Below are positions 1-64,000 of a stretch of 64,000 nt of DNA, piece by piece (the first letter of the stretch is position 1; every line of letters starts with the position of its first letter). A program made the translations under genes and the position numbers. The notes under the pieces were generated by a model. It was given only the letters and a program-made list of their open reading frames with translations, had not been told where the DNA came from and did no database searches. This DNA comes from Nostoc sp. DedSLP01 (lineage in GTDB: Bacteria > Cyanobacteriota > Cyanobacteriia > Cyanobacteriales > Nostocaceae), in NCBI GenBank assembly GCA_034530875.2, contig JAVRCJ020000011.1, positions 32,001 through 96,000 of the forward strand, read 5' to 3'.

Positions 1-2
1 CA

Positions 3-407
3 GAACTACAAAATATTTTGCAGCAAATTCAGGATATTTACTTAGAAGGGCCGATTGTCAATGGCTGGTTAGAATCAAATGCTCGCGAACCAGAGCCAGG
101 GGGAACTGCAACACTCCGTCATGCAGAAATCGATCGCCTCATGAACTATGTGGAAGAAATTTGTACCAATGGTGGGAAAGTATCCTTTCAATCATCTGCG
201 ACTAGCTATCGTCTGTGTGGTGTGGATGATTCTGGTAAAGTTTGGTCGCGGCCATGCCCGGCGGATCAGCTTCCTACTGTTAGTATAGCGATCGCTCGTT
301 ATCAAAAGCTACGTCTACTATTAGGGCGTAAGCAATCATTAGAAACGCGTCTGGCTCAACTTGCTCAAAATCTTGTAGTTTTACATAGCCAGATGCAACA
401 AATATAA
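3..407 (+). CDS. Conserved cyanobacterial hypothetical protein, 5'-truncated by the window edge
   Basis: The frame is open from position 3 (ELQNILQQIQDIYLEGPIVNGWLES...) to TAA at 405-407; no function recognised. Confidence 0.7.
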   Translation, partial: ELQNILQQIQDIYLEGPIVNGWLESNAREPEPGGTATLRHAEIDRLMNYVEEICTNGGKVSFQSSATSYRLCGVDDSGKVWSRPCPADQLPTVSIAIARYQKLRLLLGRKQSLETRLAQLAQNLVVLHSQMQQI

Positions 408-540
408 AGCTTTAGAGATTATTTCCGAAGAAACTCGGTTGGTGGGTAGATAAATTTTGGTTTAGATTAACGAACAGCAAATTTGCTTTAGATTTAAGAT
501 TTTAATCAAAAATCCAAATCTAAAATCCTAAATTAAATTT

Positions 541-1470
541 ATGCCAGATATTCAAATCTCTGCCATTATCTGTACCCACAATCGAGATGCCTATTTAGGG
601 GCTGCAATTGATAGCCTTTTAGCGCAGGATTTTGCTGCTAATTTTGAAGTTGTAGTAGTTGATAATGGGTCTAGCGATCGCACTCGTGAAGTAGTAGAAC
701 AAAGGGCTAACGATCCTCGCCTGAAGTATGTCTTTGAACCCACTATCGGTTTATCTGTCGCCCGCAACACGGGTGCAAGAGTGGCTAGTGGCGATATTTT
801 AGCTTATCTTGATGATGATGCTGTTGCGAGCAAGGGCTGGCTACAAGTTTTATATTTTGCCTATTACAATAACTCTAAACTAGCGATCGCAGGTGGCAAA
901 GTCACTCTCATCTGGCCTGAAGGAATCCAACAACCACGCTGGCTATCTCCAGGACTAGCTGGAAATCTGGGTGCATACGACTTGGGTGACAATATTATCT
1001 ACATTGAGCAACCTGGCTCAACACCGAGAGGCTTAAATTACTCCATTCGTCGCAGTTTTTTAGAAGAAATTGGAGGTTTCGACCCTCATCTTGGTCGAGT
1101 CGGGAAAAATTTATTATCTAATGAAGAACTACAAATGACCGAATTTGCCTTACAACGAGGTTGGCAAGTCGCTTATATTCCCGAAGCACTAGTCGCTCAT
1201 AATGTTGCGCCAGAACGCCTGCAACGCTCTTGGTTTTTAAACCGAGGCTGGTGGCAAGGTATTAGTGAATGCTATCGAGAGCAACTCGCTGGTAAAGCTG
1301 GTATCGCTCAGTTGCGGCGAGGTGGCGAACGATTTTTGCGTGGCTTGTATAAGGCATTACAATATTTTTCAGATCCAGCAGAACGGTTTGACAAACTTGT
1401 GTATGCTTACGGTCAGATTGGCTACTTAAATGCCGCCATTCAAGGTCTTTTATCCATATCCAAGAAATAA
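541..1470 (+). CDS. GT2 family glycosyltransferase, probably polysaccharide (hps-like) biosynthesis
   Basis: ISAIICTHNR, VVVDNGSSD and YLDDD (DxD) GT-A motifs; clustered with a second GT2 and an acetyltransferase. Confidence 0.9.
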   Translation: MPDIQISAIICTHNRDAYLGAAIDSLLAQDFAANFEVVVVDNGSSDRTREVVEQRANDPRLKYVFEPTIGLSVARNTGARVASGDILAYLDDDAVASKGWLQVLYFAYYNNSKLAIAGGKVTLIWPEGIQQPRWLSPGLAGNLGAYDLGDNIIYIEQPGSTPRGLNYSIRRSFLEEIGGFDPHLGRVGKNLLSNEELQMTEFALQRGWQVAYIPEALVAHNVAPERLQRSWFLNRGWWQGISECYREQLAGKAGIAQLRRGGERFLRGLYKALQYFSDPAERFDKLVYAYGQIGYLNAAIQGLLSISKK

Positions 1471-1716
1471 ATAGGAGTCAGAATTGAGAAGTCAGAATTC
1501 AGAATTCAGAATACTTTGGACGTTCGACATTCAAGCATCACCTGATTGTGGACTTCAAAATTTACAATTTCAATAAAGTTTTCAACTTTTATATTTGTTT
1601 GCCATTAGTGACTCCAATCAATTCTGAATTCTAATTTTTCAATTTTTACTCCTTAATTCTGAATTCTTACTCCTGACTCCTGAATTCTTTTTCCAATAAC
1701 ATAAACTATACTCATT

Positions 1717-2661
1717 ATGTCATCTAAAATACCAGTTTCTGTTTTAATTCCAGCGAAAAACGAACAAGCTAACTTACCGGCTTGTCTCACTAGCCTCAGC
1801 AAAGCAGATGAAATATTTGTAGTCGATTCTCAAAGTAGCGATAAGAGTATTGAAATCGCTGAAAGTTATGGTGCAAATGTCGTTCAATTTAAATTCAATG
1901 GACATTGGCCGAAAAAGAAAAATTGGTCTTTAGAGAATCTACCTTTTCGTAACGAATGGGTACTAATTGTAGATTGCGATGAACGCATCACCCCGGAACT
2001 TTGGGAAGAAATTGATCAAGCAATTCAGGACGATGAGTATACAGGTTATTATCTCAATCGCCGGGTATTTTTCTTAGGAAAATGGATTCGCTACGGTGGT
2101 AAATATCCTGATTGGAATCTGCGTTTATTTAAGCACAAAAAAGGGCGGTACGAAAATCTACATACCGAAGATATTCCCAACACTGGTGACAACGAAGTTC
2201 ACGAACATGTGATTTTGGATGGGAAAGTTGGCTATCTGAAAAATGATATGCTCCACGAAGACTTCCGCGACCTTTACCACTGGTTAGAACGTCATAACCG
2301 CTATTCAAATTGGGAAGCCCGCGTTTATTATAATATTCTGACAGGTCAAGATGATAGCGGTACTATCGGTGCAAATTTATTTGGTGATGCAGTACAACGC
2401 AAAAGATTTTTGAAAAAAGTATGGGTACGTTTGCCATTTAAACCACTCTTACGGTTTATTTTATTTTATATAATCCAACGCGGTTTTTTGGATGGCAAAG
2501 CGGGATATATATATGGACGTTTGCTGAGTCAATATGAATATCAAATTGGCGTTAAACTTTACGAATTGCGAAACTGTGGCGGTCATCTAAATACTGCTAG
2601 TGCGCCAAAGCAGGGAGATGGGGCGATTAGGGAAATGAGACAGATGAGTGAGATAGGGTGA
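1717..2661 (+). CDS. GT2 family glycosyltransferase
   Basis: VSVLIPAKNE, VVDSQSSD, VDCDE and VHEH motifs. Confidence 0.9.
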   Translation: MSSKIPVSVLIPAKNEQANLPACLTSLSKADEIFVVDSQSSDKSIEIAESYGANVVQFKFNGHWPKKKNWSLENLPFRNEWVLIVDCDERITPELWEEIDQAIQDDEYTGYYLNRRVFFLGKWIRYGGKYPDWNLRLFKHKKGRYENLHTEDIPNTGDNEVHEHVILDGKVGYLKNDMLHEDFRDLYHWLERHNRYSNWEARVYYNILTGQDDSGTIGANLFGDAVQRKRFLKKVWVRLPFKPLLRFILFYIIQRGFLDGKAGYIYGRLLSQYEYQIGVKLYELRNCGGHLNTASAPKQGDGAIREMRQMSEIG

Positions 2662-2808
2662 TGAGGGGGACGCGGGGACGCAAAGAAAGAGGCGGGGAGG
2701 CAGGGGAAAAGGTTAAAGGGAAAAGGAATAAATTTAATCTTTCCCCCTTACCCCTTTCCCTTTCCCCATTCCTATGCCCAATGCCCAATGACTAATGACT
2801 AATAACTA

Positions 2809-3390
2809 ATGACTAATGACAAACCTTTCGTAGATTTGAGTAAATACGACCAATCTTGGTTCGATCGCGGGCGTCCGGGTTGGTATATTTTATTATGGTG
2901 GTTTGTACAAGCGATCGCCTTTCCTTTGACACCTCAACCGTTAAATATTCTACGTTGCACCATACTACGATTATTTGGCGCTCGTGTCGGCAAAGGCGTA
3001 TTTATTCGACCCACTGCCCGCTTTACTTACCCTTGGAAAGTTACCATTGGCGACTACAGTTGGATTGGAGATAACGTAGTTTTATACAGCCTCGATCGCA
3101 TTAACATCGGGGAACATTGCGTAATTTCCCAGAAAAGTTACCTTTGTACTGGCAGTCATGATATCCAAGACCCTACCTTTGGCTTGAAAACAGCAACTAT
3201 TAATATTGAGAATGGTGTATGGGTGGCGGCAGATTGTTTCGTTGGCCCGGGAGTACAAATTGGAGCTAATGCTGTGATTGGCGCTCGTAGTAGTGTTTTT
3301 ACTAGTATGCCCTCCGGACAAATTTGTTGGGGAAGTCCCTGTCGCCCGCATAAAGCTCGGCTAAAACTCGAGTCCGCTATAACTTCGTAA
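2809..3390 (+). CDS. hpsU: WcaF-like hexapeptide-repeat acetyltransferase (hormogonium polysaccharide acetyltransferase HpsU-like)
   Basis: Left-handed beta-helix repeats (IGDYSWIGDNV, IGEHCVISQ, IGANAVIGARS), CTGSHD motif and YDQSWFDRGRP N-terminus. The symbol is from recalled family similarity. Confidence 0.7.
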   Translation: MTNDKPFVDLSKYDQSWFDRGRPGWYILLWWFVQAIAFPLTPQPLNILRCTILRLFGARVGKGVFIRPTARFTYPWKVTIGDYSWIGDNVVLYSLDRINIGEHCVISQKSYLCTGSHDIQDPTFGLKTATINIENGVWVAADCFVGPGVQIGANAVIGARSSVFTSMPSGQICWGSPCRPHKARLKLESAITS

Positions 3391-3406
3391 TTTTATCGCT
3401 AGAGAT

Positions 3407-3440
3407 TGTAGGGTAGCACAGCTAGCTGTGCTACCCTACA
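3407..3440. repeat. REP-like palindrome / possible terminator
   Basis: TGTAGGGTAGCACAGC-TA-GCTGTGCTACCCTACA, a perfect inverted repeat just downstream of the acetyltransferase. Confidence 0.75.
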
Positions 3441-3550
3441 TTTTTCATATCTATAATTCTAGTCCTCAGTCCAGCCCTAAATAGAAACCCTGTTGATTCA
3501 TTGCTCTGAACAATCAATATTTTCATCACATATCTGACTACGGCTCTAAT

Positions 3551-3672
3551 ATAGGACTCATATTTGATTTGGTGAAAAAAAATCCGTACACCCAAAAATC
3601 ACTCTTTTCTACTCCCCACTCCTTACTCCCTGCCTACACAGATAATTTCAAAAATCAAACCGGATTCTTATA
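3551..3672. mobile_element. MITE-like element with imperfect TIRs and an internal STRR-like tract
   Basis: ATAGGACTCATATTTGATT ... AATCAAACCGGATTCTTAT ends enclosing ACTCCCC-type repeats. Confidence 0.5.
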
Positions 3673-3713
3673 CTATATTTTTATTCTTTTATAGTTTTTA
3701 ATTAAATTTAGAT

Positions 3714-3793
3714 GTAGAGACGTTGCATTGCAACGTCTCTATCAGGGTTTTAATATTATGCATAATTGTTTTCATACATCAAATCAACAATGC
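3714..3793. repeat. Truncated copy of the MITE at 33613-33719, containing a GAGACGTTGCA-TGCAACGTCTC palindrome
   Basis: Shares the palindrome and the 3' end (ATACATCAAATCAnCAAnGCC) with 33640-33719. Confidence 0.65.
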
Positions 3794-3962
3794 CAGATTT
3801 TAAATTCGTAGAGTACACCAACTAGGCTTTAAAACTAGGCAGGTTATGGAGATAGTTTACTTTTAATTAAATATTTTTACTTTCAAGTACATAATTCGTG
3901 CATATCTTAAAAATTTGGCAGAAGATGTGATATCCCAAATCAACTAGCCAGGAGATAGTGCC

Positions 3963-4388
3963 GTGATTATTGAAACAACTACTAAATTATCTAGCGATCG
4001 CCAATTACTTCCAGGACATGGAGAATTAATTTTAGTTGCTGATGATGATGATTCAATTCGAGAAACTACTAAATTTTGCTTGGAAGAAAATGGCTACAAG
4101 GTATTAGAGGCTAATGATGGTATGGATGCGATCGCATTATATACAAAACATCAACCAGAAATTAGTGCCCTGTTAATTGATATGATGATGCCATCCATAG
4201 ATGGGCCGACAACTATCAATATTTTGCAAAAAATTAATCCAGACATCAAAATTATTGGCGTTAGTGGGCTACCCTCAAATCATCAAATGATTAAAATCCT
4301 TGGTAACAGCATCAAAACCTTTTTGTCTAAGCCCTACACTTCATCCGATTTGTTAGCAAATTTACAGATAGTTCTTAATACAAAGTAG
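3963..4388 (+). CDS. Single-domain response regulator (receiver)
   Basis: ILVADDD, LIDMMMP (phospho-Asp), VSG and SKPY motifs. Confidence 0.9.
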   Translation: MIIETTTKLSSDRQLLPGHGELILVADDDDSIRETTKFCLEENGYKVLEANDGMDAIALYTKHQPEISALLIDMMMPSIDGPTTINILQKINPDIKIIGVSGLPSNHQMIKILGNSIKTFLSKPYTSSDLLANLQIVLNTK

Positions 4389-4528
4389 GTTTGTTATTGG
4401 TCATTAGTTTTTCTCACGTCCCCGCATCTTCCCCAGTCACCAGTCACCGATCCCCAATCCCTAAACCCCAATCCCCACGCCCAATGAGTGATAATATATT
4501 TTCATGGCTGCTCTAATCCCTGCTATTG

Positions 4529-5017
4529 ATGAACAAAATATTGGATGAAACGTTGTCAATTGAAATTGCTCAACGCATAAAAAGCAGAGCTAGTACCCCG
4601 TTTGATAATGCTTACAAAGCAGCATTGTCCACCGAAGGAGCAAGGTATGTTCAGGGATTTTTAACTTTTCCTGGAAAGCCATACAGACCAATCGAACACA
4701 GTTGGATTGAACTAGGCAATACTTCCAGCGATGACTCCCCTATACGCATTGTCGATCCGACATTGCCGCATTTGAAAAAAAATCCTCAAGAACTCTGGTA
4801 TTTTGCTGCACAAAAACTAGCAGTAAAAAAACTGAAAGCCATCATTGAAGAATCAAAAGAAGATTATCCAGAAGACGATCCGTTACCTATCTATGGTGAC
4901 CCACCTTATGAATATTACGGTGATGTAATGTTGGGCGGTCAAGACTATTTGACAGCATTTCAAGCAGCAGAAGCCAAGTGTAAAGAAATCAATCAACTTA
5001 ACCCTGATAGAAATTAA
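4529..5017 (+). CDS. Conserved hypothetical protein
   Basis: 162-aa ORF with an EHSWIE...IVDPT motif; function not recognised. Confidence 0.75.
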   Translation: MNKILDETLSIEIAQRIKSRASTPFDNAYKAALSTEGARYVQGFLTFPGKPYRPIEHSWIELGNTSSDDSPIRIVDPTLPHLKKNPQELWYFAAQKLAVKKLKAIIEESKEDYPEDDPLPIYGDPPYEYYGDVMLGGQDYLTAFQAAEAKCKEINQLNPDRN

Positions 5018-5186
5018 TACAATTTTGAATTTTAGATTTTAGATTTTGGATTGGGAATCTAGTTGAAGGGTTACTTTTACTTGTTTAGTCAGTCGTCAAA
5101 AAAAAGAAATTCAATTCTGATACTAAGTTGCCCTCTAAAGATAATATTCCTACTCCCTATTCCCTACTCGCCACTCCCACCGTATT

Positions 5187-5585
5187 TTAATACGATTTTC
5201 CATCGCTACCAAAATATTCCCGATAGCCGCAAATTTTGTCTTTGCGCACATCAAAGGAAACTGCTACTCTATTTTTGTATGGCTGTCCGAATAAAAGTCC
5301 TTCATCGCGAAATTCAAAGACAACCGTTGTTTCATTGCTAGTAACACGGTCTAGACCAGTCAGCTTTAAACCAGGACTAAAGGATTCAGAAACATACTCG
5401 AAAAATTCTTTAGCTCGGTCTTTTCCCACATTTAAACCGTGGAATTTTCCCATAGGAAACCAAAAGGTAAAATCTTCTGTAAACATATCTAACAATGCTT
5501 CCCATTCCCCTGTTGCCGTACCGTGGATCAGATTCTCAAATGCTTGCCGACCAACTTTTAAAGTATTTTCTGAATCTTGTGTCAT
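5187..5585 (-). CDS. SnoaL/NTF2-like (ketosteroid isomerase-like) protein
   Basis: FTEDFTFWFP and VSFDVRKDKICGYREYF; likely start is ATG 5585 (MTQDSE), just downstream of the dehydrogenase. Confidence 0.85.
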   Translation of the reverse strand: MTQDSENTLKVGRQAFENLIHGTATGEWEALLDMFTEDFTFWFPMGKFHGLNVGKDRAKEFFEYVSESFSPGLKLTGLDRVTSNETTVVFEFRDEGLLFGQPYKNRVAVSFDVRKDKICGYREYFGSDGKSY

Positions 5586-5623
5586 TCTCACCCTCGACTG
5601 AATATAAAGTAATATCGTATTAC

Positions 5624-6631
5624 TTAAAACCTCACCACTACTTTGCCACAATTGTGACCGCCCAAGAGATATTCTACAGCGTTGGGAATTGATTCTATGC
5701 CTTGAAATTGTGCTGGGTCAACGGCGACTTTGATTTTGTCAGTGTAGAACAAGTTTAAGAGGCGATCGCGTGCTTCTGCTATATATTCTTTGTAATGAGG
5801 CATGAGAAAGGCTCTCACAGAAGCTGCTTTCCAAAATAGCTGGTGATAAAGGCGTGGCTGTGTAATTTCTTCTATATTTTTTGCGTATTCGGAGATAAAA
5901 CCAACGACTATTAAGCGTCCCCGTACTGCTAAGTTTTCAACGCAGGTATCAAAAACTTGTTTGCCTACACAGTCGAAAATTAAATTAATACCATTAGGGT
6001 ATTCTTGCTTGAGGACGCGATCGAGGTTTTCTGTGCGATAGTTGATAATGCGATCGCACCCTAATTCTCTTAGTAAATTTGCCTTCGCCTCAGAACTGCA
6101 AGTACCAATAACATTATTACCAGCTAGCTTTGCCAATTGCACCGCAATATGACCAGTTCCCCCTGCTGCTGCTGTTACTAAAACCACTTCATTACTTTTC
6201 ATTTCTCCTACTTGTTCCAATGCAACCAAAGCTGATACACCTGTAGGTATTAGTGTTAATACCTCTGGCGTTGCTTCACGCACCTTTACTGCTAAGTTTG
6301 CATTGATAACCTGATATTCTCGATAACCCCCACCACGCGCTGTAGTTATGACAGCATCACCTACTTGAAAATCTTTAATATTTTCACCTATGGCAACAAC
6401 TATTCCCACAGCTTCTACACCTAAATCAAAGGGGGGAATTAAGTTAACATAAGGAACTTCTCCACGACAAAGTAATGTGTCAAAGCCACCGTTCACGCCA
6501 GCAAATTTGTTTTGAATTAGAAGTTCATTAGTAGCAGGTGTGGGAAGAGGAATTTCGACAATTTCAACGGCAGATTTAAAATTTGGGTTAAGTTGCTTAG
6601 CTATTAACTTTTTGTAAGTTTTTACGTTCAT
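5624..6631 (-). CDS. MDR-family NADP-dependent oxidoreductase (prostaglandin reductase-3-like)
   Basis: AGVNGGFD, TAAAGGTG nucleotide-binding motif and GKVVV C-terminus. Confidence 0.88.
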   Translation of the reverse strand: MNVKTYKKLIAKQLNPNFKSAVEIVEIPLPTPATNELLIQNKFAGVNGGFDTLLCRGEVPYVNLIPPFDLGVEAVGIVVAIGENIKDFQVGDAVITTARGGGYREYQVINANLAVKVREATPEVLTLIPTGVSALVALEQVGEMKSNEVVLVTAAAGGTGHIAVQLAKLAGNNVIGTCSSEAKANLLRELGCDRIINYRTENLDRVLKQEYPNGINLIFDCVGKQVFDTCVENLAVRGRLIVVGFISEYAKNIEEITQPRLYHQLFWKAASVRAFLMPHYKEYIAEARDRLLNLFYTDKIKVAVDPAQFQGIESIPNAVEYLLGGHNCGKVVVRF

Positions 6632-6772
6632 TCTAAATCTTAAGTTTACCTAACTCATCAATTATTATTTTTAATGTCAGTTGAGATATGGGGATAATAA
6701 AAGGAAAGAGCAAGAACTTCAGCCCTTACTACAATCCTTCGTTATCAAGCCTTCTAACAGTTAAAATTAAGC

Positions 6773-7594
6773 TTATAAAGCTTTATCCCACTCTAATTGA
6801 TGAGCTAAACCATATTTGATAAAATCTTCTACTTCAGCTTTATCGCTTTTACCAAAAACACCTAAGCTGTAAGGGTTGTCTTGCATACGTCGTGTAACTT
6901 CCTCTTTCTCAAATTGCCTCACTTCTTCTCTAGGGCGATCTGGTTTAAAAAAGTCTATAACCAAAACGGTTCTATCATAATTAGTATAATTATGCGGACA
7001 GTGGGGATAGCTATGATCTAAAACCATAATTTCTCCTTCATGCCAATAAAGTTGTTCGTGGCATATTTTCATAGCTATATCTCCCTCTGGCACAATTAAT
7101 CCTAAATAGCCCCGATTTGTATGAAGGTTATAGTTCACGTGTAGCTTGATATCTAAGCCTGGATGAAATGTCCCAAAATACGCATTTCTGATGATTTCAT
7201 CATGATGAAAGTTAACTTTTTCTATTATCTTAGCCAAATTTGGGAAATATTTTTCTCTTAATGTAAGTGCTTTTTGGGATGCATCATCTGACCCAATATC
7301 GGGATATTGTATTTGATGAACTTGAATATATTTATCAATAAAAAGACCTTGAAATAAAATACCAAAAGCACTGTATTTAGAATTGCCCTTTGTTTTAATT
7401 GTTTTATTTTTAGGGCCGAGAACATCGTAAGTAAGTTTTAATTCTTCAGCAGATGCATTTTTTATAAAATTTGTAAATTCATCTCTAATTACTTGCCAGT
7501 TTTCTTGGAAGCTTTTGAGAAAAGGAAATTGCTCTGGGTCTAGATGATATTCGTTAAAACTTTCCATTGTCTTTTCTCCAGAAAATGATTTCAT
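6773..7594 (-). CDS. Aspartyl/asparaginyl beta-hydroxylase-like Fe(II)/2OG oxygenase
   Basis: FQENWQVIRDE, FHPGLDIKLH, LGLIVP, WHEGEIMVLDHSYPH and RTVLVID match the Asp_Arg_Hydrox pattern. Confidence 0.75.
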   Translation of the reverse strand: MKSFSGEKTMESFNEYHLDPEQFPFLKSFQENWQVIRDEFTNFIKNASAEELKLTYDVLGPKNKTIKTKGNSKYSAFGILFQGLFIDKYIQVHQIQYPDIGSDDASQKALTLREKYFPNLAKIIEKVNFHHDEIIRNAYFGTFHPGLDIKLHVNYNLHTNRGYLGLIVPEGDIAMKICHEQLYWHEGEIMVLDHSYPHCPHNYTNYDRTVLVIDFFKPDRPREEVRQFEKEEVTRRMQDNPYSLGVFGKSDKAEVEDFIKYGLAHQLEWDKAL

Positions 7595-7684
7595 AAAAAA
7601 CTATTACATGATGATGGTATTTGCTCTGCGTCCCGGTAGGATGTGTAAATTCCTAACTAAACTCATTTTAGTGTGAGGTCTACT

Positions 7685-9154
7685 GTGTCTGAAACTTCCC
7701 TATTAGATAGAGTTATCAAAAATGTGCGGGTAGTTCGTCCCCATGATGATGCGATAGCACTACTTGATTTAGGAATTAAGGATGGGAAATTTGCTCAGAT
7801 TGCTTCTAATATTAGCCCAGACACAGCTAAAGAGGTATTTGATGGCAAAAATTTACTGGCATTTCCTGGGGTTGTGGATGCCCACATGCACATCGGTATT
7901 TATCAGCCACTCGACAAAGATGCTGTAACAGAAAGTAAAGCCGCAGCAATGGGAGGTGTGACTACTAGTTTAAATTACATCCGCACAGGGCAGTATTATC
8001 TCAATAAAGGTGGTTCTTATCAAGATTTTTTTCCAGAGGTATTGGCATTATCCGCAGGTAATTTTTTTGTCGATTACAGCTACCACGTTGCGCCTATAGC
8101 AAAGCAGCATATTGACGAAATACCTTTATTGTTTGAGGAACACGGTGTATCTTCGTTTAAAATATTCATGTTTTATGGTGGCTATGGATTGCATGGTTTG
8201 TCAGACCGGCAAAACCTTTTTTTGATGATTAATAAAGAGGAAAGATACGATTTTGCCCATTTTGAATTTATTATGCGCGGTCTAACTCGCTTGATGGAAA
8301 AATATCCCCAAGCGCGAGATACTATCAGCTTGAGTTTGCATTGCGAAGTTGCAGAAATTCTTAACGCTTATACCAAAATAGTCGAAAATGATTCTAGCCT
8401 TAGCGGACTGCACGCTTACAGTGCAGCGCGTCCTCCCCATTCCGAAGGTTTAGCAATTTGCATTGCTTCTTATTTAGCGCATGAAACTAACTGTGTAAAT
8501 ATTAATTTGTTACACCTAAGTTCGCGTAAGGCAATGGAAGCAGCTTTGACTATGCAAACTGCTTTTCCTCATATCAATTTTCGCCGCGAAGTTACTGTCG
8601 GACATTTACTATTAGATGTCGATACTCCTAATACAATTTGGGCAAAAGTAAATCCGCCTATCCGTCCTCGTGCCGATGTTGAATACTTATGGCAAGCAGT
8701 ACTTAATAATCAAGTAGATTGGATAGTTAGCGACCATGCTTGTTGTTCTGCTGAACAAAAAAGAAGTGCTAAAGACCCGAATAATATTTGGTTAGCAAAA
8801 TCTGGTTTTGGCGGTACAGAATATCTACTTTCTGGTGTAATTAGTGAAGGTAGCAAGCGGGGAATGTCTTACAACCATATTGCTAAGTTGCTATCTTGGA
8901 ACCCATCGCGGCGTTTTGGTTTGTTAGAAAAAGGTGATATTGCTATTGGCTATGATGCTGATTTGGTATTAGTAGACCCCAACGAAACCTTTGTGGTACG
9001 TGCTGCTGAGTCGGAGTCACAACAAGGCTATACACCATTTGAAGGTGTAGAGTTAACCGGAAGGGTAAAGAGTACTTTTTTACGTGGAAATCTTATTTAT
9101 AATAACGGAGAGGTTTTAGGTTCGCCTACTGGACGTTATTTAAAAAGAAATTAG
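7685..9154 (+). CDS. Cyclic amidohydrolase (allantoinase/dihydroorotase/hydantoinase family)
   Basis: DAHMH, FKIFM (carbamylated Lys), LHCE, LHLS and SDHA metal ligands. GTG 7685 follows a GAGG; GTG 7673 is an alternative start. Confidence 0.88.
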   Translation: MSETSLLDRVIKNVRVVRPHDDAIALLDLGIKDGKFAQIASNISPDTAKEVFDGKNLLAFPGVVDAHMHIGIYQPLDKDAVTESKAAAMGGVTTSLNYIRTGQYYLNKGGSYQDFFPEVLALSAGNFFVDYSYHVAPIAKQHIDEIPLLFEEHGVSSFKIFMFYGGYGLHGLSDRQNLFLMINKEERYDFAHFEFIMRGLTRLMEKYPQARDTISLSLHCEVAEILNAYTKIVENDSSLSGLHAYSAARPPHSEGLAICIASYLAHETNCVNINLLHLSSRKAMEAALTMQTAFPHINFRREVTVGHLLLDVDTPNTIWAKVNPPIRPRADVEYLWQAVLNNQVDWIVSDHACCSAEQKRSAKDPNNIWLAKSGFGGTEYLLSGVISEGSKRGMSYNHIAKLLSWNPSRRFGLLEKGDIAIGYDADLVLVDPNETFVVRAAESESQQGYTPFEGVELTGRVKSTFLRGNLIYNNGEVLGSPTGRYLKRN

Positions 9155-9213
9155 AATTATCTCCACAGAAATTTGATTGCTAAAATTAAGTAGTCAGTAG
9201 AATGAATCTCAAA

Positions 9214-9675
9214 TTATTTGCGATCGTCTAGGATGACATCAAAGTGTTTAACTGTGGTTTCTGGTTTGATAAGATATTCTTTATCTCTAGGAAGAGGTCT
9301 GACTTTTTCAATATCATTACCAGCAAACTTACGAATGGCATCGAGTGATTCCCAATAAGAGATAACAGTAAATTCTGTATTATTGTTATCAGTACGACGA
9401 AGTACTTGCACTCCTAAATTCCCAGGAATTGATTCAATTTTTTTAATTCCAGCTTCTACCAAATAAGCATAGTATTCATCTGATTTTGATGCTAGTGTCG
9501 TACCATGCCAAATGCGTGCAACTATTTTCTTAGATTGGTTGCTAGCAGGATTATTTGGTACAGTTTGTGCTGAAACTGTAAACGTTTCAAGCTGCACAAA
9601 TGAAGCCAGTGGCAAAATCAAAACTGAAATAGCTAATCCACAAAGAGTACTAAAAAAATTACTTTGTCTAATCAT
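9214..9675 (-). CDS. ABM-like dimeric alpha+beta barrel protein with an N-terminal signal-like segment
   Basis: ARIWHG...IPGNLGVQVLR...ISYWESLDAIRKFAG; hydrophobic N-terminus. Confidence 0.7.
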   Translation of the reverse strand: MIRQSNFFSTLCGLAISVLILPLASFVQLETFTVSAQTVPNNPASNQSKKIVARIWHGTTLASKSDEYYAYLVEAGIKKIESIPGNLGVQVLRRTDNNNTEFTVISYWESLDAIRKFAGNDIEKVRPLPRDKEYLIKPETTVKHFDVILDDRK

Positions 9676-9731
9676 GAGGCATCTCCAGTTTCGTATTTTA
9701 TTTCGTTCTCAGTATTTATTAATTAAGAAAA

Positions 9732-10319
9732 CTACATAATTTTTTGTAAATTCAACACAAATCCAGGTAAAACATTTTCCCCTGATAAACTACTAGGATT
9801 GTTTAATATCTCTACATCTTTGCCTGGACGATAAATTTCTACTCGCTTGTTTTTACGGTCAATTAACCAACCTAATTGAGCACAATTTTCGATATACTCT
9901 TGCATTTTTTCTTGCAAATCTTTTAGAGAATCGCTAGGAGAACGTAACTCTACTACAAAATCAGGACAAATCGGAGCAAATTTTTCTTGTTGTTCTGCGG
10001 TTAAAGCATTCCATCGCTCAATTTTTACCCAAGAAGCATCGGGAGAACGTTCTGCACCATTGGGAAGTTTGAAGCCAGCAGATGGGCCAAATACCTCACC
10101 TAAATTATTTTGCTCGTTCCAAATATCTAACTGTGTAGTGATTTTGACGTTGCGTCTATCTGTATCACTGCCTGATGGCGTCATTATTACTATTTCACCT
10201 GATGCTGTGCGCTCAAATCTATAATTACTATTTTTTTGGCACATTTGGAAGAACTGTTCATCACTCAAATCAATTTTTAATTTGAGGGTAGAAGGTAAGG
10301 TGACTGTAGTAGCGTTCAT
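9732..10319 (-). CDS. Uma2 family endonuclease-like protein
   Basis: RSPDASW, CPDFVVELRSPSD and LGWLID motifs. Confidence 0.92.
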   Translation of the reverse strand: MNATTVTLPSTLKLKIDLSDEQFFQMCQKNSNYRFERTASGEIVIMTPSGSDTDRRNVKITTQLDIWNEQNNLGEVFGPSAGFKLPNGAERSPDASWVKIERWNALTAEQQEKFAPICPDFVVELRSPSDSLKDLQEKMQEYIENCAQLGWLIDRKNKRVEIYRPGKDVEILNNPSSLSGENVLPGFVLNLQKIM

Positions 10320-10397
10320 AGACTTATCCCGACATCTTACTTTCTAGTTTAGTAATATGAATTTTATTTCTTTCTAACTTATTTAGAACGATGTTTT

Positions 10398-10742
10398 TCA
10401 GCTTGCAGGACGCACAACCCTAATCAACTTACTTTGTAGGGATTCTTGAGATGCTACGATCGCTTCATTAATTCGAGTTGCCATACGAATTCTATCGCTG
10501 TCGTTGGTGCAGACAATAATACCAAGATGCTCACAACTGGAACGATGTAAGCGAATAAAATCTTGGCGATTGAGGGTCACAACTGCACGATTGTCTTTCA
10601 TAGCAAAAGCTAATACATCCTCATCGGGGACACCCAAGTTATCATTGCCAGCTTCCTGCACCGTCAAAACATCATGTCCCATTTGCCGAAGTAGTTCGCT
10701 AACTAACCGTGGAAACTGCTCATCAGCATACAGACGTGCCAT
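10398..10742 (-). CDS. DUF5615 PIN-like toxin
   Basis: LYADEQF, PDEDVL and VVTLNRQDF PIN-like acidic motifs; directly downstream of DUF433. Confidence 0.85.
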   Translation of the reverse strand: MARLYADEQFPRLVSELLRQMGHDVLTVQEAGNDNLGVPDEDVLAFAMKDNRAVVTLNRQDFIRLHRSSCEHLGIIVCTNDSDRIRMATRINEAIVASQESLQSKLIRVVRPAS

Positions 10743-10745
10743 CGG

Positions 10746-11075
10746 CTAGCCAACCTCGTTATTACCCCGAATTGCGGCCGCAATTTCTTCAGGATAGGCA
10801 TCGGCATAAGCCCAAGCATTGACGAGATCGGCAGCAGTGATATGAGGATAGTCCTGCAAAAGTTGGGCTTCAGGGATGCCTAATTGTTGTGCTTCAACTA
10901 AAAGCCAAACGGCAATTCTGGTTCCGGCAATACATGCTTCTCCACCGCATACACCAGGGGTTTTAGTGATTCCCTTGCCGCTAGTGCTAAGATTTTTGGT
11001 TAGGCTTTGAATAATCTCTGCTTTGTCAGCAAGCGATAAATTGAGAAGTTGACGTTCGAGTTCTTGAAGAGTCAT
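10746..11075 (-). CDS. DUF433 protein (putative antitoxin)
   Basis: ITKTPGVCGGEACIAGTRI...LLQDYP signature. Confidence 0.9.
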   Translation of the reverse strand: MTLQELERQLLNLSLADKAEIIQSLTKNLSTSGKGITKTPGVCGGEACIAGTRIAVWLLVEAQQLGIPEAQLLQDYPHITAADLVNAWAYADAYPEEIAAAIRGNNEVG

Positions 11076-11528
11076 GCAGAACGGGGATGCTTAGGAATTA
11101 AATTGATTGTAGCGAACTGGTTCATAGACCTATCCTGACATCTTAACTGTCTAATTTAGTGGTGTGTGGGGTGCGATCGCTGCCAGGAGATGATGGAGAG
11201 CGATCGCACCTAGCTAGTATTCTGCTGAAAAATTTTTCAGCTATGGCTATATAGAAAACCCGCCCTCAACGTTAAAGGGGTGCAGATATCTTTCACCCTG
11301 CAAGTAGCCTAAAGTTTACCGCCACTTTCGATGAACCTACTGTCTCATGGGAGTTCAGGATTACCTTAGCAGCTATGAGTAAGGTTACATTTATGATTAT
11401 CATTTAAATTTTTGTGTACTTTGATTAAGTTTTGTGATATTTTCGGATATGTGAAGTGCTGCTTCATCACCTAAAAACTTTTGGTTGAACTTTTTTCAGT
11501 TAGCAATCTAGTAAGGTAGAACTGCAAT

Positions 11529-12488
11529 ATGCCATTTACCATTGATTCCGCTCGTGGTATCTTTCCCAACACATTAGCGGCTGATGTTGTACCTGCAACA
11601 ATAGCCAGGTTCAATCAGCTCAGTGCTGAAGATCAACTTGCACTAATTTGGTTTGCTTACCTGGAAATGGGCAAGACAATCACTATTGCGGCTCCTGGAG
11701 CTGCAAGTATGCAATTTGCTGAGCCGACATTGAATCAAATTCGGCAAATGTCTTTTACCGAGCAATCACAAGTGATGTGCGATCTGGCAAACCGAGCAGA
11801 TACACCAATTACCCGCACATACGCCGTTTGGTCTGTAAACATCAAACTAGGTTTCTGGTATCAGTTAGGGAAATGGATGGATCAAGGGATTGTTGCACCA
11901 ATTCCCCCAGGGTATAAGCTTTCTGCTAATGCTGGTGCTGTTCTGCAAGCAATTAGAGAACTTGATGCAGGTCAGCAAATTACAGTCTTGCGTAATTCTG
12001 TAGTTGATATGGGATTTGACCCAAATAAATTGGATGGTAAAAAAAGAGTTTCTGAGCCTGTTGTTGTTCCTAAAGAGATATCACAGCGAACTCAAGTCAC
12101 TATTGAAGGCGTTGATAACCCAATAGTGTTAAGTTATATGAATAACCTTAACGCTAACGATTTTGATGCGCTGATTGAGTTATTCACATCTGATGGTGCC
12201 CTGCAACCTCCCTTCCAAAGACCGATAGTTGGTAAAGATGCTGTCCTACGGTTTTTTAGAGAAGATTGTCAAAACCTCAAGTTAATTCCAGAAAGAGGAG
12301 TAGTTGAACCTGCTGAAGACGGTTTTACTCAAATTAAAGTCACCGGCAAAGTCCAAACTCCCTGGTTTGGTGCTAGCGTGGGTATGAATATGGCTTGGAG
12401 ATTCTTGGTAACTCCTGAGAATAAAATTTTCTTTGTAGCTATTGATTTGCTGGCATCTCCCAAAGAACTATTAAACTTAGTTCGTTAG
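11529..12488 (+). CDS. ocp: Orange carotenoid protein (OCP1-type, next to frp)
   Basis: MPFTIDSARGIFPNTLAAD N-terminus, LQPPFQRPIVG, KVQTPWFG and AWRF; full NTD+CTD, 319 aa. Confidence 0.97.
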   Translation: MPFTIDSARGIFPNTLAADVVPATIARFNQLSAEDQLALIWFAYLEMGKTITIAAPGAASMQFAEPTLNQIRQMSFTEQSQVMCDLANRADTPITRTYAVWSVNIKLGFWYQLGKWMDQGIVAPIPPGYKLSANAGAVLQAIRELDAGQQITVLRNSVVDMGFDPNKLDGKKRVSEPVVVPKEISQRTQVTIEGVDNPIVLSYMNNLNANDFDALIELFTSDGALQPPFQRPIVGKDAVLRFFREDCQNLKLIPERGVVEPAEDGFTQIKVTGKVQTPWFGASVGMNMAWRFLVTPENKIFFVAIDLLASPKELLNLVR

Positions 12489-12619
12489 AAAGATACTCAG
12501 TTTGAGTAAATTCCGAAAAATTGGTGCGAACGCTCTGTTATTCAGGGCGTTCCCCATTGTGGAGTAAAACGTGCAACTCAATATAAAATGACTCGAACGA
12601 TGATATTTTAGGTTTGATA

Positions 12620-12946
12620 ATGCAAGTGAGCGATACACAGTGGTCTACAGCAGAGAAACAGCTGGCTGAAGCAGTTTTTAAAAGAGCCTATGAAAGAGAA
12701 ATCAATGCTTTGATTGAAGAAGTTCGCGTCAGAGCAAGTGCGATCGTAGAACTTGATGATATGTGGCGCTTACATGACTTCTTAAGTGCAAGAAGACATG
12801 ATATAGATGGCAAGTACGACTACAGATATTCTGTACTCATCTTTGTATTTGCTCGGTTAGTCAAAGAGGGCTGGTTAGCTCTTGATGAATTAAACGAACT
12901 CGACAAAGATAAGCTTACCAAAGTAGCAGCTCTTGCAAGAATGTAA
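12620..12946 (+). CDS. frp: Fluorescence recovery protein
   Basis: AYEREI, WRLHDFLSARRHDIDGKYD signature; immediately downstream of ocp. Confidence 0.95.
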   Translation: MQVSDTQWSTAEKQLAEAVFKRAYEREINALIEEVRVRASAIVELDDMWRLHDFLSARRHDIDGKYDYRYSVLIFVFARLVKEGWLALDELNELDKDKLTKVAALARM

Positions 12947-13274
12947 AATAAAACATTCAAAGCTTACGCCCTATCTAAAAATTTCTCTTGATTGAGTGTT
13001 CTTTGTGCTTCTGTGATTAAAACATCATTGATTTAACTATAGAAGCGCAGAGAACACAAATATTATTAAGTAGCGAATTATATTCGCCCAATTATTTCTT
13101 TTTTCAACGCAAAGGTACGCGGAGGTTAGCGCAGAGGTACGCAGAGGTTTTCTTATATGTAATTTTGATATGTCCCAAAATAATTAGGCGCATCTTGATA
13201 GAGAATTGGTATCACGAATGATTGAGGATTGTTAGCCTGGGAATTGATTCCCAGGTGGGTGACTACCAACAAGG

Positions 13275-13895
13275 TTAACGCAGTTGCATCAAGCTTAGTT
13301 CTGGCAATGTGGTTCCGTTGAGGAAGCAGTTCTCCAAATGTACTTGAGTCAGGTCTATTTCTGTTAGGTCAACGTAGCTGAGATCGGTTTTAAAGAAAAT
13401 GGCCTTGGCAAGATTGGTATGGCTGAGGTCTGCTTTGCTCAAGTTTGCCCCAGTCAGGTTTGCACGACTCAGATCTGCCCTACCCAAGTTTGCGCCACTG
13501 AGGTTGGCGTAGCGTAAATCTGCCCCAGCCAAGTTTGCACTGCTGAGGTCTGCGTCACGCAAATCTGCTAAGCGTAAGTCCGCTTTGGCAAGGTTTCCTT
13601 TGTGCAGATCTGCCTTGGTGAGATTTGCCCGAATCATGTTAGCAGCTTTGAGGTTTGCCCAGATTAAATGAGCTCGGCTGAGGTTGGTTCTCCACAAGGA
13701 TGCCGCTGTCAAATTTGCTTGAGTCAAATTAGCTCCAGAGAGGTTGGCATGGGATAAAGTCGCATTCGCCAAGTTTGCTCTATCTAAACTGATTCCAGCT
13801 AGGCACGCCTCGCTGAGGTTAACCAAGTGCAGGCTTACCTGGGTGAAATTTCTCTCTCCTGCACAATAGCGTTTGAGAAGTTCATCAGCATCCAT
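13275..13895 (-). CDS. Pentapeptide repeat protein
   Basis: ELLKRYCAGERNF N-cap followed by many A(N/D)Lxx repeats. Confidence 0.92.
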   Translation of the reverse strand: MDADELLKRYCAGERNFTQVSLHLVNLSEACLAGISLDRANLANATLSHANLSGANLTQANLTAASLWRTNLSRAHLIWANLKAANMIRANLTKADLHKGNLAKADLRLADLRDADLSSANLAGADLRYANLSGANLGRADLSRANLTGANLSKADLSHTNLAKAIFFKTDLSYVDLTEIDLTQVHLENCFLNGTTLPELSLMQLR

Positions 13896-14280
13896 ACAGC
13901 CCGCCTTTTAAATCTCCATTTATTACCCGAAAATCAGACTATCCAATCAATAATTATTGGAAATATTTTGATGTCACTTTTCACTGTTAGCAAAGATACT
14001 CAGGAACATAAACACATTTGCGATCGCTTCACCAAGGCTAAAGGAATTTTTTGCTGTAGCTTTGGATACTGAGCAATGGAAAGTTGCCTTGGATATATTG
14101 CTTAACAGTGATTTTAGGCATTTTTTAATTTTATTTAATTATATAAAGAAATATAACAAATTTGTTACAAATAAGCAATGCTTTCTGCACTATGTGTTGA
14201 TAATTTTTGTTTATTCTAAAAAATAAATTTTACTTATCAATCACTTTTTGCGGTGTCTTTTTGCTTATTGGGCTATAAGA

Positions 14281-14365
14281 CAATACCGTTCAGTTAAGCT
14301 TTTTTCTCCTCCCCCTGCCTCCTCTGCCTGCCTTAACAGATAAATTCCTTAACCCAACCGTATTG
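14281..14365. mobile_element. 85-bp MITE with 18-bp imperfect TIRs and a 10-bp target-site duplication
   Basis: CAATACCGTTCAGTTAAG ... CTTAACCCAACCGTATTG, flanked by GGCTATAAGA (14271-14280) and GGCTATGAGA (14366-14375). Confidence 0.8.
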
Positions 14366-15505
14366 GGCTATGAGAGCGATCGCAATTCAAATTTCATTAG
14401 TGCATGATATTCTTTGACCAATCCCAAATTACGCCAGAAAAAGAATCCGATAGATACACCTATTCAAACCCTTGTAATATCTAGTTCTCTGAATGCGTAA
14501 ATTTTGAATTGGTATTACCTACTTGCTTAGTTTGGTTTTTACTAGTTTTATTACAATGTAAAATTATTGCAAAAAATATTTATATTAGTTTATATCTTTT
14601 GACAGATTTGGAAAAACAATGTCAAATTTATCTTTCTGGCTTAATCCAAGTATATTCCTTAAAATTTACGAACTTTCCCCAATTGACGAACAGAATTACT
14701 TAGAGGCATAACTATAAAAACTAATTTTGATGACCCAAAAAAGATTTAATCGATCGATTATTTTTAGATATACTTTCAACAACTATGAAACTATTAATGT
14801 CCATCAAGGTAAGTAATTTTTTTCACTGGCGATCGAGATACAGGAGAGTGCAGGTAAATGAGTTACAAAGTTTCAGAATAAAGCTATAAATGAAGAGACT
14901 TAATAACTCTGTTTACTATTGCCTATCTCGAAGAATGAATTTAATTTTGCGCGAATAGTTAGTAACTTCAATCAAAATTTTTGGTTTCTATAGTCAGGCT
15001 TATTATAATGTTTAAATCTATCTAAAATTGTAAGCATTTAGGAGTCAGAATGTTTAAAGAATTAAGAGAAATATTTGATGAACCAATTTACTATTCTACT
15101 AGATACCTGTAAATTCTGACTTCTGAACGGCAGTTGACGCCAGTCGCCTCAAGTCGGGAAACTCTAGTAGAGTACTGCCTCCTCCTGGGTGCTGAATTCT
15201 TACGTAAAATTTATGTTAACTTGGTAAGAAACTTAATGTTTATTGGATTTATAAATCTTCCAAATTTATCACGTTATTGTGGATATGTCGGTTTAGAAGT
15301 AGCAGAAATTGTTGCTAAATACCTTGCAGTTCAAAGCAAAACTTACGTCATTCAAAATCGGAAAATATTAATATATCAGCTTTTAAAGTCTGGTCTCGAT
15401 TCTCATACAGCTCATCGAACAATTAACGTACTGATATCGAGTTCAATTTTACAATCAACTAACAAAAATCAGTGTGCAATTCAAGAGTGTTGAGTTGGGA
15501 AGATG

Positions 15506-15632
15506 GCTCGGGTAAAATCTCCAATTTTTTTTCTCTACCTGCATGACCTCAACGCGAGCTTGAATCATCAGCCACACTGCTAAGGTAAAGCGATCGCCGT
15601 TATAGCCAAAATCAACCCACTTTCTCTTCCAA
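15506..15632 (-). pseudogene. Remnant of an IS5-family (IS1031-like) transposase
   Basis: Minus-strand translation WVDFGYNGDRFTLAVWLMIQARVEVM, then frameshifted LEILP, resembles the WVDxGY...VEV...FEVLPKRW region of cyanobacterial IS5 transposases. Confidence 0.6.
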
Positions 15633-15636
15633 ATGG

Positions 15637-16257
15637 CTACAAACTCCATGCAGCCTGAAAAAACTCATACTCACACAACATCGCATAACGATAAGTTGAA
15701 TGCACAACAGTATTATTCGTGGCATAATTCTCAACTAAACTTTCTAACTGCTGTGTCAACGGCTGAAAATCCGCACTACTGTAAGTCCGAATCCAGCCTC
15801 CATACTGATGATTCGGAATGCCATTTCTAGCTAACTCTTCTCCCAAAAAAGCATACAAACGCATACAAGGGGACATCGCCGCGGCCGTTAAACCGACATC
15901 TTGTCCCCAAGCAGTTGCTAACAAAAAATCAGTATAGCGACGCGTAGCAGCTCCAAGTTCCACAGAATGCAAATTAACTCCCCACTGGGAAGCATAGCCA
16001 CTATGGAATTCCAGTTCTGCTAAAACTCCACTAGCTAGGTGATGAAATCTAGTGAAACCCACCCAATCTGGTGCTTTAGCTGCGGCAATACTATACGCAC
16101 GGGCAAAAGCTTCTAAGAAAAAAGCATCTTGCCCTACATAGTAAGCAAACTTCGCGGCCTCAAGAGTACCATCACCAATGCCTCGAACAAAAGGATGCTC
16201 TAAACACGCTTTGGCTAAATCTTGATTCGTCTTCCATAATTCATTAGGTAAAGTCAT
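15637..16257 (-). CDS. tenA: TenA family protein (thiaminase II / aminopyrimidine aminohydrolase)
   Basis: HPFV, YYVGQDAFFL, PCMRLY (catalytic Cys), WIRTY and EYEFF motifs. Confidence 0.88.
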   Translation of the reverse strand: MTLPNELWKTNQDLAKACLEHPFVRGIGDGTLEAAKFAYYVGQDAFFLEAFARAYSIAAAKAPDWVGFTRFHHLASGVLAELEFHSGYASQWGVNLHSVELGAATRRYTDFLLATAWGQDVGLTAAAMSPCMRLYAFLGEELARNGIPNHQYGGWIRTYSSADFQPLTQQLESLVENYATNNTVVHSTYRYAMLCEYEFFQAAWSL

Positions 16258-16353
16258 TGGTCATTGGTCATTGGTCATTAGTCATTAGCTATTAAATATT
16301 TTCCCCTGTGCCCCTGTGCCTCCCCATCTCCCCATCTTCCCAATCCCTAGTCC

Positions 16354-17124
16354 CTAAAAAGGTAAAAACTGAAGCAACAGTGAGCCAACACTTCCGAAAA
16401 GCTCAACGAAATTGGGCTTACCAGAGCTTACCTTTTCAGTATAGGGTGTTTGCAGTTCTTTCATAAAAGCTTGTGCTGTTTGCATTCCAGAGCTGTTATT
16501 TTGGGAGGTAAACAATTTGTCTGCAACTTGGGCATCTACAAATGCACCTTGTCTATCTAATATTTGGTAGCGGGAGACACCACGAGCTAGATAAGCACCT
16601 GCATAGTCTGGTTTAATGGCGATCGCTTGACTAAAATAACTAATTGCTTGCTGTTGGTTGCCTTTTTCTGCTTGTGCTACACCCAAAGCATAAAAATCTT
16701 CCGGTGAAGCGATTTGTGATGGTATTCCGATTGCGCCTTGGAAGTTAGTACCATTCAGGTAAGCGCCATTTAATTCTGCATTTGTTAAATAGCTATTTCT
16801 CAAATCAGTACCCGCTAAATTTGCGCCACTAAATCTCGCTTCGCTCAGGTTAGCGCCAAATAAACTAGCACCAGCCAAATTTGCACCCCGTAAATCAGCA
16901 CCGGCCAAGTTTGTGCGGCTGAGGTTTGCACCTGCAAGATTAGCACCGCTTAAATTCGCTCCAGATAAATCAGCCATCACTAAACCTGCATTAGCCAAAT
17001 CGCAATTTTGGCATTGTTTGGTTGCTAATAACTGTTTCACGTGTTCAGAATTCGCCGCTTGTACGGTTGTTGTCAGGCTAACCAAAGTTAAAAATGTGGC
17101 TGTGGCAAGAATTTGATTTTTCAT
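16354..17124 (-). CDS. Exported pentapeptide repeat + TPR protein
   Basis: Signal peptide (..VQA), LLATKQCQNCDL cap, pentapeptide repeats and a C-terminal TPR (AIAIKPDYAGAY). Confidence 0.88.
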   Translation of the reverse strand: MKNQILATATFLTLVSLTTTVQAANSEHVKQLLATKQCQNCDLANAGLVMADLSGANLSGANLAGANLSRTNLAGADLRGANLAGASLFGANLSEARFSGANLAGTDLRNSYLTNAELNGAYLNGTNFQGAIGIPSQIASPEDFYALGVAQAEKGNQQQAISYFSQAIAIKPDYAGAYLARGVSRYQILDRQGAFVDAQVADKLFTSQNNSSGMQTAQAFMKELQTPYTEKVSSGKPNFVELFGSVGSLLLQFLPF

Positions 17125-17420
17125 ATTTGCGTAATATTTATTACTCAACAATCAATATTAACCGAGATATATTTATACCTCAGCCTATGATATTAGCAAT
17201 CTCAACACTTTGCCCTCTGTAGTTGTCCATATCACTTAGAATGAACCGCCAAGCACGCATAAACAGGTTCTACTTGTGAATCCGCAAGGTAGTACAAAAA
17301 CAAATGTTAATCGTCAACATCAAATCCCATCCGCTAAAAGTTGTGGAACGCTTAGTGTTAAAGCACACTTATAGTAATTCTCATTTGAATGGGGTACATG
17401 GGTAGGGGCTTTACAGCTGT

Positions 17421-17742
17421 CATTGGTGTCAACTTAAGCAAAAAGGAGGCATAAGATGTAATCTAAGAACAAATTGTGTATTGATGTGGCATAGACGCGA
17501 AGCGGCTTGCCTTTGGCATCGCTGTCAACCAACCTTTAGACCGAATTTCTACAAAATGGTGTTTCGCGGTTTATACCATTTTTCTCAAGCTGTTCTCTGT
17601 GGTGATGCCACTGACGCTGTTCTTACCTTATGGAATATCAAAAGCTGTTTGGATTAGTTAAAACTAGGCGTAAGGGTCACCCTTGAGATTGACGCTTACA
17701 CCGAACAAATTTGGCCAAAATCTTCTTAAGTTGACACCAATG
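17421..17742. mobile_element. 322-bp MITE with perfect 18-bp TIRs, inserted in a REP-like palindrome
   Basis: CATTGGTGTCAACTTAAG at 17421-17438 and CTTAAGTTGACACCAATG at 17725-17742; no transposase ORF. Confidence 0.85.
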
Positions 17743-17805
17743 ATAGTTTTAAAGCGCCTACGCCGTGCTCGTCAATACTTGATATAAAATCAACAAACCC
17801 CAACC

Positions 17806-18582
17806 ATGACTCAGCAACCAACCAATCTAGACAATAAAACTGTATTTGAGCAGTTGTGGAATCTTACAAAAGAACTCCGGCAAAAATTAGAGTCTCGTTT
17901 TGAGTTAAACCCAGATCCTTCTGTAGAAGATTTACAAGAATACAGCAGTCTTGACGGTAATATCAAAGGTTCTCTTAGCGCATTTTCGGGAAAAGAAATT
18001 GATTGGCTAGTGCATTCGTGGTTAGGAAACCCCGAAAAATCAAACTTTAGCACCATGCGCCTCACCACTTGGTTAGCGCCGCATATCGAAGTTCCCCATT
18101 TAGCATTTGAGTTTGGCACGCTTCCCAATGCAGATATTTTATTTTATATAGATTACGTTGCTCGCACTGACCTTTTAACCGATTTAGCATATCTCGATCG
18201 CTATTACGAACCAGTCAACCAAACATTTTTAAAGTTGCAAGACGAGACGCGCCTCAAGGCATTTACTAGCAAAAGCGTTTACGTTCGCCTATTTCAATCC
18301 CCCGTTAGTCTTTGCTACACTGGCGCACCTACTTCTGATACCCTCGAAATCACTCGCACAGTTGCACTCGAAACACTAGAACGCTGGCTAACTTGGGCAG
18401 ACGCAGCCGAACCTGTATCAGAAGATGCACGGAATACTTTAGCAACTCGCGATTTATTACTACGCCGAACCGCCGCCGAACGCGACCCTGGTAATAAATT
18501 TGCCGCCCAACTTTTTGGTACTCAATTAACAGATAAACTAGTACGATCGCTTTGGGGTGGCGATCGTAAAATTAGTCATTAG
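17806..18582 (+). CDS. Red chlorophyll catabolite reductase-like protein (ferredoxin-dependent bilin reductase superfamily)
   Basis: EIDWLVHSWL, PHLAFEF, DYVARTDL, YLDRYY, VRLFQSP and RDLLLRR...ERDP pattern. Confidence 0.75.
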   Translation: MTQQPTNLDNKTVFEQLWNLTKELRQKLESRFELNPDPSVEDLQEYSSLDGNIKGSLSAFSGKEIDWLVHSWLGNPEKSNFSTMRLTTWLAPHIEVPHLAFEFGTLPNADILFYIDYVARTDLLTDLAYLDRYYEPVNQTFLKLQDETRLKAFTSKSVYVRLFQSPVSLCYTGAPTSDTLEITRTVALETLERWLTWADAAEPVSEDARNTLATRDLLLRRTAAERDPGNKFAAQLFGTQLTDKLVRSLWGGDRKISH

Positions 18583-18670
18583 TCAAACAATTTTGGATTT
18601 TAGATTTTAGATTTTAGATTTTTTCTTGAATCCAAAATCCAAAATCCAAAATCTAAAATTTTTCTGCCCT

Positions 18671-19705
18671 ATGCCCAATAATCCAGAATCCTACCGTGCC
18701 TTAGCGCTGCAAGTTACCTGTCATGCAGTCAACCAAGCAAGCGATCGCCAGGAAGCGCGATCGCTGATGCTAAACTCGATCCATCGCCTAGCGCCACAAA
18801 TTGCAGCTAGTATTGCTTTCATTGGCTTTGATTGTCGTTTAATTGTGCTGCCGGAATATTTTCTTACAGGTTTTCCAATGGGAGATACTCTCGCAGGATG
18901 GGCAGAAAAAGCTTGTATAGAAATGGCTGGTGCTGAGTATGAAGCACTGGGAAAAATTGCTCAAAAGCATAAAATCTTTTTGGCTGGTAACGCCTACGAA
19001 GTCGATCCCAACTTTCCCGGATTATACTTTCAAACCTGCTTTATAATTGACCCTTCTGGCTCGATTATCTTACGCTATCGGCGGTTAAATTCTTTATTTG
19101 CTCCTACTCCCCATGACGTTTGGGATAAATATCTCGATTGCTATGGTTTAGAAGGAGTCTTCCCCGTAGCCAAAACTGAGATTGGTAATTTAGCAGCTAT
19201 AGCATCAGAAGAAATTTTGTATCCCGAAGTAGCGCGGTGTCTAGCCATGCGAGGAGCAGAGATTTTTGTGCATTCCACTTCCGAAGTGTATAACAAAAAC
19301 CTTACACCTAAAGATGCTGCCAAAATTACTCGCGCTGTAGAAAATATGGCATATATCGTATCAGCTAATACCGCAGGCATCGCTAATATTGCTATCCCCA
19401 TTGCTTCCGCTGATGGTGGTTCAAAAATCATCGATTATCGCGGAATAGTCATAGCTGAAACAGGCGCAGGCGAAAGTATGGCAGCATTCGCTGAGATTGA
19501 TTTAGCAGCATTACGTCGCGATCGCCGCAGACCAGGGTTAAATAATTTACTCTCACGCCAACGATTTGAACTCTACGCCGAAAGTTATCGGATGTCACAC
19601 TTTTACCCCGCTAATACTATGCTGGAAAAAGAAGTAGACCGCAAACACTTCTTACAAACCCAGCAAGCCACCATTGAACGGTTAGCACAACTAGGAATAA
19701 TTTGA
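18671..19705 (+). CDS. Nitrilase-superfamily carbon-nitrogen hydrolase with a non-canonical triad
   Basis: VLPEYF, YFQTCFIIDPSG, LAMRGAEI, RAVEN and GGSKIIDYRG. The likely start is ATG 18671; the upstream extension is repeat-derived. Confidence 0.85.
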   Translation: MPNNPESYRALALQVTCHAVNQASDRQEARSLMLNSIHRLAPQIAASIAFIGFDCRLIVLPEYFLTGFPMGDTLAGWAEKACIEMAGAEYEALGKIAQKHKIFLAGNAYEVDPNFPGLYFQTCFIIDPSGSIILRYRRLNSLFAPTPHDVWDKYLDCYGLEGVFPVAKTEIGNLAAIASEEILYPEVARCLAMRGAEIFVHSTSEVYNKNLTPKDAAKITRAVENMAYIVSANTAGIANIAIPIASADGGSKIIDYRGIVIAETGAGESMAAFAEIDLAALRRDRRRPGLNNLLSRQRFELYAESYRMSHFYPANTMLEKEVDRKHFLQTQQATIERLAQLGII

Positions 19706-19707
19706 AT

Positions 19708-19818
19708 TGGGTATTGGGCATTGGGCATTGGGCATGGGGCATTGGCAGTCATAACTTAACTAATGACTAATGACTAATAACTAATGACAAATGACTAATG
19801 ACAAATGACTAATAACAA
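19708..19818. repeat. STRR heptamer arrays (TTGGGCA / ATGACTA / ATGACAA)
   Basis: Tandem 7-mers in the intergenic gap. Similar arrays occur at about 2700-2820, 16250-16350, 40790-40880, 43620-43750, 51585-51800 and 53780-53865. Confidence 0.9.
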
Positions 19819-21246
19819 ATGACTAATACAAAACCAATAGAAGTCCGTAACCCTCGAACTGGCAAATATGACTATGTAATTATACCGCCGCCTCCCAGGT
19901 TGCTGGTACAGCAATGTAGGCGTATGCGTCGGGCGCAGGTTCATTGGCAAAAAATAGGTATAGAGGGGAGAATCGAAGCTTTACAACAGTGGAAGGAAGC
20001 GATACTATCTACACGCGATCGCTTAACGGAAGCTTTGGTAAATGATACCGGCAGATTATCAACTTCAGTATTAGAAATCGATTCTTTTCTTTCTAGCATC
20101 GACCGTTGGTGTAGGTTAGCGCCAGAATTGCTGCAAGAATCTGCAAAAAACACAGCAATTCCCTTCATTGCTTTGCAACAAGCATCAGTACCTTATCCTC
20201 TAGTAGGTGTCATTAGCCCGTGGAACTTTCCACTGTTACTGTCTACCATTGATACCATTCCCGCATTGTTAGCGGGTTGTGCTGCGATTGTCAAACCGAG
20301 CGAAATTGCTCCCCGCTTCGTAGCACCGTTAGTTACAGCACTCAACGCCGTACCCAAATTGCGCGATGTCTTAACTTTTGTTGAAGGAGCAGGGGAAACC
20401 GGAGCTAATTTAATTGAAAATGTAGATTTGATATGCTTTACAGGTAGCGTTGCCACAGGAAGAAAAGTAGCGCAAGCCGCTGCTAAACAATTTATTCCAG
20501 CTTTTTTGGAATTAGGTGGAAAAGATCCGGCGATCGTTTTAGAATCAGCCAACTTAGACTTAGCAACCTCAGCTATATTATGGGGTTCCGTCGTCAATAC
20601 CGGACAGTCATGCTTATCAATTGAGCGAATTTACGTTGCCGAATCTATATTTGAAAAATTTTACCATCTACTAATAGCCAAAGCTTCTCGCCTTGAATTA
20701 GCTTATCCCACCCTTGAAAGTGGAGAAATTGGCCCCATCATTGCCGAAAGACAAGCAGCACTTATTAGCGACCATCTCTTAGACGCACTGGAAAAAGGAG
20801 CAGTAATTCATTGCGGCGGCGTCATTGAAGACTTAGGCGGAGGTTGGTGGTGTCGTCCCACAGTGCTTACTCAGGTCAATCATTCCATGAAAGTCATGAC
20901 CGAAGAAACTTTCGGTCCTCTGATGCCAATTGTGCCTTTTAGTACAGTTGAGGAAGCAGTATCTTTAGCAAACGACTCCATTTATGGACTTAGTGCGGCG
21001 GTATTTGCTGAGTCAGAAGCAGAAGCCTTAGAAGTTGCCCAGCATATAGAAGCAGGTGCTATCAGTATCAACGATGCCGGACTCACCGCCATCATGCACG
21101 AAGGAGAGAAAAACGCTTTCAAATTCTCTGGACTGGGAGGTTCGCGTATGGGTGCAGCAGCAATAAAGCGGTTCACGCGGAAAAAAGCTTTTTTGATTAA
21201 AACCAATCCGATTAATGACCCTTGGTGGTTTGGGAATGGGGAGTGA
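19819..21246 (+). CDS. Aldehyde dehydrogenase
   Basis: ISPWNFP, KPSE, FTGS, LELGGKD, GQSC (catalytic Cys) and EETFGP. Confidence 0.95.
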   Translation: MTNTKPIEVRNPRTGKYDYVIIPPPPRLLVQQCRRMRRAQVHWQKIGIEGRIEALQQWKEAILSTRDRLTEALVNDTGRLSTSVLEIDSFLSSIDRWCRLAPELLQESAKNTAIPFIALQQASVPYPLVGVISPWNFPLLLSTIDTIPALLAGCAAIVKPSEIAPRFVAPLVTALNAVPKLRDVLTFVEGAGETGANLIENVDLICFTGSVATGRKVAQAAAKQFIPAFLELGGKDPAIVLESANLDLATSAILWGSVVNTGQSCLSIERIYVAESIFEKFYHLLIAKASRLELAYPTLESGEIGPIIAERQAALISDHLLDALEKGAVIHCGGVIEDLGGGWWCRPTVLTQVNHSMKVMTEETFGPLMPIVPFSTVEEAVSLANDSIYGLSAAVFAESEAEALEVAQHIEAGAISINDAGLTAIMHEGEKNAFKFSGLGGSRMGAAAIKRFTRKKAFLIKTNPINDPWWFGNGE

Positions 21247-21326
21247 TACCAATTCAAAATTCAAAATTCAAAATTCACATAATTGCCATTATTGTGACAT
21301 TTTGCACAAGTATAAATCGTATCAAA

Positions 21327-21923
21327 CTAGTTAACGACATCAAAAATTTGTTCGGCTGTTATTTGTAGTTGAATACCTAAGCGTTCCAGTTCTGGAGATT
21401 CGATCTGCGTGTTTCCGGTAAACCTGCCAACTTCGCGATAACTGCCTTCTGACAATTGTAGAATAGCGATCGCCAACTCCTGTGGGTCAATCAGCCAGTA
21501 TTCAACAATACCGCGTGCTGCGTATTGTTTCCGCTTCCGCACATAGTCTCTGTCCCGATTAATCTCACCTGGAGACACCACTTCCATCACCAAATGTGGT
21601 GGAAGAACATCAAAAGTAATAGTCAACCGCTTCCGGGTTAGCTCTAAGTGTTCTTCCCGAAGCAGCACCAAATCCGGGTAGCGATTTGCAGGATCGCCAG
21701 CCTCAAGGACTGGTACTTGAAGTTCGCAAGCATGAGGCTGTACCCGTCGAAAAGGCATTCCCGCATTAACTAATAGCAAGAACAGGTAATTTGCAAGGGA
21801 CGTATTTGGTTCTGACTCTGGCGGCAATTCTACTAAGCTCCCATCAACAAGTTCATAACGCTTTTCCGTCCCATCATCTATTTCTAGGTATTGCTCAAAC
21901 GTCAATCGTTGGGCTGTAGTCAT
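21327..21923 (-). CDS. Uma2 family endonuclease-like protein
   Basis: RYELVDG, RYPDLV, MEVVSPG and YAARGIVEYWLID. Confidence 0.92.
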   Translation of the reverse strand: MTTAQRLTFEQYLEIDDGTEKRYELVDGSLVELPPESEPNTSLANYLFLLLVNAGMPFRRVQPHACELQVPVLEAGDPANRYPDLVLLREEHLELTRKRLTITFDVLPPHLVMEVVSPGEINRDRDYVRKRKQYAARGIVEYWLIDPQELAIAILQLSEGSYREVGRFTGNTQIESPELERLGIQLQITAEQIFDVVN

Positions 21924-22023
21924 AATACTTCTGCCTGACTTTTATGATTTTGGCATTTATTGTTTGGAAATGGGGAATAGGGCATTGGGCATGGGGAATA
22001 TAATTTTTTGCTGAGATTGCTCT

Positions 22024-22111
22024 GCAATTGAGTTGCATCGACTTGCAATTGAGTTGCATCGACTTGCAATTGAGTTGCATCGACTCGCAATTGAGTTGCA
22101 TTGACTCGCAA
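22024..22111. repeat. 21-bp tandem repeat, about 4.2 copies
   Basis: Unit GCAATTGAGTTGCATCGACT(T/C), head to tail with no spacers. Confidence 0.95.
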
Positions 22112-22222
22112 AAATTAACTTATCTTATTTCCTAATCCCCATTCCCCAGTCCCCAGTCCCCAATCCCCAATAATATGCGAACATAATTAAGTTGTAGCCG
22201 ATCGCCTGCACTGAGGTTTAAA

Positions 22223-23503
22223 GTGGATACCATTGAAATCCCTGCTCTGAATCGCCCAATAGACGCCACGGTAGAGATTCCTGGTTCTAAAAGTATTACT
22301 AATCGGGCATTACTTGTCGCAGCCTTGGCGCAAGGTGACTCGATTTTAGAAAATGCTTTATTTAGTGAAGACAGCAATTATTTTGCCAAATGTTTAGAGC
22401 AATTAGGCATCCCTATAACCCTAAATTCTGACCAAGCTCAAATTCAAATAGCAGGAAAGGGAGGCGAAATTCCCGCCAAGCAGGCAGATTTATTTGTGGG
22501 TTTAGCAGGTACAGCAGCAAGGTTTATTTCGGCGCTGGTAGCACTGGGTAATGGCGAATATCGCCTAGATGGCGTTCCCAGAATGCGAGAACGACCGATG
22601 GGCGACTTGCTAAAGGTGCTGCAAAGTAGCGGAGTAACCGTTAACTTCCAGGGAAATCCTGATTTTATGCCCTACACCATCTACGGTGGGCAGTTTTCTG
22701 GGGGACATTTTCGTTTAAAAGCTAACCAAACAAGTCAGCAACTTTCGGCATTATTAATGATTGCCCCTTACGCTCAACAAGACACAATTATTGAAGTTGA
22801 GGGGACGTTGGTTTCTCAATCTTACGTAAAAATGACTTGTAAATTGATGGCAGATTTTGGCGTAGAAGTCAATCAAATTGCCGAAAATCAATTCCAAATT
22901 CAAGCAGGTCAGCCTTACCAGCCTCGACATTACACAATAGAACCAGATGCGTCGAATGCTTCTTACTTTTTTGCCGCCGCCGCCGTCACTGGTGGACGAG
23001 TGCGGGTTAAACATTTGACCAAACAATCTTGTCAAGGCGATATTCTTTGGCTCAACGTTTTAGAACAGATGGGTTGCCAGGTACGTGAAAGTGATGATTA
23101 CACGGAAGTTACAGGGCCAGAGCAGTTGCAGGGTATCGATATTGACATGAATGATATCTCAGATTTGGTGCAAACTTTAGGAGCGATCGCTCCCTTTGCC
23201 ACCTCACCTGTTACCATTCGCAATGTCGAACATATTCGCTACAAAGAAACCGACCGCATTCACGCCGTAGTTACTGAATTGCGCCGCTTGGGAGTTCAAG
23301 TTGAGGAATTTCCCGATAGACTAAAGATTGAACCCGGCCCCATTACCCCAGCAGCAATTGAAACCTATCACGATCATCGCATGGCAATGGCATTTGCTGT
23401 TACGGGCTTAAAAGTTCCAGGGATTGTGATTAAAGATCCAGGTTGTACGGCAAAAACTTTTCCAGATTACTTTACCCGATTTTTCAAAATGTTAGAACAA
23501 TAA
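22223..23503 (+). CDS. aroA: 3-phosphoshikimate 1-carboxyvinyltransferase (EPSP synthase)
   Basis: PGSKSITNR, AGTAARF, RMRERP, SQQLS, KETDR, DHRMAM and KTFPDY. Confidence 0.97.
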   Translation: MDTIEIPALNRPIDATVEIPGSKSITNRALLVAALAQGDSILENALFSEDSNYFAKCLEQLGIPITLNSDQAQIQIAGKGGEIPAKQADLFVGLAGTAARFISALVALGNGEYRLDGVPRMRERPMGDLLKVLQSSGVTVNFQGNPDFMPYTIYGGQFSGGHFRLKANQTSQQLSALLMIAPYAQQDTIIEVEGTLVSQSYVKMTCKLMADFGVEVNQIAENQFQIQAGQPYQPRHYTIEPDASNASYFFAAAAVTGGRVRVKHLTKQSCQGDILWLNVLEQMGCQVRESDDYTEVTGPEQLQGIDIDMNDISDLVQTLGAIAPFATSPVTIRNVEHIRYKETDRIHAVVTELRRLGVQVEEFPDRLKIEPGPITPAAIETYHDHRMAMAFAVTGLKVPGIVIKDPGCTAKTFPDYFTRFFKMLEQ

Positions 23504-23516
23504 AAGGTGAATAGCC

Positions 23517-23963
23517 ATGTCTAATATCAAAGAAGAAATGCCCGTGCTTGCCCGTCATGAAGGAGATTGGGTAGGCACTTATACATTAGTTGATACAACC
23601 GGAAAAATCATTGACAGCTACGAATCTCACTTAACTTGTCAATTTCCAGAAAACGGCCCTCATCCTTACTACCAAATCAACCGCTACAAATGGGCTGACG
23701 GGAAAAAAGAAGAATACGAATTTCCCGGAATTTATAAAGATAATAAACTTTGGTTTGACACTGAGCGCATTGATGGCAAAGCCTGGGAAGCTGACGAGTC
23801 AATTGTGATTTTGTGGTTTGCTTATAAAACAAACCCAGACATGAGCTTATATGAAATGATTTATATTAGTCCTGATAATAACAACCGTGCCCGTACTTGG
23901 CATTGGTTTAAAAACGGTCAAATATTTCAACGCACCCTCATTCAAGAACAACGGCTAAAATAA
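23517..23963 (+). CDS. DUF3598-like beta-barrel protein
   Basis: RHEGDWVGTY (GxW calycin-like strand) and RARTWHWF; 13 bp downstream of aroA. Confidence 0.65.
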   Translation: MSNIKEEMPVLARHEGDWVGTYTLVDTTGKIIDSYESHLTCQFPENGPHPYYQINRYKWADGKKEEYEFPGIYKDNKLWFDTERIDGKAWEADESIVILWFAYKTNPDMSLYEMIYISPDNNNRARTWHWFKNGQIFQRTLIQEQRLK

Positions 23964-23989
23964 AGCGATCGAGTAGAATTAAAAATTTA

Positions 23990-24069
23990 GTAGGGTGCGT
24001 TATGGACGTAAGTCCTAACGCACCGAAAATCTCGAATGGTGCGTTAGCCTACGGCATAACACACCCTAC
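23990..24069. repeat. REP-like inverted-repeat doublet
   Basis: GTAGGGTGCGTTA...TAACGCACC ... GGTGCGTTA...TAACACACCCTAC. Confidence 0.75.
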
Positions 24070-24099
24070 TAAAAACTAAAATCTAAAAGTGTATCAAGT

Positions 24100-25488
24100 A
24101 TGGCAAAATGTGACAAAATAAACTTTTCTACTCCTAGCGGTTTCCCAGAATTTCTGCCTAGCGAAAAGCGCCTAGAATTATATTTATTAGATACCATCCG
24201 TAGAGTTTTTGAAAGCTATGGATTTACCCCCATTGAAACCCCAGCAGTAGAACGTTTAGAAGTCCTACAAGCTAAAGGAAACCAAGGCGACAATATTATT
24301 TATGGAATTGACCCCATTTTGCCACCAAATCGCCAAGCCGAAAAAGATAAATCTGGCGAAACTGGTTCGGAAGCAAGGGCATTAAAGTTTGACCAAACAG
24401 TGCCATTAGCAGCTTACATTGCCCGTCACCTTAATGAGTTAACTTTTCCATTTGCCCGCTACCAAATGGATGTAGTCTTTCGCGGAGAACGGGCAAAAGA
24501 TGGACGTTTTCGCCAGTTTCGCCAATGCGATATTGATGTAGTTGCGCGTCGCGAACTGAGCTTACTTTATGATGCTCAAATGCCTGCAATTATTAGTGAA
24601 ATATTTGAAGCAATTAATATCGGTGATTTTCTCATCCGCATCAATAACCGCAAAGTTCTGACAGGTTTCTTTAAATCAGTAGGAATTGCTGAAAACCAAA
24701 TTAAATCTTGCATCAGTGTTGTTGATACCCTAGAAAAAGTTGGACAAAATAAAGTTAAACAAGATTTAGAAAAAGAGGGAATTTCCGCAGAACAAGCTGA
24801 AAAAATAATTGAATTTATTAAAATAGATGGCTCAGTTGATGAAGTATTAGATAAACTCAAACACCTGGCAAACAATCTTCCAGAAACCGAACAATTAAGC
24901 TTGGGCGTTACCGAACTAGAAACGATAATTACAGGCGTGCGTAATCTTGGCGTTGCCGAAAATCGTTTCTGTATTGATTTATCTATTGCTCGTGGACTTG
25001 ATTACTATACTGGTACAGTTTACGAAACAACTTTATTAGGACATGAAGCCTTAGGTAGTATTTGTTCTGGCGGCAGATATGAAGAATTAGTCGGAGTATT
25101 TTTAGGCGAAAAAATGCCTGGTGTTGGCATTTCTATTGGCTTAACTCGCTTAATTAGTAGATTGTTGAAAGCAGGTATTTTGACTACCTTAGCTGCTACC
25201 CCCGCACAAGTGATGGTGGTGAATATGCAAGATGATTTAATGCCGACTTATTTAAAAGTTTCTCAACAACTGCGTCAAGCGGGAATTAATGTTGTCACTA
25301 ACTTTGATAAACGTCCTTTAGGGAAACAATTTCAGTTAGCAGACAAACAAGGAATTCAATTTTGCGTCATTATTGGTTCTGAGGAAGCAGCAGCAAATAA
25401 ATCTTCTCTTAAAGATTTGAAAACAGGCGAACAAGTAGAAGTTTTATTGGAAAATTTGGCAGAGGAGGTTAAACGCAGACTGGCTTAA
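24100..25488 (+). CDS. hisS: Histidine--tRNA ligase
   Basis: GFPEFLP, FRGER..GRFRQFRQCDID, RGLDYYTG, GGRY and an anticodon-binding domain. Confidence 0.97.
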   Translation: MAKCDKINFSTPSGFPEFLPSEKRLELYLLDTIRRVFESYGFTPIETPAVERLEVLQAKGNQGDNIIYGIDPILPPNRQAEKDKSGETGSEARALKFDQTVPLAAYIARHLNELTFPFARYQMDVVFRGERAKDGRFRQFRQCDIDVVARRELSLLYDAQMPAIISEIFEAINIGDFLIRINNRKVLTGFFKSVGIAENQIKSCISVVDTLEKVGQNKVKQDLEKEGISAEQAEKIIEFIKIDGSVDEVLDKLKHLANNLPETEQLSLGVTELETIITGVRNLGVAENRFCIDLSIARGLDYYTGTVYETTLLGHEALGSICSGGRYEELVGVFLGEKMPGVGISIGLTRLISRLLKAGILTTLAATPAQVMVVNMQDDLMPTYLKVSQQLRQAGINVVTNFDKRPLGKQFQLADKQGIQFCVIIGSEEAAANKSSLKDLKTGEQVEVLLENLAEEVKRRLA

Positions 25489-25537
25489 AACTGTGGTTAA
25501 AGCAAGAGACGCGATAAATCGCGTCTTTACTCCTATA

Positions 25538-26437
25538 TTAATAAGTCGATTTAGCTAAAGTATAAAAATCAAATTTTTTCAACATATCTAAAAATGTAAA
25601 AACCGCAGGTACTTGCAAGCCATTAGATAAAATTGCTGTTGCAATTACTCTTTCAAGAGGCGCAGGTAAACTGTATACCTGCACCTTTGGCGGAATGGGT
25701 ACGGCTGCTAAAAGAGGCATGATAGCAGCCCTGAGTCCTTGATTTACCATACTCACAACTGTGGAATCTTCTTGAATGTCGGTAGAAGTAGTTATGGGAA
25801 TTGCTAAATTCTTGAGGTGGTTGTGAAGGATGCGTCCACAGGGCGTACAAGGAAGCATAACTGGTGGATAGGCTGCTAAGTCTTCCCAAGTAATTGCTTT
25901 GCTGTGAATTTTGGCTTGTGGTGGTAGTAAAGCTAGATATTCATCGCGAAAAATTTCCCAAGTCTCAAACTCATCGCTAGTTGGTAGACAGGTAATACCA
26001 ATATCAGCACGTCCGTCACGCAAACATTGTTCGACATCGGTGAAAGCACTACACTCTATAATGGTGACAGCAACTTCTGGGAATCGATCGTGAAACTGAG
26101 CGATCGCTTTTGGTAATAAATGAGTAGCCACACTGCGAAAAGCCGCAATTCTCACATGACCGCCATGTAAACCTTTGTGTAGATTTGCTTCGTGTTGCAT
26201 CATTTGTAGATGCTGCATTGCCTGACGCGCGTGATATAGTATACGCTCACCAGCAGGTGTTAATACTGCACCGTGACGACCTCTAGCAAATAAAGGTACA
26301 CCTAATTCTTCTTCTAAAGTGGCGATCGCATGACTGATTGCAGGCTGAGAAAGCTGCAATTCTGAGGCTGCTTCACTAAAGTTACCACTTTCTGCTACTG
26401 CAACTATGGCTCGAAGTTGGGAGAGTTTCATGGTCAA
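25538..26437 (-). CDS. LysR family transcriptional regulator
   Basis: NFSEAASELQLSQPAISHAIATLEEELG helix-turn-helix; LTPAG. Confidence 0.95.
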   Translation of the reverse strand: MTMKLSQLRAIVAVAESGNFSEAASELQLSQPAISHAIATLEEELGVPLFARGRHGAVLTPAGERILYHARQAMQHLQMMQHEANLHKGLHGGHVRIAAFRSVATHLLPKAIAQFHDRFPEVAVTIIECSAFTDVEQCLRDGRADIGITCLPTSDEFETWEIFRDEYLALLPPQAKIHSKAITWEDLAAYPPVMLPCTPCGRILHNHLKNLAIPITTSTDIQEDSTVVSMVNQGLRAAIMPLLAAVPIPPKVQVYSLPAPLERVIATAILSNGLQVPAVFTFLDMLKKFDFYTLAKSTY

Positions 26438-26507
26438 TTAATAAGAACAAGGTTATACGCATCCTCACTTAATTGTGGCAAAAAGCTTGTATTAATGATT
26501 TCTCGTA

Positions 26508-26528
26508 TCTATAAATCATATTTATAGA
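26508..26528. promoter_or_regulatory. Putative LysR binding site (T-N11-A inside a dyad)
   Basis: TCTATAAAT-CAT-ATTTATAGA palindrome in the divergent lysR / small-ORF gap. Confidence 0.6.
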
Positions 26529-26608
26529 AGCTATGCAAGCCATGATTTGATTCCTCACTGCGACGTTGTTACTGTTTTATTTATAGAGCAACTGCCAGGA
26601 ATCATCTT

Positions 26609-26893
26609 ATGAATAATCAGATTAAATGTCTAGAACCGGAAAAAATAGACATAACTTCTAGCTCGTCATTCCATAAAAAATTTAACTTTAATTTTAGGGA
26701 ATCTCTGCATAATATTTGGGAAAAATTTGTCCAGCAACTTCTAGCAGATCCTAACGAATTACAAGTTACGCAAAAAGTTGACCGCTACGGTAATATTTAT
26801 TGGCAAGCTTACGACCCTGTAACTGGCAAATCTTTTGCTTCTGGTTCAGAATCTGACGTATCTATGTGGATTGAACAGCTTTACAGATACTAA
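26609..26893 (+). CDS. Small conserved hypothetical protein divergent from lysR
   Basis: 94 aa, DRYGNIYWQAYDPVTG...WIEQLY; first gene of an apparent three-gene operon. Confidence 0.75.
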   Translation: MNNQIKCLEPEKIDITSSSSFHKKFNFNFRESLHNIWEKFVQQLLADPNELQVTQKVDRYGNIYWQAYDPVTGKSFASGSESDVSMWIEQLYRY

Positions 26894-26897
26894 AAAC

Positions 26898-27566
26898 ATG
26901 GCACAATTAACTTTGGTAATTGGTAATAAAAATTATTCATCTTGGTCGCTGCGTCCTTGGCTAGCGATGAAACAATTTGGCTTAGAATTTGATGAAATTA
27001 GAATTCCGCTTTACGGTTCGGATTCTGCATCAAAAACTCGCCAATACTCGCCATCAGGAAAAGTACCTGTACTCTTACACGATACGCTAACTATCTGGGA
27101 TTCTCTTGCTATTTGTGAATATCTAGCTGAAACATTTCCGACTCTGCAATGGTGGCCGGAAGATAAAGCAGCAAGAGCTTATGCTCGTTCTATTACTGCC
27201 GAAATGCACTCAGGTTTTCAAAATTTGCGTCAAAATATGCCGATGAACTGCCGGACTAAATACCCTGGCAAAGGTTTAGCATCTGGCGTACAACAAGATA
27301 TTGACCGCATTACAAACATCTGGAAAGAATCGCGCCAAAAATTTGGCTCTGCTGGCAATTTCTTATTTGGCGATTTTACAATTGCTGATGCTTTTTTTGC
27401 TCCAGTTGTTTTGCGCTTCGTAGCTTATGAAGTGCAATTAGATACTGTTTCTCAAGATTATGTAGAAGCAATTTTGACACTAAATACAATTCAAGAATGG
27501 ATAAATGCAGCAAAGAATGAAACAGAAATTCTTCCTCAATTTGAATATTCAGAAAATAGCAGGTAA
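26898..27566 (+). CDS. Glutathione S-transferase family protein
   Basis: GNKNYSSWSLRPWL, SPSGKVPVL, WDSLAICEYLAE and AEMHSGF; start ATG 26898. Confidence 0.92.
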   Translation: MAQLTLVIGNKNYSSWSLRPWLAMKQFGLEFDEIRIPLYGSDSASKTRQYSPSGKVPVLLHDTLTIWDSLAICEYLAETFPTLQWWPEDKAARAYARSITAEMHSGFQNLRQNMPMNCRTKYPGKGLASGVQQDIDRITNIWKESRQKFGSAGNFLFGDFTIADAFFAPVVLRFVAYEVQLDTVSQDYVEAILTLNTIQEWINAAKNETEILPQFEYSENSR

Positions 27567-28017
27567 AAATATTTTAATTCGATATGCAACTCAGGAAGAT
27601 ATTCCCACGATTATGGAATTGATTTATTTAAAAGCCGAATTTGATGGTTGTCCTGAATCTGTAGAAGCAACTCCTCAAAAGCTAGAAGTTGATTTATTTG
27701 GAGAAAATCCCCTTGCTTTTGTACTTTTGGCTGAGGTTGAAGGCGAAGCAATTGGGTTGGCAACTTATCATTTTATTTATTCAACTTTTTTAGCCAAACC
27801 TGGAATTTGGCTTGATGATTTATATGTGAAAGCCGAACATCGAAATCACAAAATTGGTGAGGCGCTGATACTACGCTTGCGTCAGATAGCCCAAGAAAAA
27901 GGTTGTGGCAGAATTGATTGGACTGTAGCGTTATCGAACGATCGCGGAATTAAATTTTATGAAAGAATAGGTGCAAAAATTAGGAATAAAGTAAGATTGT
28001 GTCGCTTGGATTGTTAA
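27541..28017 (+). CDS. GNAT family N-acetyltransferase (diamine acetyltransferase-like)
   Basis: IRYATQED, YSTF..PGIWLDDLYV...R...IG and FYERIGA; start is uncertain (TTG 27541). Confidence 0.85.
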   Translation: MNIQKIAGKNILIRYATQEDIPTIMELIYLKAEFDGCPESVEATPQKLEVDLFGENPLAFVLLAEVEGEAIGLATYHFIYSTFLAKPGIWLDDLYVKAEHRNHKIGEALILRLRQIAQEKGCGRIDWTVALSNDRGIKFYERIGAKIRNKVRLCRLDC

Positions 28018-28060
28018 CAGATTTACACCTCAAAACCTAAATACAATCAGAATTTCTTAA

Positions 28061-29077
28061 TTACGAATTACGAATTGAACTAGCCGTCTCCCTAGCAGCT
28101 TCTCGCAGTCGCTCCACATCGCGCATCGGTGGCGCACCAAACAGCCGTTTGTACTCCCGGTTGAAGTGCGATGCATCGTCATACCCCACACGGTAAGCAG
28201 CACTAGTGGCGTCAAGGTTTTCCCCCAGCATCAGACGGCGGGCTTCCTGGAGCCGCAGTTGCTTTTGGAACTGCAAGGGACTCATTGCCGTGACAGACTT
28301 GAAGTGATGGTGGAAGCCTGAGACACTCATTCCCAGCTCTCGTGCGATGCTTTCAATGTGAAGCGGCTCCTTAAAATCTTTATGAAGTCGCGCGACGGCT
28401 CTGGCGATGTGGTGGGTGTTGCCACCCAGAACTACAATATGACGGAGGCGACTACCTTGCTCTCCCATCAGAAGTCGGTAAATGATTTCCCGCTTAATAA
28501 GTGGTGCAAGAACGTGAGCTTCAGCAGGAGAATCTAAAAGCCTGACGAGCCGCACCAAAGCATCCAAGAGATTTGCATCCAACGGACTGACGTCAATCGC
28601 TTTCACATCAGTACGGCTGTGCGATGAGGGATGCCCTGCCTCGACCATCAGCGAACCAACGAGGGTGGGGTCGAGATCGAGGCGGAGGCTAAGGTACGGT
28701 TGCGCTTGGGATGCTTGGAGAATCTGGCTGACAATCGGCAGTTCGACGGTAGCAAGCAGATAATGCATCGGGTCGTACTGATAGCGGTTGTTGCCCAGGA
28801 GAACTTCTTTGCTGCCTTGAGCGATCGCACAAAAGGCAGGCACAGAGACACCATGAACGCATTCCGATGGCGACGAGGAACGGTTGAGGTGCAATCCTTT
28901 TAGTGGCTCAATTGTCCCATCATTAGGGATAGCCCGTGCAATAGCAAGAGTCAGTTCGTCTCTGTTGGCTTGCGCTCTTTGAGCCTCGTGTTTTGCCTGC
29001 TGGTCATTCATTAAATCCATATCGGACTTTTCACTCGTTTTAGCAGCGTTCATTTCTAAGTTTGCAGGATTGTACAA
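28061..29077 (-). CDS. AraC family regulator (YqhC-like)
   Basis: AQGSK, REIIYRLL, MSPLQFQKQLRLQEARRLM and VGYDDASHFNREY. Confidence 0.93.
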   Translation of the reverse strand: MYNPANLEMNAAKTSEKSDMDLMNDQQAKHEAQRAQANRDELTLAIARAIPNDGTIEPLKGLHLNRSSSPSECVHGVSVPAFCAIAQGSKEVLLGNNRYQYDPMHYLLATVELPIVSQILQASQAQPYLSLRLDLDPTLVGSLMVEAGHPSSHSRTDVKAIDVSPLDANLLDALVRLVRLLDSPAEAHVLAPLIKREIIYRLLMGEQGSRLRHIVVLGGNTHHIARAVARLHKDFKEPLHIESIARELGMSVSGFHHHFKSVTAMSPLQFQKQLRLQEARRLMLGENLDATSAAYRVGYDDASHFNREYKRLFGAPPMRDVERLREAARETASSIRNS

Positions 29078-29307
29078 CGATTTTAGAGAATTGTCATATT
29101 GCTTGCCCTTAAGGATTCCTAGAATGAAACTAAAGCAATGAAAAATGATTCGACCTTATTGTAAGCATTCTGGATTTTTATCCAAGAGAAAACTCAGTTT
29201 GAATTGGGCAAGAGATTTACCTACTAACAACCAAAACACCATCCCTACTGATAGATTAGGCGCTAAGTGCCGAATCTCTACAATTGCGACAACCGCCCAA
29301 ATGGCCG

Positions 29308-29463
29308 ATTTGGTTGCCGCCAGGTGAGAAGCATTGGCACGGTGTCACTCCAACTACGGCTATGACCCACATTGCCATTCAGGAACAGCTCGATGGCAAG
29401 ACCGTGGACTTGATGGAAAAAGTCAGTGACGAACAATACCAAGCGTCAAAACTAAACAAATAG
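29308..29463 (+). pseudogene. 3' remnant of a cupin-domain gene
   Basis: Translates as [44 protein letters not shown]...*, i.e. cupin motif 2 and the C-terminus. The N-terminal half is missing. Confidence 0.8.
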
Positions 29464-29475
29464 ATCGTCAATATT

Positions 29476-30534
29476 ATGTACAAAACGCAAGCTTATTCCG
29501 CGGCCAGTGCAACATCACTGCTGTCCTCTACCAAAATCGAGCGTCGCGATCCTACAGAAAACGACGTGCAGATTGAGATCCTCTTCTGCGGTATCTGCCA
29601 CTCCGACCTCCATTCAGTACGTAACGAGTGGAGCAGTTTCATGTCAACTGTTTACCCGATTGTCCCCGGTCATGAGATCGTGGGTCGTGTCACCGAGGTC
29701 GGCTCGGCAGTTACCAAGTATAAGCCCGGGGATCTCGTGGGGGTCGGCTGTATGGTCGATTCGGATGGAACCTGCCCGCAGTGTAAAGCTGGCTTTGAGC
29801 AGTTCTGCCCTTCCATGACCCTCACCTACAACTCCCCGGATAAGCACCTTGGAGGCGTTACCTATGGTGGATACTCCAATAGCATTGTCGTTGATGAACG
29901 CTTCGTTTTGCGCGTTCCCTCTAACCTCGATCTTGCTGGGGTTGCGCCACTCCTTTGTGCTGGAATCACAACATACTCGCCCATGCGCCACTGGGGTGTT
30001 ACTAAGGATAAGAAGGTTGGCGTAGTTGGTCTCGGTGGGCTGGGTCACATGGGTGTGAAGTTCGCCCGTGCCTTCGGAGCCTACGTTGTCGTCTTTACCA
30101 CCTCACCCGACAAAAAGGAAGACGCGCTGCGTTTGGGTGCCGATGAAGTGGTCGTCTCCCGTAATGCTGACGAGATGGACAAGCACGCTGGCAGTTTCGA
30201 CTTCATCCTCGACACCGTATCCGCCAATCACGACATCAATGCCTATCTCAACCTGCTGAAACGCGACGGCAACATCACCCTTGTTGGCGCGCCTCCAAAG
30301 CCGCTGGACATTGCGGCATTCAGCCTCATCGTAGCCCGCCGCAGTCTCTCCGGCTCTACCATTGGCGGTATTGCCGAAACCCAGGAGATGCTCGACTTTT
30401 GCGGCAAGCACAACATCACCGCTGATGTCGAAGTCATCCCCATTCAGCAGGTCAACGAAGCTTACGAGCGACTGCTCAACTCCGATGTGAAGTACCGCTT
30501 TTGTATCGATATGGCATCACTTAAATCTGAATAA
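29476..30534 (+). CDS. Zn-dependent NADPH alcohol dehydrogenase (CAD/YahK-like)
   Basis: CGICHSD, GHEIVG, LLCAGITTY, GLGGLG and YRFCID. Confidence 0.95.
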   Translation: MYKTQAYSAASATSLLSSTKIERRDPTENDVQIEILFCGICHSDLHSVRNEWSSFMSTVYPIVPGHEIVGRVTEVGSAVTKYKPGDLVGVGCMVDSDGTCPQCKAGFEQFCPSMTLTYNSPDKHLGGVTYGGYSNSIVVDERFVLRVPSNLDLAGVAPLLCAGITTYSPMRHWGVTKDKKVGVVGLGGLGHMGVKFARAFGAYVVVFTTSPDKKEDALRLGADEVVVSRNADEMDKHAGSFDFILDTVSANHDINAYLNLLKRDGNITLVGAPPKPLDIAAFSLIVARRSLSGSTIGGIAETQEMLDFCGKHNITADVEVIPIQQVNEAYERLLNSDVKYRFCIDMASLKSE

Positions 30535-31569
<1,035 letters not shown>

Positions 31570-31760
31570 GGGTCGATTGCAGTTTCTGGGCTTGGCATAA
31601 CCGCCCCTTAGGCCAGGCCCAGCTAAGGCCACTACATCCCAGACTGGATATAAAATTTCAGCAACATCCACAATAATAGTTGAGGCGGTTTTCCAATCGT
31701 CTCATTAAAAATACCCATGCTTGAAAGTCAGCGTCTATCATTAATAAAAAAATTATTGAT

Positions 31761-33587
31761 ATGAATGCTGAAGATTTTTTCAACCAAGGATTAAACAAAT
31801 ATTTGCAAGGGCAATATCAAGCAGCTATTACAGCTTATACCCAAGCAATCAACCTCAATCCTAATTACGCCGAGGCCTACCATAATCGAGGAATTATTTC
31901 AAGTTTTCAACACAAAGATTATCATAGCGCGATCGCCAATTTCAATCGCGCCGTAGAAATCAACCCCAATTTTGCCACAGCCTACTATCACCGCGCTAAT
32001 GCACGCTACTTTTTAGAAGATTACGAACAAGCGATCGCCGACCATAACCAAGCATTAGCAATCGACTCCAATCTCGCCCAATCTTACCACAGCCGCGGCA
32101 ATGCCTATTTTGCTTTAGGAGACTACGACAAAGCGATCGCCGATTATATTCAAACCATCGAAATCAGCGCCCAATTAGCTGATAACATCAATATTGATAT
32201 CGCCAATGCCTATCATAATCGCGGTGTCGCTCGTTTCGATCGCGGCGATTCTCAAGGAGCGATCGCAGATTTTCAGGAAGCTTTACAGTGGTATCCTCGT
32301 TTTGCCGCAGCTTATAGCAATCGCGGTAACATTCACCAACTCTTAGGAAATTATCACGAAGCGATCGCCGATCACGACCGGGCATTAGAATTAGATCCTA
32401 ACTTGGCAGAGGCTTATCATAACCGGGGTAATGCCTACTACGCTCTGGCAGACTATGAAAGTGCGATCGCAGATTATAACCACGCTTTAAAAATTAACCC
32501 CAACTTTGCCAGCGCTTATTACAATCGGGGTTTGGTTCTGTCTCACCTCAAAAATTATCCCGCCGCAATTGAGGATTTTAACCAAGCACTCAAACTCAAC
32601 CCTGATGATGTGCAAGCTTATTGCGAACGCGGCCTTGTACGTAGCGCTCTTGAAGATTATAAAGGTGCAATTGAAGATTACGACCGAGCCTTGCAAGAAA
32701 ATCCGACTCTAGCTTTAGTATACGGCTTTCGGGCTAATGCTTTGCGGCGACTGGGAGATTATCAAAGTGCAATTGAAGATGGCAATCGCTTATTACAACT
32801 CAATCCTAATTTAGCTGAAGGATATTGCGATCGCGCTGCGGCTCGTCGTTCCATTGGAGATAATAAAGGAGCGATTAAAGATTATGACCGGGCATTGCAA
32901 ATTAATCCTAACTTAGCCTCAGCTTATTATGGTCGCGGTATTGCCCGCGAAGCTTTGCAAGATTTCCCAGGAGCAATTGAGGATCACACAATAGCTATAA
33001 AGTTGATGCCTGACTTTTCCCAAGCTTACTGCAATCGAGGCAATGCTCGTCGTCTGTTAGGAGATGAGGGCAAAGCCATTGCAGACTATAACAAAGCATT
33101 AGAAATCAATCCCGATTTAATCGAAGCCTATTATAATCGCGCTTCTACTCACTATGCCTTAGAAGAATATGAAAGTGCGATCGCAGATTACACCCAAGCT
33201 TTGCAAATCAATCCTCAATCGGCTGCATTTTACAGCGATCGGGCTAATGCTCGCTACGCCATAGAAGACTATCGTGGTGCGATAAAAGATTACACTCAGG
33301 CAATTGCCATCGACTCTAGCTTTGCTGAAGACTGGTACAATCGCGGGCGTAGCTATTCTTTATTACAAGATTTCAACTTAGCCTTAGCAGACTTAAATGA
33401 AGCCCTAAAGCGTCAACCTCATTGGGCTTCAGCTTACATTCTGCGAGCAGATGTGTATCGAAATTTGGGCGATTATAAAAAAGCGATCGCTGATTTTAAA
33501 AAATCCGCAGACTTATATTATCAAGAAGGAAATATCGAGTATTATCAACAAATTGTTCAGCTCGTTGAAGAACTTCAACAACAATAG
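31761..33587 (+). CDS. All-TPR protein (about 17 repeats)
   Basis: Repeated AYxNRG...AIADYxxALxLNP 34-aa units; no catalytic domain visible. Confidence 0.95.
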   Translation: MNAEDFFNQGLNKYLQGQYQAAITAYTQAINLNPNYAEAYHNRGIISSFQHKDYHSAIANFNRAVEINPNFATAYYHRANARYFLEDYEQAIADHNQALAIDSNLAQSYHSRGNAYFALGDYDKAIADYIQTIEISAQLADNINIDIANAYHNRGVARFDRGDSQGAIADFQEALQWYPRFAAAYSNRGNIHQLLGNYHEAIADHDRALELDPNLAEAYHNRGNAYYALADYESAIADYNHALKINPNFASAYYNRGLVLSHLKNYPAAIEDFNQALKLNPDDVQAYCERGLVRSALEDYKGAIEDYDRALQENPTLALVYGFRANALRRLGDYQSAIEDGNRLLQLNPNLAEGYCDRAAARRSIGDNKGAIKDYDRALQINPNLASAYYGRGIAREALQDFPGAIEDHTIAIKLMPDFSQAYCNRGNARRLLGDEGKAIADYNKALEINPDLIEAYYNRASTHYALEEYESAIADYTQALQINPQSAAFYSDRANARYAIEDYRGAIKDYTQAIAIDSSFAEDWYNRGRSYSLLQDFNLALADLNEALKRQPHWASAYILRADVYRNLGDYKKAIADFKKSADLYYQEGNIEYYQQIVQLVEELQQQ

Positions 33588-33612
33588 TGATTTGGGGTTA
33601 ATTGTATTTTAC

Positions 33613-33719
33613 GGCGTTGCTGAATTGCAGGATGAATACATGAGACGTTGCAATGCAACGTCTCTACAAGGATTTGGATATCATACACAATCGTTTTTAT
33701 ACATCAAATCAGCAACGCC
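33613..33719. mobile_element. MITE with 15-bp TIRs (14/15 match) and an internal palindrome
   Basis: GGCGTTGCTGAATTG ... CAAATCAGCAACGCC; internal GAGACGTTGCAATGCAACGTCTC. Confidence 0.8.
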
Positions 33720-33748
33720 TTAAATTTTTATTACCGATTTACTGATTT

Positions 33749-33858
33749 ATATCAAGTTCGGATGATTAGTTATGATTGCAGTCCTCGCATTACCCCTCCC
33801 CAACCCTCCCCTTGCTAAGGTGTTTCAGGATTTACAAGTAATTAAGCGAACTTGATAT
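33749..33858. mobile_element. MITE with 12-bp perfect TIRs
   Basis: ATATCAAGTTCG ... CGAACTTGATAT. Confidence 0.75.
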
Positions 33859-34425
33859 TATAGTGCTTTTCATCTATTTGAAGCACAATTTTCGATGGGG
33901 GCTTTACAGCTGTAAAGCCCCTACAACGCGGTCTATTTATCTGAAAATTGCTGTAAAATTTATACCGTTTAAAAAAATCTTTGCAATACATCAATAATCT
34001 CTAGGGGCACAAAGTTTTGCGCCCCTACGATAGGTCTGTCACATTCTTTTTGCAAATTGGTATTACTTTATCAATAGTCTATTCAATTAGTTATGTGAAG
34101 TTGCTAGTCATTCCAAGTATTAAATTTAACTAAATATAATTATTTTGATTTTTCAATTCTGGCTGCTGAATTCTTACAAAATTATCAGGATATCGGTTAC
34201 TTTCCAGTGAAGAATTAAAAATCGTAAGTGTCACTGATGAGTATTAGCGGCAGACAGTATGTATGTCATTTACTACTTAATAAACAGTTATATTAGCGAT
34301 TTTTTCGATTGCGTTAGCATATTTAAATATCAATTGTATATCAAACAAGACTTTAGACAAGTAAATTGCTAAAACAACTACGAGTATTTTGTATTTTAAC
34401 AGGATTTATTAATGCTTTTCATACT

Positions 34426-35133
34426 ATGAGAAATATCTTACAAAGAAACAATAGCCAGTTATCAAAAATCTTCCTCAAGATATATGATTTGTCAGAACAA
34501 GTTAAACAAATCCATTATTTTTTGCCAAAACAGCGTTTACAAATAGCAATTGAACAGTTAGGTAATAACACAATAGAAGGCACTATAGCTATAATTAACG
34601 AATTAGAGGAAATTGCCCATAATCATCCAGAGTACCACTGGGCGATCGCGAACATTCTGACTGATTTTATCCGCAGAAATGCTTCATACATACCCCAAGA
34701 AGTAATTAGCAACCCCTCAATCAAAGTTCGTGGAGACATCCAAGCAGCTCTCAACGTTATTGCTAGAAGAGATGTCAGCAAAGATCCAGAACACGAGCAG
34801 CTTGATTTGAGCCACACAAATATTAGTGGAGCCAACCTGAATAAAGCAAATCTACAACAGGCAAATCTTTATCAAGCTAATCTGACTGGAGCTAACCTCC
34901 AAGAAGCCAATTTAGAGGGAGCAATCCTCAGTGCAGCTAATTTAGAAGGAGCTAATTTATATTCGGCTAACCTGAAAGGTGCAATTCTTAGTGCCAGCAA
35001 CCTCCAAGGAGCAAATCTCCAAGGAGCGAACCTGCATCGAGCTAGCTTATATCTAGCTAACTTACAGGGAGTAATTCTCAATAATGCCATACTTGACGGC
35101 GCAAATTTTAGGGAAGCTAAGTTTTCTGAGTAA
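34426..35133 (+). CDS. Pentapeptide repeat protein, shorter paralogue of the downstream gene
   Basis: AIEQLG...LEEIA..HW...DIQAALNVIARR domain plus pentapeptide repeats; start is uncertain. Confidence 0.85.
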   Translation: MRNILQRNNSQLSKIFLKIYDLSEQVKQIHYFLPKQRLQIAIEQLGNNTIEGTIAIINELEEIAHNHPEYHWAIANILTDFIRRNASYIPQEVISNPSIKVRGDIQAALNVIARRDVSKDPEHEQLDLSHTNISGANLNKANLQQANLYQANLTGANLQEANLEGAILSAANLEGANLYSANLKGAILSASNLQGANLQGANLHRASLYLANLQGVILNNAILDGANFREAKFSE

Positions 35134-35336
35134 TTAGTAATTTATAATTCCTAATACTGGAAGCGGTTTGCTGATTTAGGGTGCATAGTTTATTGATGTC
35201 ACAATGTACTAGTATATCCAATGTCATTCTTTACCTAAATGATTCTAGCGACCATATTATGATTTTTTGCTAAATGCTATACTATTTTGTCCAAATAACT
35301 AAGTAATAATTCTCGGTTGTAAGGAAAATTTTTACC

Positions 35337-36812
35337 ATGTCTTCAAAAAAGACAGATGCTTTGTTGAATTGGTTGATAACTATAACAGTTATATTTGCTG
35401 GTTCTTTGATTGTAATTTTCATCGGATTGTCGAGTATTAAAGAATTGTCAGTTCAAGAGAAAATTCAGTATAGAAACCAAGCATTAACAACCACTGCAAT
35501 AGTTTTTCTGGCATCGGCAGCAATTTTTAATGCTTATTATGCAGCAAAGCGCGCCCAAGCTTTGCACAAAAATGCGATCGCAGCTGAGAAAAACTTAGAA
35601 ATAGACATGCAGAATACAAAACTCAATCAAGACAGATTGATTGCAGAACGCTTTATGGGAGCGATTGCTCAGTTGGGACATGAAAAAATTGAAACTCGCA
35701 CTGGTGCAATTTATGCATTAGAAAGAGTCGCTCAAGATTTCCCAAAAGAACACTGGACAATCATGGAAATCCTCACTGCTTTTGTGCGAGAAAATACACC
35801 AATCCAGCAAGTAAGAGGAGAGCAAAAAAATCTCGAATACTCACCAGCAATTTATTCAAGTAGGCGCAAAGGAGGGTCGCGTTCCCCACAACAGCCGCAT
35901 CCAACTTTTCATGAAGAAACAATAAAAATCCGTACTGACATTCAAGCAGCTTTAACTGTTATTGCTAGACGTAATTCACTCGAAGATCCCAAAAATCAAA
36001 AACTGGATTTACGTAATACTGACATCAGACGAGCAGACCTAGTAGGAGCTAACCTGCAACAAGCTGACTTCCGCGGAGCTGATTTGAGTGGCGCTGATTT
36101 GCGAGGAGCAGATTTATCCGAGGCTGATTTAAGTGGTGCTAGGCTGCTGCGATCTATTCTCTATGAAACCAAATTGCTCAAAGCTAGCTTGTGCGGAACC
36201 GATTTCGGTTGGGCTAACCTCAACCGCGCCAATCTCTCTGGTGCAAATCTGCGTTCAGCTAATCTCTCTGGCGCAAGTCTGCGTGCAGCAAATCTGCAAG
36301 GAACAAACCTTTATAAAGCTAACTTGCAACAAGCAACCTTAAAAATTGCCAACCTCTCAGGAGCGAAGTTGTTTTTAGCTAACTTGCAAGGAGCGAAACT
36401 CGGTAAAGCTAACCTGCATCTGACTGGTTTAATTGGTGCTAATCTTTCTGGGGCTAACTTGAATGGTGCTAACCTTTCTGGGGCTAATTTAAATGCAGCC
36501 AAACTCCAGCAAACAGAAGTTTATTTTGCCAATCTTTCAGAAGCCAGCTTAACTGAAGCAGACTTGTATCAAGCAAATCTCATCGGAGCCAACCTCCAAA
36601 GAGCTACCTTTTATCAAGCTAACTTAACTCAGGCTAATCTTATGGGAGCTAACTTTTCCCAAGCTAACCTGAGTGATGTGAAACTGGAAGGAACAATTTT
36701 GACAGGAGCGAAAAATTTAGAGTTGCAGCAGATTAAAAAAGCAGTTGGCGATCGCACTACTCGCCTACCCGATTATATGGAAGCACCGACCCATTGGCGA
36801 CAATCCGGCTAA
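35337..36812 (+). CDS. Membrane-anchored pentapeptide repeat protein
   Basis: Two N-terminal TM segments, RTGAIYALERVAQD..HW domain and a long pentapeptide array. Confidence 0.92.
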   Translation: MSSKKTDALLNWLITITVIFAGSLIVIFIGLSSIKELSVQEKIQYRNQALTTTAIVFLASAAIFNAYYAAKRAQALHKNAIAAEKNLEIDMQNTKLNQDRLIAERFMGAIAQLGHEKIETRTGAIYALERVAQDFPKEHWTIMEILTAFVRENTPIQQVRGEQKNLEYSPAIYSSRRKGGSRSPQQPHPTFHEETIKIRTDIQAALTVIARRNSLEDPKNQKLDLRNTDIRRADLVGANLQQADFRGADLSGADLRGADLSEADLSGARLLRSILYETKLLKASLCGTDFGWANLNRANLSGANLRSANLSGASLRAANLQGTNLYKANLQQATLKIANLSGAKLFLANLQGAKLGKANLHLTGLIGANLSGANLNGANLSGANLNAAKLQQTEVYFANLSEASLTEADLYQANLIGANLQRATFYQANLTQANLMGANFSQANLSDVKLEGTILTGAKNLELQQIKKAVGDRTTRLPDYMEAPTHWRQSG

Positions 36813-37042
36813 TACAATGCCTGGATTTTAAATTGGGAATCCCTTGTGCATCTTTTTTTGAGTCTATCTGTTGCGATCGTTTATCAAATTGGGATTACCT
36901 CAGCATCAATTAGTTATCAAGGCGCATTCTACCCATTCGCAATACTTTAAAATAAATAACTTTTTTCAACCAGTTAAAATATTAAAAATCTTCTGCATAT
37001 TTATTCCTCACAGGCTATTTATAAAGTAAAAAGAAAATTATT

Positions 37043-37199
37043 GTAGTGGACTGTTTCAGCTAAAATAGTGCATAAAATTTAGTATTAGTGTAGGTTGGGT
37101 TGAACGGAGTGAAACCCAACGTGGATCTTGGTGTTGGGTTTCGTTCCTCAACCCAACCTACAAATTTATTCCAACATTTTAGGTGTGTCAGTCCACTAC
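37043..37199. mobile_element. MITE containing a REP-like doublet
   Basis: TIRs GTAGTGGACTG / CAGTCCACTAC; internal GTAGGTTGGGTTGA...TCAACCCAACCTAC. Confidence 0.8.
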
Positions 37200-37235
37200 T
37201 TAACATTTACTTTATAAATGGTCTCTAAAGACGAA

Positions 37236-37646
37236 CTAATCAAGTTTAGAAAAAATGCGATCGCATACTCTCACTTTTGCTGGTAAATATCTGGGTAATG
37301 GATAAGTAATGAATACAGGGCTAATATGATGTTCCAGTTTGAGTTTTAGGTCATCCGTAATGGGTAATTCTTTAATTTCTTTAAGAAGAAAGCTCTCAGA
37401 TTCGGTTTTGCTACGCTCTGTATAGATAAGCTTGAGAACAGTTTCAATCCCAAATGCTGCTATGTATTCGCCTAGAATACCTACCAAGCCAAGCATTCCT
37501 AAACCTCCTAACAAGCCCAACGGCCCCCCCAACGATGAGAGAAAAGCAACAACGGCGGCGACATTACCCGCTGATGCAGAAGTTGCAATTACAAAAAGTA
37601 TGCCAGGAAGGCCTAAACCAGCAATTTTTTTGACGAGTTCATCCAT
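37236..37646 (-). CDS. Glycine-rich hypothetical membrane protein
   Basis: MDELVKKIAGLGLPG...LGGPLGLLGGLGMLG hydrophobic hairpin; lies downstream of relA/spoT. Confidence 0.75.
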   Translation of the reverse strand: MDELVKKIAGLGLPGILFVIATSASAGNVAAVVAFLSSLGGPLGLLGGLGMLGLVGILGEYIAAFGIETVLKLIYTERSKTESESFLLKEIKELPITDDLKLKLEHHISPVFITYPLPRYLPAKVRVCDRIFSKLD

Positions 37647-37762
37647 TGTACTTACTTACAATCCTGCGTGCGAAGAATGGCAATACTTGGATATCTGATA
37701 CTTTGACTGTACTTTTAAATGGTGCGTTACATTGAGTGAACGCACCCTAAGTATTCGGGCAC

Positions 37763-40030
37763 TTACTCGTCAATTTGACCAACGCGACGGATATTCAAAA
37801 TATCGCTCATTTTCTTAATTTGGATAAATACTTGCTCTAGTTGAGAGCGATCGCGTATATCTATTCCCAAATCCATTAATGCAGGTTGGCCGGTAGCAGT
37901 TTTGACTTGGGCATGGCGGACATTGATCCCCTGGTCGCTCAATCTCGATAAAATATCTTTTAATACTCCTACGCGATCGAGTGCTTCAATTTGAATCTCT
38001 ACGGGGTACGTCTGCGGACAACTATTTTCGCTTCCTGGGTTCCACTTAACTGGTACTAAGCGCTCATACTCGACATTTTCCAGATTATGGCAGCCTTGGC
38101 GATGAATTGAAATCCCCCTACCTCGCGTCACTACGCCAATAATTGCTTCGCCAGGAATCGGGGTACAACACCCAGCTAAATGATAAACCAAACCTTCTAC
38201 CCCAATAATCGGCGAATCTGTGGAGCGACAATTTGGAGGCGCATCTCGCAACGCTTTTGCTGTAGATGTTGATTCTTTGGGAAGAAATGGCAGTACAGTT
38301 GTCACTGGTTGTTGTGCCTTCACCACTTCTCGCCAACGATTCAGAACTAAATTCAACGTCACTTCACCGTAACCCAAACCAGCGAGTAAATCTTCGACGC
38401 TGTGATAGTTACACTTTTCGGTGACAATCTGCATCGCTTCTGACTTTAGCAAGCTATCAAAACCAGTTTTACCAAGTTCTTTTTCTAACAATTCTCGTCC
38501 GCGGGCGACATTTTCTTCCCGCCGCGATCGCTTGTACCATTGTTTAATTCGATATTTCGCTGCCGAAGTCCTGACAAAATTCAACCAATCTAAACTTGGG
38601 TGGCAGTGCTTTTGGGTGAGAATCTCCACAATATCGCCATTATGCAGCCGCGTTGACAGAGGCATCATGCGCCCATTCACTCGCGCCCCCGAACAGTGGT
38701 TACCTACTTCTGTGTGGATGCGATAAGCAAAGTCTATAGTAGTAGAGCCAGGACTTAACGGTACAACATCCCCCTTGGGGGTGAAGACATAAACATCATC
38801 TTCAAATAGATTATCTTTGACGCTATCAAGATATTCTTGGGCATCCTTAAGATCTGACTGCCATTCCAGCAGTTGCCGCAGCCAAGTAAACTTTTCATCC
38901 GTCGCTGTCAAATGGCTATTGCTAGAGCCTCCTGTTTCTTTATACTTCCAATGAGCAGCAATCCCATACTCAGCGACATGGTGCATTTGTATCGTCCGAA
39001 TTTGCACTTCCAAAGGACGACCAGTCAAACCAATGACTCCTGTATGCAAAGACTGATAACGGTTAGGTTTTGGCAGTCCAATATAATCTTTAAATCTGCC
39101 AGGAATTGGGCGAAAAGCATCATGAACCACTGCCAAGGCCCGATAACACTCTTCATTAGTTTGAACAATAATTCGCAGGGCTGCCAAATCGTAAATTTCG
39201 TGAAATTCCTTTTGCTGCCGCTGCATTTTTTGGTAAATACTATAAAGATGCTTGGGACGACCGCTGATCTCTTGGCAGTGAATTCCAGCTTGCTGCAAAC
39301 GATCCCGCAAAATTTCTGTAGCTTTGGCCAATTTCTCTTCTCGCGCCGTCCGTTTTTCGGAAACATGCTGCTGCATTTCCCGAAAAGCGTCCGGTTCCAA
39401 ATATTTAAAAGCTAAATCCTCTAATTCCCACTTAATTCGCCAGATCCCCAGACGATTGGCCAAAGGTGCAAATATATCTCGCGTTTCCTGGGCGCTGCGG
39501 CGGCGGCTGGCTTCGGACATGTATTGTAGAGTCTGCATATTATGCAAACGGTCTGCCAACTTCACCACAATCACTCGAATATCTTGCGCCATTGCCAAAA
39601 ACATCCTGCGGAAATTTTCCGCTTGGCTTTCGGTTTTGCTGGTGAAATTAATTTTAGAAAGCTTGGTGACACCTTCCACCAATAGGCGCACTTCCGGGCC
39701 AAAGCGTTCTTCGATTTCTTCAATTGTGACTTCTGTATCCTCAACTACATCATGAAGAAATCCAGCTGCTATCATAGCAGGACTACCTCCCAAGTCCCGC
39801 AGCAATCCGGCTACAGCAATGGGATGGGCAATGTATGGCTCTCCTGATTTGCGATATTGGCCGTGATGTAGTTGGTAAGCAAATTCAAACGCTCGACCAA
39901 TTAAAACTGCATCATTATGCTTTCGGTCATCTTCCGCTTGGCTGCTAGTTGTCGATGACTCCTTCAAACATTTCTTTAACCATTCCGGGATGGCAAGATC
40001 AACTGATGAATTAATAGCTATGCTGCTCAT
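37763..40030 (-). CDS. relA: Bifunctional (p)ppGpp synthetase/hydrolase (RelA/SpoT homologue)
   Basis: HD domain (HDVVEDT), synthetase (KPNRYQSLHT, EVQIRT), TGS (FAYRIHTEVG), zinc-finger and ACT (DRVGVL) domains. Confidence 0.97.
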   Translation of the reverse strand: MSSIAINSSVDLAIPEWLKKCLKESSTTSSQAEDDRKHNDAVLIGRAFEFAYQLHHGQYRKSGEPYIAHPIAVAGLLRDLGGSPAMIAAGFLHDVVEDTEVTIEEIEERFGPEVRLLVEGVTKLSKINFTSKTESQAENFRRMFLAMAQDIRVIVVKLADRLHNMQTLQYMSEASRRRSAQETRDIFAPLANRLGIWRIKWELEDLAFKYLEPDAFREMQQHVSEKRTAREEKLAKATEILRDRLQQAGIHCQEISGRPKHLYSIYQKMQRQQKEFHEIYDLAALRIIVQTNEECYRALAVVHDAFRPIPGRFKDYIGLPKPNRYQSLHTGVIGLTGRPLEVQIRTIQMHHVAEYGIAAHWKYKETGGSSNSHLTATDEKFTWLRQLLEWQSDLKDAQEYLDSVKDNLFEDDVYVFTPKGDVVPLSPGSTTIDFAYRIHTEVGNHCSGARVNGRMMPLSTRLHNGDIVEILTQKHCHPSLDWLNFVRTSAAKYRIKQWYKRSRREENVARGRELLEKELGKTGFDSLLKSEAMQIVTEKCNYHSVEDLLAGLGYGEVTLNLVLNRWREVVKAQQPVTTVLPFLPKESTSTAKALRDAPPNCRSTDSPIIGVEGLVYHLAGCCTPIPGEAIIGVVTRGRGISIHRQGCHNLENVEYERLVPVKWNPGSENSCPQTYPVEIQIEALDRVGVLKDILSRLSDQGINVRHAQVKTATGQPALMDLGIDIRDRSQLEQVFIQIKKMSDILNIRRVGQIDE

Positions 40031-40248
40031 ACAATTGGCTCTTAAGGGGATCGGTAGATAAGTGTGAAATAGACTAAACAGGCAGCATCACCCTGCGAAG
40101 ATGCTGTTGCCACTAGATAGGTGGAGATAAATGTGTCAGGATGATTTTCCAATTGACAATAGCGTAGCGTTAGCGACGCAGGAGCGTCTGGTAGTCATCC
40201 AGTGTGAGTTTCAAGAATCATAAACTTGAAAATCGGTTGAGTGCAAAC

Positions 40249-40276
40249 AAAGCCTCAAATACCGATTTGAGGCTTT
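40249..40276. promoter_or_regulatory. Perfect hairpin in the relA-patD divergent region
   Basis: AAAGCCTCAAAT-ACCG-ATTTGAGGCTTT; function unknown. Confidence 0.5.
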
Positions 40277-40354
40277 TAGTGCTGATAAGTGGTTAAGAAA
40301 GTTTATTGTAGAAGAAAAATTACTTGCCATTAATACTATCTTAACTAGCAGTCG

Positions 40355-40708
40355 ATGTCTTTAAACTCTGAAAAATATCAGGCACTCGTAACTTTACTAG
40401 AGCAATTACGTGCCGATGTCATAACTACCCAAATAGGTGCACCCGAACTGCGGCGGCGTGTAGCCTCGTTGCTGCAACTGTTTGGGAAGGAAATTGTGCC
40501 TTTGGCTGATGAACACTGGCGAGTCCAGTCTTATCAAACTGAGATGAGCAAGCAACTGCGCTTGTTGGAAATAGATGTCATGTTTTTCCAAGGAGCGCGG
40601 CAGGTATCTACGGTACAAACGAGACTGCAAACGATTGGCGATCGCTTGACAACTCTCATCCAATACTGTAACGCGATTTTGCAACCAGAAGCGGAGGGAG
40701 AAAAATAA
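40355..40708 (+). CDS. patD: Heterocyst frequency control protein PatD
   Basis: QSYQTEMSKQLRLLEIDVMFFQGARQ motif; divergent from relA/spoT, as recalled for Anabaena. Confidence 0.8.
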   Translation: MSLNSEKYQALVTLLEQLRADVITTQIGAPELRRRVASLLQLFGKEIVPLADEHWRVQSYQTEMSKQLRLLEIDVMFFQGARQVSTVQTRLQTIGDRLTTLIQYCNAILQPEAEGEK

Positions 40709-40882
40709 CAATTGTTCACCTTTTTCTCTAATTAATACATCATCTCATTTACAACGCTTTGTGAAAAGCTATTTTGGCAACAAGTTAGTTATTAGTCATT
40801 AGTCATTGGGCATTGTGCATTGGTCATTGGTCATTGGTCATTAGTTATTAATTATTCTCCTCTGCTTCCCCTGCCCCCTGCC

Positions 40883-41467
40883 CTATGCCCCATTCCCCAT
40901 TCCCTTCATGAGAAGATTCATCGTGCGGCGCATGTATGCTTCTACCGGCTCGCTTGTGGGTTTGAAAATTAGCGCATAATACAGGGATCCACTCACAAGG
41001 TCGATAATTAGGTCGATATCAGCGTCGTTGTGAATTTCTGCTCTACATTTGGCACGTTCAAGGATTTGAGCAAAGGCTTCACGGCGGAGTTTTGTATATT
41101 TTGTCCAGTAAACTTTGGCAAACTGAGGATTGCTAGATGCTGTGCTGATAATCAACGCTAGTGTCTGACGTCCCAAGGGACTATCTATTTTTTTAGCTGC
41201 ATTCTTGATGACGATATCCATGTCTCCCCAAAAGCTGCCTGTATCGGGGATCGCTAAATCGTCTCTCAGACTTTCGATCGCATCTGCAACTAATTCTTCT
41301 TTGGAAGTGTAACGCCGATAGATGGTGGTTTTACCAACTCCAGCACGAGCAGCGATCGCTTCTATACTCATGCTTTCATATCCCACCTCTGCAAGCAAGT
41401 CGAGGGTAGCTTGCAAAATAGCTCGATCGGCGTGAATGCTGCGCGGACGTCCAGAAGAAGTTGACAT
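40883..41467 (-). CDS. TetR/AcrR family regulator
   Basis: GRPRS...SIEAIAARAGVGKTTIYRRY helix-turn-helix. Confidence 0.95.
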   Translation of the reverse strand: MSTSSGRPRSIHADRAILQATLDLLAEVGYESMSIEAIAARAGVGKTTIYRRYTSKEELVADAIESLRDDLAIPDTGSFWGDMDIVIKNAAKKIDSPLGRQTLALIISTASSNPQFAKVYWTKYTKLRREAFAQILERAKCRAEIHNDADIDLIIDLVSGSLYYALIFKPTSEPVEAYMRRTMNLLMKGMGNGA

Positions 41468-41506
41468 GGGGATCGGGAATAGGAACTAAGATGACTGGTG
41501 CTTTCC

Positions 41507-41545
41507 TTGACCTTTTCTATACGATACGTTAGCGTATCGTATAGA
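41507..41545 (+). promoter_or_regulatory. TetR operator palindrome overlapping a sigma70-like promoter of the MFS gene
   Basis: TCTATACGATACG-TTAG-CGTATCGTATAGA (41516-41545). TTGACC (41507-41512), a 17-nt spacer and TAGCGT (41530-41535) form the promoter. Confidence 0.75.
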
Positions 41546-41687
41546 TGTTGTGTCTAATTTGAGCTTTAGCAATAGCTAAGAAAGAAAGCTATATAACATT
41601 TGACGAATCTTAATTACGTAGCTTGCTTCTCGCGCCTTGGCGAGTATTACGAATTAGTATGACATCTTCCAAAGACTACTCGTACCG

Positions 41688-43280
41688 ATGATGGCTAGCA
41701 ATATTAAACGTTCCAGTTTTGACGAATTTGGTTATGTCTACGGGCCTTTGAAGTGGGCGATCGCTTTTACGGCTGCACTTGGTGCAATTCTAGAAGTGAT
41801 TGACACCAGTATTGTCAACGTTGCTTTAACTGATATCCAAGCGAGTCTTGGTGCAACTGTTACTGAAGTAGGTTGGGTAGTGACTGGATATGCAATCGCT
41901 AACGTTGTTTTAATTCCCTTATCTGCATGGCTGGGGGATTACTTTGGGCGCAAAACCTACTTTATCTTTTCCTTGATTGGCTTTACTGTTGCCTCAGTGT
42001 TGTGCGGTTTAGCGTTCAATTTACCGATGCTGGTGGTTTCTCGAATTATTCAAGGTTTATGCGGTGGCGGGTTGCTAGCTAAAGCACAAGCGATTTTGTT
42101 CGAGACTTTTCCACCAGCACAACAAGGTTTAGCCCAGGCAGTTTTTGGAGTCGGCGTAATTGCTGGCCCAGCCATCGGCCCGACTTTAGGCGGATTTTTG
42201 GTAGATGGTTTGGGCTGGCGCTGGATTTTCTTTGTTAATATTCCCTTTGGGATCGTTGCAGTGGCGATGTCGTTAGCATTTTTGCCCAAAGACAAAGACA
42301 AAAGCCAGGCACAAAACCAAGCGGTAGATTGGTTCGGGATTGGGTTTTTGGTAATTGCGGTTGGCTGTTTGCAAACTTTGTTAGAGGAAGGAGAGAAAGA
42401 CGATTGGTTTTCCTCTGGTTTTATTAGTACGTTAGCTATTGCTAGTGCGATGGGATTGGGACTATTTATTTGGCAGGAATTGAGAATAGCCCATCCAGCA
42501 GTTGATTTGAGAGTTTTACGTCACCGTTCTTTATCGGCTGGGAGTTTTTTATCAGCAGTGGTGGGGATGGGGCTTTATGGCGCTTTATTTGCCGTACCGA
42601 TATTTGCTCAGAGTGTGCTGCACTTTACGGCAACCCAGACAGGACTATTGTTAGCGCCTGGTGCTTTAGCATCTGCGATCGTCATGGTTTTATTAGGTAA
42701 GTTGTCCACCAAAATTGATGCCAGAATTTTAATTGCGATCGGTGCTGTTGGAACATCGGGAGTTATGTTTCAATTGGCAGCAATTACCCCGCAAAGCGGT
42801 ACAGATGATTTGTTTTGGCCGTTGGTATGGCGTGGGGCTTTTACTGTATTGATGTTTCTCCCTTTGAGTTTGGCAACTTTAGGAGGGTTACCCAAACAAG
42901 ATATTTCTGCCGGTTCTGGGTTCTACAACCTCACCCGACAACTAGGTGGTAGCATCGGCATTGCTCTACTTACCACTCTCCTCGATAGACGAGAAGCTTT
43001 TCATAGAGCCATGCTGTTGGCAAAACTTACTCCTTACGACCCAGAAACAAATCAACGCCTCGATGCACTCAACGGCGCACTCCAAAGCCAAGGCATCGAT
43101 GCAACAACGGCACAACAACAAGCACTAGCTTTATTGAGTCAAACAGTAGACACCCAAGCTGCTGTTTTGTCTTATGCAGATTGCTTTCGAGTGGTAGGTG
43201 TAGCGTTCCTTTGCTCGTTACCTTTATTACTATTCCTCGGTAAAGGTGGTGCAGGAGCAAAAGCGCCGATAGGTCACTAG
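41688..43280 (+). CDS. DHA2 (EmrB/QacA) MFS efflux permease
   Basis: DTSIVNVAL, WLGDYFGRK, GPAIGPTLGG, WRWIFFVNIP and RQLGGSIG. Confidence 0.95.
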   Translation: MMASNIKRSSFDEFGYVYGPLKWAIAFTAALGAILEVIDTSIVNVALTDIQASLGATVTEVGWVVTGYAIANVVLIPLSAWLGDYFGRKTYFIFSLIGFTVASVLCGLAFNLPMLVVSRIIQGLCGGGLLAKAQAILFETFPPAQQGLAQAVFGVGVIAGPAIGPTLGGFLVDGLGWRWIFFVNIPFGIVAVAMSLAFLPKDKDKSQAQNQAVDWFGIGFLVIAVGCLQTLLEEGEKDDWFSSGFISTLAIASAMGLGLFIWQELRIAHPAVDLRVLRHRSLSAGSFLSAVVGMGLYGALFAVPIFAQSVLHFTATQTGLLLAPGALASAIVMVLLGKLSTKIDARILIAIGAVGTSGVMFQLAAITPQSGTDDLFWPLVWRGAFTVLMFLPLSLATLGGLPKQDISAGSGFYNLTRQLGGSIGIALLTTLLDRREAFHRAMLLAKLTPYDPETNQRLDALNGALQSQGIDATTAQQQALALLSQTVDTQAAVLSYADCFRVVGVAFLCSLPLLLFLGKGGAGAKAPIGH

Positions 43281-43377
43281 CCCTAACAAGCTAATTTGTA
43301 AACAAAATTTAAAAACCCCACTCAGTTTTGAGCAGGGTTATGTAAACTTTTGTTACTAAAAATTAGAATTTTTTATT

Positions 43378-43482
43378 TTAAAAAGCGTTCATGATGGTGA
43401 TGATACTAACGCTGGTCAGCGCGATTAAAGCGCCCATAACTATAGATTCACTTAATGGATTGGGAAACTTTGAATTCTTCAT
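43378..43482 (-). CDS. Putative 34-aa single-TM small protein (not in the ORF track)
   Basis: MKNSKFPNPLSESIVMGALIALTSVSIITIMNAF*, with an AGGA about 10 nt upstream of the ATG. Confidence 0.5.
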   Translation of the reverse strand: MKNSKFPNPLSESIVMGALIALTSVSIITIMNAF

Positions 43483-43846
43483 TTAAGTAAAATCCTGTTT
43501 TTTAATTGTTTCTTAACCATATCAAAATCAGTATATATATCCATAAAAAACTCTTAAAACTTAAACAAGTGTAAAGTTTCTTAGTAAAGGCTGTAGTATT
43601 TACTTACACAATGATTTTTATGGGCATTGGGTATGGGGAAAGGGAAAGGGGTAAAGGGAAAAGATTAAATTTATATCCCTTTTCCTTTACCCTTTAACCT
43701 TTTCCCCTATCTCCCCATCTTTCCATGCCCAATGCCCCATGCCCGATGCCCAATTAATAATTACCTCATCTCCTAGCGGAATATGCGCCTTTATGCAGTA
43801 AAATAAAACTTAATCAAGGTAGAAATTATTTGAACAGAAAATTACC

Positions 43847-44572
43847 ATGACAGCCTCCACAGCAGCTAAAAACGAAACGATCGCTTTTGACTTAGAGAAA
43901 TTAAACCAGGAGTTTGAAACTGCCACTCCGAAAGAAATCTTGGCATGGTCTGTAGAAAACATCCCAACCGGACTGGTACAAACCAGCGCCTTTAACGTGG
44001 ATGACATGGTAATTACCCATATTCTTTACAGCGAGCTCAAGTTTCCTGTTCCTGTAATATTTCTCGATACCCTCTACCACTTTGATGAAACCCTAGAACT
44101 AGTTGCTAAAGCCAAAGAAATATACAACTTGGATCTGCAAACTTACAAAACTCTAGAAGCTGATAGCCCCGCAGCTTTTGAAGCCAAATTTGGCGATGCA
44201 CTCTGGCACAAAGATATTCTCAAATTCCACGACATTACCAAAATTGAACCACTACAACGCGGTTTAGACGAACTCAACAGCGTTGCTTGGATTACCGGAC
44301 GCCGCCGCGACCAAGCGGTAACCCGCGCTAATATGCCCATATTTGAATTAGACGGTAAAGGTCGTTTGAAGGTAAATCCCATAGCCACCTGGACGCGCAA
44401 AGACAGCTGGCTTTACGTAGCTGAACACGGAGTTATCTACAATCCCCTACACGACCAAGGTTATCCCAGCATCGGCGACAAACCCATCACCACCAAAGTC
44501 AAAGAAGGCGAAGACGAACGCGCCGGACGCTGGCGGGGAAGCGATAAAACAGAATGCGGAATTCATATTTAG
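43847..44572 (+). CDS. cysH: Phosphoadenosine phosphosulfate reductase
   Basis: FLDTLYHF, TGRRRDQ, GYPSIGD, RAGRW and ECGIH; no CC/CxxC Fe-S motif, so PAPS type. Confidence 0.95.
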   Translation: MTASTAAKNETIAFDLEKLNQEFETATPKEILAWSVENIPTGLVQTSAFNVDDMVITHILYSELKFPVPVIFLDTLYHFDETLELVAKAKEIYNLDLQTYKTLEADSPAAFEAKFGDALWHKDILKFHDITKIEPLQRGLDELNSVAWITGRRRDQAVTRANMPIFELDGKGRLKVNPIATWTRKDSWLYVAEHGVIYNPLHDQGYPSIGDKPITTKVKEGEDERAGRWRGSDKTECGIHI

Positions 44573-44683
44573 TAGAGAGGCGATTAATCGCGTCTGTACA
44601 ATAGTCATTTGTCATTAGTATTAGACAAAGAGATAAGTCTGATATTAGAACTTCAAAGACAAATGACTAAGGACAAAAAACAA

Positions 44684-45940
44684 ATGGCTATTAAAATCCT
44701 CCACCTTTCGGACATCCACATGGGAAGCAGCTTTTCCCACGGACGAATTAATCCAGCAACGGGATTAAATACACGATTGGAGGATTTTGTCAACACATTA
44801 TCTATATGTATTGACCGAGCGCTGGCAGAACCCGTAGATTTGGTGATATTTGGTGGCGATGCTTTCCCGGATGCGACACCACCACCCTACGTACAACAAG
44901 CTTTTGCTAGTCAGTTTCGCCGCTTGGTAGATGCCAATATTCCCACAGTGTTGTTAGTGGGGAATCATGACCAACATTCCCAAGGACTAGGAGGTGCGAG
45001 TTTATGTATTTACCGCACCTTGGGAGTGCCTGGTTTTGTTGTTGGCGATACATTGACTACTCATCGCATCGAAACTCGCAATGGCAAAGTGCAAGTAATT
45101 ACTCTTCCTTGGCTGACTCGTTCTGCACTGATGACTCGCCAAGAAACTGAGGGTTTATCTTTGGCGGAAGTCAATCAACTGTTAACAGAACGCCTGCAAG
45201 TTGTTTTGGAAGGGGAAATCCGCCGTCTTGATCCCGATGTGCCAACTGTGCTTTTGGCTCATTTGATGGCTGACAATGCTACCTTAGGAGCAGAACGCTA
45301 CTTAGCAGTAGGTAAAGGCTTTACTTTACCTTTATCTTTGTTGACGCGACCTTGTTTTGATTACGTAGCATTGGGACACGTCCATCGTCATCAAAATTTA
45401 AATAAATCCAACAACCCGCCGATAATTTATCCAGGGAGTATCGAACGGGTAGATTTTAGTGAAGAAAAAGAAGATAAAGGCTATGTGATGATAGAACTGG
45501 AACCGGGTAAGGCAGAGTGGGAATTTTGCCCGTTACCAGTTCGGGATTTTTGCACAATTGAAGTGGATATCTCGAAAGCAGACGATCCCCAAGCGGCATT
45601 AATCAAAGCGATCGCCAAGTATGATATTGAAGATGCTGTAGTGCGGTTAATTTACAAACTGCGATCGGAACAGATGGATTTAATTGAAAGTGCTTCTATA
45701 CATACTGCTTTAAGTGCAGCTCACACCTACACTATACAAGCAGAATTAGTGAGTCAATTGGCTCGACCGCGAATTCCTGAATTAAGTGCGAGTAGTAGCA
45801 TTGACCCAATGGAAGCCTTGAAAACTTACTTGAATAACCGCGAAGACCTCAAAGATATCGCAGCATCAATGCTAGAAGCTGCACAAAAGTTGCTAGCAGA
45901 TGATGTGGAAGTCTGGCTAGAAGCAACAACTAGTGAATAG
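44684..45940 (+). CDS. sbcD: Exonuclease SbcCD subunit D
   Basis: HLSDIHMG, GGDAF, GNHD, ALGHVH and YPGS metallophosphoesterase motifs. Confidence 0.92.
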   Translation: MAIKILHLSDIHMGSSFSHGRINPATGLNTRLEDFVNTLSICIDRALAEPVDLVIFGGDAFPDATPPPYVQQAFASQFRRLVDANIPTVLLVGNHDQHSQGLGGASLCIYRTLGVPGFVVGDTLTTHRIETRNGKVQVITLPWLTRSALMTRQETEGLSLAEVNQLLTERLQVVLEGEIRRLDPDVPTVLLAHLMADNATLGAERYLAVGKGFTLPLSLLTRPCFDYVALGHVHRHQNLNKSNNPPIIYPGSIERVDFSEEKEDKGYVMIELEPGKAEWEFCPLPVRDFCTIEVDISKADDPQAALIKAIAKYDIEDAVVRLIYKLRSEQMDLIESASIHTALSAAHTYTIQAELVSQLARPRIPELSASSSIDPMEALKTYLNNREDLKDIAASMLEAAQKLLADDVEVWLEATTSE

Positions 45941-45960
45941 GATAAAGCTAATTAATTTAC

Positions 45961-46086
45961 TATAGCAATCCTAAATGAGTCGTGAAAAATATGTATAGGG
46001 AAACGAACGGCGAATAACGCTAAGAACGCAAAGATAAGCAAGAAGAAAGAGATATATAATTTTCACAATGATTTAGGACTGCTATA
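45961..46086. mobile_element. MITE-like element, same family as 57039-57139
   Basis: TATAGCAATCCTAAAT ... ATTTAGGACTGCTATA TIRs. Confidence 0.75.
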
Positions 46087-46110
46087 TACTCCACTCCCCA
46101 AAATTTATTT

Positions 46111-46737
46111 ATGACGCAAATCCAAGCAAAGGTCATCGACTTAAGCTACTTAATCGATACCTTTGGTATTCAGTTAGTTTTGGATGATTCATTCTTCAGT
46201 GAATGGCAACAAGATTTACCAGAAATAAATGATTTAGATAAACAACTTTTAGATAAGGTTAAAACGGGTTATTTAAATCTTCTAAATTACCCGCCCTTAC
46301 TAGAAGATGTAGTTAGAATGGCAGTTGTAGACCCATTACTTTTTATTGGGAATTTCTATCTAGCTCCGTTTTATGTAAAATCAGAAGAATCTATAGAAAT
46401 TGCTGTGCCAGATGAAGATGTAATCATCAAAGGAAGAATAGATACCTTAGTTTTGAAAGAGCAATTCTGGGTAATGATTATTGAGTCCAAAAGAGCTTCG
46501 TTCTCAGTGGAACAAGGAATCGCACAAATTCTTGCTTATCTGTTAGGAAATCCGTATACCGATCGACCCAGTTTTGGCATGATTGCAACGGGAAGCGAGT
46601 TTATTTTCGTCAAATTAGTGAAAGGAAATCCACCCCGTTATGCTTTATCAAAGGGTTTTTTGATGCGAAACCCTGGAAATGAATTGTACGAAGTGCTAGG
46701 TATATTGAAACGCCTAACTCAGTTGGTGAGTGCTTAA
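46111..46737 (+). CDS. HsdR N-terminal-like PD-(D/E)xK nuclease-fold protein
   Basis: GRIDTLV...IIESK and QILAY; a stand-alone family that is common in cyanobacteria. Confidence 0.75.
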   Translation: MTQIQAKVIDLSYLIDTFGIQLVLDDSFFSEWQQDLPEINDLDKQLLDKVKTGYLNLLNYPPLLEDVVRMAVVDPLLFIGNFYLAPFYVKSEESIEIAVPDEDVIIKGRIDTLVLKEQFWVMIIESKRASFSVEQGIAQILAYLLGNPYTDRPSFGMIATGSEFIFVKLVKGNPPRYALSKGFLMRNPGNELYEVLGILKRLTQLVSA

Positions 46738-46860
46738 ATCTTATCGCTTGATTAAGTCTTCTGATAGAAAAGGCGATCGCTGCATCTCAAGACAAATTTT
46801 TTAGAAGTAATTTAACAAAGTTAAAATATAACAACTAGTGAATGAGGTAATAGTAGCTAT

Positions 46861-47826
46861 CTATGTCCAAGCACGGAAAAACGTACTATCTTCCCAAATA
46901 CTAGCAGTTTGCTCGGCGATCGCAGCCAATTCTTCCTCCTTGAGGGGTACAAAAGCACGCGCTAGATTGACATTATTCTCTAGTTGTGTAACTGTCTCTG
47001 CTGCAATTACACAACAATGCACCCCAAGCTGAGACATTGTATATCCCATAGCTTGTTGCATACCCGTCAACCCGCGTGATTGAAACAGCCGACCATAAGC
47101 CGGGACTTTCATGGCAATTACACCCACATTTTTTTCTCGCGCAACTGGTAAAACAACCGGGATAAATGGACGTGGATGGTGTTTGTCAGCGGCATTCACA
47201 GGAATCAGTGTAGTGTGGAAGGGATAGCGACGCAACCCTTCGGCAATTACTTGGGGATCGTGATGTCCGGTAATACCTGCGAAGCGGACGAGTTTTTGTT
47301 GTATGGCTTCTTCTAAAGCTTGAACTGCACCAGATGGACTAAAGATGGTGTCGAGTTCTTCAACAAAAGAGACGTGATGTAACTGCCACAAATCGAGGTA
47401 ATCTGTATTGAGACGTTTAAGCGATCGCTCTAATTCTCGCCATGCACCATCGCGATCTCTTTTATCGGTCTTAGTTGCTAAAAACAGCTTTGAACGATGG
47501 GGTGGTAGCACTTTGCCTAAATAATCCTCACTCGGCCCGTAATTTGCAGCAGTATCAAAGTAGCGAATACCAAGTTCCAGCGCTTTTTGAATAATTTCAG
47601 ATGCATCGCGTTCTCTTCCTTCCCAGGATAGCGGCGTTTGTCCTGCTCCTCCCAAGCCGAAGATTGGCAGATTTACTTGGCTGCGTCCCAACACTCTTTC
47701 TGGCATCGTTGCTGGGGGTGTAGGAGTGTTGGTAGTATTTTGTTGTAATGCATTAGCTATCATAATACCGCCAGTAACAGCAACACTAGTGATTAGGAAA
47801 TTACGCCGCGTTTTTCCTTCTGTCAT
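46861..47826 (-). CDS. Aldo/keto reductase with a twin-arginine signal
   Basis: TRRNFL plus a hydrophobic stretch; DTAANYG, LATK and WQLHH. Confidence 0.9.
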   Translation of the reverse strand: MTEGKTRRNFLITSVAVTGGIMIANALQQNTTNTPTPPATMPERVLGRSQVNLPIFGLGGAGQTPLSWEGRERDASEIIQKALELGIRYFDTAANYGPSEDYLGKVLPPHRSKLFLATKTDKRDRDGAWRELERSLKRLNTDYLDLWQLHHVSFVEELDTIFSPSGAVQALEEAIQQKLVRFAGITGHHDPQVIAEGLRRYPFHTTLIPVNAADKHHPRPFIPVVLPVAREKNVGVIAMKVPAYGRLFQSRGLTGMQQAMGYTMSQLGVHCCVIAAETVTQLENNVNLARAFVPLKEEELAAIAEQTASIWEDSTFFRAWT

Positions 47827-48028
47827 AGTTGGCTTTGGGGGCGAAATTACCTTTATTTTAAGATGTTAGCCAGGAAGAATTAATTTCAGCCAATAAATCT
47901 ATCCTGAGGCTAGTGTTGTAAATAATGGTAATTAATGTTTTGCTTTTGATAGTGAAATAGCGATGGCTACGCCAATGCCAAAGGCGAACGTACTGTTTTT
48001 TCTAGTTTAGCTTTGAGGAGCGATCGCC

Positions 48029-49183
48029 TTACTTCTTGCTAACAGTATTTTTTTGTGCGTAGTTGAGATTTTTCTGATATTCTATAATTTTTTTCTGGGC
48101 TATTGCATAATTTTGACTAGAAGATGGGACACTTTTCATAAGTGCGATCGCTCCTTCCCATTCACCCACAACTGCTTTCCATTCTTCTGGAGATTTTGCT
48201 GATTGAGTAAGGTTAGCTGCATTGATTGCTTTATTTACTGCCTCTCGAAATGTATCAGTTTGGAGTAATACAGTAGGTGATTGTGAAGTTACTGGTGAGG
48301 GTGAAACTAATGTATTTTTTGATGGAGTTTATGTTTTGATTTTAGGCAATATAGTAATATTTTCTAATAATTGTAAAGACACATATATTACTAGAGGAAT
48401 TAATAACGCCACAAAAATTAATAGCCTGTTTTTACTTGAAATATGATATCTTCGCTGATTATTGGTAGCTTTTTCTTCTTCATTAGATAAAACATTAGAT
48501 TTTATTCGATTTGCAACCATCTCTACAGACAATTTATTAAATTCTTTGTCTGTTTCTATATTAGTGGTTAATTTATCTGTATTTATCTCTTTTTTGCCAG
48601 AATAAGCAGATATTATTTGACGCCTTACCAAATACTCTATTTGATAAGTTAATGCAGCGCCAAAAATATAAAAGCAACTAAACATTAATATTAAATTATG
48701 TTGATTTTGTATGTATGCTTCAAGTGATTGAGTGAAGCTAAGATTCAGAAATGGTAAAAATAATGTCGAAAAGAAAATTGCTATCAGTGTAGAAATTACA
48801 ATGACAAGCCAAGCGTATAACCCCTCCTACCAACTCATAATTCCTGGTAATAATCCTTCAGTTTTACCTACTTCTGGTGCTTGAATTTCTGATATAAACT
48901 TACTCACAAACCAATGTAAGCAGTGGTGAGTAAAAGAAACTATTGGAATTGGAGATAGGAATAACAAAATTGTAAACATCACAAATAATTCTGGGCTGTT
49001 TACAAAATATGCAATGCGGTAGCCTACGTTTCCAGTTCTATTGATTACAAACATAATAACTTTCAAAAAAAAGAAAGCTAAAATAAATGCTTTTAACCAA
49101 GAACTAGGATAAGGAAACCACAAAGGCCAGTATATTTTTTGTAATTTTTGCTTAGTAGGCTCTAAAAAATTAGGTTGCGGCAT
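48029..49183 (-). pseudogene. Membrane protein gene interrupted by two in-frame stop codons
   Basis: One continuous frame: MPQPNF...MSW*EGLYAW (TAG 48827-48829)...KIKT*TPSK (TAA 48329-48331)...FREAVNKAINAANLTQSAKSPEEW...KK*. Confidence 0.85.
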
Positions 49184-49343
49184 AACCAAGAAACACGAAT
49201 CAATAATAAAACATCGTGTATCTTAGGATTCCCGATTTAGAGATAAAAGCAACAGACAAATTTTCCAAATATATCTTTAAAATCTATATAGGTTTATTAA
49301 ATTTATTTATGTGTTGGTGTCTAAAAACTAGTTAAAATTAATA

Positions 49344-49856
49344 CTACCGTTCTTTAGTAATAACGCAATTATCATTGCTAATACTTACTTTGTTAATCCA
49401 AAAATCTGTAGTTTTTGATAAAATATCATTGATTATTTGATTAGCAATATTTTCAAAATCTTGGTTTTTTAATTTGCGGACGCTATCACCGTTTAAATTA
49501 ATAGAAACAGTTAGCAATTGAGAATTATTAGAAAATTCTTCATGCTCTAATTCTGCTTCTGCTAAATCTAGTTCAAATTCTTGACTCCAAGCTGGAAAGT
49601 CCTTATCTATCTGCTGTCCGTAAATCTTGACTTGTTGAATAGATGCAGACCCTAAATTAGTGAATCCTTTACGGAAAAATGGAACCCAAGTTTCCCGATC
49701 TGGTACTTCCGTAGATTCTAGTATTACCTCCAAGCAAGCATCATTGAAAGCAACTTTTCCAGCGATCCCTTTGGGTTGTAGATGGCGGTTTATCAGAGAT
49801 GCGATCGCTTCTACATCTCCCTGTTTTGCAAGTTCCACAATATTTCGTTGCGTCAT
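49344..49856 (-). CDS. Conserved cyanobacterial hypothetical protein
   Basis: LAKQGDVEAIASLINRHLQPKGI...VKIYGQ...PAW N-terminal domain. Confidence 0.8.
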   Translation of the reverse strand: MTQRNIVELAKQGDVEAIASLINRHLQPKGIAGKVAFNDACLEVILESTEVPDRETWVPFFRKGFTNLGSASIQQVKIYGQQIDKDFPAWSQEFELDLAEAELEHEEFSNNSQLLTVSINLNGDSVRKLKNQDFENIANQIINDILSKTTDFWINKVSISNDNCVITKER

Positions 49857-50235
49857 AACCAGTAAAAGAGAAAATCAAAAGAAAATAACCTTATATTCTT
49901 AGGATTCCCTCTAAACAGACTTAAGTAACATTATGATGCAACGTCTCAACAGTCTAAAGATTTAATGTCTAATATAAAAAAGGAGTCAGAATTCAGAATT
50001 CAGAATTTCTCCGACTCCGAGACCATAGTTTTGATAATTGCTAGAAAATCAAGCAGGCGTAACACTCTTAATTTTGCAGCTATTCTGATTCTCCGAATTT
50101 ATCAACGGCAAAAGCCGTATAAGAGAGTTATCTGTCAATTCTGAATTCTGACTCCTGAATTCTGATTCAAAACCTATTGTTTTCTGTGCTAGCCAAATTA
50201 CTCCGATTAATATTAATTTCATTCAAATCTGAAAT

Positions 50236-50901
50236 ATGAAGATTTATCAACATCATGCTTGGCCTGCAACTGTAGAAGAAGCCATAGTTATTCAAGAACA
50301 GTTGCGAAATCAGGTAATTACGTCGGATAAATTTCAAGAACCCGTGCAGTACGTCGCCGGGGTGGATATGGGTTTTGAAGCCGACGGTACTATTAGCCGT
50401 GCAGCTGTGGCAGTACTGAGTTTTCCTGACTTGCAAGTAATTGAGACGAGCCTAGCACACCGCCCGACAACCTTTCCTTATATTCCTGGTTTCCTATCAT
50501 TTCGGGAAATTCCTGCTGTTCTTGATGCTTTAGAGAAAATTAAAACAACACCAGATTTAATTCTGTGCGATGGTCAGGGAATTGCCCATCCGCGAAGATT
50601 CGGTATAGCTAGCCATTTGGGAGTACTAGTGGATATGCCGACAATTGGTGTAGCTAAATCATTGTTGATCGGTAAGCATGAAGAATTACCAGAAGCTAGA
50701 GGTAACTGGCGATCGCTCGTACATAAAGGTGAAATAATTGGAGCAGTTTTGCGATCGCGTACAGGAGTAAAACCACTGTACGTATCCAGCGGCCATCGCA
50801 TTAGTTTACCGACAGCAATTGACTACGTATTACGCTGCACTCCGAAATATCGCTTACCAGAAACTACACGTATTGCTGATAAATTAGCATCTGCAAGATA
50901 A
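50236..50901 (+). CDS. nfi: Endonuclease V
   Basis: AGVD, PYIPGFLSFRE, DGQGIAHPRRFG, GVAKS and RLPETTR. Confidence 0.97.
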   Translation: MKIYQHHAWPATVEEAIVIQEQLRNQVITSDKFQEPVQYVAGVDMGFEADGTISRAAVAVLSFPDLQVIETSLAHRPTTFPYIPGFLSFREIPAVLDALEKIKTTPDLILCDGQGIAHPRRFGIASHLGVLVDMPTIGVAKSLLIGKHEELPEARGNWRSLVHKGEIIGAVLRSRTGVKPLYVSSGHRISLPTAIDYVLRCTPKYRLPETTRIADKLASAR

Positions 50902-51009
50902 AGGTTATTGAAGTTTTTTTTAAACACTTGCTTGTGCCTGGTTAATCGTGTTAGGAATCGCACAGAAAGAAGTTGAAGTAGCTAAAATACGAGTTAAAAA
51001 GTTAGAACA

Positions 51010-51588
51010 ATGAACGCACTAACTTTACAGTGGCACGATGCAGGTGCAGATAAAACTCAGAACATTTACGAACAACAGCCAAGTAAAAATCCTGGTACCG
51101 TTCGCATCGGCCGCGATCCTCTCCGGTGCGATATTGTTCTGAGTAATCCTACTGTATCTGGTTTGCATATTGAAATATTTTTTCATCCCCAGCAACAGCA
51201 GTTTTATGTTAGGAACTTGCGATCGCAAAATCCCCCACTAATCGATGGACGCCAACTAGTCCAAGGTGAACTAGCTTTAGCTGAAGGCACTAGTATCTCT
51301 TTGGGGCAAATACAACTCAAAGTTACTAGTGTTTCCACAGGCAATATTCCCGCAACAATTTTGATGCCACCGCAACCGCCAGCGGTAAACTCCCATCCAC
51401 CAGTCAATATCGGAAATCATCATCACCATCATCCAGTAATACCCCCCGCACCACCACAAGGAGTTTATGGTTTAAAATGTCCCAAATGTTACAAAGTTTC
51501 CCCACCAGAGAATCTGCAAATTGGCTGTCCTTGGTGCGGTACATCTTTGGCAGCCGCAGTGAGTGTGTTAGTAGCACCTGGGAGTTAG
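51010..51588 (+). CDS. FHA domain protein with a Pro/His-rich linker and a C-terminal zinc ribbon
   Basis: IGRD...VSGLH...N FHA motif; CPKC...CPWC. Confidence 0.88.
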   Translation: MNALTLQWHDAGADKTQNIYEQQPSKNPGTVRIGRDPLRCDIVLSNPTVSGLHIEIFFHPQQQQFYVRNLRSQNPPLIDGRQLVQGELALAEGTSISLGQIQLKVTSVSTGNIPATILMPPQPPAVNSHPPVNIGNHHHHHPVIPPAPPQGVYGLKCPKCYKVSPPENLQIGCPWCGTSLAAAVSVLVAPGS

Positions 51589-51795
51589 GGAGATGGGGAG
51601 ATGGGGAGGTGGGGAGATGGGGAGGTGCGGGAGGTGTGGGAGGAGAGGGGAGTGTGTGAGCAAGGAGAAGAGGGACAAGCATAAATTCTCTTTCCCCCAC
51701 ACTTCCCACACTCCCCACACTCGCAATGCCCAATGCCCCATACCCAATGCCCCATACCAAATGCCCCATACCAAATGACCAATGACTAATGACCA

Positions 51796-53754
51796 ATGAC
51801 TAATCAACTAAAAATCCAATTAAGTTGGGAAGATCCGGCAACGGGAGAACGGCGAGAACCTATGTTGAATGTACCGATCGCCTTTGGTCGGGAATTTGCC
51901 CGGTTGCCTGCGGAACTTGGAGGGCAGCGAGTTTCGAGGATGCTGTTGAATAGTAATGAAGTTTCTCGCTACCATGCCCTAATCGACTGGGAACAAAATC
52001 ATTTGGTGGTCATTGACCAAGGTAGCGTTAACGGCGTCTATGTCAACGGTCAAGAACAAAAGCGCAGTATTTTGTCTAATGGCGATACGTTACAAATTGG
52101 CCCGTATTTAATTGCGGTCAAGTTTGTTGGTAACACTGCTGAACCAGATACCGCGCCACCTTCAACGATTGGCTTTAACCCAAATACCAATATCCCAGAC
52201 CCCAGTTTGCCTGTAGCCCAGCCTGCGAATGCTGCTGGTACTAATTTTCCGCCACCAATTTTTCAAGCAGAAAAAGTCCCCATACTCGCGCTTTATGCTA
52301 CTGGGCTACCAGTGGATGAATTTGATTACCTGGCGATCGGGGCGGGAATCGGTAGCTTTGTTTGGGTTGATTTACTGCGAATTAGTGGCGTCCGTCCCGA
52401 GAAAATTGTAGCTGTGGGATTGGAGGCAGAACCTTATGCCCGTTATAAGCGCCTGTGTATGAATTCCCAAATTCCCCTATATGAAAGACTGCGGTCTAAT
52501 TCAGATTCTTGCCCTGATAATATTTGGGGCTGGCCTAGTTATGCGTTGCGGGAAGCTTGGGGTGACTTTGGCAAGGGACAAATTAACTCAGCATTGAAAT
52601 ATTTATGGCAGGTGTTTGCCGAACCAACATTTGCCGAAACTTATACACCGCGTGCTGGTAATGTTTTTAATTCCATTGACAGGGAGGCCAAGCGCATTGG
52701 TTGGAACCAAATTTATCGTTATGGGCGAGTCCGGGCAGTTCGCAAAACCGATGATGGTAGGTATTGCATAGCCTATTCTCGCGCCCCAGGAAATTATGCT
52801 TTTTTAGTTAGTCGTTATTTACATTTAGCTACTGGATATCCAGCAATTCAGTTTCTCCCAGATTTGCAAGCTTATAGAGAAAAATATCAAGATTTTCAAA
52901 CTGTTGTTAATGCTTACGAAGCACACGATCGCGTTTATCAGCAATTAGAGCAAAATGGCGGTACAGTATTGATTCGGGGACGAGGAATTGTGGCTTCGCG
53001 GATTGTGCAGCGGATTTATGAAGCCAGAAAGCGAAATCGCAATATTTCAGTTTTACATTTAATGCGATCGCCTAAACCCCAAGGCAACAAATTTCAAAAT
53101 GCCCAACGCCTAGTTAAAAATCATTATGAATTCCAACCCTTTAACTGGCCGAAAGCTTGTTGGGGCGGCGAACTCCGGGTCATGTTAGAAAAAGCCAGCC
53201 CCGACGAACGCAAAAGCTTACTAGCAGACTGGGGCGGTACCACCACCGCCGACCGCCACGACTGGCAGCGAATTACTGCCCAAGGGATAAGCGAAGGCTG
53301 GTATCAAATTACCTTCGGTGAAGTGCTGGATGTCGAACGAGATCCCCAAAACCGGACTATTACCCGTATCAGAGAAAAAAGCTTTGGCGAAATGAAATTG
53401 CTAGCTGACTTTATTGTTGATGCTACCGGACTGGATGCCAAAGTAAATGCTAGCCCTTTACTAGAAGATTTTGTCAAACATTACAACTTGCCACTCAATC
53501 ACTTGGGGCGATTAACTGTTGCTAACAACTTTGAATTAGTAGAAATGCGTAACGATAGGGGACAGATGTATGCAGCAGGGGCGATTACCCTTGGTGGGCC
53601 TTATGCCGCAGTTGATAGTTTTTTAGGCTTGCAATACGCCGCATTAGTTGCCGTTGACGGACTCGCCGCCGCCCGTGCGCCTGGAGTTCATAGGTTGAAT
53701 GCTGTAAGTTCCTTGAGGCAATGGTTGAAGTGGGCGTTAAATCAGTCACCTTAG
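51796..53754 (+). CDS. FHA domain fused to a flavoprotein-like (FAD/NAD(P)-binding) domain
   Basis: FGR..VSRYH..GSVNG FHA; IGAGIGS, ATGY, GRGIVA and DATG motifs. Confidence 0.75.
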   Translation: MTNQLKIQLSWEDPATGERREPMLNVPIAFGREFARLPAELGGQRVSRMLLNSNEVSRYHALIDWEQNHLVVIDQGSVNGVYVNGQEQKRSILSNGDTLQIGPYLIAVKFVGNTAEPDTAPPSTIGFNPNTNIPDPSLPVAQPANAAGTNFPPPIFQAEKVPILALYATGLPVDEFDYLAIGAGIGSFVWVDLLRISGVRPEKIVAVGLEAEPYARYKRLCMNSQIPLYERLRSNSDSCPDNIWGWPSYALREAWGDFGKGQINSALKYLWQVFAEPTFAETYTPRAGNVFNSIDREAKRIGWNQIYRYGRVRAVRKTDDGRYCIAYSRAPGNYAFLVSRYLHLATGYPAIQFLPDLQAYREKYQDFQTVVNAYEAHDRVYQQLEQNGGTVLIRGRGIVASRIVQRIYEARKRNRNISVLHLMRSPKPQGNKFQNAQRLVKNHYEFQPFNWPKACWGGELRVMLEKASPDERKSLLADWGGTTTADRHDWQRITAQGISEGWYQITFGEVLDVERDPQNRTITRIREKSFGEMKLLADFIVDATGLDAKVNASPLLEDFVKHYNLPLNHLGRLTVANNFELVEMRNDRGQMYAAGAITLGGPYAAVDSFLGLQYAALVAVDGLAAARAPGVHRLNAVSSLRQWLKWALNQSP

Positions 53755-53914
53755 TACTCTGCCAACCCAAAAATGTTAGGTGGAGGTTGGGTAAAGGGTA
53801 AAGGGTAAAGGGAAAAGGGTAAGGGATAAAAAACATGAGTCCCTTTCCCCCTTCGCCTTTACCCCGCTTGCGTTGCCTTGGCGTAATATTAGGAATACAG
53901 GAGAATATTTTCCA

Positions 53915-54472
53915 ATGAAGACTCAGTATTACACTGCCACCAGCTTAGATGGCTTCATTGCTGATTCAGAGAATTCTTTGGATTGGCTTTTTCAGTTCGG
54001 CGAAGTTGAAAATGGCAGCTATCCTAACTTCATCCGCGAAGTTGGCGCCATAGCAATGGGTTCGACGACTTACGAATGGATTTTAAACCATCAGAAGGAT
54101 GAAACAGGGGAGTGTCCGCAAGTATGGAGTTACGAGCAACCAACTTGGGTCTTTACCTCTCGCATTTTGCCTATCATCGAAGGAGCTGATGTCAGATTTG
54201 TGAAAGGAGATGTCCGCCCCGTACATCAACAGATGATTGAGGTTGCAGGTAATAAGAATATTTGGGTTGTGGGCGGTGGGGACTTGGTAGGTCAATTTTA
54301 CGATCGAGGGCTGCTTGATGAGGTCATTGTTCAGATTGCTTCGGTGACCCTTGGTAGCGGGGCACCATTGCTACCGCGCAAGATCGTAACACCTCCATTA
54401 AACCTTTTATCTGCAACGGTGTATGGTAATGCTTTTGCAGAGCTTCATTATGAAGTTGTCCGCCCGCGCTGA
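53915..54472 (+). CDS. Dihydrofolate reductase-like (RibD C-terminal) protein
   Basis: TSLDGFIA, MGSTTYE, WVVGGGDL and LGSGAPL. Confidence 0.9.
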   Translation: MKTQYYTATSLDGFIADSENSLDWLFQFGEVENGSYPNFIREVGAIAMGSTTYEWILNHQKDETGECPQVWSYEQPTWVFTSRILPIIEGADVRFVKGDVRPVHQQMIEVAGNKNIWVVGGGDLVGQFYDRGLLDEVIVQIASVTLGSGAPLLPRKIVTPPLNLLSATVYGNAFAELHYEVVRPR

Positions 54473-54745
54473 TAATATAGAGAAGGCAGGAGGCAGAAGG
54501 CAGAAGGTAAAACTATTGCTATTCCTAGCATTCACGCTTGTCATTATGTCCTAACATATCTGACTACGGCTATATGTGATGAAATCTGCGATCGCAATTG
54601 ACGCAGACCGCAACACCATTTTTTCTAAACAAAATCTGCATCTGCAAATAATATCGTGTCCGGCTAATCCTAGCTATGATAAAAAGATCTGTAAAATGGG
54701 AACAATTTTTAGAGACCGAGAATTAGCCATATAATCTCTAAAGAT

Positions 54746-57037
54746 ATGAAGCTTGTGTTGTATAAAAAGTTGTCTCTGCGATTTATTTTAGTTGTTCCTT
54801 TTGCTCTACAAGCTTTGATTTTAGTGGGATTAGTGGGCTATATATCTTTTAGAAACGGTCAAAAGGCAGTGAATCAGTTAGCCTTAAGGTTGGAGCAAAA
54901 GGTCAACCAACAAGTCGAACAACACTTGAATTCTTATCTAGCAGTTCCTCGGCAACTTCATCAAATTAATGCAGATGCGATCGCTAAGGAAGTAATTGAT
55001 ATTCATAATTTTCATAAAGCCGGTAATTATTTCTGGAAACAAGTTCAAGTTTATAAAGATATTAATTTTTTAGGATGTGTTTTATCTAATGGTGAGATGA
55101 TAGGTGCAGGTCGATGGTTGAAAGATAAAGGAGTGACAATTGAGGAGATTTCCACCAAAACGAACTATAAAGCCTACAGCTATGCTACAGACGTTCGAGG
55201 CAGTCGGATGCAAGTTGCTTTTATTGATAACTATAAACCCTTAGAAGATGACTGGTATACTCAAACTGTAAAGGCAGGTAAACCGATTTGGAGTTCAGTA
55301 TATCCAGCCCAGAGTGATATTGCAGACTACGTTGCTATTTCTGCTAATCACCCAATCTACGATAAAAAACACCAATTGCTCGGCGTATTAAATATTGATT
55401 TGCTTTTATCAAGCATCACAAATTTTGTAAATCAGTTAAATGTCAGTCCTTCTGGTGAAGTTTTAATCATTGAACGTAATGGACTTACGATCGCTAGTTC
55501 TGCTGATGAAAAACCGTTCCATGTAGCCAAGGGTCAACTTAAACGACTTCATATTTCTAATAGTCAAGATCCTAAAATTCGAGCTATAGCTCAACAACTG
55601 CAAAAAACATTTAGAGATTTTCAGACCATTCAATTTAGCCAAAACTTAGAGTTCCAATTCAATGGCGAACGTCAATTTGTTCAGATTACCCCTTGGCAGG
55701 ATGAGCTTGGCCTGAATTGGCTAATTATTGTTGTCCTTCCCGAACGTGACTTTATGGGTGAAATTAATGCTAACAAACAGACTACAATCTTACTTTGTAT
55801 AGCCGCCCTAATAATAGCGATCGCACTGGGATTGCTCGCCTCAAAGTGGATTATTCAGCCAATTTTAAACTTAGATAAAGCAAGTGCAGCAATTGCTGCT
55901 GGAGACTTAGAGCAAGTTGTTGAGCCTAACACTCTTAAAGAACTTAGTGGTTTAGCTGACTCATTCAATCACATGGCTCAACAGTTACGAGAATCTTTCG
56001 CAGTACAAGCTCGAATCTATATTGAACTAGAAAAAACCAATGAAGAACTAGAATTGCGAGTAGAACAGCGCACCCAGGATTTGCAACAAACTCTCAAAAA
56101 TCTCCGCAAGGCACAAGTGCAACTTATACAAATAGAAAAAATGTCTAGCCTTGGACAATTAGTTGCTGGTATTGCTCACGAAATTAATAATCCTGTTAAC
56201 TTTATTTATGCTAATCTTCAATATGCCTCTGAATATAGTCAGGGTTTACTCAAGCTGATTGATTTGTATCAGAAAGAATACCCTCAAGCAACTGCGGAAA
56301 TTCAAAAACAAATCAAAACTCTGGATTTAGAATATGTGCGTCAAGATTTACCGCAAATATTTAACTCCATGAGTACTGGCTCTGAGCGGATTCAAAATAT
56401 TGTTTTGTCATTACGAAACTTTTCTCGTTTGGATGAAGCCGAATTTAAAATTGTAGATATTCACGAAGGAATTGATAGTACTTTGATGCTCCTGAAGAGC
56501 CATTTAAGTTCTACTTCGCTACATCCAAATATTAAAGTTATGAAGAATTATGGCAGACTGCCTAAAATTGGCTGTTATCCAGGACAGTTAAATCAGGTGT
56601 TTATAGCTTTAATTATGAATGCTATTCATGCCATTGAGGAGGAGACTAGGAATGGTAAATGGCTTAAAAAAAAGGAAGAGGATTTTAAAGCTAATTTAGA
56701 AAATAAAAGCCCAAATCTCAAACCGAGAATTAAGTCCTCTCCTTGTATACAGATTAATACAGATATCATCGATCCCAATTACATTAAGATTAGTATTATT
56801 GATAATGGAATTGGGATTCCACTAGAAATTCAATCAAAATTATTTGACCCATTCTTTACAACTAAAGAAGTTGGGAAAGGAACAGGGCTGGGATTATCTA
56901 TTAGTTATCAAATTGTAGTACAACAACATGAAGGAAGTTTAGAAGTTAATTCAACTCCAGGGGAAGGAGCAGAATTTATTGTCACACTACCTGTTAAACT
57001 CAATGCAAAAAAAGGTGAATTATTAATTAGCACTTAA
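54746..57037 (+). CDS. Membrane sensor histidine kinase (Cache-HAMP-HisKA-HATPase)
   Basis: Two TM segments, WYTQT..GKPIWS Cache-like region, HAMP, AHEINNP H-box, DNGIG and GTGLGL. Confidence 0.93.
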   Translation: MKLVLYKKLSLRFILVVPFALQALILVGLVGYISFRNGQKAVNQLALRLEQKVNQQVEQHLNSYLAVPRQLHQINADAIAKEVIDIHNFHKAGNYFWKQVQVYKDINFLGCVLSNGEMIGAGRWLKDKGVTIEEISTKTNYKAYSYATDVRGSRMQVAFIDNYKPLEDDWYTQTVKAGKPIWSSVYPAQSDIADYVAISANHPIYDKKHQLLGVLNIDLLLSSITNFVNQLNVSPSGEVLIIERNGLTIASSADEKPFHVAKGQLKRLHISNSQDPKIRAIAQQLQKTFRDFQTIQFSQNLEFQFNGERQFVQITPWQDELGLNWLIIVVLPERDFMGEINANKQTTILLCIAALIIAIALGLLASKWIIQPILNLDKASAAIAAGDLEQVVEPNTLKELSGLADSFNHMAQQLRESFAVQARIYIELEKTNEELELRVEQRTQDLQQTLKNLRKAQVQLIQIEKMSSLGQLVAGIAHEINNPVNFIYANLQYASEYSQGLLKLIDLYQKEYPQATAEIQKQIKTLDLEYVRQDLPQIFNSMSTGSERIQNIVLSLRNFSRLDEAEFKIVDIHEGIDSTLMLLKSHLSSTSLHPNIKVMKNYGRLPKIGCYPGQLNQVFIALIMNAIHAIEEETRNGKWLKKKEEDFKANLENKSPNLKPRIKSSPCIQINTDIIDPNYIKISIIDNGIGIPLEIQSKLFDPFFTTKEVGKGTGLGLSISYQIVVQQHEGSLEVNSTPGEGAEFIVTLPVKLNAKKGELLIST

Positions 57038-57038
57038 C

Positions 57039-57139
57039 TATAGCAATCCTATTTAATTTACAAACCATTCGTGGAGGCAGGGAATAGGGAATGGGGAATG
57101 GGGAATAGATGTGTTTGCAACTCTTTTAGGACTGCTATA
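57039..57139. mobile_element. MITE-like element with an internal GGGAAT repeat
   Basis: TATAGCAATCCTA ... TAGGACTGCTATA TIRs, between convergent genes. Confidence 0.7.
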
Positions 57140-57224
57140 AATAAAATTATCTGTATGTAGCGTTTATGTTTGATTTGACTCAACTCACATTCTTTTCTGT
57201 TTCCTAACCCAAGAATAGAGCTTT

Positions 57225-57992
57225 TTAACGGGATTTTACGCCACAAGCAAAAATTACATAAAAGAAACCTGCTTCGCATTCTGGCAGTTGCCTAACTCTG
57301 ATATCTACATCAAAAAAACCATTATCCCAAAAACAATTGAGTACATCTTGCGGTTCTAGCTTAGTTGAAGGAAAATATAAGTCGGCTACTCGATAAAATG
57401 TTCCAGAACCACAAGCTGATGTAATTAATGTTCCTCCTGGCTTCACCATACTCATAATATTGCTCATATAAATACGCCAGGAATCTCGATTGGGACTGAT
57501 ACCTTCAGCGCAGTAGTGAGCTGTTACTAATGGATAAAATTCTCGCTTTTCTAAACCTAATGGATTTGTTTCTCGAACATCGCCAGGTAATAATTGCGTA
57601 ATCTGCTGTCGAATTTTTTGCTCTCTATTTTCTATATCTGTTTGTGTAGGATTCAGATTACCTTCTAAACGCAGAACTTCTGAAGTAAATTGTCGCCAAT
57701 TAAAAGCATCTGATTGATTTTTTACCCATTTTTGTAACTCAGATAAATTCGATTCTAAATACTCTGATACATGAATTTCTGCCGCTTTAGTTGCTAGTGG
57801 TAATATATGAGAAACTATGGGGCCGCTACCAAAATCTAAAGCAACTGGAACGGAAGAAACTCGCCGCAGCGATTCGACCAAAAATTCTAGACAAAATTTT
57901 TCATCATCCATAATACTTGCATAATATTCTCCAAGGTAATCTTTGGGGTTCCAAGCAGTATATTCAGCGTATTGCAGATTAGATGTTTGCAT
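57225..57992 (-). CDS. NNMT/PNMT/TEMT-family SAM-dependent N-methyltransferase (GntF-like)
   Basis: WNPKDYLGEYY, LDFGSGP, SEYLESN, AFNW, PGDV..NPL and KPGGTL. Confidence 0.85.
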   Translation of the reverse strand: MQTSNLQYAEYTAWNPKDYLGEYYASIMDDEKFCLEFLVESLRRVSSVPVALDFGSGPIVSHILPLATKAAEIHVSEYLESNLSELQKWVKNQSDAFNWRQFTSEVLRLEGNLNPTQTDIENREQKIRQQITQLLPGDVRETNPLGLEKREFYPLVTAHYCAEGISPNRDSWRIYMSNIMSMVKPGGTLITSACGSGTFYRVADLYFPSTKLEPQDVLNCFWDNGFFDVDIRVRQLPECEAGFFYVIFACGVKSR

Positions 57993-58108
57993 TTAATGCA
58001 CCTTTTGATTTACTAGTGTTGACTGGCCCCTTTGGGGCGGGTGTAGTGAAAATTTCCCTACACCCCACACCCTTTTCATCTGTATGCTTTTGCTACTATA
58101 GTTCCTAA

Positions 58109-61100
58109 TTAAATTGAATGGGAAAAACAGTTAGATTGGGGAGCTTCTAAAAAGCTACTTTCGATAAAATAATTTAAGTAAGTCTCGAGCAGGTTTTTGT
58201 CGGCAGCTGGACACTCGATCGCAGCACCATGCAATCCCTCAATTGTATTGCTACAGTCAAATACCTGAGTTCCAGCTAACCACAGTTCTAAGCGAGTGCA
58301 TTTATCATCTGCGATCGCCTCGGTAATTACTGAAGCTAAGGGAGCAAGGGCATTTTGTCTTTGTTTAATCGCAGTTTGCCATTGCTGGTAAGGTACTTTT
58401 TGAATAGAGTATCCAAAAGTGTTGAGCGCCTGAATCAAGTCGTCCATAGCCAAAGGTTGGGGATTGACTAAATGGAAAGCTTGGCCTATGGATTGTGGCT
58501 GTCGAGATAAATGCACGATCGCTTTACTGACATAATCCACGGGAGTCATATCGATGGTCAAATCGAGATTGGGAGCTTGTTGCAGTCTAACCATCGCCTC
58601 AATCAAACAACTAATTAAATCAGTTGTGTTACAGCTTCCCGTCTGGCTATGTCCGGTTACCATTCCGGGTCGATAAATGCAAACGGGTAAGCCTCTAGCA
58701 GCAGCCGAGGTAACTAACTGTTCTGCAACCCATTTACTTTGGGCGTAGCCGCCAGAAATTCCATTTCTGTGAACAATACTGTCGTTTTCATAGATAACTG
58801 GAACGCCTTTAGCTGCTAAAGATTCAAATACATCTAGAGTCGAAATGTAGTGTAGAGGTTTAGATTTACCGCTATTTGCTAGTTTTATAATTTCGTGGGT
58901 ACCCATGACGTTTGCAGCGTGCAAAGTCGCGTAGGGATAAAGTAAATTGACGTTTGCACCACTGTGATAAATCGCATCGATGGAGTCGGCTAGTGTCTGA
59001 AACTGTTGTTCCGTCAAACCTAATTTTGGTTGTGCTAAGTCACCTATGACTGGAATTATCCGCGTGTAAAATGCTTCAAATCCAGAAGAAAAATGTTGCT
59101 TGAGGCTATGGCGGAGTTTCTGATTTGCTTGGGATATGTCTTCGGCACGTACCAGACAATAAATTTTCGCTTGCGTTTGCTGCAATAGTTCGTAGAGTAA
59201 AAATCTACCGATAAATCCAGTTGCGCCAGTTAAGAAAATTGCTTCTGGTTCGGTTGATTGTGTAACCTGAGAAAAACGATATTGAATAGCGTTGTCAAGG
59301 ATAGCTTCGGCTTGGAGTTGTTGTAAAGTCATCCTTTCGGTAGCAGCTTGGACATCTGTACAGCTACGTTGAATCAAGCTTGCTAATGCAGCAATAGTTG
59401 GGACGTTCAAAAATTCTATTAGCGGTACTATTACTTGGTAAGCTTTTTCAACTTGAAAGATTAATTGTGTAGTTCGTAGGGAATCACCGCCTAAATCAAA
59501 AAAGTTGTCGTTGATTCCAATACCGGTAATTCCCAAAACCCCAGACCAGAGGTTAGCTAACTCTTGTTCTAAATCTGTACGCGGTGCCACGAATGCTGCT
59601 TCTAATGCTGGCCGATCGCAACTTGGAGCAGGTAGAGCCTGGCGATCGATTTTACCATTTACAGTCAGGGGCAGGGAATTGAGCAGCACGATTGCCGAAG
59701 GAATTATGTAACTTGGTAATTTACCTTTGAGATCCGAACGCAGTTGAGATACCAAGTTATGGGATATTTTGCTTTGTAAGGGATTGTTGGCGTACAGATG
59801 CCAGGGTTTGGATGCGAGGGGTTGAGCTAATGGGATGGCTGGCGTTGTGTAATGTTCGTTAGTGGAGTTATCTTGAAGCAACACATCATAATAGCCTTGT
59901 GAATTAGCTCCTGAATAACTAATGGCGATCGCATAGCCTGTTTCTTGGCTCAGTTTGCATAATGCTTCTGGATCTACACCTATCTGTTGGTTTATCCCAT
60001 TGACAGCTTGTCGCAACTCACCGACTGTTTTCGGACATTCAGAACTAGATAACAATTCGACTGTTTTGACATCAGCAATAACCTTGGCATGGGGAATAGC
60101 TCGAATACCTAAAATTGGCGGTTTGGTATCTTGCAAAAGCTGCTGTACAGATGACACAGATAAGTTTTGCTCCTGCCAGTTTAACCAAACAGAATTAATC
60201 GGTGTAGAAGCCTTTTGCCCAATTTCCAAAATTACATCGTAGCGAAAGCGATTGAGTTCATTGTCTGATTCACCATGTTTGATGCAAATACGGACTTGAT
60301 GAATTTCTGGGTATTCTTGCCCAAGTGCGTAGAAGAAATCTGGATCGATAGTCAGTTCTTCCTCTTGCTGCAACCGTTGCTCTACTTTGTGTCGTAGTAC
60401 CTCGATTGGTTCCTCATCTTCAGTTTGATAAAGTTCTATTGAGGCTGCAAAGGCTGTTAATAGTCCGTAACTCCGTATATCCCCGAGAAAAATGCATCCA
60501 CCCGGCTCAACGACCTTTATGGCTTCTGCCAAGACTTCCATCAGATAAGCCACACTGGGGAAATATTGGATCACAGAATTGATAATTACTGTATCGAAGG
60601 AGCAAGAACCGATTGCTTGAAAATCATGGGCAGGGCTTTGGTAAAGGCTGACTTGCGGTAAACTCAGTTCTGGTTTGGCAAGTTGTTGTTGTACGTAGTT
60701 GAGTGCGGTTTGTGAAAAATCAGTACCCAAATATTTTTGGCAGTGGGGAGCGACTCTAAACAACATTAACCCCGTACCGCAACCAATTTCTAAGACGTTT
60801 CGGGGTTGCAGCGACAAAATGCGATCGACAGTTCGATCCACCCATTCTTGCATTTGGACATCGGGAATCATTTGGCCTGTATAGCTGTCGAACCAACCAC
60901 TAATGTTAAATGTAGATTGCCAGCGATCGCCAACTCCATTGAATTCATCGGAGTCGTGAATCATCCGCCATTGGTCGATTTGTTCGTTTTCTAGAGTGGA
61001 CGAGTTAAAAACATCGGTAGTTTCAGCAGCCAAGTTTGGTACTACATAAGCAACCAATCTGCGATCGCCAGGTACATCTTCTCTGACAATTGCGATCGCT

Positions 61101-62431
61101 TCTTGCACGTTGGGATGTTGTTCTAAAGCCGTCTCTATTTCATTTAGCTCAATCCGGAAACCTCGAATTTTCTGCTGTTCGTCAACTCGATGTAAGTATT
61201 CCAGATTCCCATCTTCACGATATCTTACCCAATCGCCCGTTTTATAAAGACGAGTATTGCCTGAATGTTGGTGAGGATTGTTAATAAATTGAATAGCTGT
61301 GAGGTCTGGACGATTTAGGTAACTCCGTGCTAAACCTGCGCCAGCAATGTACAACTCCCCTGCGCATCCGACTCCCACCGACTGCAATTGCGCATCTAAA
61401 ACGTAAGTACGAACGTTATCTATTGGTTTACCAATAGGTAAAAACTCGCTGTCTATTGCTACTGCATAAGGGCCAGCCAAATCGCAAACTGTTGTCACTA
61501 CTGTTGCTTCAGTCGGGCCGTAGGTATTTACCAATCGGACATGAGGCTGAGTATGTTTTCGCCAAACTTCTAGCCAGCTAGGTAAGGCGCGTTCGCCGCC
61601 AATTATGACTATGCGTACAGATTTTGGTAATTGTGTGTGCGGTAACTCTGCACAGATTTGATGCCAAAAAGCAGTAGGCAAATCCAGTACTGTCAAATCC
61701 AACTCTTGACAAGCTTCTAGAAATGCCGGAATCGAACGCAGCATCTCTTGAGAGCGCAGTACTAGCGTTGCTCCTTGGGTTAGAGTCGTAAAGATTTCTT
61801 CTATAGATGCATCGAAATTAATTGAAGAAAATTGTAAAATGCGATCGCCTTTGTTAATTCCATATTCTCGACTCACGGATTGGATAAAATTACTCAGCGC
61901 TCCATGTTCGATGCTTACACCCTTGGGTTTGCCAGTGGAACCAGAGGTGTAAATGATATAGGCTAAATTATCTAAATTTGTTACAGATTCGGGGTTTTGT
62001 GTACTTTCTCGAGCAATAGTTTCCCAATCTGCATCTAAACAGATGGTAGTTGCATTGTGGTTCGGCAACTCTGAAAGGTATTTTTGCTGAGTTAATATAA
62101 TCGGAACTTGAGAATCCTCAAGTATGAAAGCAATTCGTTCTTGGGGATAAGTTGGATCGAGGGGAACGTAAGCTCCACCCGCCTTGAGGATTGCTAACAA
62201 ACCAACAATTGTTAAGAGCGATCGCTCCATAAATATACCGACCAACGTTTCAGGTCTAACCCCAAGTTTGCGTAGGTAATGAGCTAGTTGGTTTACCTGT
62301 TCGTTAAGTTCTCGGTAAGTATATTCTTGGGTTGCATACTTAATTGCGATCGCATCTGGAGCTTTGGCTACCTGAGCTTCAAACCAACTATGAATAGATG
62401 AATTGGTAACAATGCTTTCTACTGATAACAT
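58109..62431 (-). CDS. Stand-alone NRPS-like enzyme: adenylation - embedded N-methyltransferase - thiolation - thioester reductase
   Basis: A: YTSGSTGKPKG, YGPTE, YKTGD, NGKIDR. MT between A8 and A9: LEIGCGTG, NSVIQYFP. T: FFDLGGDSL. R: LTGATGFIG, YAQSKWVAE. No condensation domain. Confidence 0.93.
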   Translation of the reverse strand: MLSVESIVTNSSIHSWFEAQVAKAPDAIAIKYATQEYTYRELNEQVNQLAHYLRKLGVRPETLVGIFMERSLLTIVGLLAILKAGGAYVPLDPTYPQERIAFILEDSQVPIILTQQKYLSELPNHNATTICLDADWETIARESTQNPESVTNLDNLAYIIYTSGSTGKPKGVSIEHGALSNFIQSVSREYGINKGDRILQFSSINFDASIEEIFTTLTQGATLVLRSQEMLRSIPAFLEACQELDLTVLDLPTAFWHQICAELPHTQLPKSVRIVIIGGERALPSWLEVWRKHTQPHVRLVNTYGPTEATVVTTVCDLAGPYAVAIDSEFLPIGKPIDNVRTYVLDAQLQSVGVGCAGELYIAGAGLARSYLNRPDLTAIQFINNPHQHSGNTRLYKTGDWVRYREDGNLEYLHRVDEQQKIRGFRIELNEIETALEQHPNVQEAIAIVREDVPGDRRLVAYVVPNLAAETTDVFNSSTLENEQIDQWRMIHDSDEFNGVGDRWQSTFNISGWFDSYTGQMIPDVQMQEWVDRTVDRILSLQPRNVLEIGCGTGLMLFRVAPHCQKYLGTDFSQTALNYVQQQLAKPELSLPQVSLYQSPAHDFQAIGSCSFDTVIINSVIQYFPSVAYLMEVLAEAIKVVEPGGCIFLGDIRSYGLLTAFAASIELYQTEDEEPIEVLRHKVEQRLQQEEELTIDPDFFYALGQEYPEIHQVRICIKHGESDNELNRFRYDVILEIGQKASTPINSVWLNWQEQNLSVSSVQQLLQDTKPPILGIRAIPHAKVIADVKTVELLSSSECPKTVGELRQAVNGINQQIGVDPEALCKLSQETGYAIAISYSGANSQGYYDVLLQDNSTNEHYTTPAIPLAQPLASKPWHLYANNPLQSKISHNLVSQLRSDLKGKLPSYIIPSAIVLLNSLPLTVNGKIDRQALPAPSCDRPALEAAFVAPRTDLEQELANLWSGVLGITGIGINDNFFDLGGDSLRTTQLIFQVEKAYQVIVPLIEFLNVPTIAALASLIQRSCTDVQAATERMTLQQLQAEAILDNAIQYRFSQVTQSTEPEAIFLTGATGFIGRFLLYELLQQTQAKIYCLVRAEDISQANQKLRHSLKQHFSSGFEAFYTRIIPVIGDLAQPKLGLTEQQFQTLADSIDAIYHSGANVNLLYPYATLHAANVMGTHEIIKLANSGKSKPLHYISTLDVFESLAAKGVPVIYENDSIVHRNGISGGYAQSKWVAEQLVTSAAARGLPVCIYRPGMVTGHSQTGSCNTTDLISCLIEAMVRLQQAPNLDLTIDMTPVDYVSKAIVHLSRQPQSIGQAFHLVNPQPLAMDDLIQALNTFGYSIQKVPYQQWQTAIKQRQNALAPLASVITEAIADDKCTRLELWLAGTQVFDCSNTIEGLHGAAIECPAADKNLLETYLNYFIESSFLEAPQSNCFSHSI

Positions 62432-63271
62432 TAATTTTTTCCCAGCTAGTTTGATTGTTTAATTTGTAATCGTTGCAGTTTTACTCAGGATATTTAAGTC
62501 AGCTTTTATTTTTGGTAATTAATACAAAAGCTAAAAAAACGAATTTATCAAAATCGAATCAACACGCCATTCTATAAGGCTCTATTTGAGCCTAGCTAGT
62601 AGATAAATCTATCTTGAAATATTGCGTAAATATTCTTTAATATTTACTGTACAAACATTTGAGCTTCTTCAATAAGTAGCCCATTTAAATATTCCACTAA
62701 TTAGTTTTACTTTTATTAGTGCAGTAAAGTTTAGTCTATTCTGATTTTTGAATTATTCTTAATCTTGGCTCTAAATATGACCTGATTTATACTTAAATTT
62801 TATATTTTTTACCTCGATTAAAAATGTTTATGATTTTAACTTGTTACTGAAGTGTGGGAAAAAATAAGTAGTACACGCAGATTTATCATTTATCTATGAC
62901 TTACTTAAGTATTTTTTAATAAAATTAGAAAAAAAATAACTGTAATTCCCCTGAACTTAATAAGCAATTTTGCAATAAATTATACAACGTATTAATTAAT
63001 ACAGTAAAACATAAAGAGTGTGAATTATTACTTGCTGTTTGTTAAAATTTAAGTAAAAAGACTAAAAAGTTTATATTTAATTACCCAAATAATTTATAAA
63101 TTAAAGTACTAAAAAACACTCAGTGATTAAGTACTTGCATGACAAATGTTATGAAACTATGACATTAATAGTATTAACAGCAATCTGATTTGTTAGTTTA
63201 AAAAAAATCATTGCGGCAGTTACAGTATTTTATGGGTCATGCTAAGTGGAAAAACTGATGCAATTTTTGTT

Positions 63272-63313
63272 GTAACAATTATTACTTTAAGCAAACCATA
63301 AAAATAATATCAT
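63272..63313 (+). promoter_or_regulatory. Putative NtcA-activated promoter
   Basis: GTA-ACAATTAT-TAC (63272-63285), a 22-nt spacer, then TATCAT (63308-63313). Confidence 0.5.
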
Positions 63314-63332
63314 TTTTTGTTACTTAAGATCG

Positions 63333-63533
63333 ATGCTAAATAATAAAATTTATGCATTAGGTTCCGATAAATCAAATTATAACTTCCATTCCAAACCAAA
63401 CACAGTTAGAAAGCATTTTTTAGATGGGGAGTTTGAGGATTTCATGAAGCCAGTTTTCGATATCTTGATGCTTACCATAATCAAGGCGTCGATCGCAAGA
63501 GCAATCGTAATTTTACTGAAACAATTGGAGTAA
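63333..63533 (+). CDS. Putative small protein (66 aa; alternative 29-aa start at 63444)
   Basis: ORF starts just downstream of the NtcA-like promoter; hydrophobic C-terminus; GAGG precedes ATG 63444. Confidence 0.4.
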   Translation: MLNNKIYALGSDKSNYNFHSKPNTVRKHFLDGEFEDFMKPVFDILMLTIIKASIARAIVILLKQLE

Positions 63534-63562
63534 AATTACTTAGATAAAGAATTTCAAGCCTT

Positions 63563-63592
63563 GTAGAGGCGTTGTAGTGCAACGTCTCTACA
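63563..63592. repeat. GTAGAG-ACGTTGCA-type palindromic dispersed repeat
   Basis: TGTAGAGGCGTTGTAGTGCAACGTCTCTACA, same family as the palindromes near 3714 and 33640. Confidence 0.75.
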
Positions 63593-63681
63593 ACGATAAA
63601 TCAAGAGTTTTAGCGTTTAATCCACATAATGCGTAATTTTGAATTTTGAATTGGAGCAAAGCAACTTGACACTTTCTTTAG

Positions 63682-63999
63682 CTATCGTCCAACGGCAGCT
63701 TGATATAAAGATTGGATAGTTAGTCCATCGGTGGGATATTCAGCTACAGCAAAATTACATGTTACCTGAAAGCGATCGCCATCAAAAGCGGTAAAGATTT
63801 GCTGGCGTAAAGTAGTTAAAATTTCACTCAGGCGATGGTTGATTTCTGTTTTTGTTAACCCAGAAATTCCCACTACAAAATCTCCGTTACCCCAATAACC
63901 TAGCACTTCACCGCTACAAAATGTCGATTGAAATAAACGACTCCATCTTTGTAATACTTGATTGCCAGCTTCATGACCATATTTAATATTAATTTGGCG
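63682..63999 (-). CDS. C-terminal degenerate GGDEF domain of a gene starting beyond the window
   Basis: INIKYGHEAGNQVL...LGYWGNGDFVV...VAEYPTDG...LYQAA; the GGDEF motif is replaced by GNGDF. Confidence 0.8.
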   Translation of the reverse strand, partial: RQINIKYGHEAGNQVLQRWSRLFQSTFCSGEVLGYWGNGDFVVGISGLTKTEINHRLSEILTTLRQQIFTAFDGDRFQVTCNFAVAEYPTDGLTIQSLYQAAVGR

Positions 64000-64000
64000 T

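Follow-up and report, generated by a model that had tools for sequence, protein, structure and literature searches.

Within the 64,000-nucleotide window from Nostoc sp. DedSLP01 (the whole stretch of DNA that was analyzed), the locus consists of three adjacent genes. Positions 54746..57037 of the plus strand encode a sensor histidine kinase of 763 amino acids (TM-dCache_1-TM-HAMP-HisKA(H478)-HATPase), which is designated here as the proposed receptor. Convergent with this gene, on the minus strand, is that of a 255-amino acid methyltransferase (57225..57992), and 116 bp upstream of the methyltransferase gene on the same strand is the gene for a 1440-amino acid NRPS-like reductase (58109..62431), referred to as the “synthase”. 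The cassette is contained in a variable stretch (53756..63690), since in five same-genus genomes the matches stop at 53755 and resume, for the next gene, at another place. A repeat scan located a 13-bp inverted repeat (58039..58065) between the synthase and methyltransferase genes; upstream, the repeats it found were weak, AT-rich pairs. In scans for promoters and terminators, hits were at chance level (26 versus 28.1 and 6 versus 7.4 expected, respectively). Neither an exporter nor a DNA-binding regulator was found within the cassette. A REC-wHTH-Hpt-REC-GGDEF regulator that lies upstream (from 63682) was considered as an output, and was not counted as part of the cassette because it matches elsewhere in same-genus genomes and was not seen at other linked loci.

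Synthase domains were assigned using the ORF list, Pfam, NCBIfam and motif positions. Pfam returned AMP-binding (residues 17-372), AMP-binding_C (431-466), a SAM methyltransferase (546-648), PP-binding (956-1020) and NAD_binding_4 (1067-1305), and the same search did not find a Condensation domain. The adenylation core (aa 17-372) corresponds to minus-strand positions 61316..62383. An N-methyltransferase interrupts the A domain (about aa 481-880, 59792..60991, minus strand), with its SAM motif at residue 547. Residues 13-935 align as a single stretch to TioS (5wmm), which has an interrupted A-MT domain, and the insertion is of the TioS type, with LEIGCGTG and VIINSVIQYFP both present; three MT domains in this genome, all from multimodular NRPSs, are 41-47% identical to it. 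The carrier (T) domain (aa 956-1020, 59372..59566, minus strand) and the terminal thioester reductase (R) domain (aa 1065-1428, 58148..59239, minus strand) complete the protein. The latter exceeds the TIGR01746 cut-off, and its closest solved relative is the R domain of MxaA (4u7w, E 4e-101). All catalytic motifs are intact: LEIGCGTG at 547, GGDSL (Ser984), Lys927, TGATGFIG at 1068 and YAQSK at 1229. The genome also contains a PPTase gene. With A, T and R domains present and a C domain absent, the protein is an NRPS-like A-T-R enzyme, as an earlier sequence-only reading had described it. Known stand-alone A-T-R reductases include fungal Lys2, the piperazine synthases LnaA, HqlA and CpsA, and the glycine betaine reductase ATRR. 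These enzymes, too, activate and tether one amino acid and then release it in reduced form, and no peptide bond is made; the synthase differs from them in having a bacterial NRPS-type A domain interrupted by an MT, and in its partners, a PNMT-family enzyme and a sensor kinase.

The lack of a C domain is not artefactual, because the 1.25 kb upstream of the gene holds no ORF of at least 80 amino acids and 88 of the best 120 listed homologues have the same stand-alone length (1370-1600 aa). Another 23 of these best 120 are longer than 1600 aa, and C-A-MT-T-R and bimodular forms exist. At one locus (L189), a stand-alone form with a Gly pocket adjoins a free condensation-like gene. These cases favor a reading in which the A-MT-T-R enzyme supplies, in trans, the last module of a larger NRPS and the resulting peptide is tailored by the methyltransferase. 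Against it, no second NRPS gene was seen at loci with the lysine-type enzyme, and the NRPS cluster nearest in the genome, about 98 kb distant, terminates with a thioesterase of its own. We consider action in trans to be very improbable.

Pocket residues located by motif were D207, A208, E211, D250, I276, G278, T303, V311, V312 and K927, giving DAEDIGTVVK, the same string that had been read by manual alignment. A basic substrate had been proposed on that basis, and the comparisons agree, with lysine appearing to be the best fit. Among 40 further A-domain matches in the genome, the highest identity (56%) is to module 2 of an AptA-like protein, with which 8/9 pocket residues are shared; D-Lys was assigned to this module by architecture, module 2 of AptA being the D-Lys module in anabaenopeptins (PMC9564503). 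Agreement with the Lys pocket printed in PMC9564503 is just 4/9. The best solved single A domain match is ApnA A1 (Arg/Tyr; E 3.5e-168), and E239/N278 pockets such as DVENVGAVSK occur in 8 of the 88 stand-alone homologues from the best 120 listed. We take such pockets to be Arg-like, so some members of the synthase family may use arginine. Both points would suit arginine or ornithine as the substrate here, in which case the product would be a methylated argininal/argininol or of 3-aminopiperidine type and the signalling cassette described below would otherwise stay unchanged. However, ApnA A1 shares only 4/9 pocket residues with the synthase, as opposed to the 8/9 and highest identity seen with the D-Lys module of the same genome. 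In addition, more distant relatives of the methyltransferase adjoin either a spare class I LysRS-like protein or a C-A-T-R enzyme with pocket DAESIGTVV, and these lysine-linked partners also speak against the substitution, which we regard as doubtful. The top NCBIfam match of the synthase is MxcG, a C-A-T-R enzyme presumably specific for lysine, which we take to be an A-T-R system with reductive release of a lysine residue. The synthase is not MxcG itself: its 859 bits fall below the NF038078 cut-off of 2300, it has no C domain, it carries the inserted N-methyltransferase, and catechol genes are not found nearby. From its pocket and nearest relatives, the A domain most likely activates lysine.

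The downstream enzyme belongs to the NNMT/PNMT/TEMT family (PF01234, E 1.8e-37, 129.4 bits against a gathering score of 25), in accord with the PNMT-family methyltransferase noted previously, and its solved relatives are NNMT and PNMT. It had also been called GntF-like, and here the description holds only in part. The Pfam family is shared, and the enzyme passes the cut-off of NF041360 (GntF) with a score of 115.7 versus 60. However, true GntF members score 613-615, their identity to this protein is 30-33%, and in the tree it occupies a long separate branch, forming a clade of its own. True GntF is encoded within a gnt cluster, and no such cluster surrounds this gene. When gnt-locus proteins were searched in the genome, 10 had best matches at 23-37% identity, at scattered places, and three had no match. 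A link to guanitoxin was rejected on these grounds. Several homologues of the methyltransferase bear the name GntF in NCBI, and those of this kind could give false alarms in toxin surveys based on annotation.

The sequence-only reading had further held that the two minus-strand genes make up a two-gene pathway. Their linkage in other genomes was confirmed: an intact A-MT-T-R gene lies directly upstream in 9/13 loci of the methyltransferase subclade. The remaining four comprise two loci split only by assembly breaks, one with the synthase elsewhere in the genome, and one with a remnant. One candidate for a methyltransferase without an NRPS (L010) was rejected, as the end of an R domain follows a scaffold gap there and the rest ends at a gap on another scaffold. 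The pathway is nevertheless not merely one of two genes, because a specific dCache sensor is co-inherited with it and the NRPS can be replaced; the earlier reading ended at 57225 and did not take in the sensor gene. A dCache_1-HAMP kinase adjoins the methyltransferase or its synthase at 14/16 loci of the clade, in five gene arrangements. Six sensors of this kinase family are encoded among 6080 filtered ORFs of the window's genome. The 15 linked sensor domains (14 genomes) form one side of a branch versus 48 paralogues with SH-aLRT 99, a support that drops to 88 and 85 once closer relatives are added; all trees are from quick searches without bootstrap. In a 401-genome draw, 28 new top-scoring sensors came from genomes that lack the methyltransferase, and none fell inside the branch; the best match to the window's sensor was the linked sensor in all four genomes with the system that were examined. 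The window's own sensor has a long basal branch, and, by identity, the row nearest to it (53%) is a sensor whose neighbor is a terpene synthase. A locus of this terpene synthase kind (L148) encodes the sensor that is nearest sister to the linked-sensor branch.

These data bear on an alternative account, in which the pair is a free-standing alkaloid or amino-alcohol pathway and the kinase is a neighbor carried along by shared descent. Adjacency of NRPS and methyltransferase in 11/13 loci, when the two assembly breaks are counted, is in its favor, as is the fact that seven of the linked genomes (half) are close kin with a common gene order. On the other hand, the sensor is kept with the synthase through the five arrangements and through separation of the genes. 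In G050, where NRPS and methyltransferase are apart, it stays with the NRPS, and in G541 it is on another contig, yet deep within the linked-sensor branch. The NRPS of G448 is reduced to a remnant, and the three sensors found in that genome all lie outside the branch. Finally, the NRPS gives way at three loci (L014, L015 and L019) to a group II PLP decarboxylase together with a SAM methyltransferase, and the sensor remains in the branch. We judge simple carriage of the kinase to be improbable. Synthase and sensor are co-inherited and specific to each other, the pattern of an autoinducer pair. The substituted enzymes would offer a second way to methylate an amino acid and remove its carboxylate; for the decarboxylase, aromatic amino acid decarboxylases (4obu, 3e-58) are nearer relatives than is the desferrioxamine enzyme (5o5c, 6e-47).

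In the sensor, the extracytoplasmic dCache_1 domain (aa 31-350, 54836..55795, plus strand) gave McpX, PscC and MkcA as best Foldseek matches (E 1e-11). In bioRxiv 10.1101/2023.04.06.535858, the dCache_1AA motif of PctA is given as Y121, R126, W128, Y129, Y144 and D173, and the Arg, two residues ahead of the W-Y pair, is the carboxylate-binding residue. Using these motif positions, with the register set by alignments to 6mni, 3c8c and 6iov, the pocket of the window's sensor reads Y163, D168, W170, Y171, Y186 and D218. All positions are kept except that of PctA R126, where Asp168 is found; with Arg replaced by Asp, the sensor is not dCache_1AA by this motif. Fold, W-Y pair and terminal Asp are common to this sensor and to the dCache_1AA and dCache_1AM sensors described there, but, unlike AM sensors, it retains the Tyr that opens the AA motif (bioRxiv 10.1101/2023.04.06.535858). 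Residues specific to AM sensors are PctD W155, the R103-D133 pair, M215 and S217. At the same motif positions, Asp replaces the Arg in 14/15 linked sensors versus 1/48 others, and the amine-binding Asp is kept in 15/15. The branch is not alone in having an acidic residue at the Arg position, as Glu is present there in 18/48 and 38/51 unlinked rows. The Tyr186 position has Tyr in only 10/15 linked sensors and in 0/3 of the decarboxylase-type ones, whose ligand may therefore differ. Judged by its residues, the pocket suits an amine without a carboxylate, which is the expected product of both synthase types.

The kinase might instead be an upstream regulator, through which an environmental or host cue switches on the two genes for making a defence, osmotic or storage metabolite, the product again being a methylated lysine-derived amine or a cyclic imine. 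Co-inheritance and a single sensor branch are equally expected in this case, the cassette has no exporter, and in cyanobacteria many NRPS genes have kinases beside them, three other R-domain NRPSs of the window's genome among them. However, the neighbors of the sensor in the annotated loci included further kinases but no DNA-binding response regulator. The apparent fit of the pocket to a carboxylate-free amine, which both synthase types should make, is a second point against, and the pairing of Ala- and Gly-pocket A-MT-T-R enzymes with other dCache sensors is a third. Regulation by an outside cue is, in our estimate, unlikely, though it deserves serious consideration.

Inheritance of the sensor with probable amine-making enzymes in scattered cyanobacteria, the cultured Leptolyngbya sp. 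PCC 7375 (L009) among them, suggests a home-made chemical signal and its receptor. We therefore favor, with a probability of roughly 0.55, a three-gene cell-cell signalling cassette that couples a synthase for a methylated lysine-derived amine to its cognate receptor. In this cassette, the NRPS-like enzyme would adenylate L-lysine and load its own carrier, the alpha-amine of the carrier-bound lysine would be methylated with SAM, and release with NAD(P)H would give the aldehyde or the alcohol N-methyl-lysinol. The released aldehyde could close on the epsilon-amine to form a seven-membered imine. The PNMT-family enzyme would methylate a remaining amine, and a small cationic diamine that lacks a carboxylate is predicted as the product. 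This product would exit the cell and bind the extracytoplasmic dCache_1 domain of the neighboring histidine kinase, and binding would alter phosphorylation at His478 and, by way of it, a phosphorelay encoded elsewhere.

CqsA/CqsS and LqsA/LqsS are synthase and membrane-kinase autoinducer pairs, and the cassette resembles them in that a small biosynthetic gene is inherited together with that of a membrane histidine kinase, the proposed sensor of the product. It differs in its enzymes, in its expected amine product, in its dCache_1 sensor, for which the receptor role is putative, and in its cyanobacterial hosts. Closer to home, Agger et al. in 2008 reportedly described a Nostoc minicluster of sesquiterpene synthase, P450 and hybrid kinase and proposed it as a signalling unit. 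There too a small synthase adjoins a sensor kinase, and L148 is a locus of such a kind; the cassette is set apart from this terpene chemistry by a different synthase and tailoring enzyme. The literature search returned no description of the cassette or the architecture within the sources it reached, in agreement with the initial statement that no described product was known.

To our knowledge, few cell-cell signal/receptor pairs are genetically defined in cyanobacteria, and for most dCache sensor kinases of these bacteria no ligand is known. The cassette supplies an enzyme set for a candidate ligand together with a putative receptor, so a test is possible with three purified proteins. It also exemplifies the retention of a single receptor lineage alongside two unrelated synthases, and the synthase, as a stand-alone methylating amino acid reductase, is a possible route to N-methyl amino alcohols. 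More broadly, and at somewhat less than even odds, we propose that cyanobacteria have an undescribed family of mini-synthase and dCache kinase cassettes serving as private chemical languages. If this is true, one sensor lineage would be paired with lysine-derived methylated amines, made by A-MT-T-R enzymes or by methyltransferase-decarboxylase pairs and finished by PNMT-like enzymes, an amine chemistry that would parallel the biogenic-amine signals of animals. Other sensors would be paired with Ala- or Gly-pocket A-MT-T-R enzymes, with a terpene synthase and P450, or with a haem-oxygenase-like enzyme and a P450 or Rieske oxygenase. Such cassettes would give cyanobacteria quorum-sensing or hormone-like systems that are genetically defined and testable.

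The NRPS-like enzyme (1440 aa; 58109-62431, minus strand) and the PNMT-family methyltransferase (255 aa; 57225-57992, minus strand; PF01234 match) were called as two ORFs 116 bp apart, where the sequence-only reading had placed them. Domain search divided the former into an adenylation (A) domain (residues 17-372 and 431-466) interrupted by an inserted SAM methyltransferase (MT), a carrier (T) domain (956-1020) and a thioester reductase (R) domain (1065-1428); no condensation (C) domain was found in the whole protein. This order, which had also been read correctly, agrees with alignments in which the interrupted A-MT domain TioS aligns to the enzyme in a single stretch and the R domain aligns to MxaA. 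Every catalytic motif checked is intact, and the substrate-specificity pocket is DAEDIGTVVK, as previously given. The top NCBIfam match is MxcG, which we take to be lysine-loading; identity with MxcG itself was rejected because the window enzyme has no C domain. When homologues were searched with the 1440-aa enzyme, 8000 were scored and 5931 passed E 1e-100. Among the best 120 of these 5931, 88 are of stand-alone length, and their pockets carry E239/D278 (n = 55), E239/N278 (n = 8), a Gly-like set (n = 23) or another (n = 2). A trans-acting A-MT-T-R module fits poorly and is very improbable. One homologue, P0014 (1586 aa), combines A-MT-T-R with a further domain, SET (PF00856), which has the fold of a lysine methyltransferase. 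Gene content and the names of homologues suggest that the host is a cyanobacterium of Nostoc type.

Judged from its pocket, the A domain has lysine as its best-guess substrate. The closest of 40 other A-domain matches in the window's own genome (G000) is module 2 of the protein at contig position C11:204353-210841 (56% identity; pocket DTEDIGTVV, 8/9 residues the same). The protein contains A, T and condensation-fold stretches, two of each; a C-A-T gene and then a C-A-T-C-A-MT-T-TE gene lie downstream, with homo-amino acid genes on the flanks. The cluster (C11:191281-213664; L168, L169) is anabaenopeptin-like in layout, but there are five modules rather than six, and the final one is C-A-MT-T-TE. 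In the accessible text of PMC9564503, module 2 of anabaenopeptins bears an epimerase and always loads Lys; from position, we infer an epimerase in module 2 of the C11 protein as well. The earlier call of a basic amino acid is thus partly sustained, by the acidic E239/D278 pocket and the 8/9 agreement with this Lys-assigned module, but the Lys pocket printed in the accessible text of PMC9564503 shares only 4/9 residues with that of the window. ApnA A1, which accepts Arg or Tyr according to the accessible part of PMC11253843, is the best solved single A domain match, yet its pocket agreement is 4/9. That the substrate is Arg or Orn is possible though rather unlikely, and would be compatible with either main reading of the kinase.

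Scans for the methyltransferase, with a 39-row alignment as query, yielded 23 loci from genomes and 26 from metagenomes. A tree of 53 rows was built, two duplicate rows being dropped and matches <200 aa left out. Sixteen of the 53 rows form one branch (support 100), comprising an NRPS type (n = 13, support 99) and a decarboxylase type (n = 3); the type labels are our own. An intact A-MT-T-R gene lies directly upstream of the methyltransferase in 9/13 NRPS-type loci (window, L004-L009, L012, L013), and in two more (L003, L010) the NRPS gene is broken at a contig end or scaffold gap, which bears out the expected co-occurrence in other genomes. The NRPS is on a different contig from the methyltransferase in genome G050, and in L011 all that is left of it is a remnant of the R domain, separated from the methyltransferase by a PIN gene. 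All 12 readable NRPS-type pockets read D-x-E-D-[IL]-G-T-[VI]-[VI]. In L014, L015 and L019, a class I SAM methyltransferase takes the place of the NRPS together with a group II PLP decarboxylase, the two being encoded by one fused gene or by separate genes.

The suggested likeness to GntF goes no further than membership of one protein family. The window methyltransferase exceeds the GntF family cut-off, a lax one; scores of 613-615 bits were obtained for real GntF proteins encoded in gnt loci, and their 30-33% identity to it and distant branch in the tree rule it out as GntF. According to the accessible text of PMC10673588, GntF works with GntCDGE to give pre-guanitoxin; ten proteins of a gnt locus searched in G000 gave only scattered 23-37% matches, or none. 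The window methyltransferase sits in a separate, rare clade, found in 1/60 of its relatives, 1/400 other genomes of a phylum draw (plus two GntF matches) and 1/126 other genomes of the genus (plus one GntF). True GntF genes were seen in G524 (L171), G096 (L067) and G366 (L066); that of G524, from the window's genus, has gnt-like neighbours, and none are visible within 20 kb in L066. Synteny with five same-genus genomes breaks at the cassette. Two adjoining FHA-domain genes (51010-53754) are kept in all five; in the product of the second (652 aa), a long C-terminal part bears a Rossmann-like motif and matches no Pfam family.

The proposed two-gene pathway stands as regards linkage of its genes but lacked a third. 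A TM-dCache_1-TM-HAMP-HisKA-HATPase kinase (domain search) is encoded at 54746-57037, plus strand, and a dCache_1 kinase lies within 1.2 kb of the methyltransferase or its synthase in 14/16 loci of the branch, a count that overstates independence because seven genomes are close kin. A better measure is the five arrangements. The kinase gene is convergent in the window; it follows the NRPS type in tandem in L004-L010, L012 and L013 (two kinases in L008); it diverges from the NRPS alone in G050 and from the decarboxylase in L014 and L015; and in L019 it comes after the decarboxylase type. In G000, this sensor family accounts for 6 of 6080 filtered ORFs. In two related genomes (L009:16812-20398, L013:16651-20122), genes for CheW and CheA follow the sensor pair at a distance of three genes.

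All trees were quick searches, and the branch of the window sensor is long and basal. The sensor tree held 15 linked domains (14 genomes) and 48 paralogues from G000, five methyltransferase-bearing genomes and five same-genus genomes without the methyltransferase; a single branch separates all linked domains from the paralogues (SH-aLRT 99). In the opposite direction, 401 phylum genomes were searched with a profile built from 13 linked domains (E 1e-95, five candidates scored per genome). Matches were found in 55/401, the two best being the two genomes with the system, both already in the profile. None of the 28 further sensor loci returned fell inside the sensor branch, whose support came down to 88 (25 distant rows dropped), and 20 wider neighbourhoods of unlinked high-scoring sensors contained no A, R, PNMT or decarboxylase match. 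Genome G541 has a methyltransferase locus without a sensor (L003) and, on another contig, a sensor deep inside the branch (whole-branch support 85 in a 41-row tree); with the 14 linked cases, a member is present in 15/16 genomes of the methyltransferase clade. In G448 (decayed NRPS; completeness not given), 0 of 3 sensors found belong to the branch. A kinase that is only a passenger fits poorly and is improbable.

The modelled dCache domain (mean pLDDT 80.7) resembles dCache sensors of amines and amino acids. Its register was set by alignments to solved amino-acid chemoreceptors, with YDPRVRPWY corresponding to YKPLEDDWY in the window sensor. In PctA, an Arg in the pocket binds the ligand carboxylate (accessible part of bioRxiv 10.1101/2023.04.06.535858). 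This position is Asp in 14/15 linked sensors versus 1/48 and 3/51 others, and the amine-binding Asp is conserved in 15/15. Glu occupies it in 18/48 and 38/51 unlinked relatives, so loss of the Arg characterises a broader set of sensors for ligands other than amino acids. The Arg-to-Asp change would fit a cationic ligand without a carboxylate, the expected remainder of reduction or decarboxylation, and so agrees with both synthase types.

We favour, with a probability of roughly 0.55, a route in which lysine would be loaded on the NRPS-like enzyme and N-methylated, set free as an aldehyde, cyclic imine or alcohol, methylated a second time, exported and sensed by the dCache_1 kinase. The main rival, a kinase that detects a different cue and controls a metabolite pathway, is a serious but somewhat unlikely alternative: the absence of an exporter from the cassette speaks mildly for it, whereas a receptor for the product is favoured by the pocket change and by the lack of a DNA-binding regulator next to the sensors in the annotated loci. 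The genomic data do not separate the two cleanly.

In the phylum draw, an MT-T-R query matched at least 7/401 genomes, a lower bound with two candidates scored per genome. Both lysine-type enzymes come with the full cassette. Two of the four other stand-alone enzymes are beside dCache_1 hybrid kinases and have pockets presumably for Ala and Gly; of the remaining two, one adjoins a phosphotransferase-EamA pair and the other a condensation-like gene. With a third Ala-type case, L070, these enzymes lie upstream of their kinases (L187:8553-17692; L188:1295-11902; L070:176-7210), and N-methyl-alaninol or N-methyl-ethanolamine are candidate signals. Downstream of the Gly-pocket enzyme of L186:8618-14771 come genes for an APH/choline-kinase-like phosphotransferase and an EamA transporter, and the locus may encode a route to phospho-methylethanolamine or choline. 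Three other reductase-ending NRPSs in G000 each adjoin a kinase of ~1800 aa (C1:245294-254569, C49:45019-49980, C71:17841-20918); the C1 type recurs in L071 and L190, and a PhyH-type gene is downstream in C1 and L190. Another synthase-sensor cassette may be present at C10:217975-222547 (L206), where the gene of a paralogous dCache kinase is transcribed divergently from those for a DUF3865 haem-oxygenase-like protein and a Rieske oxygenase.

The sensors that are closest sisters to the branch have as neighbours a terpene synthase-P450 pair (L148:4174-11705) or a 230-243 aa gene without assigned function and a P450 (L157:9301-13863; L159:6497-10953); signalling was reportedly proposed in 2008 for a Nostoc terpene synthase-P450-kinase cluster. 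Distant methyltransferase relatives in Armatimonadota/Abditibacteriota (L016, L018, L022, L024, L025, L027, L028, L033) are PNMT-like genes, one or two to a locus, in a cassette that also encodes a membrane GGDEF-HD-GYP protein, an aldehyde dehydrogenase, an unannotated 320-400 aa signal-peptide protein and a class I LysRS-like protein that has DERN in place of the HIGH motif (10/10); ordinary class II LysRS is also present in 5/5 such genomes tested. On soil metagenome contigs (L035, L037, L051), a PNMT-like relative accompanies a C-A-T-R enzyme (pocket DAESIGTVV), a TonB receptor and a GGDEF-like protein. Lysine-handling enzymes and signal transducers thus recur as companions of the methyltransferase clade.

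No description of the cassette was found in the openly readable main texts searched, in keeping with the earlier remark that no described product was known for the architecture. CqsA/CqsS is a synthase-receptor autoinducer pair, to which we liken the cassette, although the cassette belongs to no such family. By this analogy, we propose that it may work like a synthase-receptor autoinducer pair outside the known autoinducer families.
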